Source of the DNA: Candidatus Rokubacteria bacterium 13_1_40CM_69_27
Lineage (GTDB): Bacteria > Methylomirabilota > Methylomirabilia > Rokubacteriales > CSP1-6
Reading direction: 5' to 3'
Length of the DNA stretch: 64,000 nt
Assembly (NCBI GenBank): GCA_001917535.1
Contig: MNEF01000106.1
Span: 1,511-65,510, forward strand
This document shows positions 1-64,000 of this stretch, piece after piece. Both the position numbers and the translations under genes were made by a program. The notes under the pieces were generated by a model, which was given only the letters and a program-made list of their open reading frames with translations, searched no databases and was not told where the DNA came from. How positions within the stretch are numbered: position 1 is the first letter of the stretch; the number at the start of each line of letters is the position of its first letter.

Positions 1-4012
<4,012 letters not shown>

Positions 4013-4110
4013 TCTGATGATCCCTTCTGTTCCGCGCCCGTTGTGAAGAGTTGCACGATACTACCCCGAGGCCGGATCATTAGTCAGCCCGAAAAAATCG
4101 TATAGAGGGT

Positions 4111-4125
4111 ATTAGAAGATCTAAT
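4111..4125. promoter_or_regulatory. Candidate LysR operator ATTA-N7-TAAT (T-N11-A)
   Basis: ATTAGAAGATCTAAT dyad in the AT-rich gltB/LysR divergent spacer, abutting an extended -10 (TGATATGAT, 4125-4133). Confidence 0.6.
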
Positions 4126-4140
4126 GATATGATCTGGGGC

Positions 4141-5055
4141 GTGCACCTGGAGACTCTGCGGCTTTACAGCGACATCGTCCGCCTCCGGAGCTTCTCCCGC
4201 GGCGCCGAGCACAACTTCGTCTCTCAATCGGCCGCCAGTCAGGCGATGCAGCAGCTGGAGCGGGAGCTCGGGGTCCCTCTGATCGACCGGACCCAGCGGC
4301 CCTTCGTGGTCACCGCCGAGGGGCAGGCGTTCTACGGCGCCTGCCGCGCGCTGCTGGACGCCTGGGAAAAGGCCAAGGCGGAGGTGGCCTCCGTGAAGGC
4401 GCGCGTGGACGGCACGGTGAGGGTGGCCGCCATCTACTCCGTGGGGCTGCACGACATGAGCCACCACCTTCAGCGGTTCATGTCCCTGTACCCCAACGCC
4501 CGCGTCCAGCTGGAGTGCCTGCACCCCCACAAGGTCGTCGAGGCCGTCCTCAACGGCGAAGCGGACGTCGGCATCATGTCCTATCCGCCCGCCGACCGCG
4601 CGCTCTCGGTGATCCCCTTGCGCTCGGAGCCCATGGCCTTCGTCTGCCATCCCAACCACCGGCTGGCGCGGCGCCGGACCGTCATGCCCGCAGACCTCAA
4701 TGGCCAGCCCTTCGTGGCGTTCGACCGCGAGCTGACGATCCGCAAAGCGATCGACCGCGCGCTCCGCCAGTCCAACGTCAAGCCGAACATCGTGATGGAG
4801 TTCGACAACATCGAGACCATCAAGCAGGCGATCATGATCGCCGCGGGCGTCAGCATCCTGCCCCGGCACACGGTGGAGAAGGAGGCGGGAATCCGGACGC
4901 TCTCGGTCGTGCCCTTCGGCATTCCCGATCTCGTCCGTCCGGTCGGGATCATCCACCGTCGCCAGAAGCAGCTACCACCCGCCGTGAGCCGGTTCATCGA
5001 GCTCCTGCAGGAGTCGAACGGCGCGGCCCCCGCCAAGGTCGCCGCGCAGCGGTGA
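4141..5055 (+). CDS. LysR-family transcriptional regulator (CysL-like)
   Basis: HTH SFSRGAEHNFVSQSAASQAMQQLERELGVPLIDR; C-terminal MEFDNIETIKQAI; divergent from gltB. GTG 4141 preferred over ATG 4129. Confidence 0.93.
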   Translation: MHLETLRLYSDIVRLRSFSRGAEHNFVSQSAASQAMQQLERELGVPLIDRTQRPFVVTAEGQAFYGACRALLDAWEKAKAEVASVKARVDGTVRVAAIYSVGLHDMSHHLQRFMSLYPNARVQLECLHPHKVVEAVLNGEADVGIMSYPPADRALSVIPLRSEPMAFVCHPNHRLARRRTVMPADLNGQPFVAFDRELTIRKAIDRALRQSNVKPNIVMEFDNIETIKQAIMIAAGVSILPRHTVEKEAGIRTLSVVPFGIPDLVRPVGIIHRRQKQLPPAVSRFIELLQESNGAAPAKVAAQR

Positions 5056-5065
5056 GGAATCGAGG

Positions 5066-6196
5066 ATGACCGAAGCCCAGGGCCTGCTCATCATCGCGTC
5101 GAGCGAAGCCGACTCGAACCTCTACTACGCGTGTCGCTTCCTGGCTCCCGATCCCTTCGTGTACGTGGACACCGGGGGACGGCGGCTGTTGCTCATGACC
5201 GACCTCGAGATCGACCGGGCGCGCGCCCAGGCCCGCGTCGACGAGGTGCTCTCCTACTCGGCGTACGAGAGCAAGGCCCGCCAGCGGTGGCCGCGACCGC
5301 ACCTCGCCGACGTGGTCACGCTGCTGCTGGAGGACGTCGGCCTCGGCCAGGTGGAGGTGCCGGCGTCGTTTCCTTTGGAGTACGCGGACCGGCTCCGCGA
5401 GCGCGGCATCGGCGTGAGGGCCAGGCCCGACCCGCTCTTCCCCGAGCGCCTCCGGAAATCGCCGGAGGAGATCGCGGCGATCGCGGCCTCCCAGCGCCAT
5501 ACCGAAGCGGCACTGCAGGCGGCCCTCGACGCGCTCCGCCAGAGCGAGATCCGGGGCGACCTCGTCTACCGGAACGGGCGCCCGCTGACCACGGAGGATC
5601 TGAAGAAGATCGTGAACGTCGCGCTGATGGAGAACGACTGCGTCGCCCAGCACACGATCATCGCCTGCGGCACCGACGGCGTCGACCCTCACAACGAGGG
5701 GTCCGGCCCGATCCGGCCGCACCAGTCGATCGTCTTTGACATCTTCCCGCGCTCGTCCCCGAGCCGCTACTTCGCCGACATGACGCGCACCGTCGTCAAG
5801 GGCCGCGCCTCCGACCCCCTCAAGCGCATGTACGACGCGGTCCTGGCCGCCCAGCTCCGCGGGATCGAACTGATCCGGGCAGGGGCCTCCGGACTCGCCG
5901 TGCATTCCGAGGTGGCGCAGGCGCTCGAGCGCCAGGGCTTCGAGACGGGCGTGGTCGACGGGCGCAACCAGGGGTTCTTCCACGGCACCGGTCACGGTGT
6001 GGGGCTCGACATCCACGAGCCGCCGCGCATCGGCAAGGTGGACTGGGGCCTGGAGGCGGGCAACGTGGTGACGGTGGAGCCCGGGCTCTACTATCCACGC
6101 TGGGGCGCGGTCCGGATCGAGGACATGGTGGTCGTGGAGCCGGCGGGGTGCCGCAACCTGACCAGCTTTTCCAAGGAGACGTTGCTCGAGCTCTGA
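5066..6196 (+). CDS. Xaa-Pro aminopeptidase (M24 family)
   Basis: DIFP, ADMTRT, HGTGHGVGLDIHE, TVEPGLY and RIED metal-ligand motifs. Confidence 0.93.
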   Translation: MTEAQGLLIIASSEADSNLYYACRFLAPDPFVYVDTGGRRLLLMTDLEIDRARAQARVDEVLSYSAYESKARQRWPRPHLADVVTLLLEDVGLGQVEVPASFPLEYADRLRERGIGVRARPDPLFPERLRKSPEEIAAIAASQRHTEAALQAALDALRQSEIRGDLVYRNGRPLTTEDLKKIVNVALMENDCVAQHTIIACGTDGVDPHNEGSGPIRPHQSIVFDIFPRSSPSRYFADMTRTVVKGRASDPLKRMYDAVLAAQLRGIELIRAGASGLAVHSEVAQALERQGFETGVVDGRNQGFFHGTGHGVGLDIHEPPRIGKVDWGLEAGNVVTVEPGLYYPRWGAVRIEDMVVVEPAGCRNLTSFSKETLLEL

Positions 6197-6286
6197 GGCG
6201 GCCACAAACGCCGCGTTGCTCTGAGCGCCGGGGGGGACTACGATGCTGGACACCGGGCTGGCGCGAGTGCCGGCAGGGGGTGGGGC

Positions 6287-6811
6287 ATGAACGAGTTCGA
6301 GGAGGAGTACAGCGAGGAGATCGAAGGCGAGCTCCGGGAGATCCGGGGAGCCCTGTTCAACGACACGATCGCGGTGCTGTCACCCGCGGAGCCGATCTGC
6401 CTGCGGGAGACGGCGATGGTCCACGAGGCGGTGCAGAGCATGCTGGCCCGCCATCAGGCGGGCGTGCTGGTGGTCGACGCCCAGGGACGGCTCACGGGGA
6501 TCTTCACCGAGCGCGACGTGCTCAACCGCGTCGCCGGCAAGGCCCTCGACGTCCGGCGCACGCCGCTCAGCGCGGTGATGACGCCCAATCCGGAGGCGCT
6601 CACCGTATCACAGCGCGTGGCCTACGCGGTCCACTGCATGGGTGTCGCCGGCTACCGCACGGTGCCGCTGGTCGACGCCGAGCAACGCCCGGTCGGCGTG
6701 GTCACGGTCAGCGACGTCATCCGGTGGCTGGCGAATCTGTTCCCCGAGGCCGTGCTGAACCTGGCCCCCGGCGACACCATCAAGCACCCTGGGCGCATCG
6801 ACGCCGGTTAG
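6287..6811 (+). CDS. CBS-domain pair protein
   Basis: VVDAQGRLTGIFTERDVL, VMTPNP and PLVDAEQRPVGVVTVSDVI. Confidence 0.9.
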   Translation: MNEFEEEYSEEIEGELREIRGALFNDTIAVLSPAEPICLRETAMVHEAVQSMLARHQAGVLVVDAQGRLTGIFTERDVLNRVAGKALDVRRTPLSAVMTPNPEALTVSQRVAYAVHCMGVAGYRTVPLVDAEQRPVGVVTVSDVIRWLANLFPEAVLNLAPGDTIKHPGRIDAG

Positions 6812-6840
6812 GCGGTACGGCGGTCGAACCGGAGGACTTC

Positions 6841-6869
6841 TTGCCCTTTCCACGCTGCTCCGATAAAAT
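6841..6869 (+). promoter_or_regulatory. Sigma70-type promoter for korAB
   Basis: TTGCCC-17 nt-TAAAAT. Confidence 0.6.
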
Positions 6870-7020
6870 TATTTCTGGTTGCCCCGGGGGCGAATTCCCC
6901 AAGCAGTCCGGGATCCAGCGCAATCCCCGCCGGTGAAGCACGCCCGACGCGTGCGTGTCGAGGCAGGTGTGTGAGGGCGCTTGATCTGATCACTCGAACC
7001 GACGAGAGGACGATGGATCG

Positions 7021-8892
7021 ATGAGCGAGACCGTGGCTCCCGTCCGGACCGCCGCAAAACAGCTGAGGGAGCTAGACCGCGCCGTAGTCCGCTTCGCCGG
7101 CGACTCCGGCGACGGCATGCAGCTTACGGGCGAGCAGTTCACGACGGAATCGGCCTGGGCCGGGAACGACATCGCCACGCTCCCGAACTTCCCGGCGGAG
7201 ATCCGAGCCCCAGCCGGCACGCTCTTCGGCGTCTCCAGCTTCCAACTCCAGTTCGGAAGCCAACGTGTCTACACGCCGGGGGATCGGCTCGACTGCCTGG
7301 TGGCCATGAACCCGGCGGCGCTGAAGGTGCATCTGAGCGATCTGAAGCCGGGTGGGCTCCTCGTCGTCAACACCAACGCGTTCGACAAGCGGAACCTCGA
7401 CAAGGCGGGCTACCCCTCGAATCCGCTGGACGACCCCGCGCTGGCCGAGCGCTATCGCCTGCACAAGGTGGACATGACGGCCCTCACCCTGGAGGCGATC
7501 AAGGACCTGTCCTTGAACCAGAAGGAGAAGGAACGCACCAAGAACTTCTTCGCCCTGGGCGTGGTTTCCTGGATCTACACGCGACCGCTGGAGCCGACGC
7601 TCGAGTGGATCAAGAAGAAGTTCGCGAAGAACCAGGTCATCGCCGAGGCCAACGCGCGCGTCCTCAAGGCGGGTCACGCCTTCGGCGAGACGGCGGAGAT
7701 CTTCGCCGAGCACTATGCGGTGGAGGCGGCCGAGCTGCCGCCGGGCCTCTACCGCGCCATGACCGGCAACCGGGCGCTGGCCTGGGGGCTTCTGGCCGCC
7801 GCCCAGCGCTCGAAGCTGCCCGTCGTCTACGGCGCCTACCCGATCACGCCGGCCAGCGGCATCCTCGAGGAGCTGGCGATGCACAAGCGGTTCCGGATCC
7901 GCACGATCCAGGCCGAGGACGAGATCGCCGCGGTGACGGCGGCGATCGGCGCCTCGTTCGGCGGGGCCATCGGCGTCACCGCGTCCAGCGGCCCGGGCAT
8001 CGCGCTGAAAGGGGAAGGCATCGGGCTCGCCGTCACGGCCGAGCTGCCGCTCGTCATCTTCGACATCCAGCGGGGGGGGCCGTCGACGGGCCTGCCGACG
8101 AAGACCGAACAGGCCGACCTGATGCAGGCCCTCTACGGCCGCAACAGCGAGTCGCCGGTGGTCGTGCTGGCGCCGGCGACGCCGGGCGACTGCTTCTACA
8201 TCGCCTACGAGGCGGTGCGCATCGCCACCAAATACATGACGCCCGTGCTCGTGCTCAGTGACGGCTTCCTGGCCAACGGCTCCGAGCCGTGGCCCGTCCC
8301 CGACATCAACAGCCTGCCGCCCATCGACGTGCAGTTCCGCACGGAGAAGGAAGGCTTCTTCCCGTATCTCCGTGACCCCGCCACCCTGGCCAGGCCGTGG
8401 GTGAGGCCGGGCACGCCGGGGCTGGAGCACCGCATCGGCGGCATCGAGAAGCAGGACGTGACCGGCAACATCTCCTATGACCCGGACAACCACGACCACA
8501 TGGTCCGCATGCGCGCCGAGAAGGTACGTCGGGTCGCCCAGGAGATCCCGCCCACCTCGATCAACGGGCCGGCCACGGGGGACCTCCTGGTCGTCGGCTG
8601 GGGCGGCACCTATGGGGCCATCACCGCGGCGGTCGAGCGCACGCAGTTGGAAGGCCAGTCGGTGGCCTCCGTCCACCTGCGGTACCTCAATCCGCTGCCG
8701 CCGGACCTCGGCCACATCCTGCGCGAGTACCGGAAGGTGCTGGTGCCGGAGATCAACAGCGGGCAACTGGTGCGCGTGCTACGGGCCGAGTATCTGGTGG
8801 ACGCGGTCGGCTTCAACCGCGTGCGCGGCCTGCCCCTGGCCACCGACGAAATCTACGAGGCCATCAAGCAACTCCTCGGGAGCGCGTCATGA
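7021..8892 (+). CDS. korA: 2-oxoacid:ferredoxin oxidoreductase alpha subunit (gamma-alpha fusion)
   Basis: FAGDSGDGMQLTG, YPITPAS, QAEDEIAA, QRGGPSTGLPTKTEQ. Confidence 0.95.
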   Translation: MSETVAPVRTAAKQLRELDRAVVRFAGDSGDGMQLTGEQFTTESAWAGNDIATLPNFPAEIRAPAGTLFGVSSFQLQFGSQRVYTPGDRLDCLVAMNPAALKVHLSDLKPGGLLVVNTNAFDKRNLDKAGYPSNPLDDPALAERYRLHKVDMTALTLEAIKDLSLNQKEKERTKNFFALGVVSWIYTRPLEPTLEWIKKKFAKNQVIAEANARVLKAGHAFGETAEIFAEHYAVEAAELPPGLYRAMTGNRALAWGLLAAAQRSKLPVVYGAYPITPASGILEELAMHKRFRIRTIQAEDEIAAVTAAIGASFGGAIGVTASSGPGIALKGEGIGLAVTAELPLVIFDIQRGGPSTGLPTKTEQADLMQALYGRNSESPVVVLAPATPGDCFYIAYEAVRIATKYMTPVLVLSDGFLANGSEPWPVPDINSLPPIDVQFRTEKEGFFPYLRDPATLARPWVRPGTPGLEHRIGGIEKQDVTGNISYDPDNHDHMVRMRAEKVRRVAQEIPPTSINGPATGDLLVVGWGGTYGAITAAVERTQLEGQSVASVHLRYLNPLPPDLGHILREYRKVLVPEINSGQLVRVLRAEYLVDAVGFNRVRGLPLATDEIYEAIKQLLGSAS

Positions 8893-9917
8893 GCGTGAGC
8901 GGCGCGGGGCCGGCCGAAGCCCGGCGCTACACGAAGAAGGACTTCGAATCGGACCAGGACGTCCGCTGGTGCCCCGGATGCGGGGACTACGCGATCCTGA
9001 GCGCCGTCCAGAAGACGATGCCCGACCTCGGCATCCCCAAGGAGAACATCGTCTTCATCTCCGGCATCGGCTGCTCCAGCCGGTTCCCGTACTACATGAA
9101 CACCTACGGGTTCCACACGATCCACGGTCGGGCGCCCGCGGTCGCCACGGGCCTGCGCCTGGCCCGGCCCGATCTCAAAATCTTCGTGGTCACCGGCGAT
9201 GGCGATGGGCTCTCCATCGGCGGCAACCACATGCTGCACGTGCTCCGCCGCAACGTGAGCCTGACCATCCTCCTCTTCAACAACCGGATCTACGGGCTCA
9301 CCAAGGGGCAGTACTCGCCGACCAGCGAGCTGGGCAAGGTGACGAAGTCCACGCCGTTGGGCTCGGCCGACCGGCCCGTCAACCCGCTGGCGTTCGCGCT
9401 CGGCTGCGGCGCCACCTTCGTCGGGCGCACGGTCGATCGCGACGTCAAGCACATGGAGGAGATGCTCAAGCGCGCCGCCCACCACAATGGCACGGCCTTC
9501 CTCGAAATCCTGCAGAACTGCAACGTGTACAACGACCTCGCCTGGAACGCGCTGTACGAGAAGGAGTCCAAGCTGCAGTACGAGCTCCGCCTGGAGCAGG
9601 GCAAGCCGCTGCTCTTCGGCGCGCTCGACGACCGCAAGGCGGTCATCATGGACGGCGTCATTCCCAAGGTCGTCTCGGCCGCCAGCGTGCCGGCCAGCGC
9701 CCTCTGGGTGCACGACGAGAAGAACGTGAACGCGGCCAAGCTGCTGGCCGACCTCTGGGCCCCGGAGTTTCCGATCCCGGTGGGCGTGCTGGCGGCGGTG
9801 GAGGCGCCCGTGTACGAGGAGATCCTCCTCGATCAGGAGAAGCGCGCCGTCTCTGAGCGCGGCGCCGGCGACATCGCCAAGCTCCTCACGTCGGGAGATA
9901 CCTGGAAGATCGAATGA
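8889..9917 (+). CDS. korB: 2-oxoacid:ferredoxin oxidoreductase beta subunit
   Basis: WCPGCGD, SGIGCSSR, GDGDG ThDP motif, YGLTKGQYSPT; ATGA overlap with korA. Confidence 0.95.
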   Translation: MSVSGAGPAEARRYTKKDFESDQDVRWCPGCGDYAILSAVQKTMPDLGIPKENIVFISGIGCSSRFPYYMNTYGFHTIHGRAPAVATGLRLARPDLKIFVVTGDGDGLSIGGNHMLHVLRRNVSLTILLFNNRIYGLTKGQYSPTSELGKVTKSTPLGSADRPVNPLAFALGCGATFVGRTVDRDVKHMEEMLKRAAHHNGTAFLEILQNCNVYNDLAWNALYEKESKLQYELRLEQGKPLLFGALDDRKAVIMDGVIPKVVSAASVPASALWVHDEKNVNAAKLLADLWAPEFPIPVGVLAAVEAPVYEEILLDQEKRAVSERGAGDIAKLLTSGDTWKIE

Positions 9918-9918
9918 A

Positions 9919-10013
9919 CATCGGAGGGGGCCTCCTCATCGGAGGGGGTCTAGACGGTCCCCTCCGAGGCCTCCCCCCGGATCGAGTCGCGCCGGCTCCG
10001 CCGGCGCTCGAAC
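9919..10013 (+). repeat. Repeat family A, copy 1 (intergenic, with a duplicated left end)
   Basis: CATCGGAGGGGG occurs twice, then ...CCCCTCCGA, CCTCCCC, and hairpin GCGCCGGC-TCC-GCCGGCGC-TCG. Confidence 0.85.
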
Positions 10014-10060
10014 ACCGCGACCACCGCCCGAGGTAAGCGAGTGCCGCCCGTGGAGCTGTC

Positions 10061-11506
10061 ATGTCCCTGAGTCCCGCCGCGGTCAAAGAACTGCAGCGCA
10101 TCCTGGGTCCCCAGGGGCTCGTCACGACGCCCGAAGGACGGCTCGTCTACGAGTGCGACATGCATACCCTCTACAAGGGAATGCCCGACGCCGTCGCGCT
10201 GCCGACCCGGACGGAGCAGGTGCAGGCCGTCGTCGACCTTTGCCGGCGGGAGCGGGTTCCCGTCGTGCCGCGCGGCTCGGGGACGGGGCTCATCGGCGGC
10301 GCCATGGCGCCTCGGGGGGGCGTCATGGTGTCGCTGAATCGTATGGACCGGATCCTCGACATCGATCTCGCCAACCGATGCGCCACCGTGCAGCCGGGGC
10401 TGATCAACCTCTGGCTCACCCGGGCGGTGAGCGACCGGGGTTACTTCTTCGCGCCCGATCCCTCCAGCCAGATGGTGTCATCCATCGGCGGCAACGTCGC
10501 GACCAACGCCGGGGGACCGCACTGCCTGAAGTACGGCATCACCACCAACCACGTCCTGGGGCTGGAGATGGTCACGGGTCGCGGCGAGCTCGTCCGCCTC
10601 GGCGGCAAGGCCATGGACCGGCCCGGCTACGACCTGACGGGCGCCGCGGTGGGAAGCGAGGGGACGTTCGGTCTCGTCACCGCCATCACGGTGCGCCTGC
10701 TCCACGCCCCCGAGGCGGTGAAGACCGTACTGGCGTCCTTCGCCACGATCGGGGAGGCTTCCGAAACGGTCTCGGACATCATCGCGGCCGGGATGATCCC
10801 GGCCGCCCTCGAGATGCTCGACGCGGTCATCATCCGCGCCATCAACGCGGGCATCGGCGCAGGATACCCGGACAGGGCGGGCGCGGTGCTGCTCATCGAG
10901 CTGGACGGGCCGACCGCGGAGGTGGAAGTCCAGGGCGAGCGCTGCGCGGCCCTCTGCCGCCGGCATCGCGCCCTCGAAGTGCGCGTGGCCCACGACGAAG
11001 CCGAGCGGGCGCTCCTCTGGAAGGGGCGCAAAGAGGCGGCCGGGGCCGTCGGTCGACTGACCTCGAGCTACCTGCTGCAGGACGCCGTGGTCCCGCGCTC
11101 GAAGCTCCCCCAGATCATGCGGGAGATGGAGACCATCGCGGCCCGCCACGGCGTGCTCATCGCCAACGTCTTTCACGCGGGAGACGGCAACCTGCACCCG
11201 CTGATCTGCTACGACGACCGCAAGCCCGAGGAGCTGGCGCGGGCGGTCCGGGCCAACGAAGAGCTGCTTCACGCCTGCATCGAGCTGGGGGGAAGCGTGA
11301 CCGGTGAGCACGGAGTGGGCGTGGATAAGGCCGAGAATCTCACCCTGCAGTATTCCGAGGCCGATCTGAACTTCATGTATCGCCTGCGGCGCGTCTTCGA
11401 TCCCGACGGGATCATGAATCCGGGAAAGCTGCTGCCGTCGCACCCGGCCTGCGCCGAGGGATTCAGGCCATCGCGTCCGGTCCTGCCCACCGGCGCCTGG
11501 ATCTAG
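10061..11506 (+). CDS. glcD: Glycolate/D-2-hydroxyacid dehydrogenase FAD subunit
   Basis: PRGSGTGLIGGA, APDPSSQ, NAGGPHCLKYG, HAGDGNLHP, GEHGVG. Confidence 0.92.
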   Translation: MSLSPAAVKELQRILGPQGLVTTPEGRLVYECDMHTLYKGMPDAVALPTRTEQVQAVVDLCRRERVPVVPRGSGTGLIGGAMAPRGGVMVSLNRMDRILDIDLANRCATVQPGLINLWLTRAVSDRGYFFAPDPSSQMVSSIGGNVATNAGGPHCLKYGITTNHVLGLEMVTGRGELVRLGGKAMDRPGYDLTGAAVGSEGTFGLVTAITVRLLHAPEAVKTVLASFATIGEASETVSDIIAAGMIPAALEMLDAVIIRAINAGIGAGYPDRAGAVLLIELDGPTAEVEVQGERCAALCRRHRALEVRVAHDEAERALLWKGRKEAAGAVGRLTSSYLLQDAVVPRSKLPQIMREMETIAARHGVLIANVFHAGDGNLHPLICYDDRKPEELARAVRANEELLHACIELGGSVTGEHGVGVDKAENLTLQYSEADLNFMYRLRRVFDPDGIMNPGKLLPSHPACAEGFRPSRPVLPTGAWI

Positions 11507-11518
11507 CGGGCCTGCGTG

Positions 11519-12838
11519 ATGAGCGTCTCCACCCGGTCCATCGAGGGAGCCCTCGCCGAGATCGTCGGCCGCGAGCGCGTGAGCGCCGAGCCCCGCCTCC
11601 TGGTCGCGGCTGCCATCGACGGGCGCCCGCCGCGGTGGGTGGTGAGCCCGGGCGCCCTGGAGCAGGTGGCCGCCGTCCTGGCGCTGGCTCACGACGAGAA
11701 GCTGGCGGTGGCGGCGCGGGGCAGCGCCAGCGCCCTCGATCTAGGACGTCCCCCCGCGCGGCTGGACGCCGTGCTCGACATGCGCGGCCTCACGCGGGTC
11801 ACCGAGGACAACCCCGACGATCTCACGGTGAGCGTGGAGGCGGGGATCACCGCGGGAGCGCTGGCCGCTCGTCTGGCCGCCCGGCACCAGTGGCTTCCGG
11901 TGGATCCGCCGGGCTGGCAGTCGCGGACGATCGGCGGCCTCGTGGCCACCAACGCCCATGGTCCGCTCCGGGCGCGCTACGGCACTCTCCGCGATCTCCT
12001 GCTGGGCGTGCGTTTCGTCCAGGCCCACGGCGTGTCCACGTGGGGTGGCGCGCGGGTCGTGAAGTCGGTGACCGGCTATGACGTGCCCAAGCTAATGGTG
12101 GGATCGCTCGGCACCCTCGGTGTGCTCACGGAGCTCACGCTTCGACTGCATCCGATGCCCGAGTCCGAGCTGACGTGGCTCGCTGCCTTCCCGTCCGCGG
12201 CGGCGGCCCAGGCGTTCGTCGCGTGCGTCCTCGACTCGACGCTGCAGCCGAGCCGCGTCGAGCTTCTGAGTGGAGCGGCGCTGCGCGCCTGCGCGGCCAC
12301 CCCGGCCCGGGCCGCAGTCGCCATCGCGATCGGAAGCGTCGAGGCCGCCGTGCGCGATCAGGGCGCGCTCGTCGAGGACTTCGCCCGCCGCGCGGGGGGC
12401 GGGGCCGCCGTGGCCCCCGCGACCTTCTGGGAGCGCTACGATCGTGCCTTCGCGAGGGGCGACGGGGAGATGGTGCTCCAGGTCGCGTCGCTGCCGAGCC
12501 GCCTCGCCGACACGGTGGACGCGATCGAGCGCGGCCAGGAGGGGTTGGGATCGGGCGCCGCCGTGATGATCACCGGCTGTGCGGCGGTGGCGACGCTCCG
12601 GGTCACGCTGACGGGCGCCGAGCTGGAGGGCGCTGCCAGGTTCATCGAGCGGCTGCGGGCGTTCGTCGGCGATTTCGGGGGCAGCGTGGTGATCCAGAGC
12701 GGGCCGATCGCCCTCCGGGCCGGCCTGGACCCCTGGGGCCCGCTCGACCCCGCGACCCTCGCGCTCATGCGCGCGCTGAAGGACGAGTTCGATCCCCACC
12801 GCGTGCTCAATCCGGGGCGCTTCGTCGGGGGCCTGTGA
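11519..12838 (+). CDS. glcE: Glycolate dehydrogenase FAD-binding subunit
   Basis: TIGGLVATN, GGARVVKSVTGYDVPKL, FDPHRVLNPGRF; position in the operon. Confidence 0.88.
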   Translation: MSVSTRSIEGALAEIVGRERVSAEPRLLVAAAIDGRPPRWVVSPGALEQVAAVLALAHDEKLAVAARGSASALDLGRPPARLDAVLDMRGLTRVTEDNPDDLTVSVEAGITAGALAARLAARHQWLPVDPPGWQSRTIGGLVATNAHGPLRARYGTLRDLLLGVRFVQAHGVSTWGGARVVKSVTGYDVPKLMVGSLGTLGVLTELTLRLHPMPESELTWLAAFPSAAAAQAFVACVLDSTLQPSRVELLSGAALRACAATPARAAVAIAIGSVEAAVRDQGALVEDFARRAGGGAAVAPATFWERYDRAFARGDGEMVLQVASLPSRLADTVDAIERGQEGLGSGAAVMITGCAAVATLRVTLTGAELEGAARFIERLRAFVGDFGGSVVIQSGPIALRAGLDPWGPLDPATLALMRALKDEFDPHRVLNPGRFVGGL

Positions 12839-14100
12839 TGAGCGTCGCTCGGCTGGGAGCTTTCACCGCGCCCGATCTGCCCAGCCTGGAGGGGATCCGC
12901 GCCTGCGTGCATTGTGGCATCTGCCTACCGCAGTGCCCGACCTATCGCGTGCTTGGCGAGGAGATGGACTCGCCCCGCGGCCGTATCTACCTCATGCGGG
13001 CCGCCGCCGAGGAGCGACTCGAGCCGACGGAAGCCTTCGCGCGCCACATGGATCTCTGCCTCGGCTGTCGCGCGTGCGAGAGCGCCTGCCCCGCGGGGGT
13101 GCCTTTCGGCGCGCTGCTGGAGGCCACGCGCTTTCAGCTGGCTCGCCGCGGGCTGTCCTCCGAGCCGCGTCTGCTGACGCGGCTGATCTTCGCCGTGTTC
13201 CCCCATCCCGGCCGGATGGGCCTGCTCCTGGGCGCCTTACGCCTCTATCAGCGCTCCGGGCTTCAGCGCTTGGTCCGCGCCAGTGGCCTGCTGCGCCTGG
13301 CGCCCCGCCTGGCGGCGATGGAGGCGCTGCTGCCCCTGGTGCCGCCACGCGAGCCGCTGCCGGAGCTGATTCCCGCCCGGGGTGGGCGCCGCGGGCGCCT
13401 CGGGCTGCTGACCGGCTGCGTGCAGCGCCACCTGTACCCGCAGGTGAACCGCGACACGGCCCGCCTGCTGAGCCTCGCCGGCTGGGACGTCATCGTGCCG
13501 CGCGAGCAGGGCTGCTGTGGCGCGCTCGATCTGCACGGGGGGCGGCTCGGAGCATTCCGGCGGCGAGCCCGGGCCCTGGCGGCGCAGTTCGCCGGGGACC
13601 TCGACTACGTCGTCACCAGTGCCGCGGGTTGCGGCTCGGCCATGAAGGAGTACGGCCACTGGCTGCCCGAGGCCGCCGAGGTCGGAGCGCTCGCCCGGCG
13701 AGTGAGAGACGTCAGCCAGGTCCTCGTCGACGCCGACCTGCCGCTGGGCCGGCTCGAGACGTCGGTGACATACCACGACGCCTGTCACCTGGCTCACGGC
13801 CAGAAGCTGAGGAACGAGCCCCGCGCGCTGCTGGCCCGCGTTCCGGGCCTGCGACTCGTCCCGCTGGCCGACAGCGAGCTCTGCTGCGGGAGCGCCGGCG
13901 TTTACAATCTCGTCGAGCCCGAGATGGCCGAGCGGCTGCTGGACATGAAGATCTCGCGCATCCTCGCGACGGGCGCCCGAGTCGTCGCCGCCGCGAACCC
14001 GGGCTGCCTGCTCCAGATCGCGAAGGGATGTCGCGCGCGGGGGCTCGACATCGAGGTGGTCCACCCGGTCGAGCTGGTGGCCCGCGCGCTACCGGCATGA
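12838..14100 (+). CDS. glcF: Glycolate dehydrogenase Fe-S subunit
   Basis: CVHCGICLPQCP, CLGCRACESACP and two CCG domains; TGATG overlap with glcE. Confidence 0.92.
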   Translation: MSVARLGAFTAPDLPSLEGIRACVHCGICLPQCPTYRVLGEEMDSPRGRIYLMRAAAEERLEPTEAFARHMDLCLGCRACESACPAGVPFGALLEATRFQLARRGLSSEPRLLTRLIFAVFPHPGRMGLLLGALRLYQRSGLQRLVRASGLLRLAPRLAAMEALLPLVPPREPLPELIPARGGRRGRLGLLTGCVQRHLYPQVNRDTARLLSLAGWDVIVPREQGCCGALDLHGGRLGAFRRRARALAAQFAGDLDYVVTSAAGCGSAMKEYGHWLPEAAEVGALARRVRDVSQVLVDADLPLGRLETSVTYHDACHLAHGQKLRNEPRALLARVPGLRLVPLADSELCCGSAGVYNLVEPEMAERLLDMKISRILATGARVVAAANPGCLLQIAKGCRARGLDIEVVHPVELVARALPA

Positions 14101-14107
14101 GGCCGAC

Positions 14108-14434
14108 ATGAAGATCCGAGTGAGGGAGCTCGCGCAGTTCCGTCCGGACAAGATGGCGAAGATCGCGCTGGCGACGACGGCGCGGACCCAGCTCGACCTC
14201 TACTGCCTAGCGCCGGGGCAGGAGCAGAAGCCGCACGCCCATCAGGACCAGGACAAGATCTACTTCGTCCTCGAGGGCCGCGGTCGCGTCTTCCTGGACG
14301 GGCGGGAGGAGACGGTGGACGCGGGGGAGGCGGTGGTGGCTCCGGCCGGCACGACTCACGGCCTGGTCAATGCGGGAACCACCCCGCTGCTGGCCCTCGT
14401 CGTCGTCACGCCCCCGCCGCCGCACAGCGCATGA
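14108..14434 (+). CDS. Cupin-domain protein
   Basis: PHAH-x4-KIYFVLEG and APAGTTHG motifs. Confidence 0.88.
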   Translation: MKIRVRELAQFRPDKMAKIALATTARTQLDLYCLAPGQEQKPHAHQDQDKIYFVLEGRGRVFLDGREETVDAGEAVVAPAGTTHGLVNAGTTPLLALVVVTPPPPHSA

Positions 14435-15243
14435 ACGAACCCGGGAAGGCTCCGATCAGGGCCTCGCTGATGATCACGTGCCTGGGGGACATGTTCTACC
14501 CCGAGGTCGGCGTCCGCATCGTCCGCCTGCTGCGGCGCCTGGGCATCGACGTCGACTTTCCCCGCGGCCAGACCTGTTGCGGCCTCCCGCTGTTCAACTC
14601 CGGTTATCACGCCGAGGCGGCCAAGGTCGCGCGGCGGACGCTCCCGTTGTTCCGCGATTCTCAACACGTCGTCGTGCCGTCGGGCTCCTGCGCCTGGATG
14701 GTCAAGCACGAGTACCCGGGACTGATGCGCGAGCCCGGCCTCCGAGCCGAGGCCGAGCGCCAGGCGCACCGGACGTTCGAGCTCTCCCAGTTCCTGGTCT
14801 CGGTCCTCGGCCGGACGGAGTTCCGGAGCGCCGTGCCCGGGCGCGTCACCTACCACGACTCCTGCCACCTCTTGCGTGGCCTCGGGGAAGCCGGGAGCCC
14901 GCGGGCCATCCTCAAGAGGCTCGCGGGCGCCGAGTTCGTGGAGTTGCCCGGCGGCGACGAGTGCTGCGGCTTCGGCGGCTCCTTCTCGGTGCGTCTGCCC
15001 GAGGTGTCGACGGCCATCCTCGACAAGAAGCTGGCCAACATCGAGGCGACGGGCGCCGGCTGCGTGGTCGCCTGCGACGCCGGGTGTCTCATGCAGATGA
15101 GCGGCGGGCTGCGCCGGCGGGGGTCGAAGGTGCGGGCCCTTCACCTGGCCGAGCTGCTTCAATCGGAGGGGGCCTCGACGGCCCCCTCCGAAACCTCCCC
15201 CAAAACGGATTGCGCCGGCGAAGCCGGCGCTCGGACCCCGTGA
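14431..15243 (+). CDS. lutA: Lactate utilization protein A (CCG Fe-S); C-terminal tail encoded by repeat A
   Basis: QTCCG, PSGSC, YHDSCH, ECCGFGG. Confidence 0.9.
   Translation: MNEPGKAPIRASLMITCLGDMFYPEVGVRIVRLLRRLGIDVDFPRGQTCCGLPLFNSGYHAEAAKVARRTLPLFRDSQHVVVPSGSCAWMVKHEYPGLMREPGLRAEAERQAHRTFELSQFLVSVLGRTEFRSAVPGRVTYHDSCHLLRGLGEAGSPRAILKRLAGAEFVELPGGDECCGFGGSFSVRLPEVSTAILDKKLANIEATGAGCVVACDAGCLMQMSGGLRRRGSKVRALHLAELLQSEGASTAPSETSPKTDCAGEAGARTP
15162..15235 (+). repeat. Repeat family A, copy 2 (inside the lutA 3' end)
   Basis: ATCGGAGGGGGCC-TCGAC-GGCCCCCTCCGA-AACCTCCCC...GCGCCGGC-GAA-GCCGGCGC-TCGG, translated as SEGASTAPSETSPKTDCAGEAGAR. Confidence 0.88.
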
Positions 15244-16634
15244 GTTTCCGTCAGCGAGCCGCCAGCGCGCTCAACGACGCCTCCTTGCAGGAAGCGCTGA
15301 CGATCGCGACGACCAAGTTCATCGAGCTGCGTCGGGAGGCCTTCGACGGCTTCCCCCAGGGCGAGCGCCTCCGCGACCGAGCCCGCCAGATCAAGGAAGC
15401 CACCCTCCAACAGCTGGATCACTACGTCGAGCGCCTGGTCGACAACGTGGAGCGGCTGGGCGGCCACGCTCACTACGCGGTCACGGCCGAGGAGGCGCGG
15501 GACATCGTCCTCGAGATCGCCAAGCGGGGGGGCGCCCGGATGGCGGTCAAGACCAAGTCGATGGCGACCGAGGAGATCGAACTGAACGAGGCGCTGACCC
15601 GGGCCGGGATCACGCCGGTGGAGACAGATCTGGGAGAGTACATCATCCAGCTCGCGCACGAGAAGCCCTCGCACATCATCGCGCCGGCAATCCACAAGAC
15701 CAAAGGGCAGGTGGCCCAGCTGTTCGCGCGCGAGCTCAAGCGCGAGGTCGCCGCCGATGCCGAGGTCCTCACGCGGATCGCGCGGGCGGAGCTGCGCGAC
15801 AAGTTTCTCAGGGCCGAGGTCGGGATCACCGGCGCCAACTTCGCGGTGGCGGACACGGGAACAGTGGTGCTGGTGACCAACGAGGGCAACGGGCGGATGG
15901 TGACCTCGCTACCCCGCGTGCACATCGCGGTGATGGGCGTGGAGAAGGTCGTGCCCTCGATGACCGATCTGATGATCTTCCTGGCCATCCTGGCCAAGAG
16001 CGCGACCGGGCAGAAGCTCTCCGTCTACACGACCCTCGTCCAGGGACCGCGAAGGCCGGGTGAGCTGGAGGGCCCGGACGAGTTCCATCTCGTGCTCCTC
16101 GACAACGGGCGCATCACGCAGCTGGCCGGACCATTGCGGGAGGCGCTCTCCTGCCTCCGCTGCGGCGCCTGCCTGAACGTCTGCCCGGTCTACCGCCAGA
16201 TCGGCGGCCACGCCTACGGCTACACCTATCCTGGGCCCATCGGTATTCTGTTGACGGCCATGCTGCACGGTCAGGAGTCGGTCAAGGAGCTGGCCCACGC
16301 CTCGTCCCTGTGCGGCGCCTGCGCCGATGCGTGTCCCGTCAGGATCGACATTCCCCGCATGCTGATCGAGCTGCGCCAGGGCGGCGTCGAGAGCAAGACC
16401 GCGCCCTGGGCCGAGCGCGTCGTGTTCAAGACCCTGGGCCGCCTGCTCACCCGGCCGGCGCTCTATCGTCTGTCGGCGCGCCTGGCGCGGCTGTTCCAGC
16501 GCCCCTTTGTGCGCGATGGCGTCATCCGCCGGCTGCCGCTCTTCTTCGGCCACTGGACGCGGACGCGCGATCTGCCGCCGGTGGCGGCGCCCACGTTCTC
16601 CGAGCGCTGGGCCGAGCTGGAGCGCGAGTCATGA
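15240..16634 (+). CDS. lutB: Lactate utilization protein B (Fe-S)
   Basis: KSMATEEI, ETDLGEYIIQL, NEGNGR, CLRCGACLNVCP; GTGA overlap with lutA. Confidence 0.93.
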   Translation: MSFRQRAASALNDASLQEALTIATTKFIELRREAFDGFPQGERLRDRARQIKEATLQQLDHYVERLVDNVERLGGHAHYAVTAEEARDIVLEIAKRGGARMAVKTKSMATEEIELNEALTRAGITPVETDLGEYIIQLAHEKPSHIIAPAIHKTKGQVAQLFARELKREVAADAEVLTRIARAELRDKFLRAEVGITGANFAVADTGTVVLVTNEGNGRMVTSLPRVHIAVMGVEKVVPSMTDLMIFLAILAKSATGQKLSVYTTLVQGPRRPGELEGPDEFHLVLLDNGRITQLAGPLREALSCLRCGACLNVCPVYRQIGGHAYGYTYPGPIGILLTAMLHGQESVKELAHASSLCGACADACPVRIDIPRMLIELRQGGVESKTAPWAERVVFKTLGRLLTRPALYRLSARLARLFQRPFVRDGVIRRLPLFFGHWTRTRDLPPVAAPTFSERWAELERES

Positions 16635-17368
16635 CGCGTCAGGAGTTCTTGGCCCGGATCCGCGGGGAGATGAGGAAGACCTCAGGACTCTTCGCCGCGT
16701 CCGTGGCTGAGCGCCCCGCGCACCCCCAGCGGATCGCCGACACCCTCCGCCGCGAGCTCTCCGAGCGCTGGCCGGAGACCCTGGAGGTCTTCCGGCGCGA
16801 GTTCGAGCGCGTCGGGGGCATCTTCTACCGCGTGCCGTCCCTCGCAGAGGTGCCGGAGGTCGTGGGCGCCCTGGCGCGGGAGCGGGGCGCGCGCCGCGTG
16901 ATCGCCTGGCACCCTTCGGCGCTCCGCGCCGATCTCAGTGGCCCGCTGATGGCGCAGGATCTCGAGACCCACCTCATGCCACCCGGCGGGCTCCCGGAGG
17001 CCGAGCGGCACGGGCTGCGGGCCCACATCGCCGAGGCGGACCTCGGCCTCACCGGCGTCGACCTGGCCGTGGCCGAGACGGGGACGCTGGTGCTGGTGTC
17101 GGGCGCCGGGCGCCCCCGGTCCACCGCGCTCCTGCCGCCCTACCACGTCGCGGTCTTCGATCGCACCGCGCTGGTCGAGTCGCTCCAGCAGCTCGGCGTC
17201 GTTCTGGAATCGTGGCATGAAGGCCAGCCGCCGGTGGGGCGGGGCGGCGCCATTCACTTCATCACGGGGCCCAGCCGCACGGCTGACATCGAGCTCACTC
17301 TGACCCGCGGCGTGCACGGACCGAAGGAGGTGCACGCGATCTTCGTGGACGCGCCGTTCGTTGGCTGA
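16631..17368 (+). CDS. lutC: Lactate utilization protein C (LUD domain)
   Basis: AETGTLVL, ITGPSRTADIELTLTRGVHGP. Confidence 0.9.
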   Translation: MTRQEFLARIRGEMRKTSGLFAASVAERPAHPQRIADTLRRELSERWPETLEVFRREFERVGGIFYRVPSLAEVPEVVGALARERGARRVIAWHPSALRADLSGPLMAQDLETHLMPPGGLPEAERHGLRAHIAEADLGLTGVDLAVAETGTLVLVSGAGRPRSTALLPPYHVAVFDRTALVESLQQLGVVLESWHEGQPPVGRGGAIHFITGPSRTADIELTLTRGVHGPKEVHAIFVDAPFVG

Positions 17369-17762
17369 CCGGTACTTCTCGCCCGCCGAGGTGGAGGCCC
17401 TGATCCCCGCGCTCACCGAGCTCGTGGAGCGCGTGATGGCGGGGCACCGGGAGGCCAGCGCCGCGCGGGAGCGCATGCAGGCCGAGCAGCAGCGGATCAC
17501 GCTGGCGGGCGGCGGCATCCTCGACCGGGAGGCATGGCAGGCGGAGCGCCAGCGCCTCGACCGCGTCCTCGAGCGTATCCAGGAGGCCCTCAACGAGATT
17601 CTGGCCCTGGGGGGCGTACCCAAGGATCTGGAGCTGGGCCTCGTCGACTTCCCCCATCTACGCCACGGCCAGGAAGTGAACCTCTGCTGGAAGTGTGGCG
17701 AGCGTGAGATCCGCTACTGGCACGGCCTCGACGAAGGCTACGCCGGGCGGAAACCCCTCTGA
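17361..17762 (+). CDS. DUF2203-like protein
   Basis: RYFSPAEVEALIP, KDLELGLVDFP, LCWKCGE, WHGLDEGYAGRKPL. Confidence 0.82.
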   Translation: MADRYFSPAEVEALIPALTELVERVMAGHREASAARERMQAEQQRITLAGGGILDREAWQAERQRLDRVLERIQEALNEILALGGVPKDLELGLVDFPHLRHGQEVNLCWKCGEREIRYWHGLDEGYAGRKPL

Positions 17763-17767
17763 GCGCC

Positions 17768-18526
17768 ATGGCCTACCGCGCGGTGCTCTTCGATCTGTTC
17801 GACACGCTGGTGCGCTTCGACCGCGAGCGCCTGCCCGCGGTGGAGCTCAACGGGCGCGTGGTCCGGTCCACCGCCGGGCACCTCCATCCGCTCCTGCAGG
17901 CCCTGGCACCCGAGGTGACGCTCGACGCCTTCCACGTCGCCCTCAGCCAGAGCTGGCAGGAGGCCGAGCGCCGGCGGGCGATCGATCACCGTGAGGTCCC
18001 GGCCCCCGAGCGCTTCGCCGAACTCTTCCGCTGTCTGGGCCTCGATGCGGCCGCCTGCCCGCACGCCGTGATGCAGAGCCTGCTCGAGACCCACCGGCGT
18101 GAGCTCTCCAAGGCCGCGGAGTTCCCGAGCCACCACGGTCCGCTCCTGGCCGATCTCGCCCGTCGGTACCGCCTGGCCGTCGTCTCCAACTTCGACTACA
18201 CGCCGACGGCCCTCGGCATCCTCGAGTCGGCGGGCGTCGCCGACCTGTTCACCGCGGTTCTGGTCTCGGATGCCGTCGGCTGGCGCAAGCCGGCGCCGGC
18301 GATCTACCATGAGGCCTTGCGACAGCTCGGGGTCGGACCCGGGGAAGCGCTCTTCGTCGGCGACCGCGCCGACATCGACGTGCTGGGCGCCCACCGTGTC
18401 GGCATGCACGCGGCATGGCTCAACCGGGAGGGCCAGGCGCTGCCACCGGGGGTGGCGCCGCCCCGGTTCGAGATCCGTGACCTGGCCGAGCTGCGCGGTA
18501 TCCTGGCGGCCGAGGACCGCATCTAA
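17768..18526 (+). CDS. HAD-superfamily hydrolase
   Basis: DLFDTL, VSN, RKP, VGDRADIDV motifs. Confidence 0.9.
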   Translation: MAYRAVLFDLFDTLVRFDRERLPAVELNGRVVRSTAGHLHPLLQALAPEVTLDAFHVALSQSWQEAERRRAIDHREVPAPERFAELFRCLGLDAAACPHAVMQSLLETHRRELSKAAEFPSHHGPLLADLARRYRLAVVSNFDYTPTALGILESAGVADLFTAVLVSDAVGWRKPAPAIYHEALRQLGVGPGEALFVGDRADIDVLGAHRVGMHAAWLNREGQALPPGVAPPRFEIRDLAELRGILAAEDRI

Positions 18527-18536
18527 TATTGCGGAC

Positions 18537-18590
18537 GTGCGAGCCGCAGGACGGCCGGGGGCTGGGGCCCCCGCGTCCGAGGCGAGCCTA
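18537..18590 (+). repeat. Repeat family B, copy 1 (short form)
   Basis: GTGCGAGCCGCAGGACGGCCGGGGGCTGGGGCCCCCGCGTCCGAGGCGAGCCTA matches the copies at 20389 and 42409. Confidence 0.85.
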
Positions 18591-18612
18591 GAGTAAGGAG
18601 GCACGGGGGACT

Positions 18613-19548
18613 ATGACGGCGCGCAAGGTGATCATCATCGGCTCCGGCCCGGCGGGCTACACGGCCGCCATCTATGCGGCCCGGGCCAACCTGGCGCCGC
18701 TCATGTTCATCGGCGTGCAGTCCGGCGGTCAGCTGATGCTCACCACGCTGGTCGAGAACTATCCCGGCTTCGTCGACGGCCTCATGGGGCCGGAGCTGAT
18801 GGAGACGTTCCGGAAGCAGGCCGAGCGCTTCGGCACCGAGATGATCGCCGAGGACGTGACCTCGGTGGACTTCAGGCGCCGGCCCTTCGTGGTGCGGGTG
18901 GGGGAGACGGAGTACCAGAGCCACACCGTCATCATCGCCACGGGCGCCTCGGCCAAGCTGCTGGGGCTCGAGAACGAGATGAAGCTGATGGGGCGCGGGG
19001 TCAGCACCTGCGCCACCTGCGACGGGTTCTTCTTCAAGGATCAGGACATCATGGTCGTGGGCGGCGGCGACTCTGCGATGGAGGAGGCGCTCTACCTCTC
19101 CCGTCTGGGCCGGGCGGTCACGGTCGTCCACCGGCGGGACGCGCTGCGGGCCTCCAAGATCATGCAGGAGCGCGCCTTCAAGAACCCGAGGATCTCGTTC
19201 GTGTGGAACAGCGCCCTGGACGACATCTTCGACATCCGCCAGGGCAAGGTCACGGGTGTGCGGCTCAAGAATCTGGCCACCGGCGCCCTCACCGAGCGGA
19301 TGGTGGACGGGCTCTTCATCGCGATCGGACACGAGCCGAACACCCAGATCTTCCGGGGCCAGGTGGACCTGCTGCCCAACGGCTACATCAAGGTCGTCCC
19401 CGGCACGATGCAGACCTCCGTGCTGGGCGTCTTCGCCGCCGGCGACGCCCAGGACTACGTCTATCGCCAGGCCGTCACCGCCGCCGGGACCGGGTGCATG
19501 GCTGCGCTCGAGGCCGAGCGCTACCTGGAGGCCACCCAGCCGCACTGA
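18613..19548 (+). CDS. trxB: Thioredoxin-disulfide reductase
   Basis: GSGPAG, CATCDG, GGGDSA, YRQAVTAAGTG. Confidence 0.97.
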   Translation: MTARKVIIIGSGPAGYTAAIYAARANLAPLMFIGVQSGGQLMLTTLVENYPGFVDGLMGPELMETFRKQAERFGTEMIAEDVTSVDFRRRPFVVRVGETEYQSHTVIIATGASAKLLGLENEMKLMGRGVSTCATCDGFFFKDQDIMVVGGGDSAMEEALYLSRLGRAVTVVHRRDALRASKIMQERAFKNPRISFVWNSALDDIFDIRQGKVTGVRLKNLATGALTERMVDGLFIAIGHEPNTQIFRGQVDLLPNGYIKVVPGTMQTSVLGVFAAGDAQDYVYRQAVTAAGTGCMAALEAERYLEATQPH

Positions 19549-19579
19549 AACCGGGCGCCCGGGGGGCACGCCCCCGGCG

Positions 19580-20389
19580 TCAGGTCCCGACGCGCAGCGA
19601 GGCTCCGAGGTCTCTCAGCAGTGCGATCGTGGAGAGGTAGGAGAGCTTGCCGGTGCGCGGGTTCTCCGAGGGGACGTTTTCGATCTCGACCGCGAGCCGA
19701 CCGAACTCGCCCTCCATCGTGACCCGGTGCGCGTTCATCTGGAGGCCCGGGACCGCATAGATGCGGATCCGGGTCTTCTCGGGGCCGATCCCCGCCAGGG
19801 ACAGCGCGGCCAGCACGTTGACGTTGGCCGGGAAGGCCCGACAGGCCTCGGTGGCCGGGCCCTCGAAGATGAGCGTCTCGGCCGCGATCGCGTCGAGGTC
19901 GATCTTCTGCTGGACGATCCACGGCGCTCCGGCCAATCCCCGTGGGGGCTTGCGCGTCTCCATGGTCACCGCGGTGACCGTCCCGACACGCGCGCCCTTG
20001 ACGCCGTCGAGACCGGCGATGGCGGCGGACGGAACGTAGATCCGGCAGCGGTTGGCTTCGGCCAGCGCGACCCAGTCCCCGCGTCCGAGGAGCCCGCCCG
20101 AGGAGAGCACGACCAGGTCGCGCCCGACGCCCAGCGCCTTCGGCGCGATTTCCTCCAGATGGGCCTGCGTCGAAGCCTCGACGACGAGCTCGGAGGCGGC
20201 GATGAGGTCGTCGAGGGGCAGGAAGGGCGGGCGCCCGGCGAGCCCGTGCAGGAAGCGCTCGGCGCGCTCGCGATCGCGGGCCAGCGCGCCCGCCAGCCTG
20301 AGGCCTGGAATCCCCGCGTCCAGCGCGCGGCACACCGCGCGGCCGATGGCGCCGAGGCCGACGACGCCGACGTTGCGCGTCTTCATCAT
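19580..20389 (-). CDS. nadX: L-aspartate dehydrogenase-like protein
   Basis: GLGAIG Rossmann motif, FPANVNV, NAH, ENPRTG. Confidence 0.85.
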   Translation of the reverse strand: MMKTRNVGVVGLGAIGRAVCRALDAGIPGLRLAGALARDRERAERFLHGLAGRPPFLPLDDLIAASELVVEASTQAHLEEIAPKALGVGRDLVVLSSGGLLGRGDWVALAEANRCRIYVPSAAIAGLDGVKGARVGTVTAVTMETRKPPRGLAGAPWIVQQKIDLDAIAAETLIFEGPATEACRAFPANVNVLAALSLAGIGPEKTRIRIYAVPGLQMNAHRVTMEGEFGRLAVEIENVPSENPRTGKLSYLSTIALLRDLGASLRVGT

Positions 20390-20505
20390 AGGCTCGCCTC
20401 GGACGGGCGGGACTTCCCAGTTTCGCTCGCTTCGGGCGCAGGGGCCCCAGCCCCTGGCCGCCCTGCGGCTCGCCCAGCGGCTCGCCGGCGTCCTGCGGCT
20501 CGCAC
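20389..20505 (-). repeat. Repeat family B, copy 2 (long form), abutting the nadX start
   Basis: Reverse complement aligns nearly end to end with 42409-42525 and ends ...CCGAGGCGAGCCT-ATG. Confidence 0.88.
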
Positions 20506-20522
20506 TACCAGTTTCACGGCGA

Positions 20523-20540
20523 CGGCATGATATCATGCCG
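20523..20540. promoter_or_regulatory. Perfect 18-bp palindrome: bidirectional extended -10 or operator
   Basis: CGGCATGATATCATGCCG between divergent genes; reads TG-A-TATCAT on both strands. Confidence 0.55.
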
Positions 20541-20552
20541 CCAGAGCGGCGA

Positions 20553-21428
20553 ATGAGACGAGCCGGCGCCCTGGGCGAGTCGCTCGAGCGGCTCTATCGC
20601 GAGTTCGATTACGCCGCGCGTGTCGGGCGCGACGCCCTTCAGTTCCCTCTCCGCTACGCCGATCCCCGCGACCGCGAGATCGTCAGCCTGCTCACCGCGT
20701 GCCTCGCCTACGGCCGGGTGGAGCTGTTCGGGCGGGCGCTCGACGGTGTGCTGGCGGCCATGGGCCCGTCGCCGGCCGCCTTCGTGGCCGGGTTCGATCC
20801 CCGCCGCGACGCCGGCGCGTTCGCGGCCTTCCGCTATCGCTTCAACCGCCCGCGTGACCTGGTCGCGTTCTGCATCGCGACCCGCGACCTGCTGGCCCGC
20901 CACGGCACCCTCGAGAAGTGCTTCCTAGCGGGCGACGGCGACGGGCGGGGACCCATCGGGCCCGCGCTGGAGCGCTTCGTCCACGCCTTCCTCGATGCCG
21001 ATCTGCGCGAGGTCTTCCCGCGGGGCCGGCTCTCCCGCGGTTACCGCCACCTGTTTCCGCTGCCGTCGGCCGGGGGCCCGTGCAAGCGCCTGCACCTGTT
21101 CCTCCGCTGGGTGGTTCGACGCGAGCCGCCCGACTTCGGTCTCTGGGCCTCCGTCTCGCCGTCGCGGCTCCTCATCCCCGTCGACACTCATGTCGAGAAC
21201 ATGAGCCGCGCCATCGGGCTCACTCGCCGCCGCAGCCGGACCTGGCGGATGGTCGAGGAGATCACCCGGCGCCTCGCCCGCATCGACCCCGCGGATCCGG
21301 TGAAGTACGACTTCGCGCTCTGTCACAAACGGATGTCGGGCGACTGTCGCGACCGCCGTGATCGCGTCGTCTGCGGGCCCTGCGGCCTGCGCGGCGTGTG
21401 CCGGCACTGGAGGGGGCACCGTGCTTGA
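20553..21428 (+). CDS. TIGR02757/DUF2400-like protein with a C-terminal 4-Cys motif
   Basis: LAYGRV, CKRLHLFLRWVVR, IPVDTHV, DPADPVKYDFALCH; C-x8-C-x2-C-x5-C tail. Confidence 0.85.
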   Translation: MRRAGALGESLERLYREFDYAARVGRDALQFPLRYADPRDREIVSLLTACLAYGRVELFGRALDGVLAAMGPSPAAFVAGFDPRRDAGAFAAFRYRFNRPRDLVAFCIATRDLLARHGTLEKCFLAGDGDGRGPIGPALERFVHAFLDADLREVFPRGRLSRGYRHLFPLPSAGGPCKRLHLFLRWVVRREPPDFGLWASVSPSRLLIPVDTHVENMSRAIGLTRRRSRTWRMVEEITRRLARIDPADPVKYDFALCHKRMSGDCRDRRDRVVCGPCGLRGVCRHWRGHRA

Positions 21429-22809
21429 ACTCGGGCTGATCGTGGGGGGGCTGATCATCGGCGCGAGCCTGGCGTGGATCGTGGCCCGCGGCCAGTACGT
21501 AGCGGCGGCCCTGGCCGAGCGGGAGGTGCTCGGCGCGCGCCTGGCCGCGACCGAGGCCCTCGGGGACGAGCTGCGGAAGCAGCTCACCCAGCACGACCTG
21601 CAGGTGTCGGAGCTGCGCCACGCGCTCGAGGACGAGCGGACGCTGCGCGCCCAGGCGGAAACGCGGTGGGAGGCGGCTCGCGAAAACCTGGAAGCGCAGC
21701 GACGGCTCTTCGACCAGGCCCAGGGGCAGCTCGGGGACGTGTTCAAGGCCTTGAGCGCCGACGCCCTTCGGGAGACCAACTCGGAGTTCCTGGCGCTGGC
21801 CAAGGAGCGTCTGGAGGGCGAGCTGGGGCGCCGCCAGGAGGCCCTCGACAACCTCGTGCGTCCGCTCCAGGAGGCGCTCGGGCGGTACGAGGTGCAGCTC
21901 CGCGAGCTCGAGGCCAGCCGCCAGCAGGCCTACGGCAGCCTGGAGGCACAGGTGCGCACGCTCACGCTCCACAGCGCCGAGCTCCAGCGTGAAACGGGGA
22001 ACCTGGTCACCGCGCTTCGCGCCCCCAACGTGCGCGGGCGGTGGGGAGAGATCACGCTCCACCGCGTGGTGGAGCTGGCCGGGATGACGGCGCACTGCGA
22101 CTACGTCGAGCAGGTCACGGTCGAGGGTGAGCACGGACGCCTGCGCCCCGACATGGTCGTGCACCTGCCGGCCGGACGCCAGATCATCGTGGACGCCAAA
22201 GTCCCGCTGGCCGCCTATCTCGATACGGTGACCGCGAAGACGCCCGAGGAGCGCGCCGCCGGGCTGGCCCGCCATGCCCAGCAGGTGCGCCAGCACATGA
22301 CGGCGCTGGCCGGCAAGGCCTACTGGGAGGAATTCGGCAAGGCCGCCGAGCTGGTGGTCATGTTCATCCCCGGCGAGGCCTTCGTCGCAGCGGCGGTGGA
22401 CGTCGACGCCTCCCTGATCGAGGACGGCATGGCCCGGCAAGTGGTGATCGCGACGCCTACGACGCTCATGGCGCTGCTGCGCGCCATCGCGTTCGGCTGG
22501 CGGCAGGAGCAGATCACCACCAACGCCGAGGAGATCAGCGAGCTGGGGCGCCAGCTGTACGACCGTCTGCGGATCCTGGGCGAACACTTCGACGAGGTCG
22601 GGCGGTCCATGGCGCGCGCCACCGCCGCGTTCAACCGGGCCGTGGCCTCGATGGAATCGCGAGTGCTGCCGGCGGCGCGGAGGTTCCGGGAGCTCGGTGT
22701 CGCCACCGGCGGGGAGATCCCGGTCCTCGAAGCCCTGGACCAGCAGCCCCGGGAGTTGAACGCGCCCGAGTTCCCGCGCCAGCTCAACGCCCCCGAACTG
22801 GCGCCGTGA
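21421..22809 (+). CDS. rmuC: DNA recombination protein RmuC
   Basis: N-terminal TM segment and coiled coil, RGRWGE, RPD, DAK, MFIPGE, TPTTL. Confidence 0.93.
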   Translation: MLELGLIVGGLIIGASLAWIVARGQYVAAALAEREVLGARLAATEALGDELRKQLTQHDLQVSELRHALEDERTLRAQAETRWEAARENLEAQRRLFDQAQGQLGDVFKALSADALRETNSEFLALAKERLEGELGRRQEALDNLVRPLQEALGRYEVQLRELEASRQQAYGSLEAQVRTLTLHSAELQRETGNLVTALRAPNVRGRWGEITLHRVVELAGMTAHCDYVEQVTVEGEHGRLRPDMVVHLPAGRQIIVDAKVPLAAYLDTVTAKTPEERAAGLARHAQQVRQHMTALAGKAYWEEFGKAAELVVMFIPGEAFVAAAVDVDASLIEDGMARQVVIATPTTLMALLRAIAFGWRQEQITTNAEEISELGRQLYDRLRILGEHFDEVGRSMARATAAFNRAVASMESRVLPAARRFRELGVATGGEIPVLEALDQQPRELNAPEFPRQLNAPELAP

Positions 22810-24560
22810 TCCTCACCGCCGTCGACTGGGCGGTGATCGTCGCCTACTTCGCACTCTCGCTGACGATCGCGCTCGTCTACTCGCGGCGGGCCGGGGCCTC
22901 GGCGGAGGAGTTCTTCCTCTCCGGCCGCGCCATTCCCTGGTGGCTGGCCGGGACGTCCATGGTCGCCACGACCTTTGCCGCCGACACGCCGCTTGTGGTC
23001 ACCGGACTCACGGTGAAGTACGGGATCGCCGGCAACTGGCTGTGGTGGTCCATGGTCATGAGCGGCATGCTGACGGCCGTCTTCTATGCCCGCCTCTGGC
23101 GCCGGGCCGGCGTGATGACCGACGCCGAGTTCGCCGAGATCCGTTACTCGGGCGGAGCGGCGGCATTTCTGCGGGGCTTCCGGGCCTCCTACCTGGCGCT
23201 GGCCGTCAACTCGATCATCATCGGCTGGGTGACGGCGGCGATGGCGAAGATCCTCGGACTGACCCTCGGGGTAGGGAAGTGGCAGGCCACGATCGGTCTC
23301 TTCGTGTTGACCGGCCTCTACTCGGCGATCTCTGGACTGTGGGGCGTCCTGGTCACGGACTTCTTCCAGTTCGCCCTGGCCATGGCCGGCTGCATCGCGC
23401 TGGCATTCTTCGCCCTGGGCGCGGTAGGCGGGATGAGCGGGCTGCTGGCGGCGCTGCACGCGCGCTTCCCCGACGACGCGCCGCTGGGCATGGTTCCCGC
23501 CCTCGATTCGGCCTGGATGCCGGCCCTGACCTTCTTCGTCTACATCGCCGTCAACTGGTGGGCCTCCTGGTACCCCGGCGCCGAGCCGGGCGGAGGCGGC
23601 TACGTCGCCCAGCGGATCATGTCGGCCAAGGACGAGCGCCACGCGCTGCTGGCTGCCGTCTGGTTCAACATCGCCCACTACGCGCTCCGACCCTGGCCCT
23701 GGATCGTCGTGGCCCTCGTCTCGATGGTGCTCTACCCGGGGCTGGCCGACCCGGAGTCGGGTTACGTGCGCGTGATGGTCGATGTCCTGCCGCCCTTCTG
23801 GCGCGGCTTCCTCCTGGCAGCCTTCTTCGCCGCGTACATGTCGACGATCTCCACCCAGCTCAACTGGGGGGCTTCCTATCTCGTCAACGACGTCTACCGC
23901 CGATTCTGGGCGCCGGGGCGCGCCGAGGCGCATTACGTCGCCGTCGGCCGCGTCGCCACCGTCGGAATGATGGCGATCTCGGGCGTGGTCACCTACTACA
24001 TCGGCTCCGTGGAGGGCGCGTGGAAGTTCCTCCTGGCGCTCGGAGCCGGCACCGGGCTCGTGTACCTGCTCCGCTGGTACTGGTGGCGCGTCAACGCCTG
24101 GTCGGAGGTGAGCGCCATGACGGCGGCGCTGGTCGTGTCGCTCGTCGCCCAGTTCGCCTTCGGCCTCAGCGCCGACGATCCGCGCGGCTTCGCCTGGCTG
24201 CTGCTCACCACGACCGCGGCCACGACCGCCATCTGGCTCCTGGTGACCTTCCTCACGCCGCCGGAGCCGCCCGAGCGTCTGCGCCGATTCTATGCGCGGG
24301 TGCGACCGGGGGGCCCGGGATGGCGAGCCATCGTTCCGGAGGCGCGAGCGGACGGCGGTCTGGGAGCGGGGTTGATCCAGTGGGTGATCGGCTGCGTCGT
24401 GGTGTACCTGGGGCTCTTCGGCATCGGCGCGCTCGTGCTCGGAAGGCTCCGCGCGGGCGGCAGCGCCGTGGTCGTCGGCGCGCTGCTCGCCGCCTATCTC
24501 TGGCACGCCGCCGCGGACGCCCCGTCGCGCCGGCGGTCCGAAGCCCGCGTGGTATCATAA
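22806..24560 (+). CDS. Sodium:solute symporter family protein
   Basis: FFLSGR, SMVATTFAADTP, multiple TM helices, AAYMSTISTQLNWGASYLVND. Confidence 0.92.
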   Translation: MILTAVDWAVIVAYFALSLTIALVYSRRAGASAEEFFLSGRAIPWWLAGTSMVATTFAADTPLVVTGLTVKYGIAGNWLWWSMVMSGMLTAVFYARLWRRAGVMTDAEFAEIRYSGGAAAFLRGFRASYLALAVNSIIIGWVTAAMAKILGLTLGVGKWQATIGLFVLTGLYSAISGLWGVLVTDFFQFALAMAGCIALAFFALGAVGGMSGLLAALHARFPDDAPLGMVPALDSAWMPALTFFVYIAVNWWASWYPGAEPGGGGYVAQRIMSAKDERHALLAAVWFNIAHYALRPWPWIVVALVSMVLYPGLADPESGYVRVMVDVLPPFWRGFLLAAFFAAYMSTISTQLNWGASYLVNDVYRRFWAPGRAEAHYVAVGRVATVGMMAISGVVTYYIGSVEGAWKFLLALGAGTGLVYLLRWYWWRVNAWSEVSAMTAALVVSLVAQFAFGLSADDPRGFAWLLLTTTAATTAIWLLVTFLTPPEPPERLRRFYARVRPGGPGWRAIVPEARADGGLGAGLIQWVIGCVVVYLGLFGIGALVLGRLRAGGSAVVVGALLAAYLWHAAADAPSRRRSEARVVS

Positions 24561-24588
24561 TGGAACCTAACGTGCGTCGAGGAGATCG

Positions 24589-24891
24589 ATGACGAACATC
24601 CCCATCCAGGTCTACGGAATCAATCTCCTGGTCCGGCTCCTGCCCGAAGGCCCCGCCGACGTCCGCGTGCACTGCCCGAAGGGCTCGCCGATCCGCTACG
24701 GGGAGGTCGTGGCACGGGGGGATGGCTTCGACGAGGGCGCCAACGCGTTCCGAGAGATGCCGGGCCTCAAGACGATCGTCGCCTTCGAGGAGAGCGCCGA
24801 GGAGGTCGAGGGCCACTACTTCTACGTGGCCGGCGAAGAGTACCGCGTCATCCGTCTCGACGCGGTGATCCTGTCCTTCCCGCACGAGTAG
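24589..24891 (+). CDS. GroES/Cpn10-like small protein (divergent, orphan)
   Basis: IQVYGINLLVR, GEVVARGDG and GEEYRVIRLDAVI parallel the GroES strands; GAGGAG RBS. Confidence 0.6.
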   Translation: MTNIPIQVYGINLLVRLLPEGPADVRVHCPKGSPIRYGEVVARGDGFDEGANAFREMPGLKTIVAFEESAEEVEGHYFYVAGEEYRVIRLDAVILSFPHE

Positions 24892-24900
24892 TCTGAGCGA

Positions 24901-26130
24901 GTGGCGGTCGGATCCAGCATCGAAGCGGCTCTCGCCCACATCGATGAAGCGGAGCTGGTCGCGCTGACGCGCGACCTCGTCCGTATTCCGAGCGTCGTCC
25001 GTCCCGATGACTCCCACGCCACCGAGGGAGCCGTCGCCCAGTACATCGAGCGCTGGTTCGTCAAGGAAGGTCTGAACGTCGAGGTCCAGCCGGTCGCCCC
25101 CGGCCGGCCCAACGTCGTCGCCTGGCTCGGCGACAAGGGGGACGGCCGGTGCCTGCTGCTGGAGGGGCACACCGACGTGGTCACCGAGGGCAATCCCGCC
25201 GAGTGGCGCTACCCGCCCTTCAGCGGCCAGGTCGCCAACGGGCGCATCTGGGGGCGCGGTGCCGCCGACATGAAGGGTGGCCTGGCCGCGGCGATGATCG
25301 CGGCGGCGGCGATCAAGCGGAGCGGTGTGCCGCTGGGCGGCCGTCTGGTGGTCGGCGCGCTGGTCGACGAGGAAGGGGACATGCTGGGCGTCAAGCACCT
25401 CTGCGCGACGCCGATCGGCCAGGAGCTGGACGCCGCCATCATCTGCGAGCCAGAGCAGAACCAGCTGTGCCTCGAGCAGCGGGGCGTGGTCTGGGCCCGG
25501 GTGCTGATCCGCGGCCGCATGGCCCACGGGGCCATGCCGGAGGCGGGCGTGAATCCGATCGCGGGACTGGCGGCGCTCCTCCACCAGGCGCCCCGGCTGG
25601 AGCGCCGGCTGCGTCGACTCTGCCGGCGCAGCCGCTATCTTCGTCCGCCCACCGTCACGGCGACGGTGGTGCAGGCGCCCGTTCATGGCACGCCCCAGTC
25701 GAACGTCATCCCGTCGGCGGCTCAGGCGACGCTGGACATCCGTCTCACGCCGGGACCGGACGAGACCGTGGTGTCGGCCGAGATCGAGCGTGCCTGTCGG
25801 GCCGCCGCGGCGAGCGTTCCCGGCCTCAGTGTCGAGTGGTGGGCGCTCAACGGCTTCCGCCCGCCGACCACCGTGGACCGGCGCGAGCCTCTGGTGCGTG
25901 CCATGATGACGGCCGTGCGCCAGGCGACGAGGCGCCGGCCGGTTTTCGGCGGCGTGCCGGGCTCGACCGACGGCACGATTCTTCGGACGACGCGAGGCAT
26001 CCCGATCGTGACGTGCGGCCCTGGGAACCGGCTTATCGCGCACCAGGTGAACGAATGCGTCGAGGTATCAGACTTGGTCGATGCAGCGCGAATCTATGCC
26101 GGATCGGTCTTGAACTTCCTCAACCTATGA
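24901..26130 (+). CDS. M20 family (ArgE/DapE-like) metallo-deacylase
   Basis: GHTDVV, GRGAADMKGG, DEE, EP, AHQVNE. Confidence 0.92.
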   Translation: MAVGSSIEAALAHIDEAELVALTRDLVRIPSVVRPDDSHATEGAVAQYIERWFVKEGLNVEVQPVAPGRPNVVAWLGDKGDGRCLLLEGHTDVVTEGNPAEWRYPPFSGQVANGRIWGRGAADMKGGLAAAMIAAAAIKRSGVPLGGRLVVGALVDEEGDMLGVKHLCATPIGQELDAAIICEPEQNQLCLEQRGVVWARVLIRGRMAHGAMPEAGVNPIAGLAALLHQAPRLERRLRRLCRRSRYLRPPTVTATVVQAPVHGTPQSNVIPSAAQATLDIRLTPGPDETVVSAEIERACRAAAASVPGLSVEWWALNGFRPPTTVDRREPLVRAMMTAVRQATRRRPVFGGVPGSTDGTILRTTRGIPIVTCGPGNRLIAHQVNECVEVSDLVDAARIYAGSVLNFLNL

Positions 26131-27353
26131 ACGAGGACACGCCCCGGCTCCGTCCCCTCGAGGCCTCCCCGGTCGAGCACGAGGGACAGCGGCTCGTCGC
26201 CCTCCGCGACCCGGCGGGCTACACGACGTCGATCTTGCTCCTGCCGCTGCCGCTCCTCGAGGTGCTGGCGCTCCTCGATGGCCAGCGCTCGATCCTCGAC
26301 ATCCAGGCGGAGTTGGCTCGGCGCCACGGCGAGATCGTGCCGCGAGCCGACATCGAGGACGTCATCGCGGCGCTGGACGAGCACGGGTTCATGGAGAGCG
26401 CGCGGTTCGCGGCCCGGCGGGCGGCGATCGACCGCGCGTTCGTCGCGGCCGCGGTCCGGCCGGCAGCCCACGCCGGCAGCGCCTACCCCGTGGATCCGGG
26501 GGAGCTTCGCCGGGCCATGGATGCCTTCTTCACGACCTCCGGCGGGCCCGGTGCGATCGACCGCACGGCCGCGCGCGCCGACGGGCTCAGAGCCGTCATC
26601 GCGCCCCACATCGACTATCACCGCGGCGGCCCCGGGTACGCGTGGGCCTACCGCGACCTGGCCGAGCGGAGCGACGCCGACCTCTTCGTCATCTTCGGCA
26701 CCTGCCACGCCGGGATGCCCGACCCGTTCGCGCTCACGCGGAAGGACTACGACACCCCGTTCGGGCCGGCCCCCGTCGATCGCGACTTCGTCGAGCGGCT
26801 GGCCGCGCGCGCGGGCCAGGACTGTTTCGCCTCCGAGGCGGCACACCGTGTGGAGCACTCGATCGAGTTCCAGGCGGTCTTCCTCCGCTACCTCTCCGCG
26901 GGGCGGCGCGACATCGCGATCGTCCCCGTCCTCGCCAGCTTCGCCCACGAGGCGCTGGCCGGGCGCCGGCGCGTCGAGGACGATCCACGCATCCCCAGAT
27001 TTCTCGAGGCGCTGGGTGAGACGATCGCCGCCAGCGGACGCCGCGTGGCGCTCATCGCCGGAGCCGACCTGGCCCACGTGGGGCCGCGCTTCGGCGACCC
27101 CGAGCCGGTCTCGCCGAGCGAGCTCGACCGCATCGAGCGGGAGGACCGCGCCATGCTGGGGGCGGTGCAGAGCGGCGATGCCGCCGCCTTCTTCGAGTCG
27201 GTCGCGCGCGACAACGACCGGCGGAGGATCTGCGGGCTCTCCCCGATCTATGCCCTCCTGCGCGCGCTCGGCAGCGGCGCGGGGTCCCTGCGGCACTATG
27301 GCCAGTGGCCGGATCCTCAGGGCGTCGTCAGCTACGCCAGCGTGGTGTTTTGA
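26127..27353 (+). CDS. amrB: MEMO1-family (AmmeMemoRadiSam protein B) with an N-terminal PqqD/RRE-like extension
   Basis: RPAAHAGSAYP, IAPHIDY, GTCH, EHSIEFQ, GADLAHVG, RICG; ATGA overlap with the M20 gene. Confidence 0.88.
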   Translation: MNEDTPRLRPLEASPVEHEGQRLVALRDPAGYTTSILLLPLPLLEVLALLDGQRSILDIQAELARRHGEIVPRADIEDVIAALDEHGFMESARFAARRAAIDRAFVAAAVRPAAHAGSAYPVDPGELRRAMDAFFTTSGGPGAIDRTAARADGLRAVIAPHIDYHRGGPGYAWAYRDLAERSDADLFVIFGTCHAGMPDPFALTRKDYDTPFGPAPVDRDFVERLAARAGQDCFASEAAHRVEHSIEFQAVFLRYLSAGRRDIAIVPVLASFAHEALAGRRRVEDDPRIPRFLEALGETIAASGRRVALIAGADLAHVGPRFGDPEPVSPSELDRIEREDRAMLGAVQSGDAAAFFESVARDNDRRRICGLSPIYALLRALGSGAGSLRHYGQWPDPQGVVSYASVVF

Positions 27354-27808
27354 TGGCCACGCCCGAGAGCGAGTGGAAGCTCCCCCGGCTGCGCATCGAC
27401 GTCAACGGCGACTGGCTCGACGACGGCGTCGAGGTCACGCATCCGGGAGTCCTGGCGAACCTGCGCGCGAACCTCCGGCGAGACCCTCAGGGCTACTTCA
27501 TCCAGACCCGGGTGCGGATCCCGGTGGAGGTGGACGACGTTCCCTGGGTCGTCGCCCGGGTCGAGCTGAGCGGCGAGCGGCTGCACGCCGTCCTCAACGA
27601 CGGCACCGAGACCGACGTCGATCCCGCGACGATCAGGCTCGGCGTCGGCAACGTCCCCTACTGCGCCGCCAAGGGCGGAGGATTCGAGGCGCGCTTCAGC
27701 CGGGCCGCGGCGTTCCAGCTGCTGGCGCTGGCGAACTATGACGAGCGGACGGGCGAGGGAACGCTGCGCGTGGGCAGCCGCGAGGTCCCCCTGAGGCGAC
27801 GGGCGTGA
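27353..27808 (+). CDS. DUF1285-like protein
   Basis: LRIDVNGDW, PVEVDDVPWVV, PYC, ARFSRAA; TGATG overlap with amrB. Confidence 0.72.
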   Translation: MATPESEWKLPRLRIDVNGDWLDDGVEVTHPGVLANLRANLRRDPQGYFIQTRVRIPVEVDDVPWVVARVELSGERLHAVLNDGTETDVDPATIRLGVGNVPYCAAKGGGFEARFSRAAAFQLLALANYDERTGEGTLRVGSREVPLRRRA

Positions 27809-28272
27809 CGGGGAGGACCGTCGTGGGGGGACTCCTGGCGGCGGGGCTCGCCCTCGGTGCCGGGGCCTGGTGGCTGCGCGGCGATGGCGCGGGCTCGGTG
27901 ACCATCGACAGCATCGGCGATCGGGTGCAGACGGTCCCGCGGGGGCGGTGGCCCGTCTTCGCCGCCAAGCCCGAGGTGGCGGAGCTCTACCGCTTCGTCG
28001 CCACCGAGGGCGACTGGGCGGCCTCGGTGCCCTGCACGTGCGGGTGCGCGGATCTGGGCCACACCTCCAACCGCTCCTGCTACATCAAGGCGGAGACCGC
28101 CGAGCGCGTCACCTTCACCAGCCACGCCGCCACGTGAAGCCTCTGCCTGGACATCACGCGTGACGTGATGCGGCTCCGGGCGGAGGGTCACTCGCGCGCG
28201 GCGGCCCGGGCGGCGATCGACGCGAAGTATCTCCGCTCCGGCCGCCCGACGCCCACGCCGCTGCCGCCATGA
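27805..28272 (+). CDS. PCYCGC-family membrane-anchored protein, predicted selenoprotein (Sec111, 155 aa)
   Basis: PCTCGC...HTSNRSCY...HAAT-TGA(28135-37)-SLCLDI...IDAKY...PTPTPLPP. The family sequence continues in frame past the TGA, which occupies the first C of H-x3-CxxC. Confidence 0.85.
28152..28170 (+). promoter_or_regulatory. Candidate bacterial SECIS hairpin
   Basis: CATCACG-CGTGA-CGTGATG: perfect 7-bp stem, loop 21 nt after the TGA, G at loop position 2. Confidence 0.65.
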
Positions 28273-28286
28273 GGCGAGCGCGAAAG

Positions 28287-28316
28287 TTGACAGGTCAGAC
28301 CCGCGGTCGGTAGTGT
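28287..28316 (+). promoter_or_regulatory. Sigma70-type promoter candidate
   Basis: TTGACA-18 nt-TAGTGT upstream of the small Cys-rich ORF and the TRAP operon. Confidence 0.5.
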
Positions 28317-28339
28317 ACCGGCGCGGAGGGAGCACGGAC

Positions 28340-28558
28340 ATGAGGATCGACGAGTACAAGTGCGTGGCCTGCGGCACCATGTGCGGCCACGGCATGGTCT
28401 CCCACAACTTCGTCAAGAAGATGGTCGACTGGGTCAAGGAGGGGCGGCGCACGCCCGCGCAGGCCGCTCGCTACATGGCGCGGTTCTGCATCTGCGGCGT
28501 CTTCAACACGGTCCGCGCCGAGAAGCTCTTCGAGCAGGCGCGGACCCGGGGGGCTTGA
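28340..28558 (+). CDS. Small Cys-rich protein (72 aa)
   Basis: GGAGG RBS; GC3-rich codons; CVACGTMCGH and CIC motifs; 4 nt before dctP. Confidence 0.7.
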   Translation: MRIDEYKCVACGTMCGHGMVSHNFVKKMVDWVKEGRRTPAQAARYMARFCICGVFNTVRAEKLFEQARTRGA

Positions 28559-28562
28559 TCGC

Positions 28563-29549
28563 ATGGCACGTCTCGTCGTCGTTCTCCTCACCGCCTTCCT
28601 GCTCCTGCCGCTGGCTCGGCCCGAGCGGGCGGCGGCCCAGCAGGTGATCCGCCTCGGTCACGTCGCGTTTCCCGGCTCACTGTTCGACATCGTCGCCGCC
28701 GAGTACGCCAAGCGGGTCACCGAGGCCCTCAAGGGCAAGGTCGAGATGCGCGTCTTCCACTCCAGTCAGCTCGGCACCGACGAGCAGATGATCAAGGGCA
28801 TCAAGGTGGGCGCGCCGGAGATGTTTCTCCCGTCCACGATCATGAGCACGGTGGAGCCGAAGTACGGCGTCTTCGAGATGCCGTACATCATCGTGAGCCG
28901 GGCCCACATGAAGAAGGTGTCCGCGCACCCGGAGGTCCGGAAGGCGCTCTTCGATCCGCTGCCCAAGCAAGGGCTCCGCGTGATCGGCGTGTGGGAAAAC
29001 GGCTTCCGTCACATCACCAACAACGTCCGGCCCATCGTCAAGCCCGACGACCTCAAGGGTATCAAGCTGCGGGTGCCGAGCGGCGTCTGGCGCGTGAAGA
29101 TGTTCAAGGCCTACGGTGCCAACCCCTCGCCGATGGCCTTCGCCGAGGTGTACTCGGCGCTCCAGCAGGGCGTCATGGACGGCCAGGAAAATCCGCTGGC
29201 CCAGATCTGGTCGGGCAAGTTTCACGAGGTCCAGAAGTACCTGTCCATGACCGGCCACGTCTACTCGCCGGCCTACATCGTCGTGAGCGAGAGCTTCTGG
29301 CAGAAGCTGCCCCCGGACCAGCGCCAGGTGATCGAGGCCCTCGGCGCCGAGATGGGGGACTACTCCCGGGCCACCGGCGAGCGGCTGGACCGGGAGCTGC
29401 TCGAGAAGATGACGGCCGCCAGCAAGATGAACGTCAACGAGGCGGACAAGGAGGCCTTCATCAAGGCGTCAGCGCCAATCTATCAGGAGTTCGGCAAGGA
29501 GGTCGCCGGCGGCAGCGACCTCATCAAGCTCATTCAGTCCCTGCGCTAG
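28563..29549 (+). CDS. dctP: TRAP transporter substrate-binding protein
   Basis: Signal peptide, ENGFRH, DLKGIKLRVP, EVYSALQQGVMDGQENP. Confidence 0.95.
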   Translation: MARLVVVLLTAFLLLPLARPERAAAQQVIRLGHVAFPGSLFDIVAAEYAKRVTEALKGKVEMRVFHSSQLGTDEQMIKGIKVGAPEMFLPSTIMSTVEPKYGVFEMPYIIVSRAHMKKVSAHPEVRKALFDPLPKQGLRVIGVWENGFRHITNNVRPIVKPDDLKGIKLRVPSGVWRVKMFKAYGANPSPMAFAEVYSALQQGVMDGQENPLAQIWSGKFHEVQKYLSMTGHVYSPAYIVVSESFWQKLPPDQRQVIEALGAEMGDYSRATGERLDRELLEKMTAASKMNVNEADKEAFIKASAPIYQEFGKEVAGGSDLIKLIQSLR

Positions 29550-29600
29550 CCCCTGAAACGCCTGCTCGCGCTCCTGATCGGGGTCGTCGAGTGGTGGACC

Positions 29601-30071
29601 ATGGCCCTGATGGTGGCCATGGTGGCTCTGGTAACCATCGGGGTCTTCTTCCGCTACATCGTCAACGCCTCCCTTTCCTGGTACGACGAGTTCGCGTCGT
29701 ACCTGCTGGTGTGGCTGTCGTTCTATGGCGCGGTGGTGGCGACCTACCGCGGCCGCCACATCGGCTTCGAGACGCTGGCCGAGCGGCGGGGGCCGCGCGC
29801 CCGCCGCCTGATGGCGGTGGTGAGCGAGCTGCTGAGCATCGTCTTCCAGGGGGTGCTCCTCGTGTACGGCATCGCGCTGGTCCGGGCGGTGGGACACGAG
29901 ACCGCGGTGTCCATCGAGGGGGTCCGCATGGGCTGGATCTACAGCGTGCTGCCGATCAGCGGCGGCCTCATGCTCCTGGTGGGCCTCGTCCGTCTCGGCC
30001 TCCTCCTGCGGGGCGACGAGCGGCTGGCGCCGCCCGAGGCCCGCGCTCCGGTCGCGGTGAGGAGCGAGTAG
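29601..30071 (+). CDS. dctQ: TRAP transporter small permease (true start may be upstream, near 29553)
   Basis: VFFRY, WYDE, HI motifs; four TM segments. Confidence 0.9.
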   Translation: MALMVAMVALVTIGVFFRYIVNASLSWYDEFASYLLVWLSFYGAVVATYRGRHIGFETLAERRGPRARRLMAVVSELLSIVFQGVLLVYGIALVRAVGHETAVSIEGVRMGWIYSVLPISGGLMLLVGLVRLGLLLRGDERLAPPEARAPVAVRSE

Positions 30072-30077
30072 CCGCCC

Positions 30078-31355
30078 ATGGAGTGGCTGCTCCTGGCCAT
30101 CATCGTCGCGCTGACGCTCCTCAGCGTTCCCATCGCCTGGGCCCTGGCCCTGACGACGATCCTCTTCCTGGTGGTCAAGGGCGCGGCGCCGCTGACCCTC
30201 GTGCCCCTGATCCTGTTCTCCGGCGCCTCCAGCTTCCCGCTGCTCGCCATCCCGCTCTTCATCCTGGCCGGGGGGCTCATGGAGACGGGCGGCATCTCGC
30301 TCCGTCTGGTGAATCTCGCCCACAGCGTCGTCGGCTTCGTCCGGGGCGGGCTCGCCATGGCGACGGTGGTGGCGACCATGATCCAGTCAGAGATCTCGGG
30401 CTCCTCCGTCGCCGACGCCGCCGCCATCGGCAAGGTCGTCATCCCGGCCATGGGCAGGCGTGGGTACCCCCGGGCCCTGTCGGCCGCGATCGTGTCGAAC
30501 GCGGCCTCGGCGGCGATCCTCATCCCGCCCTCGATCCCGATGATCATCTACGCGTGGATGGCCGAGGTCTCGGTCGGCAAGATGTTCTTCGCCGGCTTCC
30601 TCCCGGGCTTCTTCGCGGGCGGCGCCATGATGGCGCTCTGCTACTACTACGCCCGCAAGCTCGACCTGCCCCGCGAGCAGTCCTTCTCGATCGTGCGGGT
30701 AGGCCGCGCCACCCGTGACGCCTTCTGGGCGCTGACCATCCCCGTCGTCATCTTCGGCGGCATCTTCGCCGGGATCGCCACGGCCACGGAGGTGGCGGCG
30801 CTGGCGGCGGTGGCCGCCCTCGCGATCGGACTCTTCATCTACCGCGAGCTCGGGCGGGGGAATCTGGTGGCCATCCTGAGAGAGTCGGTCTCCCAGACGG
30901 CGGTGGTCATGATGATCGTCGCCTGCTCGGCGGTGCTGGGCTGGTACCTCACCAGCGAGCAGATCCCCCAGAAGTTCGCCCGCGCCATCCTCGAGACCAC
31001 CACCAACAAGTACCTGGTGCTCTTCTTCCTGAACATCTTCTTCTTCGTGGCGGGGATGTTTCTGCACTCGGCGGCGGCCATCATCCTGATCGTGCCGATC
31101 GTCATGCCGCTCGTCCGCCAGCTCGGGATCGACCCGATCCACTTCGGGATCATCATCACGATCAACCTCGGGGTGGGCCAGCAGACGCCGCCAGTGGCCA
31201 CGGTGCTCTTCACCACCGCCGCCATCGCGGGACTGCCGTTCTGGGAGGTCTTCAAGGCCGGTTGGCTCTTCACGCTCGTGCTGGCGCTGGTGACGCTCGT
31301 CGTCACCTACTTCCCGCCGATGTCGCTCGTCCTGGTCGACCTGCTGTTCCGGTAG
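30078..31355 (+). CDS. dctM: TRAP transporter large permease
   Basis: LLAIPLFILAG, ISGSSVAD, IPPSIP, GIDPIHFG, TPP. Confidence 0.95.
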   Translation: MEWLLLAIIVALTLLSVPIAWALALTTILFLVVKGAAPLTLVPLILFSGASSFPLLAIPLFILAGGLMETGGISLRLVNLAHSVVGFVRGGLAMATVVATMIQSEISGSSVADAAAIGKVVIPAMGRRGYPRALSAAIVSNAASAAILIPPSIPMIIYAWMAEVSVGKMFFAGFLPGFFAGGAMMALCYYYARKLDLPREQSFSIVRVGRATRDAFWALTIPVVIFGGIFAGIATATEVAALAAVAALAIGLFIYRELGRGNLVAILRESVSQTAVVMMIVACSAVLGWYLTSEQIPQKFARAILETTTNKYLVLFFLNIFFFVAGMFLHSAAAIILIVPIVMPLVRQLGIDPIHFGIIITINLGVGQQTPPVATVLFTTAAIAGLPFWEVFKAGWLFTLVLALVTLVVTYFPPMSLVLVDLLFR

Positions 31356-31367
31356 TATCCTCGCGCC

Positions 31368-33035
31368 ATGACGGTCGCCGAGATCCTCATGGAAGTCTTG
31401 ACATCCGCCGGCGTGCGCTACCTCTTCGGCAATCCCGGCACGACCGAGCTGCCGTTTCTCGACGCCCTTCCGGACTCCGGCCTCGAGTACGTGGTGGGCC
31501 TGCAGGAGGCCGTCGCAGTGGCGGCGGCCGATGGTTACGCTCAGGCCTCGGGGCAGGTGGGCGTGGTCAATGTCCACGTGGCGCCGGGCGTGGCCAACAG
31601 TCTGTCGATCCTCCACAACGCGGCGCGGGCGAAGTCACCCCTGCTGCTGACGGCCGGACAGCAGGACACGCGTTTCCTGCTCCACGAGCCGATCCTGGCG
31701 GCGGATCTCGTGCAGATGACCGAGCAGTTCACCAAGTGGTCGTGCGAGGTCCGGCGTCCGGAGGAAGCGCCCGTCGCGCTGCGCCGGGCGCTCACGGTGG
31801 CCACGACGCCGCCCACGGGGCCCGTCTTCCTCTCGCTCCCGATGGATCTCATGGGCGCCGTGGTGGAGGATGCGGCTCGGGGGCCCGGCCCGGTCGCCAC
31901 GCGGAGCCTGCCCGAGCCGTCGGCGATCGCTCGCGCCGCCGAGCTGCTCCGTGCCGCCGGCGCGCCCCTTGTCATCGCCGGCGACGGCGTGGCCCGTGCC
32001 CAGGCGCTCCCCGAGCTGGTCGCCCTGGCCGAGCGCCTGGGCGCCCGCGTCCACGGCGAGCCCGTGTATCGCCGCACCAGCTTCCCCAGCGATCACCCGC
32101 TGTGGCGGGGCGGGCTCTTCCCGGCGCCGAGCGCCGTCAGGAAGGCGCTGGAGGACTGCGATGCGCTCCTCGTCGTCGGAGCGAACGTCTTCACGTGGTT
32201 CCTCCACGCGCCGGGCGAGCCTTTCCCGCGCGGGCTGCCGGTCGTCCAGATCGACGACGATCCATGGGAGATCGGGCGCAGCTACCCCGTGACGCTGGGC
32301 ATCGTCGCCGACCCCAAGGGCACGCTGGCCGCGCTGACGGCGGCGCTCGCCGAGCGGATGAGCGCGGCCGACCGCGCCGCCGCGGCCGCGCGGGGGCAGC
32401 AGATCGGCGCGGCACGAGCGGAGGCGGTGGCCCGGATGCGGGCGGCGGCGGAGGCGGAGGCCGACCGCGTCCCCATCTCGCAGGCCTACCTGATGCACAC
32501 GCTGGCCTCCGTCGTCCCCGACGATGTGGTGGTCGTGGACGAGTCGGCGACGTCATTGCCCTTCGTCCTGCGCTACCTGCCGGCCGGGCGGCCGGGGTCC
32601 TTTTTCGGCTCGAAGACGGGCACGCTCGGCTGGGGCATGGGCGCGGCGATCGGCGTCCAGCTCGGCGCCCCGGGCCGGAAGGTCATCGCCACCATCGGCG
32701 ACGGCTCGGTGATGTACGCACCCCAGGCGCTGTGGACGGCGGCACACTACCGTCTCCCGATCACATACGTCGTGCCGAACAACGCGTCGTACGCGATCCT
32801 CAAGTCCGGCATGCTGAGCCTCGGCCTCCAGTCGGCCAAGCGCGGGATCTATCCCGGGATGGACCTCGTGAACCCCGAGATCGATTACCCGGCACTCGCC
32901 AAGGCGCTCGGCGTGCGCGCCGAGCGGGTGGAAAAGCCGCGCGAGCTTCGCGATCTTCTGGTCGCGTGCCTCGCCCATCCCGGTCCCACGCTCGTCGACG
33001 TCGTCATCGACCGCGGCTTCAAGGCGATGCTGTGA
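31368..33035 (+). CDS. ThDP-dependent enzyme, benzoylformate decarboxylase-like
   Basis: FGNPGTTELP, LQEAVAV, NVH, GDGS...NN. Confidence 0.88.
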   Translation: MTVAEILMEVLTSAGVRYLFGNPGTTELPFLDALPDSGLEYVVGLQEAVAVAAADGYAQASGQVGVVNVHVAPGVANSLSILHNAARAKSPLLLTAGQQDTRFLLHEPILAADLVQMTEQFTKWSCEVRRPEEAPVALRRALTVATTPPTGPVFLSLPMDLMGAVVEDAARGPGPVATRSLPEPSAIARAAELLRAAGAPLVIAGDGVARAQALPELVALAERLGARVHGEPVYRRTSFPSDHPLWRGGLFPAPSAVRKALEDCDALLVVGANVFTWFLHAPGEPFPRGLPVVQIDDDPWEIGRSYPVTLGIVADPKGTLAALTAALAERMSAADRAAAAARGQQIGAARAEAVARMRAAAEAEADRVPISQAYLMHTLASVVPDDVVVVDESATSLPFVLRYLPAGRPGSFFGSKTGTLGWGMGAAIGVQLGAPGRKVIATIGDGSVMYAPQALWTAAHYRLPITYVVPNNASYAILKSGMLSLGLQSAKRGIYPGMDLVNPEIDYPALAKALGVRAERVEKPRELRDLLVACLAHPGPTLVDVVIDRGFKAML

Positions 33036-34648
33036 CGGCACGCACGGGCGGGGAGTGGGTGGTCGAAGCGCTCCGCGCGGAGGGCGTGCGCCACGTGTTC
33101 GGCATCCCCGGCATCCACAACCTGACGATCTACGACGCGCTCCTCCGGCAGTCGGAGATCACCCACATCCTCGCGCGCCACGAGCAGGGGGCGGCCTTCA
33201 TGGCCGACGGCTATGCCCGCGCGTCGGGGAGCGTCGGCGTGGTGGTGGTGACGACGGGTCCCGGGGCCACGAACACGCTGACCCCGCTGGCCGAGTCGTA
33301 CTCGGCCTCGATGCCAGTCCTCGTCATCATGTCCGACATCGCCTCGACGCTGGTGGGCCGCGACGTCGGCGCCCTTCACGAGGTCCCCAACCAGATCGAG
33401 TGCTTTCGACCGGTGTGCCGCATGGCCGAGACGCTCGCGTCGGCAGCCGAGATCCCGACGACGATCGCCGGCGCCTTCGACATCTTGCGGACCGGGCGGC
33501 CCGGGCCGGTGGTCATCTCCATTCCGAACGATCTCCTCGGCGCGAACACCGAGGGCGTGCTCAGGGCGACCCGGAGTGGCCGCCGGCCGCCGTGTCACGT
33601 GGCCGAGATTGCGGAGGCCGCCCGCCGCCTGGCCGGGGCCCAGCGTCCGCTGATTCTGGCCGGCGGCGGGGTGATCGCCGCGGGCGCCGAACGGGAGCTG
33701 CTGGCGCTGGCGCGACGGCTGGACGCCCCGGTGATCACCACCGTGATGGGGCGCGGCGCCATCGCCGCGGACGATCCTCTCTGGCACGGCGTGCTTCCCG
33801 ACAAGCGCGCGACCGAGCCGGTGCTCCGCGAAGCCGACGTGATCTTCGCGGTCGGGTGCCGCTTCGCCGCGCGCTCGACCCAGGGACTCCTGCTCAACCT
33901 CTCGCTGGCGCCCGACCAGACGCTCATCCACCTCGATCTGGACGCCACGGTGATCGGCAAGCTCTTCAAGCCCCAGCTCGGGATCGTCGGCGACGCCAAG
34001 GACGGCCTGGCCCGACTGCTGGAGACGCTCGGACCAGGCGGGGGCCGGAGCGCCTGGGACCATGCCCGGCGCGGCGAGCAGCGCGAGGCCGCCAGCCCCC
34101 GTTACACCCGGGAGATCGCGGAGCTCATCCGGATGCTGCGCGACGGACTGCCCCGCGAGGCCATCGTGGTCAACGACCAGAGCGGCATCAACTACTGGAT
34201 GGAGTGGCGCTTCCCGGTGCTGGCACCGAGGACGTTTCTCTATCCTGTCGGTTCGGCCACGCTCGGCTACGCTGTGCCAGCGGCGATCGGCGCTCGGATC
34301 GCCAATCCCGGATGCCCCGTGGTGGCGGTGGTGGGCGATGGCGGGTTCATGTTCTCGGTCAACGAACTGGCGACGGCGGTGAAATACCGCCTGCCGATCG
34401 TCTTCCTCCTGATGAACGACAACCGCTACGGCGCCATCAAGTGGCTACAGGAGAAGATGTTCGGGCGCTGGGGCGAAGCGGATCTCGCCAACCCCGACTT
34501 TCCGGCGCTGGCCCGCGCCTTCGGTGCCGGCGGCGAGTGCCTGCCCAGCCTGGACGCGCTGCCTCGGGCCCTGGCGGCGGCGCTCAAAGCGGGCGGGCCG
34601 ACGGTGCTCGAGCTGGCGATGAACATCGACCCCCCATGGGATCTTTAG
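33032..34648 (+). CDS. ThDP-dependent enzyme, acetolactate synthase-like
   Basis: FGIPGIHN, RHEQGAAFMADGYAR, TTGPG, GDGG...ND; GTGA overlap. Confidence 0.88.
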   Translation: MTARTGGEWVVEALRAEGVRHVFGIPGIHNLTIYDALLRQSEITHILARHEQGAAFMADGYARASGSVGVVVVTTGPGATNTLTPLAESYSASMPVLVIMSDIASTLVGRDVGALHEVPNQIECFRPVCRMAETLASAAEIPTTIAGAFDILRTGRPGPVVISIPNDLLGANTEGVLRATRSGRRPPCHVAEIAEAARRLAGAQRPLILAGGGVIAAGAERELLALARRLDAPVITTVMGRGAIAADDPLWHGVLPDKRATEPVLREADVIFAVGCRFAARSTQGLLLNLSLAPDQTLIHLDLDATVIGKLFKPQLGIVGDAKDGLARLLETLGPGGGRSAWDHARRGEQREAASPRYTREIAELIRMLRDGLPREAIVVNDQSGINYWMEWRFPVLAPRTFLYPVGSATLGYAVPAAIGARIANPGCPVVAVVGDGGFMFSVNELATAVKYRLPIVFLLMNDNRYGAIKWLQEKMFGRWGEADLANPDFPALARAFGAGGECLPSLDALPRALAAALKAGGPTVLELAMNIDPPWDL

Positions 34649-34853
34649 ATGGCCGCCTCCATGTGACGGTCTGTCATCGGCGAGGATCGATTGTCACAGA
34701 TCCGGTGAGCCGCGCCGCCACTCGCTGCTGCGTAACCTCCTGATATAGAAGACGATCGGCCGCGTCCAGGCTGCGGCATTATCCGTGCAGCGACGGTGGC
34801 TTCTCCCTAAGGGCGGGGCAGCGACTACCCCGCGCGAGTCGAAAGGAGGAGTC

Positions 34854-35381
34854 ATGAAGGCACGTCATTGTCATCCTCTCGTGATCTGGCTCGTGGCATT
34901 GGCGACCATTTTCGCCGGGTGCGCCACTCCCGGAACCACGGAGACGTCGGGCGCCTCGGGCGCGGCGGGTGTCAGGCAAACGGCAGGTGCCGGTGATGCC
35001 ACGGGCATGGGGCCACGTCCGTCGCCGAAGGAATTCGTCCCCCTCAGGAGTCTCCCCGACATCCACTTCGATTTCGACCGCTACGAGATACGAGCGGATG
35101 CGGCGAAGGTCCTCGAGGGGACCGCGGACTGGCTGAGAACGAATCGGGACGTGTTGATTCTGATCGAGGGGCACACCGACGAGCGGGGCACCAACGAGTA
35201 CAACCTCGCGCTCGGCGATCGTCGCGCCCGGGCCGCGCTGAACTACCTCGTCTCCCGCGGCGTGCAGAAGAACCGGATCACGACCATCACCTACGGCGAA
35301 GAGCGGCCGCTCTGCACCTCGCGGACCGAGGAGTGCTGGAGCGAGAACCGCCGGGCCCACTTCGGAATGAAGAGCCGGTAG
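34854..35381 (+). CDS. pal: Peptidoglycan-associated lipoprotein (OmpA C-terminal domain)
   Basis: Lipobox FAGC; IHFDFD, EGHTDERGTNEYNLALGDRRA, YGEERP, NRRA; AAGGAGG RBS. Confidence 0.88.
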   Translation: MKARHCHPLVIWLVALATIFAGCATPGTTETSGASGAAGVRQTAGAGDATGMGPRPSPKEFVPLRSLPDIHFDFDRYEIRADAAKVLEGTADWLRTNRDVLILIEGHTDERGTNEYNLALGDRRARAALNYLVSRGVQKNRITTITYGEERPLCTSRTEECWSENRRAHFGMKSR

Positions 35382-35433
35382 CCCTCCGACTGCGCCGCGG
35401 GCGAGCAGCGGCGTCCTCGCCCACGGCTCACGT

Positions 35434-36519
35434 TCAGTCGCTGTCCGTCAAGGGCACGCAGGCGGCGGCGGGCAGGGTGAGCGTCACTTCCTGACCCGCC
35501 CGCACGGCCGCCGGGGGCGGCCCGGCCACGCGCAGGACCACATCGCTCCCGTCCACCTGCACCTGATAGTCGATGGCGTCACCGAGATAACTCGTGCGCT
35601 GAACGGTCCCTCTCAGCACGTTCACCCCCTCACCGGGGGTCCTCGGTGAGGACGCGGGCGCCAGGGCGATCTCGTGGGGGCGGATGGAGACCGTCACGGC
35701 CGCGCCGGGCTTCAGGCTCGCCGAGGCCACCCGGAGGCTGAGCCCGCCTCTGGCTACGCGATCGGGAGCGGCGGCCACCCCGTCGATCAAGTTGGTCTTG
35801 CCGATGAAGTCGGCGACGAAGCGCGTGCGGGGCTGCTCGAAGAGCTGATGCGCGGTTCCGATCTGGACGAGGCGTCCCCGGTAAAGCACCGCGATCCGGT
35901 CGGAGATGACCATGGCCTCGGCCTGGTCGTGGGTGACATAGAGCGTGGTGATCCCGAAGGCCTCGTGAAGCCGGCGGATCTCGAAGCGCATTTCCTCACG
36001 GAGATTTGCATCCAGGTTACTGAGAGGTTCGTCGAGTAACAGGATCTCCGGCTCGACCACCAGCGAACGGGCCACAGCCACGCGCTGCTGCTGGCCCCCC
36101 GACAGCTCGCCCGGGTAGCGCGACTCGAACCCCTCGAGGTGGACGACCTTGAGGATCTCCCGCACCCGGCGCTCGCGCTCGGCTCGGGACACCTCCTGCT
36201 TGAACCGCAGGCCATACGCGACGTTCTGGGCGACCGTCATGTGGGGCCACAGCGCGTAGCTCTGGAAGATCATCGCCATCCGTCGCCGTTCCGGCGGGAC
36301 GACGGCGCTCGGCGACGACAGACACCGGTCGCCGACCCAGATCTCGCCGGCCTCGGGCCTGAGGAATCCGGCCACGACCCTGAGCGTCGTCGTCTTCCCG
36401 CATCCCGAGGGGCCGAGCAGCGCCACCAGCTCGCGGGGTTTCACCTCGAGGGAAAGCCCCTCGACGGCGGCGACCTCGCCGTAGCGCTTGGTCAGCTCCT
36501 TGACGATCACTCCGGGCAT
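35434..36519 (-). CDS. ABC transporter ATPase (FbpC/PotA-like, TOBE domain)
   Basis: [23 protein letters not shown]. Confidence 0.94.
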   Translation of the reverse strand: MPGVIVKELTKRYGEVAAVEGLSLEVKPRELVALLGPSGCGKTTTLRVVAGFLRPEAGEIWVGDRCLSSPSAVVPPERRRMAMIFQSYALWPHMTVAQNVAYGLRFKQEVSRAERERRVREILKVVHLEGFESRYPGELSGGQQQRVAVARSLVVEPEILLLDEPLSNLDANLREEMRFEIRRLHEAFGITTLYVTHDQAEAMVISDRIAVLYRGRLVQIGTAHQLFEQPRTRFVADFIGKTNLIDGVAAAPDRVARGGLSLRVASASLKPGAAVTVSIRPHEIALAPASSPRTPGEGVNVLRGTVQRTSYLGDAIDYQVQVDGSDVVLRVAGPPPAAVRAGQEVTLTLPAAACVPLTDSD

Positions 36520-36529
36520 CGAGGCGGCC

Positions 36530-38191
36530 TTACTCCTTCGCCCCCATGAAGTCGCGCCCCAGCACCCGCTGCATCAGCACCACCGTGCCGAAGGTCATGG
36601 CCAGCATGAAGAGGCCCAGGACGGCGATCGGCCCGAACTGGCCCTCTTCCTTGAGGTCGAAGATCACCACCGATATCACCTTGGTCGCGGGCGTGAACAA
36701 GATGATCGACGCCGAGAGCTCGCGGATCACCCCGATGAAGATGAAGCACCAGGTGGCGATGATCCCGCTGCGGGCCAGGGGCGCCGTGATCTCCCCGAGC
36801 ACGCGCAGGCGGCCGGCCCCGAGGATGCGGCCGGCGTCCTCGAGCTCCGGATGGACACCCTTGAACGTCGCGTCCGCCTGCGAGTACCCGACGGGCATCT
36901 CCTTGGTGACATAGGCGACGAAGAGGATCCAGAGCGTGCCGTAGAGGAGGAGCGGCGGCCGCGTGTAGGCGATGAAGAGGCCGACGGCGAGCACGACACC
37001 GGGGATGACGATGGGCGCCAGGGCCAGGAAGGCCAAGACTTGATGGCCGATGATCAGCCGGCGGTTGGTGACGTAGGCCAGCAGGGCCGCCAGCCCGGCG
37101 CCCACCGTCGCCGTCATCACGCCGAGCTCGAGCGTGTTGAGCACCGCCGACTGGGTGGCGCTGTACTCGAAGAAGGTGAACGTGAAGTTCGCCAGCGTGA
37201 GGTTGTCCCAGGTGAGCGGCTGGGCCCAGGCGCGCGAGAGCGCCGCCTTGGCCAGGACCCCGTAGGGGAGGAAGATCGCGCACGCCAGCAGGGCCAGGCA
37301 CCCTCCCAGCGCCGGATAACGCCAGAGGCCGAGCGGAATAGCCCGGCGCCGGCCACCCTTGCCGCCGATCGACGCGTAGCCGCGCCGCCCCAGCAGCCGC
37401 TTCTGGACCTGCAGCAGGAGCGCCGTGGCCAGGAGCAGGGGAATGGAGAACGCCGCCGCCATCTCCACCTTGGGCGGGTAGTGGAAAAAGGACCAGATCT
37501 GCGTGGTGATGGTGTGGAAGCCGGCGGGGAGCGCGAGGATGGCGGGCGAGCCGAACAGGGCCAGGGCCTGCAGCACGGCCAGGATGAAGCCGCTGAGGAT
37601 CGCCGGGGCCACCATCGGCAGCGTCACCGTGGCGGCCACCCGGAGCCGGCCGGCGCCGAGGATGGCGGCCGCCTCCTCCAGATCGGAGGCGATCAGCGCC
37701 AGCGTGTTGGCGATCATGATGTAGACGTAGGGGAAGGTGTAGATCGCCACCACGAAGATGAGGCCCGGCATGGTGAAGATGTTGACGAGGGCGTCGTCGG
37801 CGCCGCTGAGATTTCGGTAGAGCTTGTTGAGCAGCCCGGCGTTGGGGCCGGCCAGCATGACCCAGGCGAAGGCGCCCAGGAAGGGCGGCGTCACGAAGGA
37901 CGCCATGATGAGCCCGCGGATCAGCGTCTGGCCGGGCAGGTCCGTGCGCGCCGTGAGCCACGCCATCGGCGCCCCCAGGGCGACGGAGGCCAGGCCCACC
38001 CAGAACGCCATCACGACCGTGTTCCACAGTGCCTTCTGCAGCTGCGGGTCCTGGAAGACCGTGGCGTAGTGGGCGAGCGTGGGCCCGCTCTCGCTGCTGA
38101 CGCTCACCCAGCCGATCCACCCGAGCGGGAGGGCCATCAACACCACGAGGGCGAGCGCGGCAGCCACCCAGACCGGAATCGAGCGGTCCAT
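36530..38191 (-). CDS. ABC transporter permease (FbpB-like, duplicated domain)
   Basis: Two EAA loops (LEEAAAILGA, LEDAGRILGA). Confidence 0.93.
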   Translation of the reverse strand: MDRSIPVWVAAALALVVLMALPLGWIGWVSVSSESGPTLAHYATVFQDPQLQKALWNTVVMAFWVGLASVALGAPMAWLTARTDLPGQTLIRGLIMASFVTPPFLGAFAWVMLAGPNAGLLNKLYRNLSGADDALVNIFTMPGLIFVVAIYTFPYVYIMIANTLALIASDLEEAAAILGAGRLRVAATVTLPMVAPAILSGFILAVLQALALFGSPAILALPAGFHTITTQIWSFFHYPPKVEMAAAFSIPLLLATALLLQVQKRLLGRRGYASIGGKGGRRRAIPLGLWRYPALGGCLALLACAIFLPYGVLAKAALSRAWAQPLTWDNLTLANFTFTFFEYSATQSAVLNTLELGVMTATVGAGLAALLAYVTNRRLIIGHQVLAFLALAPIVIPGVVLAVGLFIAYTRPPLLLYGTLWILFVAYVTKEMPVGYSQADATFKGVHPELEDAGRILGAGRLRVLGEITAPLARSGIIATWCFIFIGVIRELSASIILFTPATKVISVVIFDLKEEGQFGPIAVLGLFMLAMTFGTVVLMQRVLGRDFMGAKE

Positions 38192-38201
38192 GCGCGGGAT
38201 C

Positions 38202-39230
38202 CTAGGCCCCGAAGAACTCCACGAAGCGCTTCTTGATCTCCTCGTTGCGCTTCTCCAGCTCTTCGGGATCGACCTGGAGCAGCTTGAGCTCGTCCAGCTT
38301 CGGCTTGTCGGCCGGGTACTTCACTTCGGGGTGCCCGGTGTAGAGGCCCTCGCTGTCGGCCATGACCTGCTGGACATCCTTGGTGAAGGTGAAGTCGGTG
38401 AAGAGCTTGGCCGCATTCGGATGCGGGGCGAAGGCGGTGATGGCGGTCGGCGAGACGACGAGCGGCACGCCATCCTTGGGATACACGATCTCGATCGGGC
38501 TGCCCTTCTTCTTCAGCTGATACGCGCTGTAGTCGCCGCCGTTCACGGCCACCGAGCGCTCGCCGGAGGCCACCACGGCGGACGGGTCGGCGGCCGACTG
38601 TACGATCATGGCCCGGTTCTGAGCGAGCTGCTTGAAGTAGTCCCAGCCGTAGTGGTTCACGAGCGCCAGCACGTGGGTGGCGATGACACCGCTGTAGCCG
38701 GGATGGGCCGTGACCAGCTTGCCCCTCCACTTGGGGTCGAGCAGCTCCTTCCAGGTCCTGGGGGCCTCCACCGCCGACACGATCTTCGTGTTGTAGGCGA
38801 TGACGTTGACCGTGGCCCGCAAGCCGTAGTAATAACCATCGCGGTCCTTGAAGCCCGCCGGGAACTTGTCGACGCCCGCCGGCGTGTAGTGCATGAGGAG
38901 CTTCTTTTCCTTGAGGAGCACGAAGTGGCCGGCGTCCGAGGTGTGGACGACGTCCACGTTCTTGATGTTGGCCTGGAGCTCCTGCATGAGCTTCTGCAAG
39001 ATGCGCTGCGAGCCGGTGCGGTGGACCTCCACCTTGATCCCCGGGTAGGCCGCCTCGAACAGCTTGGCGACCTTCTCGGCGCTGGGGAGGACCAGCGAGG
39101 TGTACCAGACGACTTTACCTTCCTTCTTGGCGGCCTCCAGGTGCCCGTCCTGGGCGGAGGCCGGCGCGGCCCCGCCCAGCAACACCAGCACTCCGAGAAC
39201 CGCCATCGGGAAACGCCAACGCTGGGCCAT
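38202..39230 (-). CDS. ABC substrate-binding protein (AfuA/FbpA-like)
   Basis: Signal peptide, AAKKEGKVVWYTS, LLDPKWRGK, APHPNAAKLF. Confidence 0.92.
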   Translation of the reverse strand: MAQRWRFPMAVLGVLVLLGGAAPASAQDGHLEAAKKEGKVVWYTSLVLPSAEKVAKLFEAAYPGIKVEVHRTGSQRILQKLMQELQANIKNVDVVHTSDAGHFVLLKEKKLLMHYTPAGVDKFPAGFKDRDGYYYGLRATVNVIAYNTKIVSAVEAPRTWKELLDPKWRGKLVTAHPGYSGVIATHVLALVNHYGWDYFKQLAQNRAMIVQSAADPSAVVASGERSVAVNGGDYSAYQLKKKGSPIEIVYPKDGVPLVVSPTAITAFAPHPNAAKLFTDFTFTKDVQQVMADSEGLYTGHPEVKYPADKPKLDELKLLQVDPEELEKRNEEIKKRFVEFFGA

Positions 39231-39232
39231 GC

Positions 39233-40639
39233 TCAGTCCTCTCGTCGGAGTGAAGCCGCCAGACCCTCCAGCCGCGGCGCTCCGGGCAGCCGCTCGACTT
39301 CGCGGACCACCCGATCGATGCGCTCGACCGACAGGGCCAGGGCGGCGTTGCCGCGGAATTTCGCCTCTAGCTCGTCGCGCGTCAACGGGGAATCAGGGCC
39401 CCCACGCGGATGCTCCTGGCGGGCCTCCACCACGCGGCCATCGGCGAGGCGCACCAGGACGTGACCGGAGAACTGGCGGGGGTAATCGATCGTGGGGTCC
39501 ACCTCGTAGCCGACCTTCTCCGCTACCCGCAGCACCCTCTCATCCCCGACCGCCTCGTCGGTGAAGCAGGCCAGCCCGGCCTCCCCCCTGACCAGCATCG
39601 TCGCCAGCAGGTAGGGGAGGCTGAACTTGGCCGCGTAGCCGTTCGCCGGGCGGTGCTTGGCGGCCAGGGGCTCCCAGAGACGAGGCACGGGGCCGGCCGC
39701 CGTCCGGCATCGGATCTCGACGATCTCTTCGGCTCGGACGCGGTGCTCCTGCCGAAGCCGGAGGGCGCAGTCCATGTACGGGTGGGCGATGGAGCCACAG
39801 GGATAGGGCTTGAAGGTGAGCCGTTCGATCTCCCACTCCCGGCCGAGGCTCTCCAGCAGCCTCTCGAGCCGGGCGGCATCGAAGCCGTCGGCGAACGCGC
39901 GGTAGAAGCCGTGCTCGCCTTCGAGCACGCGGGCGGGACCGCTGAACCCGTGGCGGGCCAGGAGGGTCGCCACCACGCCCGCGTGGGCCGCCCAGCCCGG
40001 GTGCAGGCGCTTCGTCCACGCTCCATCGGCCAGGTACTCGATGATGCCGCCCGCCTGGCTGCCGCAGATGCCGAGGGCGTCGACGAGCTGGTCCTCGGTC
40101 AGCCCGTACAGCCGGGCGGCCGCGGCCGCTGCGGCGAAGCCGCCCGTCAGCGCCGTCGGATGAAAGTGGCGCGCGTGAAATTTTCCGGGGACGGCGAGCC
40201 CGACGCGGCACATCACCTCGACCGCCGCCACGATCGCCTCGACAACAGCGGCGCCGGAGGCCACCACGGCCTCACCCACGGCAAGGGCGGTGGGCACCGC
40301 GACGCATCCGGTGTGGACGATCGCGTCCTCACGCGTGTCGTCGAAGTCGAGCCCGTGGGCCAGCGTGCCATTGGCGAGGACGGCGCTGGCGGCGCCGACT
40401 CTCTCTTTGGCGCCCACCAGCGTGCTCTCCGGCGCGCCGCCGAGTCGGAGCGCCGTCTCGGTCGTGGCCCGGCCGAATTCCATGGTGGAGGCGGCGAGGC
40501 AGCTGCCCAGCGTGTCGAGGACGAGGAGCGTGGCGCGTTCGACGGCGGCCGGAGGAATCGCGCCGAGCCGCAGGCCGAGCGCGAAGCGGGCCAGGCGTCG
40601 GGAGGCCGATCGTTCGCCCCGGCCGGGCCCCGCGGTCAT
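39233..40639 (-). CDS. MmgE/PrpD family protein
   Basis: AHGLDFDD, FHPT, TKRLHPG, FKPYPCG, AKFSLPY; ATGA overlap with the upstream gene. Confidence 0.92.
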   Translation of the reverse strand: MTAGPGRGERSASRRLARFALGLRLGAIPPAAVERATLLVLDTLGSCLAASTMEFGRATTETALRLGGAPESTLVGAKERVGAASAVLANGTLAHGLDFDDTREDAIVHTGCVAVPTALAVGEAVVASGAAVVEAIVAAVEVMCRVGLAVPGKFHARHFHPTALTGGFAAAAAAARLYGLTEDQLVDALGICGSQAGGIIEYLADGAWTKRLHPGWAAHAGVVATLLARHGFSGPARVLEGEHGFYRAFADGFDAARLERLLESLGREWEIERLTFKPYPCGSIAHPYMDCALRLRQEHRVRAEEIVEIRCRTAAGPVPRLWEPLAAKHRPANGYAAKFSLPYLLATMLVRGEAGLACFTDEAVGDERVLRVAEKVGYEVDPTIDYPRQFSGHVLVRLADGRVVEARQEHPRGGPDSPLTRDELEAKFRGNAALALSVERIDRVVREVERLPGAPRLEGLAASLRRED

Positions 40640-41421
40640 TTCCTGATCTCTTTGAGCACGCTCAGCATGGCGTTGTGGATGCGCCCGTTGCTGGCGACGA
40701 TCGCCGGCGCGTCCACATCGAGGCGGTCGCCCCGGAGATCGGTGACCCGGCCGCCCGCCTCCTCGACGAGCAGCGCTCCGGCCGCGACGTCCCAGGGGCC
40801 CACGCGGAGCTCCCAGTAGCCGTCGAAGCGTCCCGCCGCCACCCAGGCCAGATAGAGGACCGCGGAGCCCAGACGGCGGACGGCGCGGGCGCGAAGGCTG
40901 AAGGCGGCGTACTCGGCGAGGTTGGTGTCGGTCGTCTCGCGGATAGTGTACGGAAAGCCGGTCGCCAGCAGGCTCTCCCCGAGGCCCGCCGTGGTCGACA
41001 CGGCCAGCCGCTCGTCGCCGAGGAACGCGCCGCCACCGCGCTCGGCGACGAAGAGCTCGTCGTGGTTGGGATCGTAGACCACGCCCAGCGCGATCCGCTG
41101 GTCGACCTCCAGCGCAATGGAGACCGCGAACAGGGGAACGCCGTGGGCGTAGTTGGTGGTGCCGTCGAGCGGGTCGACGATCCATCGGCGCCCCGACCGC
41201 CCCGGCCGCGCGCCGCCTTCCTCGGCCAGAATCGCGTCGGCGGCGAACGCGGCGTGGATGCGCTCGGTGATGAGCGCCTCCGCGCGCGCGTCCATTTCGG
41301 TCACGAGGTTGGTCGGCGTGCCCTTGTACGAGATTCGCCGCGACCCGGACAGCTCGTTCAGCAGCAGGCGGCCGGCCGTGCGCGCGGCGTCGATCGCCAC
41401 GCGCCGCTCGAGGAACGTCAT
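40636..41421 (-). CDS. suhB: Inositol monophosphatase family protein
   Basis: AEE, WIVDPLDGTTNY, PWDVAAG. Confidence 0.92.
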   Translation of the reverse strand: MTFLERRVAIDAARTAGRLLLNELSGSRRISYKGTPTNLVTEMDARAEALITERIHAAFAADAILAEEGGARPGRSGRRWIVDPLDGTTNYAHGVPLFAVSIALEVDQRIALGVVYDPNHDELFVAERGGGAFLGDERLAVSTTAGLGESLLATGFPYTIRETTDTNLAEYAAFSLRARAVRRLGSAVLYLAWVAAGRFDGYWELRVGPWDVAAGALLVEEAGGRVTDLRGDRLDVDAPAIVASNGRIHNAMLSVLKEIRK

Positions 41422-41489
41422 GATTCAGCAGGCACTCTACCATATGCTCGCTTGACAACCAACGGAGGCTCCCGGAGCATGAAGAACCT

Positions 41490-42563
41490 GTGAGCGCGCT
41501 GCGCATCGTCGTCATGGGCTCGGGCGGTGTGGGCGGCTACTTCGGCGCGCGCCTGGCGCGCGCGGGCGGAGCCGTCACGTTCGTCGCCCGCGGCGCCCAT
41601 CTCGACGCGATTCGTCGCCACGGCCTTCGCATCCGCTCGGCGATCGAGGGTGAGTACGCGGTGAAGGCGGAGGCGGTGGAGCGGCTGGACGGCCGTCCGG
41701 TCGCCGACGTCGCGCTGCTCTGCGTGAAATCGTTCGACACGGAATCTGCCCTGGCGGCCCTAAGGCCCGCCGTTGGCCCCGGCACGGCCGTGCTCTCGCT
41801 CCAGAACGGCGTGGACAACGTGGAGAAGATCGATACGGGGCTGGGCCCCGGCCACGCCCTCGGCGGCGCCGCCTACGTCTTCGCCGCGATCGAGGCGCCC
41901 GGCGTCATCGCGCACCGGTTCGCCGGCCGCATCGTGTTCGGAGAGCTCGACGGGCGCATCACGCCGCGATGCGAGCGCCTGCGGGAGGCTTTCGCCGAGG
42001 CCGGCACCCCCGTCGAGCTGTCGACGGAGATCCGGCGCGTGCTGTGGGAGAAGTACCTCTTCATCTGCGCGCAGGCGGCGGTCACCGCGGTCACGCGCTG
42101 TCCGACCGGCGTGGTACGCGCCATCCCGGAGACCTGGCGGCTCTATCGAACGATCCTCGAGGAGCTGGCGGCGGTGGCCGCGGCCGCCGGGGTCAAGCTC
42201 CCGGCCGATACCGTGGAGACCATCGTGAAGGCGGCGGCGGCGCTGGCGCCGGAGACGACCTCGTCGCTGGCCCACGACCTGAGCCAGGGCAGACGGCTCG
42301 AGCTGGAAGGGCTGCACGGCCATGCCGTGCGCCTGGCCGAGCGGCTGGGCGTGCCGACACCGACCGTGTTCGCCGTCTACGCCGTGCTCAAGCCCCACGC
42401 GGATGGTTGTGCGCAGCCGCAGGGCGGCAGCGGGCCACTGGGCGAGCCGCAGGGCGGCCAGGGGCTGGGGCCCCTGCGCCCGAGGCGAGCGAACCCAGAG
42501 AGTCCCGCCCGCCCGAGGCGAGCCGATGAACCGGGGAGTGCGCAGCCGCCCGCGGAGCGATAG
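41490..42563 (+). CDS. panE: Ketopantoate reductase family protein with a repeat-derived C-terminal extension
   Basis: GSGGVG, VKS, QNG, WEK, SSLAHD, RLE; the domain ends near YAVLKPH. Confidence 0.88.
   Translation: MSALRIVVMGSGGVGGYFGARLARAGGAVTFVARGAHLDAIRRHGLRIRSAIEGEYAVKAEAVERLDGRPVADVALLCVKSFDTESALAALRPAVGPGTAVLSLQNGVDNVEKIDTGLGPGHALGGAAYVFAAIEAPGVIAHRFAGRIVFGELDGRITPRCERLREAFAEAGTPVELSTEIRRVLWEKYLFICAQAAVTAVTRCPTGVVRAIPETWRLYRTILEELAAVAAAAGVKLPADTVETIVKAAAALAPETTSSLAHDLSQGRRLELEGLHGHAVRLAERLGVPTPTVFAVYAVLKPHADGCAQPQGGSGPLGEPQGGQGLGPLRPRRANPESPARPRRADEPGSAQPPAER
42409..42525 (+). repeat. Repeat family B, copy 3 (inside the panE 3' end)
   Basis: Matches 20389-20505 (reverse complement); a partial restart GTGCGCAGCCGC follows at about 42538. 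Confidence 0.88.
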
Positions 42564-42566
42564 CGC

Positions 42567-44306
42567 ATGCGGGTGTCGTCGCCGGCGCGCGCCCTCACGC
42601 GCTACGTCACCCGCTATCGGCTCCGGTACGCGGCCGGCGTCGCGTGCCTGGGTGCCGCGACCCTCCTGAGTCTGGCCATTCCCCGGACGGTCCAGCGCGC
42701 GGTCGAGGCGCTGGAAGCCGACGCGGGCGGGGCACCGGTCGGCGCCTACGTCGGCATCATCCTCCTCCTGGCGCTGGGCAACGGGGTGGCGCGCCTGGGC
42801 TCGCGCTTCGCGATGATGGGCAGCGCCCAGCGCGTGGAGTACGACGTCCGCAACGATCTGTACCGCAGCCTCCTGCGCTTCCCGCCGGCGTTCTACGCGC
42901 GGCACTCGATCGGCGACCTCATGGCCCGCTCGTCCAGCGACATCAGCGCCGTGCGCGTGCTGGCGGGCTTCGGCGCCGTGAGCTTCATCAGCACCGTGTT
43001 CGCGTTCGTGGGAGCGCTGGGCGCGATGATCGCGGTCGACCCCTGGCTCACGCTGTACGCGCTGGCGCCGTATCCGACGCTGGTGGCGCTGGCCCGCCGG
43101 GCCAACGTCACCATCCACGAGCGCACCCAGGCGGCCCAGGACCAGCTCGGCGTCCTCTCCGCGCGCGTGCAGGAGCACCTGGCGGCGATGAGCGTCGTCC
43201 GGGCCTACACGATGGAGGGGCAGGCCGCTGCCGAGTTCGACCGCGCCAACGGCGAGTATCTCCGACGGAGCCTGGCGCTGGGGCGGACCCTCTCCCAGTT
43301 CGTCCCGCTCACCGGGCTCATCACGGGGTTGGGCGCCCTCATCGTCCTCTGGCTCGGCGGCCGGGCGGTGATGGACGGGCGCCTCACCCTCGGAGCGCTC
43401 GTCGCCTTCAACGGCTACCTGGCTTATCTGGCCTGGCCCACACTGGCACTGGGATTCACGCTCTCGATCGTCCGCCGCGGCCTCACCTCAATGGAGCGCA
43501 TCCAGGAGATCGTGGCCACCGCTCCGGCCCCCGAGCCCCACGCGGCGCCCCTGGGCGGGGCGCCGGCCATCCGGTTTTCGAACCTGACCTTCGCCTACGA
43601 GGATCGGCCGCCCGCGCTCAGGGAGGTGAGCTTCGAGGTCACGCCCGGGGAGACCGTCGCCGTGGTCGGCCACACGGGGAGCGGCAAGTCCACGCTCGGT
43701 GCGCTGTTGGCGCGGCTCTGGGAGCCGCCCGCCGGCACGGTGTTCGTCGGAGGGCGCGACGTCGGCGACTTGCCTCTCGGCACCCTGCGCGGCGCCCTGG
43801 GCTACGTGCCGCAGGAGGCCTTCCTGTTCTCGCGCTCCATCAGCGACAACGTGACGCTGGGGCGGTCGATGATCGCGCCCGACGTCGTGCGTGCGGCCGC
43901 CGCGGTCGCGGGCGTCGCCGATGAGGTCGAGCGCTTTCCCGCGGGGTGGGAGACCGTCGTCGGCGAGCGGGGCCTCACGGTCTCGGGCGGCCAGCGTCAG
44001 CGGCTGGCCCTCGCGCGGGCGCTGGCGGGGGCTCCGGCAATCCTCGTCCTCGACGACGTCTTCGCCAGCGTCGACGCCGCCAAGGAGGAGGAGATCGTCG
44101 AGAACCTCCGGCGCGCAGCCTGGGGGCGCACGGTGCTCCTCATGACCCACCGACTCCGGGCCGCGCGGGCGGCCGATCGCGTGGTGGTGCTGGCCGAGGG
44201 CCGCGTCGCCGAGACGGGCACGCACGACGAGCTCCTCGGGCGGGGCGGCCTCTACGCCCAGCTCTGGCGGATCCAGCAGCTCGAGGAGGAGATCGCCCGT
44301 GCATGA
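42567..44306 (+). CDS. ABC exporter permease/ATPase (MdlA-like)
   Basis: TMD plus GHTGSGKS, VSGGQRQR, degenerate Walker B LVLDD. Confidence 0.93.
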   Translation: MRVSSPARALTRYVTRYRLRYAAGVACLGAATLLSLAIPRTVQRAVEALEADAGGAPVGAYVGIILLLALGNGVARLGSRFAMMGSAQRVEYDVRNDLYRSLLRFPPAFYARHSIGDLMARSSSDISAVRVLAGFGAVSFISTVFAFVGALGAMIAVDPWLTLYALAPYPTLVALARRANVTIHERTQAAQDQLGVLSARVQEHLAAMSVVRAYTMEGQAAAEFDRANGEYLRRSLALGRTLSQFVPLTGLITGLGALIVLWLGGRAVMDGRLTLGALVAFNGYLAYLAWPTLALGFTLSIVRRGLTSMERIQEIVATAPAPEPHAAPLGGAPAIRFSNLTFAYEDRPPALREVSFEVTPGETVAVVGHTGSGKSTLGALLARLWEPPAGTVFVGGRDVGDLPLGTLRGALGYVPQEAFLFSRSISDNVTLGRSMIAPDVVRAAAAVAGVADEVERFPAGWETVVGERGLTVSGGQRQRLALARALAGAPAILVLDDVFASVDAAKEEEIVENLRRAAWGRTVLLMTHRLRAARAADRVVVLAEGRVAETGTHDELLGRGGLYAQLWRIQQLEEEIARA

Positions 44307-46083
44307 CCTCGAGCACGACGAGATCCTCGGCCGCGCCTTCGACCGCCATCTGGTGGGGCGCCTGGCGCGGATGGCCCGGTCCCACGGGCGGTTGATCGTC
44401 TCCACGGCGCTCCTGTTTCCGCTGATCGCCTGCGTCGAGCTGCTGCAGCCCTATCTCCTGAAGATCGCCATCGACGATCACATCCTGGCCGCCGACTGGC
44501 GCGGCCTCACCGAGGTCGCCGCGCTGTTCCTCGGCGTCCTCGTGATGCTGAGCGCGCTGAGAGCGGCCGAGGCCTACCTGATGCAGCTCACCGCCCTGCG
44601 GGTGATGCACGACCTCCGCGCCATGCTCTTTCGCCACCTCCTGCGCCTGGAGGCGGCCTTCTTCGATCGCAACCCGGTCGGGCGGCTGATGACCCGCGTG
44701 CTCAACGACGTCGAGGCGGTGAGCGAGGCGTTCACCAGCGGGCTCTTCGCCGTGGTCGGGGACGTCATCACGCTGGCGGGTGTGGTCGCGGTCATGCTGT
44801 GGATGGACTGGCGGCTGGCGCTGGTGACCTTCTCCCTGGTGCCCGCGCTCGGCGCCATCGCCGGCTACTTCCGAATCCGCGCCCGCGACGCCTACCGCGA
44901 GGTCCGCCGGCGCCTGGCCCGGCTGAACGCCTTTCTGCAGGAGTCGCTCCAGGGCATGACGGTGATCCAGCTCTTTGCCCGCGAGGGGCACGAGTTCAGC
45001 GCCTTCCGCCGCCTCAACGCCGACTACCGGCGCGCGATGTTCGGCTCGACCGTGTGGGAAGCGTCCCTCTATGCGGCGGTCGAGGCGCTCGGGTCGGCGG
45101 CGCTGGCCCTGCTGCTCTGGTATGGCGCGGGCCAGATCGCGGCGGAAGCCCTGACGTTCGGCACGCTGGTCGCGTTCATCCAGTACACCAATCGCTTCTT
45201 CCTGCCCATCCGGGACCTGGGGGCCAAGTACACGGTCATGCAGTCGGCGATGGCCTCGTCCGAAAGGATCTTCGCGCTGCTCGATCGCGCGCCCGCGATC
45301 GCGGCGCCGGCGGTCGCCGGCCCGCGCGCGGAACCACAGGGTCCATCGCCGGTCGCGTTCAAGGCCGTCTGGTTCGCCTACGAGGGCGAAGACTGGGTGC
45401 TCCGCGATTGCTCGTTCGAGGTGGCGCCGGGGGAGCGCGTGGCGATCGTCGGCGCCACCGGCGAGGGCAAGAGCACCTGCGCCCGGCTCCTCAACCGCTC
45501 GTACGATGTCGGGCGCGGGCAGGTCCTGGTCGACGGCGTCGACGTGAGAGAATGGGATCTCCAGAGCCTCCGCCGCCACGTGGGGATCATCTTCCAGGAC
45601 ACCGTGCTCTTCACCGGGACCATTGAGGCCAACCTCCAGCTGGGCAGCGACGGGCGGGTGACCCGCGCCGATCTCGAGCGCGCGGTCGAGGTCGCCAACT
45701 GCCGCCGGGTGATCGAGGGCCTGCCGCGCGGCTGGGGCGAGGAGCTTTCCGAGCGGGGGGCGAACCTCTCGCACGGGCAGCGCCAGTTGCTGGCCATCGC
45801 CCGGGCCCTCGTATACAATCCCGCCATCCTCGTCCTCGACGAAGCCACCTCGAGCGTGGATCCGGAGTCCGAGGCGCTGATTCGGCACGCCATGACGCGG
45901 CTGGCGGAGGGCCGCACGACGATCACGATCGCTCACCGGCTGTCCACGGTGCAGAGCGCCGACCGCATCCTCGTCCTGCACCGCGGCCGCATTCACGAGG
46001 AGGGCCGTCACGCGGAGCTGTTGCGCCTGGGCGGACTGTACGCGCGGCTGTGGGAGCTGGGGGTCAAGAGCCGTCCCGTCTGA
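44299..46083 (+). CDS. ABC exporter permease/ATPase (MdlB-like)
   Basis: TMD plus GATGEGKS, LSHGQRQ, LVLDEATS, AHRLST. Confidence 0.93.
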   Translation: MHDLEHDEILGRAFDRHLVGRLARMARSHGRLIVSTALLFPLIACVELLQPYLLKIAIDDHILAADWRGLTEVAALFLGVLVMLSALRAAEAYLMQLTALRVMHDLRAMLFRHLLRLEAAFFDRNPVGRLMTRVLNDVEAVSEAFTSGLFAVVGDVITLAGVVAVMLWMDWRLALVTFSLVPALGAIAGYFRIRARDAYREVRRRLARLNAFLQESLQGMTVIQLFAREGHEFSAFRRLNADYRRAMFGSTVWEASLYAAVEALGSAALALLLWYGAGQIAAEALTFGTLVAFIQYTNRFFLPIRDLGAKYTVMQSAMASSERIFALLDRAPAIAAPAVAGPRAEPQGPSPVAFKAVWFAYEGEDWVLRDCSFEVAPGERVAIVGATGEGKSTCARLLNRSYDVGRGQVLVDGVDVREWDLQSLRRHVGIIFQDTVLFTGTIEANLQLGSDGRVTRADLERAVEVANCRRVIEGLPRGWGEELSERGANLSHGQRQLLAIARALVYNPAILVLDEATSSVDPESEALIRHAMTRLAEGRTTITIAHRLSTVQSADRILVLHRGRIHEEGRHAELLRLGGLYARLWELGVKSRPV

Positions 46084-46388
46084 GGTTCGTCCAGGCGGTG
46101 TGGCGCCTGGTGCGACGCATCCCCCGCGGCCGCGTCGTCACCTACGGCCAGATCGCGACGCGCCTGGGCCGGCCCCGGGCGGCTCGGGCGGTCGGCCGGG
46201 CCCTGCGGGGTTGTCCGCCGGATCTACCCTGGCATCGGGTGGTCAACGCCCGCGGCGGCATCAGTCCCCGCGCGCGGATGAGCAGCGTGCTGACCCAGCG
46301 GATCCGGCTCGAGGGGGAAGGCATCGCGCTCCGGGGCGGACGCGTCCGCTTGCCCCAGTACCGGTGGCATCCGGGCGATCGACGGTGA
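46050..46388 (+). CDS. atl: Alkyltransferase-like protein (MGMT family); start uncertain
   Basis: [24 protein letters not shown] (Trp replaces the catalytic Cys). Confidence 0.82.
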
Positions 46389-46410
46389 CATCGTTCGACG
46401 GAGGGCGGTC

Positions 46411-47442
46411 ATGAAGCTCGCGCTGCATCTGAGCTACTCGGGCCCGACGATGGCGCTCGACGTGGCCAAGATCCAGGAGGCGGAGCGCCTGGGCTACGAC
46501 TCCGTCTGGACGGCCGAGGCCTATGGCTCCGACGCGGTCACCCCGGCCGCCTGGATCGCCGCGCGCACCGAGCGCATCCACGTGGGCACCGCCATCATGC
46601 AGATCGCCGGGCGCACGCCAGCGATGGCGGCGATGACGGCGATGACGCTCGATGCGCTCGCGGGCGGGCGGTTCCGGATGGGGCTGGGCGTGTCGGGGCC
46701 GCAGGTCGTCGAGGGCTGGCACGGGCAGCCCTTCGGCAAGCCGCTGGTGAAGACGCGCGAATACGTGGAGATCGTCCGTGCGATCCTTCGCCGCGAGAAG
46801 CCCGTCGAGTTCCGGGGCGAGTACTACCAGATCCCGTATGCGGGCCCCGGGGCCACCGGCCTCGGCAAGCCCCTCCGCTCGATTCTCCACGGGCGCCCGG
46901 CCATCCCGATCTATCTCGCCGCCATCGGGCCAAAGAACGTGGCCCTGGCCGCCGAGATCGCCGACGGCTGGATCCCCGTCTTCTTCTCGCCGCGACGCAT
47001 GTCGATGTTCCGCGAGTGGCTCGACGCGGGCTTTCGGGCGGCGGGTGGGGATCGCGCGAAGTCCCGCGCGGGCTTCGACGTCATGCCGTCGGTGGCCGTG
47101 GTCGTGGGCGAGCGGGTGGAGGAGTGCCGGGCTCCGGTGAAGGCGCGGCTGGCCCTCTACGTCGGCGGCATGGGGGCGCGTGGCAAGAACTTCTACAACG
47201 AGCTGGCCCGGCGCTACGGCTACGAGGAGGCGGCGCGGACGATCCAGGATCTGTACCTCGGCGGCCGCAAGGCCGAGGCCGAGGCGGCCGTGCCCGACGC
47301 GCTGGTGGACGAGGTCGCGCTCTGCGGGCCGCGCGCGCTCATCCGCGAGCGCCTCGCCGAGTGGACGTCGTCCGGTATCACCACCCTGATGGTGGCGGGC
47401 AACGCCGACGCGATCCGGCTCATGGCCGAGCTGGTGCTCTAG
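46411..47442 (+). CDS. LLM-class (probably F420-dependent) oxidoreductase
   Basis: [30 protein letters not shown]. Confidence 0.9.
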
Positions 47443-47455
47443 CCGGGAGGGTGCG

Positions 47456-48217
47456 ATGAAGCTCGAGAACCGGGTGGCGATCGTCACGGGCGCGGGTTCG
47501 GGCATCGGCGCCGCCTCGGCGCTGGCCATGGCCGCGGAAGGGGCGCGGATGGTGGTGGTGGACATCAACGAGGCGGCGGCCAAGGCTACGGTGGAGCAGA
47601 TCGAGAAGGGCGGAGGCCGGGCGCTGGCCCTGGCCGCGGATGTCACCCGCGCCGACGACAACCGCTCGATGGTCGAGCGCGCGCTGGCCACCTTCGGCGG
47701 GCTCGACGTCTTTTTCGCGAACGCCGGCGTGCCCCAGTGGCCGGCCAACATCGAGGACGTCGACGAGGCCACCTACGATCGCATCATGACGGTCAACGTC
47801 AAGGGCGTCTGGCTGGGAGCGAAGTACGCGCTGGGTGTGATGAAGAAGCAGAAGCGGGGCGTGTTCCTCATCACGGCCTCGACCGCGGCGATCCGGCCGC
47901 GCCCCGGCGGACAGACCTACGCGGCGTCCAAAGGCGCCGCCGTCGCGCTCACCAAGAGCCTGGCACTGGAGGCCGCGCCTCACGGCGTGCGTGTGGTCGC
48001 TATCGCGCCGGTGGCGACGGAGACCCCGATGCTGGCGACCTTCATGGGCAAGAAGCAGGTCGACGCCGAGGGCATGGCGCGCTACGTCGCCACGGTACCG
48101 CTGGGTCGCCTGAACAAGCCCGAGGACATCGCCCGGACGGCGGTGTTCCTGGCCTCCGACGATGCGGCGATGATCACGGGCGCCTGCGTGGAAGTGGACG
48201 GCGGGCGGTGCATCTAG
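47456..48217 (+). CDS. Short-chain dehydrogenase/reductase
   Basis: TGAGSGIG, NAG, YAASK, VDGG. Confidence 0.94.
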   Translation: MKLENRVAIVTGAGSGIGAASALAMAAEGARMVVVDINEAAAKATVEQIEKGGGRALALAADVTRADDNRSMVERALATFGGLDVFFANAGVPQWPANIEDVDEATYDRIMTVNVKGVWLGAKYALGVMKKQKRGVFLITASTAAIRPRPGGQTYAASKGAAVALTKSLALEAAPHGVRVVAIAPVATETPMLATFMGKKQVDAEGMARYVATVPLGRLNKPEDIARTAVFLASDDAAMITGACVEVDGGRCI

Positions 48218-48218
48218 C

Positions 48219-49160
48219 ATGAAGGTCATCCCGCTCGCGGCGGAGTCGCTCGGCGCCCGCTCGATGGCGACCTTCGTCGAGGCGGGGCGCACCGGGATCC
48301 TCATCGACCCGGGGGCCACGCTGGCGCCGTCGCGCTTCAACCTGCCGCCCGCCGAAGAGGAGTGGGAGGCCCTGCGCCGGGCCAACGATCGCATCTCGGC
48401 CTATGCGACGCGCGCCGACCTGATCTTCGTGAGCCACTACCATGAGGATCACTTCCGCTCCGATCCCTCGTCCTACGTGGGACGCGCGGTGCTGGTGAAG
48501 GACCCGCGGCGGATGGTGCAGGGGCTTCAGGCCCGCCGGGCCGGGGAGCTCTCGCGGGCCCTGGCCGGCCAGGCCCGAGTCGAGCCGGCCGACGGCCAGG
48601 CGCGGCGCGAGGCCGACGTCACGCTGGAGGTGTCGCCGCCGCTGGCTCACGGCCTGGAGGGCACGCCGCTCGGCTACGTCGTCACCCTCACGATCGTCCA
48701 CCGCGCCGAGCGCGAGCGCTTCGTCTTCGCCTCGGACGTGCAGGGACCACTCTCACCGGTGGCCGCCGCCTATCTCACGCGCCAGCAGCCGACGCTGCTC
48801 TACCTCTCGGGACCGCCCTCCTATATGGAGCGCGAGGTCGGCGGCGCGGTCATCGACCACGGCGTCGAGCACCTGCTCCGCATCATCGACGCCACCGGCT
48901 GTCGCGTCATCATGGACCATCACGCGCTCCGAGACCGACGGTGGAAGGAGCGCTTCGCGCGGCTGTGGGAGACGGGGCGCGTCACCACCGCGGCGGCCTA
49001 CATCGGCTTGCCCGAGGCGACGCTGGAGGAGCGACGGGCGCAGCTCTGGGCCGCCGCCCGCCGGCCCGCCGCCAAGGCTCCGACGGGGCGTGCTATCATG
49101 ACTCGCACGTCAGCGACACGCACCACCGGGCAATTCGCGAAAGGAGGATACGCCGAGTGA
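48219..49160 (+). CDS. MBL-fold metallo-hydrolase, UPF0282-like
   Basis: AAESLGARSMA, IDPG, SHYHEDH, ASDVQGP, DHHALRD. Confidence 0.8.
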   Translation: MKVIPLAAESLGARSMATFVEAGRTGILIDPGATLAPSRFNLPPAEEEWEALRRANDRISAYATRADLIFVSHYHEDHFRSDPSSYVGRAVLVKDPRRMVQGLQARRAGELSRALAGQARVEPADGQARREADVTLEVSPPLAHGLEGTPLGYVVTLTIVHRAERERFVFASDVQGPLSPVAAAYLTRQQPTLLYLSGPPSYMEREVGGAVIDHGVEHLLRIIDATGCRVIMDHHALRDRRWKERFARLWETGRVTTAAAYIGLPEATLEERRAQLWAAARRPAAKAPTGRAIMTRTSATRTTGQFAKGGYAE

Positions 49161-49636
49161 GTACGCTCAGCGAGAGCAAGACGCTCAACGTGGGCGATCA
49201 GGCCCCCGACTTCACGCTGAAGACGATCGGGCTCAAGGAGATTAGCCTGCGAGAATTCCGCGGCAAGAAGAACGTCGTTCTGCTGTTCTACCCGCTGGAC
49301 TGGACGCCGGGCTGAAGCACCTGCATGCCCGCCTTCGATAAGCGCGTTCGCGATTTCGAGGCGGCCAATACCCAGGTGCTGGGTATCAGCACGGACAGCC
49401 CCTTCAGTCACGAGAACTGGGGAAAGGCAGTCGGCATCAGCAACTATCCGCTGCTGTCGGATGTGCAACGCAGCGTCGCCAAGGATTACGGCGTCTACTG
49501 GCCGGACTGGAACGCCAACGTCCGGGCCACATTCGTCATCGATCGCAATGGCAAGGTGCGCTTCACCGAGCGCTACGCCAAGGGCCAGTTGCCCGATCCC
49601 GACAAGATCCTCGCCGAGGTGAAGAAACTCGCCTGA
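49157..49636 (+). CDS. Peroxiredoxin (AhpE/BCP-like), predicted selenoprotein (Sec53, 159 aa)
   Basis: AAGGAGG RBS; GTG start; VGDQAPDFTL...FYPLDWTPG-TGA(49313-15)-STCMPAF...VLGISTD...YPLLSD...RATFVIDRNGKVR in one frame. The TGA sits at the peroxidatic C of PxxxTxxC. Confidence 0.9.
49329..49364 (+). promoter_or_regulatory. Candidate bacterial SECIS hairpin
   Basis: CCGCCT(T)CGA pairs with TCGAGGCGG; apical CGC-GTTC-GCG with a G-first loop 30 nt after the TGA. Confidence 0.55.
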
Positions 49637-49637
49637 T

Positions 49638-49719
49638 CATCGGAGGGGGCGGACGTTACGGCCCCCTCCGAGACCTCCCCCAGAAAAAGAAGACTGCGGC
49701 GGCAACGCCGCCGCTCGGA
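49638..49719 (+). repeat. Repeat family A, copy 3
   Basis: CATCGGAGGGGGC-GGACGTTACG-GCCCCCTCCGA-GACCTCCCC...GCGGCGGC-AAC-GCCGCCGC-TCGG. Confidence 0.87.
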
Positions 49720-49740
49720 AGGGCGCCGCTCGAAGCGCCC

Positions 49741-50640
49741 TCACCGGGGGCGGCGGGTGGTGGTCAGGGCCACGCCGGCCAGGACCAGCGCGCCTCCCAC
49801 GATCTGCCACACGCCGATTGGCTCGGCGAGCAGCGCGGTGGCCAGCAGCACGCCGACGACGGGCTGCAGGTTCATGAAGATCGCCGACCGGCTTGGTCCC
49901 ACCACCTGCACCGCCTTGTACCACCAGACATGGGCGACGGCGCCGAGCAGCCCCTGGTACAGCACCACCGACCACGCCAGGCCGGAGCCCAGGCGCGGCG
50001 GAGGGAAGAAGGTCGCGGTGGCGGCCATCGTGGGGATGATGAGGAGCGTGCCCAGCACGTACGCCGCCGTCGTCGCCAGCGCCGGCGAATAGGTGGTCAG
50101 GACGCGCTTGCCGTAGACGGTGTAGGCGCTCCATCCGGTCAGCGACGCGAGGTTGATAAAGTCCCCGATCCGCAGCTCCTCGGGGCGGAGCGCCGCCAGT
50201 CGGCCGCTGGTGATGACCAGCAGCACGCCCAAGGCGGAGACCGCCGCCCCCAGCCACTGCCCCGCCGCCAGCCGTTCGCCGAGGTACAGGCGGGCGGCGA
50301 TGGCCACGATCACCGGTGCGGCGGCCTGCAGGATGACGGCGTTGGACGCGGTCGTGTAGTAGATCGCCAGGTAGCTGAACTGGGTCGAGCCCCAGATGCC
50401 GGCGACAGCCAGGATCATGAACGCGCGGACGGCGCCGGGCCCCAGCCCGCGGACCGTGTCGGCTCCTGCGCGCGCCAGCAGCACGAGGAGGAACGCCGAG
50501 GCGATCGTGCAGCGGACGGCGGCGAGGAAGAACGGCGGGAAATCCTGGAGCGCGAGCTTCGCGGTCGCCGGATAGCTCCCCCAGAGCGTGACGATGAGGA
50601 GCAGCGCCAGATAGGCGCGGGTTTGACTGGGTCCGGACAC
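49741..50640 (-). CDS. DMT/EamA family transporter
   Basis: About 10 TM segments; LWGS, LGERL, FMNLQPV. Confidence 0.92.
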   Translation of the reverse strand: MSGPSQTRAYLALLLIVTLWGSYPATAKLALQDFPPFFLAAVRCTIASAFLLVLLARAGADTVRGLGPGAVRAFMILAVAGIWGSTQFSYLAIYYTTASNAVILQAAAPVIVAIAARLYLGERLAAGQWLGAAVSALGVLLVITSGRLAALRPEELRIGDFINLASLTGWSAYTVYGKRVLTTYSPALATTAAYVLGTLLIIPTMAATATFFPPPRLGSGLAWSVVLYQGLLGAVAHVWWYKAVQVVGPSRSAIFMNLQPVVGVLLATALLAEPIGVWQIVGGALVLAGVALTTTRRPR

Positions 50641-50663
50641 CTGCCTATGATAGCGCGCGCGTC

Positions 50664-51134
50664 ATGCCCGACTACATCCTCGAGTCGCGCGTGTGGCTGC
50701 CGAAGCCGCGCGCCGAGGTCTTCGCCTTCTTCGCCGAGCCCGCCAACCTCGCACTGATCACGCCGCCCTGGCTCGGCTTCCGTCTCCTCACGCCGGGAGC
50801 GGCGATGGCCCGCTGGGCCATCCTGGAGTATCGGATCTGCTGGCTTGGCCTGCCGTTCGCCTGGCGGTCGTTCATCCGCGAGTACGACCCGCCGGCCTGC
50901 TTCGTGGACGTGCAGGTCCGCGGACCGTACGACCGCTGGGAGCATCGTCATCTTTTTCTCGAAGAGCGGGGCGGCACCTGGGTCGAGGATCGCGTGACGT
51001 ACCGGCTGCCGCTGGGATCGCTGGGGCGCGCGGCCCACGGCCTGGTGGTCGGTCGCCAGCTGGCGGCGATCTGGGCGTACCGGCGACGGAAGCTCACTGA
51101 GCTGGTGGCGCCCGCGCTGGACGCCCCCCCGTGA
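50664..51134 (+). CDS. SRPBCC family protein
   Basis: VFAFFAEPANLALITPP, FVDVQVRGPY, WEHRH, DRVTY. Confidence 0.88.
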   Translation: MPDYILESRVWLPKPRAEVFAFFAEPANLALITPPWLGFRLLTPGAAMARWAILEYRICWLGLPFAWRSFIREYDPPACFVDVQVRGPYDRWEHRHLFLEERGGTWVEDRVTYRLPLGSLGRAAHGLVVGRQLAAIWAYRRRKLTELVAPALDAPP

Positions 51135-52144
51135 CGCGTCGTACCGCTCGTTCGAGCGCCGGCTTCGCCGGCGCAATCGGATCTGGGGGAGGCCTGGGAG
51201 GGGGCCGTAACGTCCGCCCCCTCCAACGAGACGACCTGGGCGCGCACATGTCCATCGCCGGCGGCCTCTATCGCGCGCTGGAGCGCGGCCGCGAGGTCGG
51301 TTGCTGCACGGTGCAGATCTTCCTCAAGAACCAGCGCCAGTGGTCCGCCCCGCGGCTCCGGGACGAGGACGTGCGCGCCTTCGCCGCCGCCCGGCGTCAG
51401 ACCGGCATCCGTCCCGTCTTCGCCCACGGGAGCTACCTCATCAACCTGGCGGCGCCGGATCAGGCGCAGTGGGCGCAGGCGGTCGACGCCTTCGCCGACG
51501 AGCTGGAGCGAGGCGAGGCGCTGGGGCTCAGCTGCGTGGTTATCCACCCCGGCTCTCACCTGGGCGCGGGGGCCGAGACGGGGTTGCGGCGCGTGACGGC
51601 GGCACTCGACGAGGTGACGCGCCGGACCACGGGCTACCGTATCCGGATCGCGCTCGAGAACACGGCCGGCGGCGGTTACACGCTCGGGCGGACGTTCGCC
51701 GAGCTGGGCGCGCTGCTGGCGGGAGCCGCGCGGCCCGAGCGTCTCGGCGTCTGCATCGACACCTGCCACCTCTTCGCCGCCGGTTACGACATCGGCCGGC
51801 ACCGAGGCTACCAGGCCGCGATCACGGAGTGCGCCCGGACGGTCGGCCTCAGCCGAATCCTCGCCTTCCACCTCAACGACGCGGGGGCGCCCCGCGGCTC
51901 CGGGCTCGACCGTCACCAGCACATCGGCGAGGGTTTTCTGGGGCCCGGCGCCTTCCGGCGGCTGCTCAAGGATCGGCGGTTCGCCCGGATTCCCAAGGTG
52001 CTTGAGACGCCCAAGGAGCCCGAGCCCCAGGCGGACCGCCGGAACCTTGCGCGGCTGCGCGCGCTCCGGGCTAGCGCGACGTCGTCACGCCCACCCGTCG
52101 GCAGAGCGGCCGCACGGGGCAGAGCGAGCAGCGGGGCGAGATAG
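51131..52144 (+). CDS. nfo: Endonuclease IV with a repeat-derived N-terminal extension
   Basis: LGAHMSIAGG, HGSYLINL, HPGS, LENTAG, DTCH, HLND, DRH, LETP. Confidence 0.93.
   Translation: MTRRTARSSAGFAGAIGSGGGLGGGRNVRPLQRDDLGAHMSIAGGLYRALERGREVGCCTVQIFLKNQRQWSAPRLRDEDVRAFAAARRQTGIRPVFAHGSYLINLAAPDQAQWAQAVDAFADELERGEALGLSCVVIHPGSHLGAGAETGLRRVTAALDEVTRRTTGYRIRIALENTAGGGYTLGRTFAELGALLAGAARPERLGVCIDTCHLFAAGYDIGRHRGYQAAITECARTVGLSRILAFHLNDAGAPRGSGLDRHQHIGEGFLGPGAFRRLLKDRRFARIPKVLETPKEPEPQADRRNLARLRALRASATSSRPPVGRAAARGRASSGAR
51151..51226 (-). repeat. Repeat family A, copy 4 (inverted, inside the nfo 5' end)
   Basis: Reverse complement: TTGGAGGGGGCGGACGTTACGGCCCCCTCCCAGGCCTCCCCCAGATCCGATTGCGCCGGCGAAGCCGGCGCTCGAA. 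Confidence 0.87.
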
Positions 52145-52718
52145 GCGTGCAGACGTTCTGGCCGAAGCTGACCAGGAGATCGTTGTAGCCGATCCAGTAC
52201 CGGCGCGGGAGTTTCGCCCGCAGCGCCATTTCCGTCTTCTCGGGGGTCGGGGTCTTCACGTACCCCAGCCGGTTCGAGATGCGATGGACGTGCGTGTCGA
52301 CGCAGATCCCCGGCTTGCCGTAGCCCATGGTCACCACCAGATTGGCGGTCTTCCGGCCCACCCCCTTGAGCGTCAGGAGCTCGTCGATCTCGTCGGGCAC
52401 GCGTCCGCCGAAGCGCTCCAGGAGCTCGCGGCAGATCGCGCGGATCACGCGGGCCTTGGTGCGGTAGAAGCCGACGGGGTAGATAGCGCGCTCGATCCGC
52501 GCGGCCGTCAGGCGGAGCATCCCCTCCGGGGTGTCGGCCAGCGCGAACAGCCGCTCGGCGGCGGGCCCCGTGGTCGTATCCTGGGTGCGGAGCGACAGGA
52601 TGCACGCGATCAGGACGCGGAAGGGGTCGCGCGTCCGGGCGGCGACGACGGCCAGCGCAGTCGGGTTCCAGCGCGGCTTGGTCCGCTGGAGCCGGTGAAT
52701 GACCGCGCCGATCGTCAC
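52071..52718 (-). CDS. nth: Endonuclease III
   Basis: LKGVGRKTANLV HhH motif, VDTHV, C-x6-C-x2-C-x5-C. Confidence 0.95.
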   Translation of the reverse strand: MTIGAVIHRLQRTKPRWNPTALAVVAARTRDPFRVLIACILSLRTQDTTTGPAAERLFALADTPEGMLRLTAARIERAIYPVGFYRTKARVIRAICRELLERFGGRVPDEIDELLTLKGVGRKTANLVVTMGYGKPGICVDTHVHRISNRLGYVKTPTPEKTEMALRAKLPRRYWIGYNDLLVSFGQNVCTPISPRCSLCPVRPLCRRVGVTTSR

Positions 52719-53449
52719 CGCGTGTCCTTGATGGACTCGAGGAGCGTGCGGGCGCGGGGCAGGTCCTTGACGGTCCAGTCGGCGATGCTGGTCGGCGCCT
52801 TCTCGCCGATCACCCGCTCGAGCTCCCGGCGTGCCTCCGCCTGGCGGCCCGTCGCGATCAGGAGGCGGGCAAGGTCGTTCCGGATGACGGTGAACCTCGG
52901 GTCGATCGCCAAACCCTGGCGGTAGTGCTCCTCGGCCTTCTTCCGGTCGCCGCCGAACAGCGCCGGCACCTCGAAGAAAACGTTGCCGGCCAGCGCGTGC
53001 CCCCGGACCGAGCGCGGGTTGAGGCCGAAGATGGTGTTCAGTTCCTCACGGAGCGTGGGCAGGAGGAAGAGCGACCGCATGACGCCTTTGGTCTGGCCCC
53101 AGCGTCCGGTGTTGATCGCGTACCACACGTGGGCTTCCTCGCTCCGGGGCGCCAGCTCCACGGCCCGCTGGCCCAGCTCCCGCCCGCGGGCGTAGGCGGC
53201 CAGCTTGTCCTCGTCGGTGGTGGCGCGGATCTCGCCGTAGAGGAAGTAGATGCGGGAGAGAAGCACGAGCGTCTCGACCTGCCGCTCGCGCTTGAGCTCC
53301 TCTTCGAGGAGGTCGCGGGCCCGGTCGATGCGGGCGGGGTCTTCGTGGTAGCGCGCGATCAGCGCGCGGCCCGCCTCCCGCGGTGTCTCCGCCGCGGCCG
53401 GCGTGGCGAGACAGAGCGCGAGGCCGAGCCCCGCGAGGCGTTTGGACAT
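52715..53449 (-). CDS. Secreted TPR-like helical repeat protein
   Basis: Signal peptide; AVELAPRSEEAHVWYA and KAEEHYRQGLAIDP repeats. Confidence 0.78.
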   Translation of the reverse strand: MSKRLAGLGLALCLATPAAAETPREAGRALIARYHEDPARIDRARDLLEEELKRERQVETLVLLSRIYFLYGEIRATTDEDKLAAYARGRELGQRAVELAPRSEEAHVWYAINTGRWGQTKGVMRSLFLLPTLREELNTIFGLNPRSVRGHALAGNVFFEVPALFGGDRKKAEEHYRQGLAIDPRFTVIRNDLARLLIATGRQAEARRELERVIGEKAPTSIADWTVKDLPRARTLLESIKDTR

Positions 53450-53457
53450 CGCCGCGC

Positions 53458-53486
53458 ACTCTACCGCCCGCCCTCAGGGGTGTCAA
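53458..53486 (-). promoter_or_regulatory. Sigma70 promoter, probably leaderless, for the TPR-nth operon
   Basis: Minus strand TTGACA-17 nt-TAGAGT, 8 nt before the ATG. Confidence 0.7.
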
Positions 53487-53609
53487 TCGAGAGCGGCGGC
53501 CCGAGTTGACACGCGCCCTCGCTTTGCCGATGCTCGGCTCGTGCTCGCGCCCGGCGATCGGCCCTGGGCAGGGGGCAGGAGCGCGAGGGATCACGATGAC
53601 TCTGGACTC

Positions 53610-54065
53610 ATGAGAGCACTCCGGACGCTCGCCGTCGCCTGCGTGGCGGCCTGGCTGGGCGTGATGGCATTCTTCTCCCTGGCCGCGGCGCCGCTGCTCT
53701 TCCGCACGATCGAGCGCGCGAGCGCGGGGCAGGTGGTCGCCGCGCTCCTGCCGCACTATTACCGCTGGGGCATCACGCTCTGCGTCCCGGCGCTGGTGGC
53801 CCTGCTGACGCTGACCCTGGGGACACGGGCGGGGCGTACCCGCCATCTGGCGGGGGCCGTCCTGGCCGGGGCCATGGTCGCGCTGCTCAGCTGGGCGCTC
53901 ACCGTGACGTTGCCGGCCGCCGAGGGTGCCCGCCGCGCGGGGGACACCGAGCGGTTCACGGCCGCGCACCGGAGCGCCATGCGCCTCAATCTCCTGACGA
54001 TGCTCTGCGGGGCGGGCCTGGTCGCGCTCGAAGCGTTCACCGGGGCCGGGCGGCGGGACGAATGA
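53610..54065 (+). CDS. DUF4149-like membrane protein
   Basis: WLG-x3-FF-x4-AP-x2-F, AGQV, F-x3-H-x2-A; four TM segments. Confidence 0.75.
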   Translation: MRALRTLAVACVAAWLGVMAFFSLAAAPLLFRTIERASAGQVVAALLPHYYRWGITLCVPALVALLTLTLGTRAGRTRHLAGAVLAGAMVALLSWALTVTLPAAEGARRAGDTERFTAAHRSAMRLNLLTMLCGAGLVALEAFTGAGRRDE

Positions 54066-54507
54066 AGGCGATGAGCGCGGCGAGACGATCCGGAACCGCC
54101 TCCGCCGGCTCATGGGCCAGCGCCTCGCCGGCGGCCAGGGCGAGCCAGGCCAGCATATCCGTGGGGACGTCGCTGCGCGTGGCCCCCGCGCGCTCAAGCA
54201 GATCGCCGAGCGCCAGGCGCACCTGCTCGCGCGCCCACGCCAGCGCCAGCGCCCGCGACTTTTCGCGCCCGCGACGCGGCCCGTGGGGCGATCGCGCCTC
54301 GCGCGGCGGCTCGACGTAGCTCAGACGGGCGAGCGCTTCGCCGAGCGCCTCACCGGGCGGGCGGCCTCCGCGCGCGAGCGCGGCGAGCTCGCGGGCCACG
54401 CGGAGCAGCCTCGCCTCCTCCGGACCCGGTGGTCCACTCGGCCGCGTCGCCGCCGCCGGAGGCGATGGGCGCGACGCACGCCGCGGCTTCCTGCGCCTCG
54501 AAGCCAT
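54037..54507 (-). CDS. Hypothetical protein
   Basis: Fills the gap, with a helical C-terminal half; extended -10 TGCTATGGT 9 nt upstream; no family recognised. Confidence 0.5.
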   Translation of the reverse strand: MASRRRKPRRASRPSPPAAATRPSGPPGPEEARLLRVARELAALARGGRPPGEALGEALARLSYVEPPREARSPHGPRRGREKSRALALAWAREQVRLALGDLLERAGATRSDVPTDMLAWLALAAGEALAHEPAEAVPDRLAALIAFIRPAARPR

Positions 54508-54578
54508 GACCGCTCAACCATAGCAAGGGTTCACGCGCTCAGGTGGCAGTCGCCTTGCACAAGCTTGGACCGGGGGGA

Positions 54579-55247
54579 ATGATGTTTCGACGCATCAGCC
54601 TGACAGCGTGCACGCTCGTGCTGGGGCTCACCCTCGCGGCGGGCGCCGACGAAGTCATCACCGGCACGGTCGTCCGCGTGGATGAACACGCGGGTGTGAT
54701 CGTGCTCGACGACGCGCGAATGTACAGAGTCGCCGATGGCGGCGCCGTGCTGGTGAACAGCCAAGCGATGGAGCTGCGGGAGATCGAGCCCGGAACGAGA
54801 GTGGTCATCCGCTCCGGCCAGCCGGTCGAGTACCGCGACGGTCAGTACGTCGTCATCACCCAGCCGGAGCCCGCCGCATCGCCCGCCACCACGGTCGTGA
54901 CGCCGCCGCCGGCGCCGATCACCCTGACGGAGGGTGCGATCACGGGCACCGTGTCAAGCGTCGACGAGCCCGCCAGCGTGGTGGTCCTCAGTGACGGGCG
55001 CATGGTGCAGATCGGGCCGAAGACCATCATCCTCGCCGACGGCCGGCCGATCCACCTCGCCGCGCTCAAGCCCGGCGCGAAGGTGATCATCAGTGCGGTC
55101 AATCCCGTCGTCTACCGCAACGGCCGCTACGCCTTGCTCAACTCGGGCTTCCGTGATTCGGGGACCGGCAGCTCGCTAACGTGGGACTCGCAGTGGGCGG
55201 GGTACGAGGTGGAGATCGAACACGGCGGCATGCAGATCCAGTCGTAA
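54579..55247 (+). CDS. Secreted protein with two tandem OB-fold-like beta domains
   Basis: Signal peptide; internal duplication ITGTV-x2-VDE...VL-x-D-x-RM...PG-x2-V-x-I...PV-x-YR-x-G-x-Y, joined by a Pro/Thr linker. Confidence 0.72.
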   Translation: MMFRRISLTACTLVLGLTLAAGADEVITGTVVRVDEHAGVIVLDDARMYRVADGGAVLVNSQAMELREIEPGTRVVIRSGQPVEYRDGQYVVITQPEPAASPATTVVTPPPAPITLTEGAITGTVSSVDEPASVVVLSDGRMVQIGPKTIILADGRPIHLAALKPGAKVIISAVNPVVYRNGRYALLNSGFRDSGTGSSLTWDSQWAGYEVEIEHGGMQIQS

Positions 55248-55301
55248 CCGCGCCTGGATGCTCGCGCGTCCGCCCCCATCGGGCGCTGACGCCGGCTGAG
55301 G

Positions 55302-55366
55302 GAGGGGACGGGGCAGGCTCTGCCGGCGAGTTGTTTTTCGAAGCCGGAGAGCCTGCCCCGCCCCTC
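55302..55366. terminator. Long hairpin between convergent genes
   Basis: GAGGGGACGGGGCAGGCTCTGCCGGC...GCCGGAGAGCCTGCCCCGCCCCTC; no flanking U tract. Confidence 0.5.
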
Positions 55367-56593
55367 ACTCGTACCGGAGCGCCTCGATTGGGTCGAGCCG
55401 CGCGGCTTTGCGCGCGGGATAGAAGCCGAAGAAGATCCCGATCGCGGCGGCGAAGCCGAAGGCCAGCGCGATGGCCTCCGGAGCGACCAGGGTGCGCCAC
55501 TCGGCGAAGTAGCTGATGGTCCGGGAGCCCGCCAGCCCCAGCGCGATCCCGATCACGCCGCCGATCAACGACAGCGTAATGGCCTCGACCAGGAACTGCA
55601 GCAGGATGTCCCGGCCGCGCGCGCCCACCGCCATGCGAAGCCCGATCTCACGCGTCCTCTCGGTGACCGAGACCAGCATGATGTTCATGATCCCGATACC
55701 GCCGACGAGCAGCGACACGGAGGCGATGGCGGCGAGCAGGTAGGTCATCACCCGCGTGGACTCCTCCTGCGTCTGGAGCACCTCGGACAGGTTGCGCAGG
55801 GAGAAGTCGTCGTCCTGGTTGGGCTGGAGGCGATGGCGCTGGCGCAGCAGGGCGCGGATCTGCGACTCCGCCTCGGTCATGTCCTCGCCCTGCCGCACCT
55901 TGACTGAAATGGAGCCGACGGAGCGGTAGTTGGCCTGCGCCGCCCCCAGCACCTTTTTTTTCGCCGTCGACAGTGGGATCAGGATGACGTCGTCCTGGTC
56001 CTGGCCCCAGGAGGTTTGCCCCTTGCGCGAGAGCAGGCCCACCACGGTGAACGGCACCTTCTTGATGCGAATAGTCTGGCCCAGCGGGTCAGCGTCGCCG
56101 AAGAGGTTGAGCGCGGTCGTCTGGCCGATGAGCGCGACCTTCGTCGCCCCGTCGACGTCGTCCGGCGCGATGGGCCGGCCGGCGTCCAGCCCCCAATCGC
56201 GGGCCTCGAGGTAGTCCACCGTCACGCCCTGGATCCCCGTGGCCCAGTTGAGGTTACCGTAAACGACCTGGGCGGAGCCGCGATTCGACGGCGCGGCCAC
56301 CTGCACGGTGGGGATCTCGCGCGCGATGGCGGCGGCGTCGTCCTCGGTGATGGTGAGCTGGCTGCCCTGACCGAGCCGGATGCCGCTGCTCGTGATGCTG
56401 CCGGACAAGACGATGATGAGGTTCGATCCGAGACTCTGGATCTGCTCGGCGACCCGTGCCTGCGCGCCTGAGCCCACGCTCACCATCGCGATCACCGCGC
56501 CGACGCCGATGATGATCCCGAGCATTGTGAGCGCGCTCCGGAGCTTGTTGACCCGCAACGCGCGGAGGGCTATACGCGCGGACTGCAAAATGT

Positions 56594-56597
<4 letters not shown>
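55365..56597 (-). CDS. MacB/FtsX-type ABC permease
   Basis: [56 protein letters not shown]. Confidence 0.95.
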
Positions 56598-57334
<737 letters not shown>

Positions 57335-57335
57335 G

Positions 57336-58967
57336 CTAGAGCCTCAGCCGCGGCCCGCCACCTGCCGGTCCTCCCTGGGGCCTGTTCTGGCCGCCCGCGC
57401 CCAGGGTGCCCACGATGACCTCCTGGCCTTCCTTCAGCTCGCCGCCCAGCACCTCGGTGAAGGTGCCGTCGCTGAGCCCCAGCATGACCGGCACGGCTTT
57501 GGGCCGCCCGTCGGGACCGGGACCGAAGACGCGCCCGGGAGTCCCGCCGCCGCGCCCCTCGGCCGGGAACTGGTCATAGCGCGCGCGCTGCTCGGCGGTC
57601 AGCATCTCGCGGATGCGGGCCCGCATCGTCTCGAGGATCTGCTGGGCGCGGGACTCGCTCAGCCCCGCGCTCTGCAGCGCCTGGAGCTGGCTGCGCCTGT
57701 CCGTAAGGATCGGATCGAGCTTCGCTTGCTGCTCGGCGGTGAGCCCCAGGCCGCGCACGAGACCCTCGCGCAGGTTCTCGCCCAGCCCAGGCCGGCTCGG
57801 CGACGCGCCCCCGCTGGCCCGGGGGGCGGCCTCGCCCGCCTCGGCGCCGGCAGGACGGAACCTGAGCGAAGCGTTCGGGATCTTGAGGACGTTCGGCTTC
57901 TCGGCGATGACCAGCTTCACGTTGGCGGTCATGCCGGGCAGGAGCTTGCCATCCGGGTTGGCGACCGCGACGATCACGATGTAGGTGACGACGTTCTGGT
58001 TGACCACCGGCGCTTTGCGGATCTGGGTCACACGACCGCTGAACGTCTCGCCGGCGAAGGCGTCCACGGTGAAGGTTGCGATGCCGTCCAGCCGGACCTT
58101 GCCGATGTCAGCCTCGTCCACGCTGGTCTCGACCTGCATCTGTGTGAGGTCCTGGGCGATCGTGAAGAGCGTGGGGGCCTGGAGGCTCGCGGCCACGGTC
58201 TGCCCGACATCGACGGTGCGAGAGACGACGACGCCGTCCACCGGGGCCACGATGACGGTGTGCTCCAGATTGATTTCGGCTTGGCGCAGGTTGGCCTCGT
58301 TCTGGGCCACGATGGCCTTGGCGTTCTTGAGCTGGGCCTCGGCGACTTTAAGCTGGGCCTCGGCCGAGGTCACCGCCGCGGCCTGGGCACGCTCCTGGGC
58401 CACCGTGGCTTCGTGCTGCGCCACGGCCGAGTCGAACTGCACTTGCGCGGCGTCGAGGTCAGACTGGGCGATCAGGTCTCTCTGGCGGAGCTCCTGCTGG
58501 CGACTGACATTCCGCCGCCCGTCCGCCACCGCCACCTGAGCCTTGACCGTCTGAGCCTTCGCAGAGGCCAGGGCGGCCTTGGCATTGGCGAGGTCGGCCC
58601 GGGTCTTCTCGACCACCGCCTCCTGGTTAGCCATTGCCGCTCGGGCCGCCTCCAGCTGCGCTTTGGCTTGATTGACCTGGGCCTGGAGCATCTCGGGGTC
58701 GATCCGAGCGATGACCTGTCCTTTCTTCACCGGCGAGTTGAAGTCGACGTAGAGGTTCTTGATGTTTCCCGAAACCTGGCTGCCGACGAGCACGGTGATG
58801 ACGGCGTTGAGGTTGCCGGTGGCGGAGACAGCGGCGGTGAGGGGACCCCGCTCGACCCGGGCCAGGCGGTACTGCTGGCCCTGGCCCCGGCTCTGGACGT
58901 ACAAGTACCCCCAGACGCCGGTGGCGACGACGAGCACGACGAGCCCGAGCCAGACGAGACGCTTCAT
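57336..58967 (-). CDS. MacA-type periplasmic adaptor (MFP)
   Basis: VGSQVSG, long coiled coil, [19 protein letters not shown]. Confidence 0.93.
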
Positions 58968-59015
58968 CAAATATTAGACGGCGTTAGCCGGGCTGTGTTT
59001 ACCCCTTCGTCCAGC

Positions 59016-60335
59016 TTACCGCCGACCGCGGGCCCGATCGAGGCGGTAGATGGCGATCCGGTAATCGGAGAGCGCCTGCGCTTCGGTTTGCTGGGCCTGA
59101 GTCAGCGCGAGCTGGGCGTCGGTGAGCTCCAGGATCGTCCCCACGCCGGCGTCGAACCGGCCCTGGGCGAGGCGGAAGTTCTCCTGGGCCGAGGCCACGG
59201 CGGCCTGGGCGGCCTGGATCCGTTCGGCGGCTTCTCCCACCGTGAGCTGCGACTGCTCGACGTTCTGGATGATGTCGAGCTCGCTGGCGCGCACGCGCGC
59301 CCGGGCGGCGTCCATGTTCGCTTTCGCCTCGCGGTACCTCGCGATGCGGCCGCCGCCGTCGTAGAGGGTCCACGACATGGACAGCGTGGCCGTCCACGTC
59401 TCGCCGAGGTCGGTACGGGCGCCGCCATAGGTCCCGCTCCCGGTGATGTCAGGGAAGAAGTTGCGGAAGGCCTGGCGCTCGCTCGCCTCGGCCGATTCGG
59501 CGAGCAGCCGGGCCTGGCGCATCTCCGGACGCTCGCGCAAGGCCTCGGCGCGCAGGGCGGCCCGGTCGAGCGTGACCGGCTCGTAGACGAGGTTGTCCTG
59601 AACCTGCGTCGGCGTATCCACTTCGATGCCCATGCCCGTGTTCAACGCCACGCGCGCCAGGCGCTCGGCGTTCCGTGCCTGGATCACGGTCAACTTGGCG
59701 TTGGCCACATCCACTTCGGCGCGCGCCACATCGGACTTGGGACGGGTCCCGACCTCGAAAAAGCCGCGCGCGGACTTGAGGTTGAGCTCCGCGCGGTCCA
59801 GCGCCTGCTGGTTGACGCGGATCAGGCGCTCGGCAAGCAGCATGTTCGTGTACGCCTCTTTGACGGCGAGAGCGATGAGCTGACGCTGGAGCTCGATGTC
59901 CTCCAGCGCGACGGCGGCGAGCTTCTTGGCGGCGGCGGTCGCCGCCATGTTCTTGCCAAAGTCGAAGAGAAGCTGCGAGAGCGCGACCTGCGCGACGAGC
60001 GTGTCGCTGAACTCGCGGCTGGTGATCGTCGACGACGGCGGCGCCCCCACTGACTGGCTCTTTGCAGCGGTTACGGAGCCCGCGAGCTGGGGCAGGAGCG
60101 GTGCGATCGCCTGATCGACGCGGTAGCGCGCCGCGGCGTAATCGAACAGGCGCGCCTGGATCTGTGGCTGGGACGCCAGCGCGATGGCCACCGCCTCGTC
60201 CAGCGTCAACAGCCGACCCGCAACCTGAGGCGGGGCGGGGGGACCGGCCGGACTCTGCGCCCTCGCCGGAGCCGTCGGGGTGCACAGCACAAGCGCGGCA
60301 CCGACCGCGGCCGCGACGATGAAGGCCATCCTCAT
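59016..60335 (-). CDS. TolC-family outer-membrane efflux protein
   Basis: LTLDEAVAIAL, LFDFG, RFDAGVGTILELTDAQ. Confidence 0.92.
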   Translation of the reverse strand: MRMAFIVAAAVGAALVLCTPTAPARAQSPAGPPAPPQVAGRLLTLDEAVAIALASQPQIQARLFDYAAARYRVDQAIAPLLPQLAGSVTAAKSQSVGAPPSSTITSREFSDTLVAQVALSQLLFDFGKNMAATAAAKKLAAVALEDIELQRQLIALAVKEAYTNMLLAERLIRVNQQALDRAELNLKSARGFFEVGTRPKSDVARAEVDVANAKLTVIQARNAERLARVALNTGMGIEVDTPTQVQDNLVYEPVTLDRAALRAEALRERPEMRQARLLAESAEASERQAFRNFFPDITGSGTYGGARTDLGETWTATLSMSWTLYDGGGRIARYREAKANMDAARARVRASELDIIQNVEQSQLTVGEAAERIQAAQAAVASAQENFRLAQGRFDAGVGTILELTDAQLALTQAQQTEAQALSDYRIAIYRLDRARGRR

Positions 60336-60483
60336 GCGGGCGCTCCTCCGACCGCGCTCGTGAACACGCGAGTCCGGCGTGAGGATATCACGGCGGCCGC
60401 GGGGCCTTCGGGCGGCCCGGGCCGGCGGGGGACAAACAGTGGATGAGCTGTGGATGGTGGGTGGACACCTTTTTTCTTGACGG

Positions 60484-60530
60484 CCGCTAGATCCTGCGTG
60501 CTAGAGTCCGTCCACCACAAGATATAGTTA
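60484..60530 (+). promoter_or_regulatory. Tandem NrdR boxes over the nrdJ promoter
   Basis: ccaCAAGATATAGtta (60515-30) matches acaCwAtATaTwGtg; a weaker box ccgCTAGATCCTGcgt lies 31 bp upstream; TTGACG and TGCTAGAGT promoter elements are interleaved. Confidence 0.7.
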
Positions 60531-60612
60531 TAGGAGGGGTCCGCTCCGGGTCTGCCGGCGGGGCCAGCGGCGCGACCCTCCACCGGTGTCCGAGCGAAGG
60601 GAGGAACGGAGC

Positions 60613-63600
60613 ATGTTGTCGGAAAGCCGCCCGGCGAAGGTCGGCAAGTGGACGGAACCCGCTCTCCGCGTGCTCCGCGAGCGCTACCTCACACGCAGGG
60701 ATGGGGAGGTGGTGGAGACCCCGGAAGAGATGTGCTGGCGGGTGGCCCAGTCCATCGCCGCCGGCGAGGCCCGCTATGGGCGGAGCCCCGCCGCCGTGCG
60801 GGAGATCGCCGAGACCTTCTACGACATTATGGTGGACGGCTACTTCCTACCGAACTCCCCCACGCTGATGAACGCCGGGAAGGGCAACGGCCTGCAGTAC
60901 TCCGCGTGCTACGTCCTTCCGGTCGGCGATTCCATGGAGGAGATCTTCGACTCCGTAAAGGCGGCAGCGATCATCCACAAATGCCTGGTCGCCGACACGT
61001 GGGTGATGAGCAACGGGCTGAACCGTCTTGTTAACGTCCGGGACGGCTGCCTAGTCCTCACTGACGCGGGCCCTTTCCACGTTAGTGCGCTGCACGACAA
61101 CGGCGAACAGCCGGTCTTCGAGGTTCGGACGAACCGGGGTTACCAGATCGTCGGGACCGCCGAGCACCGCTTGCTGATAGTTGACGACGACGGTCGCTAC
61201 GGATGGCGCAAGATCGCTGATCTTCGGGAAGGCGATTGGCTCGTCATGAAGCCGGGGTCCTGGATCGGGGGTGAGACGAAGCTCCCGGAATTCGAATTCA
61301 CTAAGAAGCAGGGCGGGAACAACACCAGCTTCAGAGCCATGGAGTACCGTTTGCCACGTGAGCTGACACCGGCCCTCGCCGAGGTCATCGGGCTCTACAT
61401 CGGTGACGGCTCGAATCATCGCGACGGAGTCCGCGTCACGGTCAGTCGGGAGTGTCCCGAGGTCGTCCGGAAGATCGAGGAGACCAGCCTTGCGCTGTTC
61501 GGCAAGCGAGCCTCGATCAGCTACGAGCCGCGGAAGCGCACGTTTGAAGTGGCGATATTGAGTACGCAGATCAAGGCGTGGTTCGACTTCCTCGGCCTGA
61601 CGAAGGCCTCGGCCCGCGAGGCCCACGTTCCGGAGATCATCCTTCGGAGCACCGAAGAAGTGGCCTGTGCCTTCGTGCGTGGGCTCTTCACGGCCGATGG
61701 GTGTGTCCGCAAGAATGGCCACATCACCCTGACGACGATCTCACCGCGACTGGCCGAAGACCTTCAGAGCCTGTTGCTGGCCCTGGGAGTGCCGACGCAT
61801 CTGCGCAAAGATGTCTGGGCGTCGGGCTATGAGGTGTACCAGGTCTCCGTCTGCACCAAGGCGGGATTTCGGACGTTCCGGCAGAAGATCGGATTCATCG
61901 GTGGAGGCAAGGCGGCACGCCTGGCGGCGGTCGATGAGCACGCTATCTTCGTTAAGGGCGAAACGATCCCGAATCAGCGGCGGAGGCTCCGCACTTGGTA
62001 TGACGGACTTCCGACGGACGTACGGCGGCAGGCGAAGAGGCTGTTCGACGACCTGCTCAATCGAGTGGCAGCTCCGAGAGAGTTGAGCCGGCAGCGGCTC
62101 GCGACCGCCCTGAAGGGCCCGGGGCCGTTCCCGTCGTTCTTCGCGGAACTGGCGGAGAAGGATTTCCTTTTCGTCCGCGTTACTGCAATCCGTTCGGCCG
62201 GCATTCGTCGTGTCTACGATCTGACTGTTCCCGAGAAGCACGCTTATATCGCAAACGGGTTTGTTGCGCATAACAGCGGGGGGGGCACGGGCTTCGCGTT
62301 CTCCCGCCTGCGCCCCAAGGACGACATCGTCACCTCTACCGGCGGTCGGGCCTCCGGGCCCGTCTCGTTCCTTCGGGTGTTCAATGGCGCCACGGAAGCC
62401 GTGAAGCAGGGAGGGACGCGCCGGGGGGCCAACATGGGGATCCTCCGGATCGACCATCCAGACATCCTCGAGTTTATCGAATGCAAGCTGGACGGGGGCA
62501 TCACCAACTTCAACATCTCCGTCGCTGCCACCAACGCCTTCATGGAGGCCCTGGAAAAGGGCGAGGACTACGACCTCATCAACCCGCGCAACGGCAAGCC
62601 GGTCGGGCGTCTCTCGGCCCAGGAGGTGTTCCGGCGCGTCGTCGCCGCCGCCTGGCGCACGGGCGATCCGGGCATGGTCTTTATCGACCGGATCAACGCG
62701 AGCCCGGCCAACCCCACGCCCGAGATCGGGATGATCGAAGCGACCAATCCGTGCGTCACGGGCGACACGCGGGTGGCCACGCCCGAAGGGTGGCGTCGAG
62801 TCGACGCCGTTCGCGCGGGTGACATCATCCTCACCGTGGACGGTCCTCGGCCCGTCGAGCGCGTGGAGATCAATCCAAATACTCCGATCTTCCGGGTCGA
62901 CTTCTCGGACGGCGGCGGCCTGCGGGTCACCGCCAGCCATCAGTTCTATGCCTATCGGCAGGGCGCCGGATTCCTCCCGACCCGCCTGGACCGGTGTCAT
63001 GTCGGCGACGAGGTCCAGACGCTCCACGCCGGGGTGTTCGGGGCGGCCAAGATCCTGCGCATCGAAGCGGTCGGCGTCGCCACGACGTACGATCTCTACG
63101 AGCCGGAAACGGACACGTGGATCACCGAGGGGTACATCTCCCGGGGGTGCGGGGAGCAACCGCTCCTGCCGAACGAGGCCTGCAACCTGGGCTCGCTCAA
63201 CGTGTCGAAGTTCGCGCGGCGGGGAGCCGACGGGGAGTGGTCCGTCGACTGGGAGGAGATGGAGCGCGTCATCCGGCTGGCCGTCCGGTTCCTCGACGAC
63301 GTCATCGAGATGAACCCGTACCCGCTGCCCGCGATCGATGCCACTGTGAAGGCCAACCGCCGCATCGGCCTGGGTATCATGGGCTGGGCCGACCTGCTCT
63401 TCATCCTCGGCATCCCGTACGACAGCCAGGAGGCGATCGACCTCGCCGAGCGCCTGATGTCGTTCGTGAAGGACAAGGCCCACGACCAGTCCGCCAAGCT
63501 GGCCGAGGAGCGCGGGCCCTTCCCGAACTGGGGAGACTCTATCTACCGGAACGTGGGGCCTATGCGGAACTCGACGGTCACCACGATCGCCCCCACCGGG

Positions 63601-64000
63601 ACGATCTCGATGATCGCCGGCTGCTCGTCGGGCATCGAGCCGATCTTCGCGCTGGCCTTCGAGCATCGCGTCAAGCAGCCGGACGGGGAGCGCGTGCTGA
63701 CGTTCGTCAACGAGACCTTCGAGTGGCTGGCCAAGGAGCAGGGGATCTACTCCGATGCGCTCATGCAGGAGATCGCGCAGCGGGGCTCGCTGCACGGCAT
63801 CCCGGGGTTGCCGGAAGACGCCGCGCGCGTGTTCAAGACCTCGCACGAGATCGGCTACGAGTGGCACGTGCGCCACCAGGCGGCCTTCCAGCGCTACACC
63901 GACAACGGCGTCAGCAAGACCATCAACCTGCCCAACAGTGCCGCCGAGGAGGACGTCGCCAGTGCCTATCGTCTGGCCTGGCAGCTCGGCTGCCTGGGCA
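60613..64000 (+). CDS. nrdJ: Adenosylcobalamin-dependent (class II) ribonucleotide reductase with two inteins (3' end beyond the window)
   Basis: Not in the ORF track. From ATG 60613: LRERYL, FLPNSPTLMNAG, SACYV, GGGTG, QGGTRRGANM, TNP|CGEQPL, CNLGS, RRIGLGIMG, TIAPTGTIS, VSKTIN; no stop seen in frame. Confidence 0.95.
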   Translation, partial: MLSESRPAKVGKWTEPALRVLRERYLTRRDGEVVETPEEMCWRVAQSIAAGEARYGRSPAAVREIAETFYDIMVDGYFLPNSPTLMNAGKGNGLQYSACYVLPVGDSMEEIFDSVKAAAIIHKCLVADTWVMSNGLNRLVNVRDGCLVLTDAGPFHVSALHDNGEQPVFEVRTNRGYQIVGTAEHRLLIVDDDGRYGWRKIADLREGDWLVMKPGSWIGGETKLPEFEFTKKQGGNNTSFRAMEYRLPRELTPALAEVIGLYIGDGSNHRDGVRVTVSRECPEVVRKIEETSLALFGKRASISYEPRKRTFEVAILSTQIKAWFDFLGLTKASAREAHVPEIILRSTEEVACAFVRGLFTADGCVRKNGHITLTTISPRLAEDLQSLLLALGVPTHLRKDVWASGYEVYQVSVCTKAGFRTFRQKIGFIGGGKAARLAAVDEHAIFVKGETIPNQRRRLRTWYDGLPTDVRRQAKRLFDDLLNRVAAPRELSRQRLATALKGPGPFPSFFAELAEKDFLFVRVTAIRSAGIRRVYDLTVPEKHAYIANGFVAHNSGGGTGFAFSRLRPKDDIVTSTGGRASGPVSFLRVFNGATEAVKQGGTRRGANMGILRIDHPDILEFIECKLDGGITNFNISVAATNAFMEALEKGEDYDLINPRNGKPVGRLSAQEVFRRVVAAAWRTGDPGMVFIDRINASPANPTPEIGMIEATNPCVTGDTRVATPEGWRRVDAVRAGDIILTVDGPRPVERVEINPNTPIFRVDFSDGGGLRVTASHQFYAYRQGAGFLPTRLDRCHVGDEVQTLHAGVFGAAKILRIEAVGVATTYDLYEPETDTWITEGYISRGCGEQPLLPNEACNLGSLNVSKFARRGADGEWSVDWEEMERVIRLAVRFLDDVIEMNPYPLPAIDATVKANRRIGLGIMGWADLLFILGIPYDSQEAIDLAERLMSFVKDKAHDQSAKLAEERGPFPNWGDSIYRNVGPMRNSTVTTIAPTGTISMIAGCSSGIEPIFALAFEHRVKQPDGERVLTFVNETFEWLAKEQGIYSDALMQEIAQRGSLHGIPGLPEDAARVFKTSHEIGYEWHVRHQAAFQRYTDNGVSKTINLPNSAAEEDVASAYRLAWQLGCLG
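60982..62274 (+). mobile_element. Intein 1 with LAGLIDADG homing endonuclease (431 aa)
   Basis: IIHK|CLVADT...GTAEH...LAEVIGLYIGDGS...FVRGLFTADG...VYDLTVPEKHAYIANGFVAHN|SGGG. Confidence 0.95.
62752..63147 (+). mobile_element. Intein 2: mini-intein (132 aa) with atypical C-terminal Gly
   Basis: ATNP|CVTGDTRV...VTASH...TYDLYEPETDTWITEGYISRG|CGEQPL; removing it restores NPCGEQ. Confidence 0.92.

Follow-up and report, generated by a model that had tools for sequence, protein, structure and literature searches.

Selenoproteins with a PCYCGC domain (PF13798) already figure on published lists. A table in a 2026 review contains the row 'CYCXC family protein (OS_HP4), PF13798, UxxC', with one selenocysteine (Sec) (PMC13188914), and the list of a 2022 review names a 'Hypothetical protein OS_HP4, UxxC' (PMC9312934). 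In NCBIfam the group is represented by NF041379, 'CYCXC family (seleno)protein', an equivalog labelled OS_HP4_CYCXC. A full-text literature search on PCYCGC and CYCXC returned no study of the family beyond such table rows. OS_HP4 was not found in the main text, the searchable part, of PMC1976440 or PMC2398784, and a search on selenoprotein and Rokubacteria yielded only work on another phylum. A passage of the 2026 review mentions a Methylomirabilota MAG predicted to carry 63 selenoprotein genes (PMC13188914).

The window analysed here is a stretch of 64,000 nucleotides (G+C content 69.8%) from Candidatus Rokubacteria bacterium 13_1_40CM_69_27, a member of the Methylomirabilota. It contains a candidate PCYCGC selenoprotein gene that bears the signature of recoding (Table 1). 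Under translation table 11 the open reading frame covers 27805-28137 and is closed after 110 aa by the TGA at 28135. The frame past this triplet reads SLCLDITRDVM...AIDAKY...PTPTPLPP and adds 44 codons, giving 155 aa in total. With read-through, the score against PF13798 (gathering cut-off 25 bits) rises from 32.3 bits for the cut-short form to 73.1 bits, and the match covers profile positions 44-153 of 153. The in-frame TGA lies in the context H107-A-A-T-U111-S-L-C114, that is H-x3-U-x2-C, and the protein carries PCTCGC at residues 76-81, with H86, C92, H107, U111 and C114 falling in invariant PF13798 columns. An earlier sequence-only reading of this DNA had claimed that the frame stays open beyond the called end, that the downstream part completes the family fold, that the TGA occupies the place of the first Cys in H-x3-CxxC and that the N-terminus is a hydrophobic anchor. 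All four claims are borne out, the match reaching the last profile position and residues 7-21 being hydrophobic and modelled as a helix.

Table 1. Features of the PCYCGC locus and its upstream neighbours in the window
Feature	Position	Strand	Remarks
Memo-like gene	26127..27353	+	PF01875, 139.7 bits
DUF1285-like gene	27353..27808	+	Stop overlaps the GTG start of the selenoprotein gene at 27805 (GTGA); N- and C-terminal halves match Pfam at E 0.007 and 0.046, below cut-off
Candidate PCYCGC selenoprotein gene	27805..28272	+	155 codons plus stop TGA 28270-28272; PF13798
N-terminal hydrophobic helix, putative signal anchor or signal peptide	27823..27867	+	Residues 7-21; AlphaFold2 helix of low pLDDT
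P-C-T-C-G-C motif (C77, C79, C81)	28030..28047	+	Invariant Cys columns in full-length homologues
In-frame TGA, predicted Sec (U111)	28135..28137	+	First residue of U-x-x-C, after H107-x3; TGA column in 27/27 related loci
SECIS-like hairpin, 7-bp stem CAUCACG/CGUGAUG, loop CGUGA	28152..28170	+	Begins 14 nt after UGA; CATCACG 28152-28158, loop CGTGA 28159-28163, CGTGATG 28164-28170

Compared with OS_HP4/NF041379, the window protein has the same Pfam domain, the same Sec column (HAATU-x-x-C), a hairpin at the same distance, an N-terminal anchor and the same invariant Cys and His residues. It differs in carrying PCTCGC instead of CYCxC, in the sequence of the hairpin, in an extra β-hairpin insert of ~11 residues (IKAETAERVTF) and in a PTPTPxP tail. 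Its score against NF041379 is 41.2 bits and that of two clade relatives (L042 and L051) ~55 bits, all below the cut-off of 90, while the sister-clade loci that were scanned (L043, L044, L046 and L048, four of the five) pass at 130-135 bits. The window gene adds a member to an established selenoprotein family, within a sister clade missed by NF041379; unlike OS_HP4, this clade goes unnamed by the NCBI model and is held clipped in databases. The selenoprotein had been called 'hidden' in the sequence-only reading. This is right in that gene callers miss it, but not in that the family already stands in published selenoprotein tables and in NF041379, and a PCYCGC selenoprotein is not a new kind. 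Cys-form PCYCGC (lipo)proteins (PF13798; Chloroflexota and Bacillales) match the domain end to end at 30-52% identity and have all eight putative ligand positions in common with the window protein, but they carry Cys for Sec and lack both the hairpin and the synonymous constraint described below. Many of them are reported to be lipoproteins (PMC13068155), in contrast to the predicted helix anchor of the window protein.

Of 61 related genomes searched, 29 contain the gene, and 27 loci were extracted and aligned. At identities of 34-92%, every one of the 27 has a TGA in the same column; without L041, whose genome is flagged as unpublished, the count is 26 of 26. In relatives with two TGAs, the second is simply the stop codon. 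Across the phylum, a scan of 201 genomes with the PF13798 model (four of these genomes being flagged as unpublished) gave matches in 119, and 133 of the 137 matches listed contain an in-frame TGA. Three of the remaining four are fragments that leave the column uncovered, and the fourth (G152) is a full-length Cys form (...HAADCDIC...). The TGA is thus not private to this assembly. Three copies deviate in other ways. L035 (G011) and L039 (G033) keep the TGA and the hairpin but run into a TAG 17-19 codons past the Sec position and lose the last two helices; they could be decaying copies or assembly errors. At G183:C104:6678-7008 the family match falls into two adjacent pieces (profile positions 40-92 and 103-151), a sign that this copy may carry a frameshift or an insertion.

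An exhaustive search without a profile returned 757 relatives beyond the phylum at E up to 0.001, and the best 150 of the 757 were examined. Sequences running past the Sec column number 133, with Cys in 130 and Ala, Trp and Gly in one each, confirming the proposed pairing of Cys with TGA at this column. The other 17 stop early, 16 of them exactly one residue short of the Sec column. The Trp and Gly cases (P0135, ...MAPTWGIC..., and P0158, ...MAPTGEIC...) are probably TGA codons translated by the gene caller under code 4 or code 25, in which case both would be mistranslated selenoproteins. Among the matches listed by a word-indexed search (120), 118 have lengths of 97-117 aa and query coverage nowhere exceeds 71%, indicating that the clade is stored clipped, at ~110 aa, in public databases. 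The closest homologue among these matches is named Methylomirabilota bacterium and another is named Candidatus Rokubacteria bacterium.

The sequence-only reading had also pointed to a 7-bp hairpin at SECIS distance from the TGA. In the window it is extended by a lower stem (28140-28151 with 28175-28186), and the segment 28135-28190 folds at -32.9 kcal/mol (z -4.78), a stability equalled by none of 200 shuffles. A perfect hairpin of at least 7 bp at such a distance follows 1.7% of window positions (2157/127880), so that a single hairpin is weak evidence and the weight is carried by conservation. Each of the 27 loci forms all seven pairs as standard pairs, using one of two registers offset by a single nucleotide. 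The 22 loci of the window clade share the stem (A/G)UCAC(G/C) with (G/C)GUGAU, whose distance from the UGA is constant, and L028 shows a compensatory swap of G:C to C:G at the cost of an Asp-to-Glu change. In the five sister-clade (NF041379) loci the peptide at this place is DEALDAS, and a 7-bp stem GAGGCGC/GCGUCUC with a 5-nt loop is found, shifted by one base. If one register is imposed on the alignment, the paired fraction is 94.2% of cells, and in four pairs both partners vary. None of 500 shuffles reached this fraction or the observed covariation score, and pairing falls to 9.5%-58.2% once the partner is shifted by one or two columns. The independent events are few (two clades and L028), and the covariation therefore counts as support rather than proof.

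The RNA hairpin is under selection. In 19 full-length clade genes, the third-codon-position difference is 0.058 over the seven hairpin codons versus 0.44 over the next twenty, with 0.46 over the sixteen codons before the UGA. As a control, 79 Chloroflexota Cys-form genes encoding nearly the same peptide (DITQDVM) gave a third-position difference of 0.435, and only one of them has a perfect hairpin of at least 7 bp at the equivalent place. The constraint on the RNA thus goes with the TGA and not with the protein sequence. The spacing resembles that in the organism's own selD, where a 7-bp stem lies 13 nt after the UGA. In Rfam, scanned with 28050-28350 at a threshold of E 10, no SECIS family came up, only four miRNA/sRNA rows attributable to chance. 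Like the SECIS of the E. coli fdhF type, the window hairpin lies within the coding sequence, 14 nt after the UGA, and has a small apical loop holding G and U; it differs in that its sequence is unrelated. Conserved, constrained at synonymous sites and missing from Cys forms, the hairpin pointed out earlier behaves as a SECIS and is a putative SelB site.

The genome of the window (3.68 Mb in 127 contigs, 93.6% complete) encodes the Sec machinery, and the organism is able to decode Sec. Contig C80 carries a cluster of tRNA-Sec (selC; 69.7 bits, cut-off 47), selA (582 bits) and selB (368 bits), and a selD of Sec type (345 bits) is found on C122 with its own in-frame TGA at the usual catalytic position. 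Each of the four, which the sequence-only reading had proposed to look for, exceeds its curated cut-off. The selD gene (L009, C122:113903-114847, - strand) reads ...SCAGUASKM... across the in-frame TGA; together with the hairpin downstream of it, this TGA indicates that SelD is itself a selenoprotein in this genome.

Taken as a mechanism, the UGA at 28135 would be recoded to Sec during translation: SelB with Sec-tRNA(Sec) would bind the hairpin 14 nt downstream and bring Sec to the ribosome, and the TGA at 28270 would serve as the true stop. A broken gene, its TGA due to nonsense mutation, misassembly or a pseudogene lesion, would agree with the practice of gene callers and public databases, which treat the TGA as the end, with the short entries in 118 of 120 listed homologues, and with the early TAG found after the hairpin in L035 and L039. 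It is nevertheless scarcely credible, given that the 27 independent assemblies, with identities as low as 34%, all have the same TGA, as do nearly all phylum matches, that the downstream frame is conserved as protein, and that the full Sec machinery is present. Another reading takes TGA 28135 as a true stop with a 110-residue product, the downstream part being conserved on other grounds, for instance as a regulatory RNA or a small ORF of its own. A same-frame ORF of 35 codons does exist at 28165-28272, and the hairpin can be read as a regulatory element. Yet Cys-form homologues, which are single proteins, have a C-terminal half that the downstream part matches residue for residue, AlphaFold2 (AF2) packs residues 112-145 into the same domain (pLDDT ~98), and the hairpin is missing from Cys-form genes, all of which makes a true stop very improbable.

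The selenoprotein of the sequence-only reading is supported by this evidence. The analysis covered three outcomes that would have spoken against it, namely absence of selABC, a TGA private to this assembly and an unconserved sequence after the TGA; selABC were found, the TGA recurs throughout the relatives, and the sequence after it is conserved and completes the PF13798 domain. As judged from these comparisons, 27805-28272 is very probably a PCYCGC-family selenoprotein gene that gene callers clip at the UGA.

In 131 full-length homologues, C77, C79, C81 and C92 are invariant (131/131), and H86 is kept in 130, C114 in 129 and H107 in 125. The Sec/Cys column is kept in 129 of the 131, plus the W and G cases. 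The AF2 model, for which 132 sequences were used, has high confidence over residues 31-155 (mean pLDDT 90.8, pTM 0.80) and consists of an N-terminal helix (residues 7-21, low pLDDT), two short β-hairpins and five helices. U111 lies directly before helix 112-126. Reactive CxxC pairs usually sit at helix N-termini, and U111-x-x-C114 may form a redox-active selenol/thiol pair there. The invariant C77, C79, C81, C92, H86 and H107 may hold a metal. Hydrophobic N-termini are present in all aligned relatives, and the product is predicted to be exported or anchored via its N-terminal helix. Proteins exported by the Tat system carry a twin-arginine motif ahead of a hydrophobic stretch. An Arg-Arg pair precedes the hydrophobic stretch in 11 of 22 clade relatives as counted by eye (e.g. 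MNRRLFLYG); these relatives, in which RR resembles a Tat signal, are mostly loci without Memo/DUF1285 neighbours. The N-terminus of the window protein, MTGRTVV, has a single Arg and no Tat motif. An extracytoplasmic metal-binding or redox protein, as first proposed, is a plausible description.

Structure and profile searches led to CcmH/CycL (PF03918; 2hl7 and 2kw0). In a structural search of 48,161 PDB chains the periplasmic domain of CcmH, a three-helix bundle (2hl7_A), ranked first, with Z 5.4 and rmsd 3.2 over 74 of 82 residues, a Z in the range below 8 where the tool may report merely a common arrangement. CcmH was likewise the best match of the sequence profile against the PDB (E 0.12), nothing in that search lying below E 0.1. 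With Foldseek no PDB entry matched at or below E 0.001, CcmH standing at E 1.4 and 5.4, and hhalign against 28 CcmH sequences from the phylum gave E 8e-4, but a probability of 24.6% over 25 columns. The window protein has no Pfam match to CcmH (PF03918) at E up to 0.1, and the genome holds a separate, genuine CcmH. The two would have in common a membrane-anchored small helical periplasmic domain with a redox Cys pair, and their C-terminal helix pairs show the local sequence pattern ...R..V..L...G.S..EI....ID..Y.., and thioredoxin-like partners of the CcmG/ResA/TlpA type are encoded beside some PCYCGC members. In contrast to CcmH, the window protein lacks LRCxxC and possesses a β-hairpin as well as additional CxCxC, His and Cys ligands. 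Each of these signals is weak, and the CcmH likeness is a lead and not a family membership.

In the window, the selenoprotein gene is the last of a four-gene string (24901-28272) headed by an M20 peptidase gene (24901-26130, + strand), with overlapping stops and starts (ATGA, TGATG, GTGA). The order Memo-like, DUF1285-like, selenoprotein gene is kept in 13 of 27 loci, including the window, and the DUF1285-like gene is a probable operon partner. These 13 loci have neither cupredoxin nor thioredoxin neighbours. Two downstream candidates were rejected as parts of the unit. A Cys-rich ORF of 72 codons (28340-28558, + strand; CxxC...CxC) matches no Pfam or NCBIfam family, lacks conservation among the other 26 loci, the match in a congeneric genome being limited to 13 residues, and is perhaps no gene; the DctP gene downstream is common to only one other locus.

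Elsewhere in the two phyla sampled for gene context, Methylomirabilota and Chloroflexota, members of the family have redox neighbours. In a second sub-clade of five loci, a thioredoxin of the ResA/DsbE/TlpA type adjoins on the same strand, with Sco1/SenC added in one (L032). Cupredoxin and polyferredoxin neighbours occur at the Methylomirabilota Sec loci L089 and L093, a polyferredoxin neighbour at L046-L049 (L046 and L048 being NF041379 members) and a cytochrome c match at six other loci. Cys-form genes were sampled at 80 Chloroflexota loci (one record is titled delta proteobacterium), 58 of which have at least 3.4 kb of downstream sequence. The operon order there is PCYCGC, CuA-type cupredoxin, NapH-like polyferredoxin, cupredoxin-cytochrome c fusion and DUF1573-like gene; downstream of PCYCGC in the 58 loci, the cupredoxin is found in 53, the polyferredoxin in 56, the cupredoxin-cytochrome c protein in 56 and the DUF1573-like gene in 49. 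A P-type ATPase is present in 18 of the 80. A search of the window's own genome for the cupredoxin-cytochrome c protein gave only weak, unlinked matches.

In these operons the last residues of the DUF1573-like ORF before its TGA are ...GC at 52 of 52 loci (L107:7280-7711, + strand; L135:7298-7780, + strand; 50 other Chloroflexota loci), and the frame past the TGA encodes a conserved tail, PPTP...MxFMMHxxMxGxHDF.... These features suggest a 'GC-U' selenoprotein whose tail bears a Met/His-rich, copper-like motif. The DUF1573 family already counts among known selenoproteins, tabulated with UGC (PMC13188914); its operon link to PCYCGC is absent from the literature examined.

A role in periplasmic chemistry, of thiols/selenols or of copper, is suggested by the gene neighbourhoods and by the weak CcmH likeness. 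We tentatively suggest, by analogy with CcmH, TlpA and Sco, that the protein may act as a periplasmic selenol/thiol oxidoreductase or as a copper-handling factor for CuA-type cupredoxin/cytochrome modules. This function is transferred from sister clades because the window clade (13 loci) has no cupredoxin or thioredoxin neighbours. A chaperone or sensor, rather than an oxidoreductase, would result if Sec, Cys and His together formed a metal site, most likely for copper. Six invariant Cys/Sec and two invariant His residues would suit such a site, as would the CuA-type cupredoxins in 53 to 56 of the 58 Chloroflexota loci, the P-type ATPase genes, the Met/His-rich DUF1573-like selenoprotein in the same operon, the Sco1 gene adjoining in L032 and the Memo-like gene two genes upstream in the window, human Memo1 being reported to bind Cu(I) or iron (PMC9477392, PMC11081632). 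However, neither Foldseek nor the search of 48,161 chains matched a known metallochaperone fold. Pairs of Sec and Cys, moreover, mostly mark catalytic redox residues, and we regard a chaperone or sensor as possible, though somewhat less likely.

An electron-transfer subunit with an Fe-S or similar cluster, working in the polyferredoxin/cupredoxin/cytochrome c complex encoded alongside in other lineages, appears improbable. The PCYCGC gene does come first in a tight operon with redox proteins in Chloroflexota, the RR N-termini of half of the clade relatives would suit export with the cofactor already bound, and there is a weak profile match to ferredoxin II (1f2g, E 0.22). Against this, the window gene has no polyferredoxin, cupredoxin or cytochrome c neighbours, no Fe-S family was matched in Pfam or NCBIfam, and Sec as an Fe-S ligand is, to our knowledge, unusual. 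Returning to the oxidoreductase or copper-handling factor, a wider scheme may be drawn, which is doubtful when all its parts are taken jointly: PCYCGC/OS_HP4 would be a CcmH-like periplasmic selenol/thiol or Cu(I) maturation factor for cupredoxin/cytochrome c/polyferredoxin modules, coupled to the DUF1573-like selenoprotein; Methylomirabilota copies would nearly all have turned to Sec, and the window clade would have moved to a Memo-like/DUF1285-like operon, hinting at a new metal-trafficking route.

The value of these findings lies in annotation repair and in functional leads, namely a possibly CcmH-like fold, the CuA-cupredoxin operon and the linkage to a DUF1573-like selenoprotein. Hundreds of entries from this clade end at the Sec codon in databases and are missed by the curated NCBI selenoprotein model; widening this model or adding a second one would mend a systematic annotation error in a Sec-rich phylum. 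The switch between Sec and Cys at one residue marks that residue as the reactive one. Together with a confident model and the CuA-cupredoxin operon strongly conserved in Chloroflexota, it yields a concrete hypothesis, open to testing, on a protein that occurs in several phyla.

What the first reader, a model, noticed from the sequence alone, without database searches (positions are those of the whole stretch)
62752..63150. Mini-intein at the RNR catalytic cysteine ends in Ser-Arg-Gly, with no residue to cyclise
Seen: a 132-aa Hint insertion splits NP|CGEQ. It keeps Cys1, block B TxxH (TASH) and the block F Asp, but the C-terminus reads TWITEGYISRG|C (TCC CGG GGG TGC). The terminal Asn, the penultimate His and the block F His are all absent. 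Established: canonical splicing needs cyclisation of the terminal Asn; rare Gln and Asp termini are known in RNR inteins; the +1 Cys here is the thiyl-radical residue, so unspliced enzyme should be inactive. Inference: coordinated replacement of all three residues in an otherwise intact, NrdR-boxed gene looks like a lineage using different branch-resolution chemistry (or a conditional switch) rather than one sequencing error, since GGG differs from AAC at all three positions.
Basis: partly seen in the sequence, partly recalled or inferred. Interest (0 to 1): 0.9.

Follow-up and report, generated by a model that had tools for sequence, protein, structure and literature searches.

The report
Intein family ending in glycine
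The self-splicing protein insert at the catalytic cysteine of this bacterium's only ribonucleotide reductase ends in glycine, not the asparagine that normally cuts an intein free, and hundreds of relatives share that ending, which points to an undescribed way of finishing protein splicing.

Summary
A 132-aa Hint-fold mini-intein (62752-63147) splits NP|CGEQ of nrdJ and ends ...TDTWITEGYISRG|C. It is not an error. Independent soil assemblies carry the same letters. All 120 listed homologues end in Gly, as do 90 of 150 listed 50%-identity cluster representatives. 109 species genomes of many bacterial and archaeal phyla carry it, using all four Gly codons.

The intein is under purifying selection (dN/dS about 0.2). 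It sits in the only RNR gene found in 4 of 4 genomes checked, so it must come out of the protein.

Every Gly-ended member has Asp at block F position 13 (204 of 204). That is the cross-strand neighbour of the terminal residue, where canonical inteins carry the His that assists Asn. The sister alleles end in Asp and have Leu there (72 of 72 lack that Asp). The Gly type forms one clade.

Best reading: this is a splicing-competent lineage that resolves the branched intermediate without cyclising its terminal residue, most likely through the relocated Asp. The chemistry is untested. I found no description in print.

The parts
60613..64000 (+). nrdJ, adenosylcobalamin-dependent (class II) ribonucleotide reductase. 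It runs past the window and off the contig end 221 nt later
   Evidence: PF02867 E 1.7e-116 and PF00317 E 1e-21. ATG at 60613 follows GGAGG at 60600-60604. The frame is open to the contig end. The closest full-length homologue, P0002, has 1323 aa.
60982..62274 (+). Intein 1: 431 aa, canonical, with a LAGLIDADG homing endonuclease (IHK|CLVADT...VAHN|SGGG). It serves as an internal control
   Evidence: PF14890 and PF14528. TIGR01443 intein_Cterm E 1.2e-9, 38.1 bits against a cut-off of 15.6. It ends in HN|S.
62752..63147 (+). Intein 2: the 132-aa mini-intein of the finding, Gly-ended ('G-type')
62752..62754 (+). Cys1, the N-terminal nucleophile
   Evidence: Invariant in alignment A1 and 100% in 91 G-type rows.
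62866..62868 (+). Glu39, the third column that separates G-type from D-type. Its position in the fold relative to the active site is not known
   Evidence: Invariant in A1. Glu in 90% of G-type rows, Tyr in 78% of D-type rows.
62929..62940 (+). Block B T60-A-S-H63 (TxxH)
   Evidence: H63 is invariant in A1. T 90% and H 98% in G-type rows.
63091..63093 (+). Asp114, block F position 4
   Evidence: Invariant.
63112..63114 (+). Asp121, block F position 13. This is the place of the canonical His and the proposed replacement for the terminal side chain
   Evidence: Asp in 204 of 204 Gly-ended junctions and 100% of 91 G-type rows. Both Asp codons are used among 112 pattern matches. It lies 11 residues before the last residue, which is where canonical alleles at the same site carry His (P0236; 17 H..HN rows).
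63142..63147 (+). Arg131-Gly132, the intein's last two residues
   Evidence: Gly in 100% of G-type rows. At position -2: Arg 180, Gln 17, Val 5, Leu 1, Lys 1. All four Gly codons and all six Arg codons are used.
63148..63150 (+). Cys+1, the C-extein nucleophile. It is also the RNR active-site Cys of NPCGEQ (the thiyl-radical residue, by established knowledge of RNRs)
60515..60530 (.). NrdR-box-like element upstream of nrdJ (not tested)
   Evidence: Read. An nrdR gene is present elsewhere in the genome (TIGR00244, 197 bits).

Best explanation
This is a working intein of a large, previously uncharacterised clade ('G-type') inserted at the catalytic Cys of ribonucleotide reductase. Steps 1, 2 and 4 of splicing are probably canonical: an N-S shift at Pro|Cys1 helped by block B TxxH and block F Asp114, transfer of the N-extein to Cys+1, and a final S-N shift. 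Step 3 cannot be cyclisation of the last residue, because that residue is Gly. The carboxylate that the sister alleles carry on their terminal Asp has moved to block F position 13 (Asp121), on the neighbouring strand of the C-terminal hairpin, directly opposite Gly132. Gly makes room for it. Asp121 most likely cuts the Gly132-Cys+1 bond of the branched intermediate. It would do so either by attacking the Gly carbonyl to form a transient anhydride, or as a general base for water. Arg/Gln131 and perhaps Glu39 would help. SHOWN: the sequence features, their conservation, one origin of the clade, purifying selection, and that this is the sole RNR gene found. INFERRED: that it splices, and the role of Asp121.
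For: Not an artefact: independent assemblies agree. 120 of 120 listed homologues end in Gly, as do 90 of 150 listed representatives of 50%-identity clusters. 109 of 112 pattern matches in species genomes are real G-type RNR inteins, with Gly codons GGA 35, GGC 29, GGG 27, GGT 21 (these counts cover all 112 matches, and the pattern itself demanded these residues).

Functional: dN/dS is 0.20 for the intein and 0.14 for the flanking extein (8 sequences, 28 pairs, 21 usable for the intein). Cys1, His63, Asp114, Asp121, Trp123, Gly132 and Cys+1 are invariant over 15 mini-inteins that are 34-55% identical to the window's. The model is a confident Hint fold. Homing-endonuclease-bearing versions of 354-370 aa also exist.

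Must be removed: the insert splits NP|CGEQ. No other PF02867 gene, no PF00268 and no PF13597 were found in G000 (93.6% complete), G001 (100%), G008 (98%) or G019 (73%).

Role of Asp121: Asp at -12 in 204 of 204 Gly-ended junctions. 0 of 72 Asp-ended alleles have it; they carry L, F, Y, T or I instead. Canonical alleles at the same site mostly have His there (17 H..HN rows). DSSP on the model gives hairpin strands 123-125 and 128-131, which puts 121 opposite 132 (the register is my inference). The 2014 review states that His F:13 acts on Asn G:7 and on the tetrahedral intermediate (section 6 read). With the trait columns removed, the G-type is one side of a branch (SH-aLRT 94) inside a grade of Asp-ended alleles.
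Against: No biochemical evidence of splicing exists for any member. Nearly all carriers are metagenome-assembled genomes. The Asp121/Gly132 pairing arose once on the tree, so it is one event plus strict conservation, not repeated co-evolution. I had no access to model coordinates, so the Asp121-to-Gly132 distance was not measured. The D-to-G direction depends on rooting with the canonical alleles, on a quick tree of 111 columns with many open forks; one canonical row (P0236) sits on a long branch inside the D grade. dS is near saturation (about 1.07). Position -2 is not strictly conserved, so Arg is not essential. 'Sole RNR' rests on incomplete genomes for G000 and G019. As I recall the abstract of Amitai et al. 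2004 (paper not held), an Ala substitution of the terminal Asp in the Asp-ended relative still allowed C-terminal cleavage. If so, this lineage may cut the C-junction by a route that needs no nearby carboxylate at all.
Confidence: 0.6

Rival explanations
1. It splices, but the C-junction is cut through a thioester rather than by Asp121. One route: Cys+1 makes an N-S acyl shift on the Gly132-Cys+1 bond, as in Hedgehog and other G|C and G|S autoprocessing domains. The other route: after branch formation the freed Cys1 thiol attacks the Gly132 carbonyl, with His63 and Asp121 as helpers. This second route would release the intein as a thiolactone that can close into a head-to-tail ring.
For: Gly immediately before a Cys nucleophile is the usual context of N-S shift autoprocessing (Hedgehog Gly|Cys is described in PMC3207474, passages seen). 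Gly is invariant, which fits a steric need at an attacked carbonyl. As I recall the abstract of Amitai et al. 2004 (not held), the Asp-ended relative with a terminal Ala still showed C-terminal cleavage, and the authors discussed alternative models.
Against: In the canonical branched intermediate the Cys+1 sulfur is already acylated, so the order of steps would have to change. Nothing in the sequence data separates this reading from the Asp121 reading. The invariant Asp121 and its exclusion from Asp-ended alleles are explained more directly by a relocated carboxylate.
Confidence: 0.22
2. It is a decayed, non-splicing intein in a dead or dying nrdJ, or a permanent insertion tolerated in the mature enzyme.
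For: A Gly at the last position would be expected to block canonical step 3 (review PMC4031507). The C-terminal intein model does not match.
Against: The frame is intact, dN/dS is about 0.2, and catalytic residues are invariant across a deep clade found in many phyla. It is the sole RNR gene found in 4 of 4 genomes. The insert sits between Pro and the active-site Cys of NPCGEQ, and inserts of 125 to about 370 aa there are hard to reconcile with catalysis; that last point is inference.
Confidence: 0.04
3. It is a sequencing or assembly error at 63142-63147.
For: The genome is a 127-contig metagenome-assembled genome, and the codons lie in a C/G run.
Against: The letters are identical in contigs of other samples. 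120 of 120 homologues from many sources end in Gly, and synonymous codons vary among relatives.
Confidence: 0.01
4. Excision needs a trans-acting host factor, such as a protease or ligase, rather than self-catalysis.
For: None specific. It would only explain the missing terminal nucleophile.
Against: The element occurs in very different hosts: Methylomirabilota, Chloroflexota, candidate-phyla-radiation bacteria, DPANN archaea and Halobacteriales. It often carries a homing endonuclease, which implies horizontal spread that a host-specific factor would hinder. The N-terminal splicing residues are intact.
Confidence: 0.03

Closest known systems
Asp-ended RNR inteins ('D-type'). The Carboxydothermus hydrogenoformans RIR1 intein of Amitai, Dassa and Pietrokovski 2004 (J Biol Chem 279:3121) is the studied example as I recall it. 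The paper is not held; only its citation was seen
   Same: Same insertion site, NP|C...|CGE. Shared block F/G motif T-x-T-W-[IV]-T-x-G-x-x-S. Cys1, TxxH and Asp F:4 are the same. These are the nearest relatives on the tree. They also lack Asn, the penultimate His and the block F His.
   Different: D-type ends in Asp, with Leu/Phe/Tyr at -2 and Leu (or F, Y, T, I) at F:13: 72 of 72 lack Asp there. G-type ends in Gly, with Arg/Gln at -2 and Asp at F:13. D-type is found in cultured thermophilic Firmicutes (Thermosediminibacter, Thermovorax, Biomaibacter; names). Titles were shown for 80 of the 112 G-type matches, and nearly all of them are metagenome-assembled genomes. That the experimentally studied intein belongs to this D-type group is recalled, not tested.
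Canonical class 1 inteins at the same RNR site ('N-type'), and class 1 inteins in general
   Same: Hint fold, Cys1, TxxH, Asp F:4, Cys+1. The insertion site is the same for 31 proteins and for a soil allele seen as a loose end.
   Different: They have His at F:13 (mostly), a penultimate His and a terminal Asn, and use Asn cyclisation (review PMC4031507). The G-type has none of the three.
Gln-ended inteins (Chilo iridescent virus RNR, archaeal Pol II)
   Same: They are non-Asn termini known to splice (review PMC4031507, passages).
   Different: Gln can still cyclise. Gly has no side chain.
Class 3 inteins (Trp-Cys-Thr motif, block F Cys nucleophile)
   Same: They are a precedent for a mechanistic class in which a catalytic nucleophile sits in block F rather than at a terminus (reviews).
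   Different: Class 3 changes the N-terminal steps (no Cys1, Cys at F:4) and keeps the terminal Asn. The G-type keeps Cys1 and Asp F:4 and changes the C-terminal step.

Membership tests
Intein (Hint-fold protein-splicing element) | Hint fold | tested here: met
   AF2 pLDDT 97.6. Foldseek TM 0.78-0.87 to many solved inteins.
Intein (Hint-fold protein-splicing element) | In-frame insert in a conserved host motif that is restored when the insert is removed; intein-less alleles exist | tested here: met
   NP|...|CGEQ. Intein-less ...EATNP|C junctions were seen as loose ends in the same soils. Only 4 of 31 related genomes carry it.
Intein (Hint-fold protein-splicing element) | Nucleophile at position 1 and at +1 | tested here: met
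   Cys1 and Cys+1 are invariant.
Intein (Hint-fold protein-splicing element) | Block B TxxH and block F Asp (F:4) | tested here: met
   T60, H63 and D114.
Intein (Hint-fold protein-splicing element) | Protein splicing actually occurs | not testable with these tools
   Inferred only, from the sole-RNR result and purifying selection.
Class 1 intein (standard four-step mechanism) | Terminal Asn (or Gln/Asp/Glu) that can cyclise | tested here: not met
   Gly132. Gly in 120 of 120. 204 Gly-ended junctions.
Class 1 intein (standard four-step mechanism) | Penultimate His (G:6) and block F His (F:13); usual but not obligatory | tested here: not met
   Arg131 and Asp121.
Class 1 intein (standard four-step mechanism) | Match to the curated C-terminal splicing model TIGR01443 | tested here: not met
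   No hit at E<=1. Intein 1 of the same gene hits at 1.2e-9.
Class 2 intein | No nucleophile at position 1 (Ala1) | tested here: not met
   Cys1 is present.
Class 3 intein | Cys at block F position 4 (Trp-Cys-Thr motif) and no position-1 nucleophile | tested here: not met
   F:4 is Asp114 and position 1 is Cys.
Bacterial intein-like (BIL) domain | No +1 nucleophile; not located in conserved sites of essential proteins | tested here: not met
   Cys+1 is present, and the insert lies in the RNR active site.
Asp-ended RNR inteins (D-type) | Terminal Asp with a hydrophobic residue at F:13 | tested here: not met
   Gly132 and Asp121. The shared site and TxTW motif make it the sister group, not a member.

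The most novel reading that the evidence does not exclude
Step 3 is a cysteine-protease-like or transpeptidase-like reaction. After the N-extein has moved to Cys+1, the freed Cys1 thiol attacks the Gly132 carbonyl, with His63 and Asp121 as partners. This releases the C-extein amine for ligation. The intein is left as a thiolactone that rearranges to a head-to-tail circular protein. Under this reading the inteins excise themselves as rings, and the terminal Gly is there for the same steric reason as in other acyl-transfer sites. None of my evidence excludes this reading, and none supports it specifically.
Probability: 0.1. Interest if true: 0.95.

Novelty: new variant of a known kind. Interest (0 to 1): 0.85.

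Why it matters
Cyclisation of the terminal Asn (or Gln/Asp) is treated as a defining step of protein splicing. The two reviews I consulted list only classes 1-3 and Asn/Gln/Asp/Glu termini: section 6 and found passages of the 2014 review and found passages of the 2020 review. A large, conserved and evidently functional clade with Gly at that position would form a fourth mechanistic class.

The question is directly testable, because a 132-aa mini-intein with known flanks can be expressed and mutated. A C-terminal cleavage chemistry that does not depend on Asn could also be useful for intein-based protein engineering.

There is a practical point as well. The standard C-terminal intein model misses these elements, so they are probably under-annotated in metagenomes.

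Tried and rejected
Frameshift or alternative frames at the intein end: read by eye. No frame gives a canonical HN|C end, and the homologue data made the idea moot.

Shifted boundaries (intein starting after the first Cys and ending with the second): rejected because +1 would then be Gly, which is no nucleophile.

Cobalamin riboswitch or other RNA upstream of nrdJ: nothing credible. The only hit was a eukaryotic lncRNA model at E 0.65.

Sequence search of solved structures: only N-terminal similarity to DnaB and gp41-1 inteins, and no solved relative of the C-terminal part. A chance match of the PETDTW stretch to designed Kelch-like repeats was ignored.

The search for related loci with alignment A1 failed for lack of a conserved 7-10 column stretch. 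I replaced it with a degenerate DNA pattern.

Measuring the Asp121-Gly132 and Glu39 distances in the model: not possible, because no coordinates reach the script box.

First dN/dS run: it included duplicate rows (W = L117, L118 = L129) and two rows with another intein in the flank. I redid it without them (after a regex slip).

Literature: nine searches found nothing on Gly-ended inteins or on a fourth class. For PMC4031507 I read found passages and section 6. For PMC7765530, PMC3207474, PMC4760082 and PMC1635734 I saw found passages only. Amitai et al. 2004 is not held; what I say of it is recalled from its abstract. Supplementary intein tables of PMC4760082 and similar surveys were not seen and could list these elements. 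Subscription-journal papers are not covered, so 'not in print' means only 'not found in these searches'.

X7 does not cover the intein end.

No earlier findings or accession names were used.
Full report
WHAT IS THERE. The window ends in an nrdJ gene (class II, B12-dependent ribonucleotide reductase; PF02867 E 1.7e-116, PF00317 E 1e-21). It starts at 60613 and runs off the contig 221 nt beyond the window. The gene carries two inteins. Intein 1 (60982-62274, 431 aa) is canonical: it has a LAGLIDADG endonuclease, ends in HN|S and matches NCBIfam's C-terminal intein model at 1.2e-9. Intein 2 (62752-63147, 132 aa) is the finding. It splits NP|CGEQ, begins with Cys, keeps block B T60-x-x-H63 and block F Asp114, and ends in ...T-D-T-W-I-T-E-G-Y-I-S-R-G followed by Cys.

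IT IS A HINT DOMAIN. An AlphaFold2 model built on 15 diverse homologues has mean pLDDT 97.6. It matches solved inteins: gp41-1 at TM 0.83, and DnaB, RecA and GyrA inteins at 0.78-0.87. Sequence models see only its N-terminal half. Pfam Hint_2 and TIGR01445 both fall below cut-off, and TIGR01443 gives no hit at E<=1.

NOT AN ERROR. Logan contigs from the possible source sample, and from two other samples of other studies, carry the same letters across 63139-63150 (X1, X3 and X5; X7 stops at 63132). These are contigs, not raw reads. The stronger evidence is comparative. A search of 5.8 billion proteins with the intein alone gave 162 hits, and all 120 listed end in Gly before CGEQ (119 SRG, 1 SQG). 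An exhaustive HMMER scan of 1.84 billion cluster representatives gave 463 hits at E<=0.001. Of the 150 listed, I classed 90 as Gly-ended at this site, 9 as Asp-ended and 4 as canonical Asn-ended. The remaining 47 could not be classed because they were truncated, at other sites, or missed by my pattern. A DNA pattern for D-T-W-x3-G-x3-R-G-C-G-E matched 112 species-representative genomes. Of these, 109 are real RNR inteins and 3 are chance matches. The carriers are Methylomirabilota/Rokubacteria, Chloroflexota, candidate-phyla-radiation bacteria, DPANN and halophilic archaea, Gammaproteobacteria, Gemmatimonadales, Nitrospinota and others. Titles were shown for 80 of the 112, and almost all are metagenome-assembled genomes. 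Among the 112 matches, Gly132 uses all four codons, Arg131 all six and Asp121 both. The pattern required those residues, so this shows synonymous spread, not unbiased conservation; the protein searches supply the unbiased conservation.

IT HAS TO COME OUT. The insert lies immediately before the active-site Cys. In the window's genome (93.6% complete) this nrdJ is the only hit to the RNR large-subunit family, and there is no class I small subunit and no class III enzyme. The same holds in the three related genomes that carry the same intein: G001 at 100% complete, G008 at 98% and G019 at 73%. Among 8 non-duplicate Methylomirabilota sequences, dN/dS is 0.20 for the intein (21 of 28 pairs usable, dS about 1.07) and 0.14 for 120 flanking extein codons. 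In 15 mini-inteins that are 34-55% identical to the window's, the invariant residues are Cys1, Gly13, Glu39, His63, Gly85, Tyr113, Asp114, Asp121, Trp123, Gly132 and Cys+1. Many members still carry a homing endonuclease (lengths 354-370 aa). Only 4 of 31 related genomes have the element, as expected for a mobile intein. A dead gene or a tolerated permanent insertion is therefore very unlikely.

THE CLUE TO MECHANISM. Three allelic types occupy this one site.
- Canonical...T-H-S-F-x-x-N-G-x-x-V-H-N|C. I found 31 and 4, and one appears as a loose end in the same soils.
- Asp-ended...T-L-T-W-[IV]-T-N-G-x-x-S-[LF]-D|C. I found 72 and 9. It occurs in cultured thermophilic Firmicutes (names).
- Gly-ended: ...[TS]-D-T-W-I-T-x-G-x-x-[SQN]-[RQ]-G|C.

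Counting back from the junction, position -12 is His in most canonical alleles. This is block F position 13, which the 2014 review says deprotonates the terminal Asn and stabilises the tetrahedral intermediate. The same position is a hydrophobic or uncharged residue (L, F, Y, T or I) in 72 of 72 Asp-ended alleles, and Asp in 204 of 204 Gly-ended junctions. The model's last two strands are 123-125 and 128-131. With the two-residue turn at Glu126-Gly127, residue 121 sits opposite residue 132; this register is my inference, because I could not get coordinates. So the lineage always has one carboxylate beside the scissile bond, either on the last residue or on its cross-strand neighbour, with Gly making room for it. 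Two further columns differ between the Gly and Asp types: position -2 (Arg/Gln against Leu/Phe) and Glu39 (Glu 90% against Tyr 78%).

EVOLUTION. I built a tree of the splicing domains with the four trait columns removed (104 rows, 111 columns, quick IQ-TREE). It puts all 91 Gly-ended rows on one side of a branch (SH-aLRT 94), inside a poorly resolved grade of Asp-ended rows, when rooted on canonical rows. The Asp121/Gly132 pairing is therefore one origin followed by strict conservation through a wide radiation. It is not repeated co-evolution, and the Asp-to-Gly direction depends on the root.

MOST LIKELY MECHANISM (inferred). Steps 1 and 2 are canonical. In the branched intermediate, Asp121 cuts the Gly132-Cys+1 bond, either as a nucleophile (giving a transient anhydride) or as a general base for water. 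The S-N shift then completes ligation. The main rival is a thioester route at the Gly|Cys junction: an N-S shift by Cys+1, or attack by the freed Cys1, the latter possibly yielding a circular intein. Gly before a Cys nucleophile is typical of such autoprocessing (Hedgehog; passages). As I recall the abstract of Amitai et al. 2004, the Asp-ended relative with a terminal Ala still cleaved at its C-terminus. The sequence data cannot separate these routes.

KNOWN OR NEW. The two reviews I consulted describe classes 1-3 and Asn, Gln, Asp or Glu termini only: found passages and section 6 of the 2014 review and found passages of the 2020 review. Nine full-text searches found nothing on Gly-ended inteins or on a fourth class. 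The key 2004 paper on Asp- and Gln-ended RNR inteins is not held, supplements are closed, and subscription journals are not covered. An earlier mention therefore cannot be excluded. On present evidence this is a new mechanistic variant of a known kind of element. It is abundant but overlooked, probably because its carriers are uncultured and the standard C-terminal model misses it.

VERDICT. I put about 0.9 on this being a real, conserved family that must be removed from the protein and that lacks any cyclisable terminal residue. I put about 0.5-0.6 on Asp121 being the replacement catalyst. Interest is high because the claim is surprising to specialists and can be tested with one small construct.

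Noticed in passing
window 60982-62274: The same nrdJ carries a second, canonical 431-aa LAGLIDADG intein (IHK|C...HN|S) at a different site. One host protein therefore depends on two inteins with different C-terminal chemistry.
   Followed up: partly
window 63148 (loose ends): Contigs of other organisms in the same soil samples join the C-extein to an intein-less ...EATNP| junction or to a canonical ...VVHN| intein end. All three states of this site therefore co-occur in one community.
   Followed up: partly
window 64000 and the 221 nt beyond it (L001): nrdJ is cut by the contig end at ...FEVFVQV. The closest full-length homologue has 1323 aa (P0002), so about 120 C-terminal residues are missing from this assembly.
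   Followed up: partly
window 60515-60530: One AT-rich palindrome-like element, resembling an NrdR box, lies about 85 nt upstream of the nrdJ start. A second box is not evident. An nrdR gene is present on contig C122.
   Followed up: partly
window 57336-58970 (-) and 59016-60335 (-): Divergent from nrdJ are an HlyD-type membrane-fusion protein (PF16576) and an outer-membrane efflux protein (PF02321, E 7e-64). This looks like an ordinary efflux operon.
   Followed up: yes
window 61741-63876 (-) and 57333-60053 (+): Very long ORFs lie antisense to nrdJ and to the efflux genes (711 and 906 aa). Their low-complexity, Arg/Gly/Asp-rich translations are typical of high-GC DNA and are probably not genes.
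   Followed up: no
P0233, P0335, P0357, P0360, P0363 and others: RNRs with the motif NP|CSE[YF] (the class I pattern, as I recall it) carry related canonical inteins at the homologous catalytic-Cys site. In these the His sits one residue closer to the end (T-S-H-F...VHN), so the block F His register differs among canonical alleles.
   Followed up: no
P0161 and P0182: Two Gly-ended inteins sit before CSEQ instead of CGEQ, so the clade is not restricted to one extein variant.
   Followed up: no
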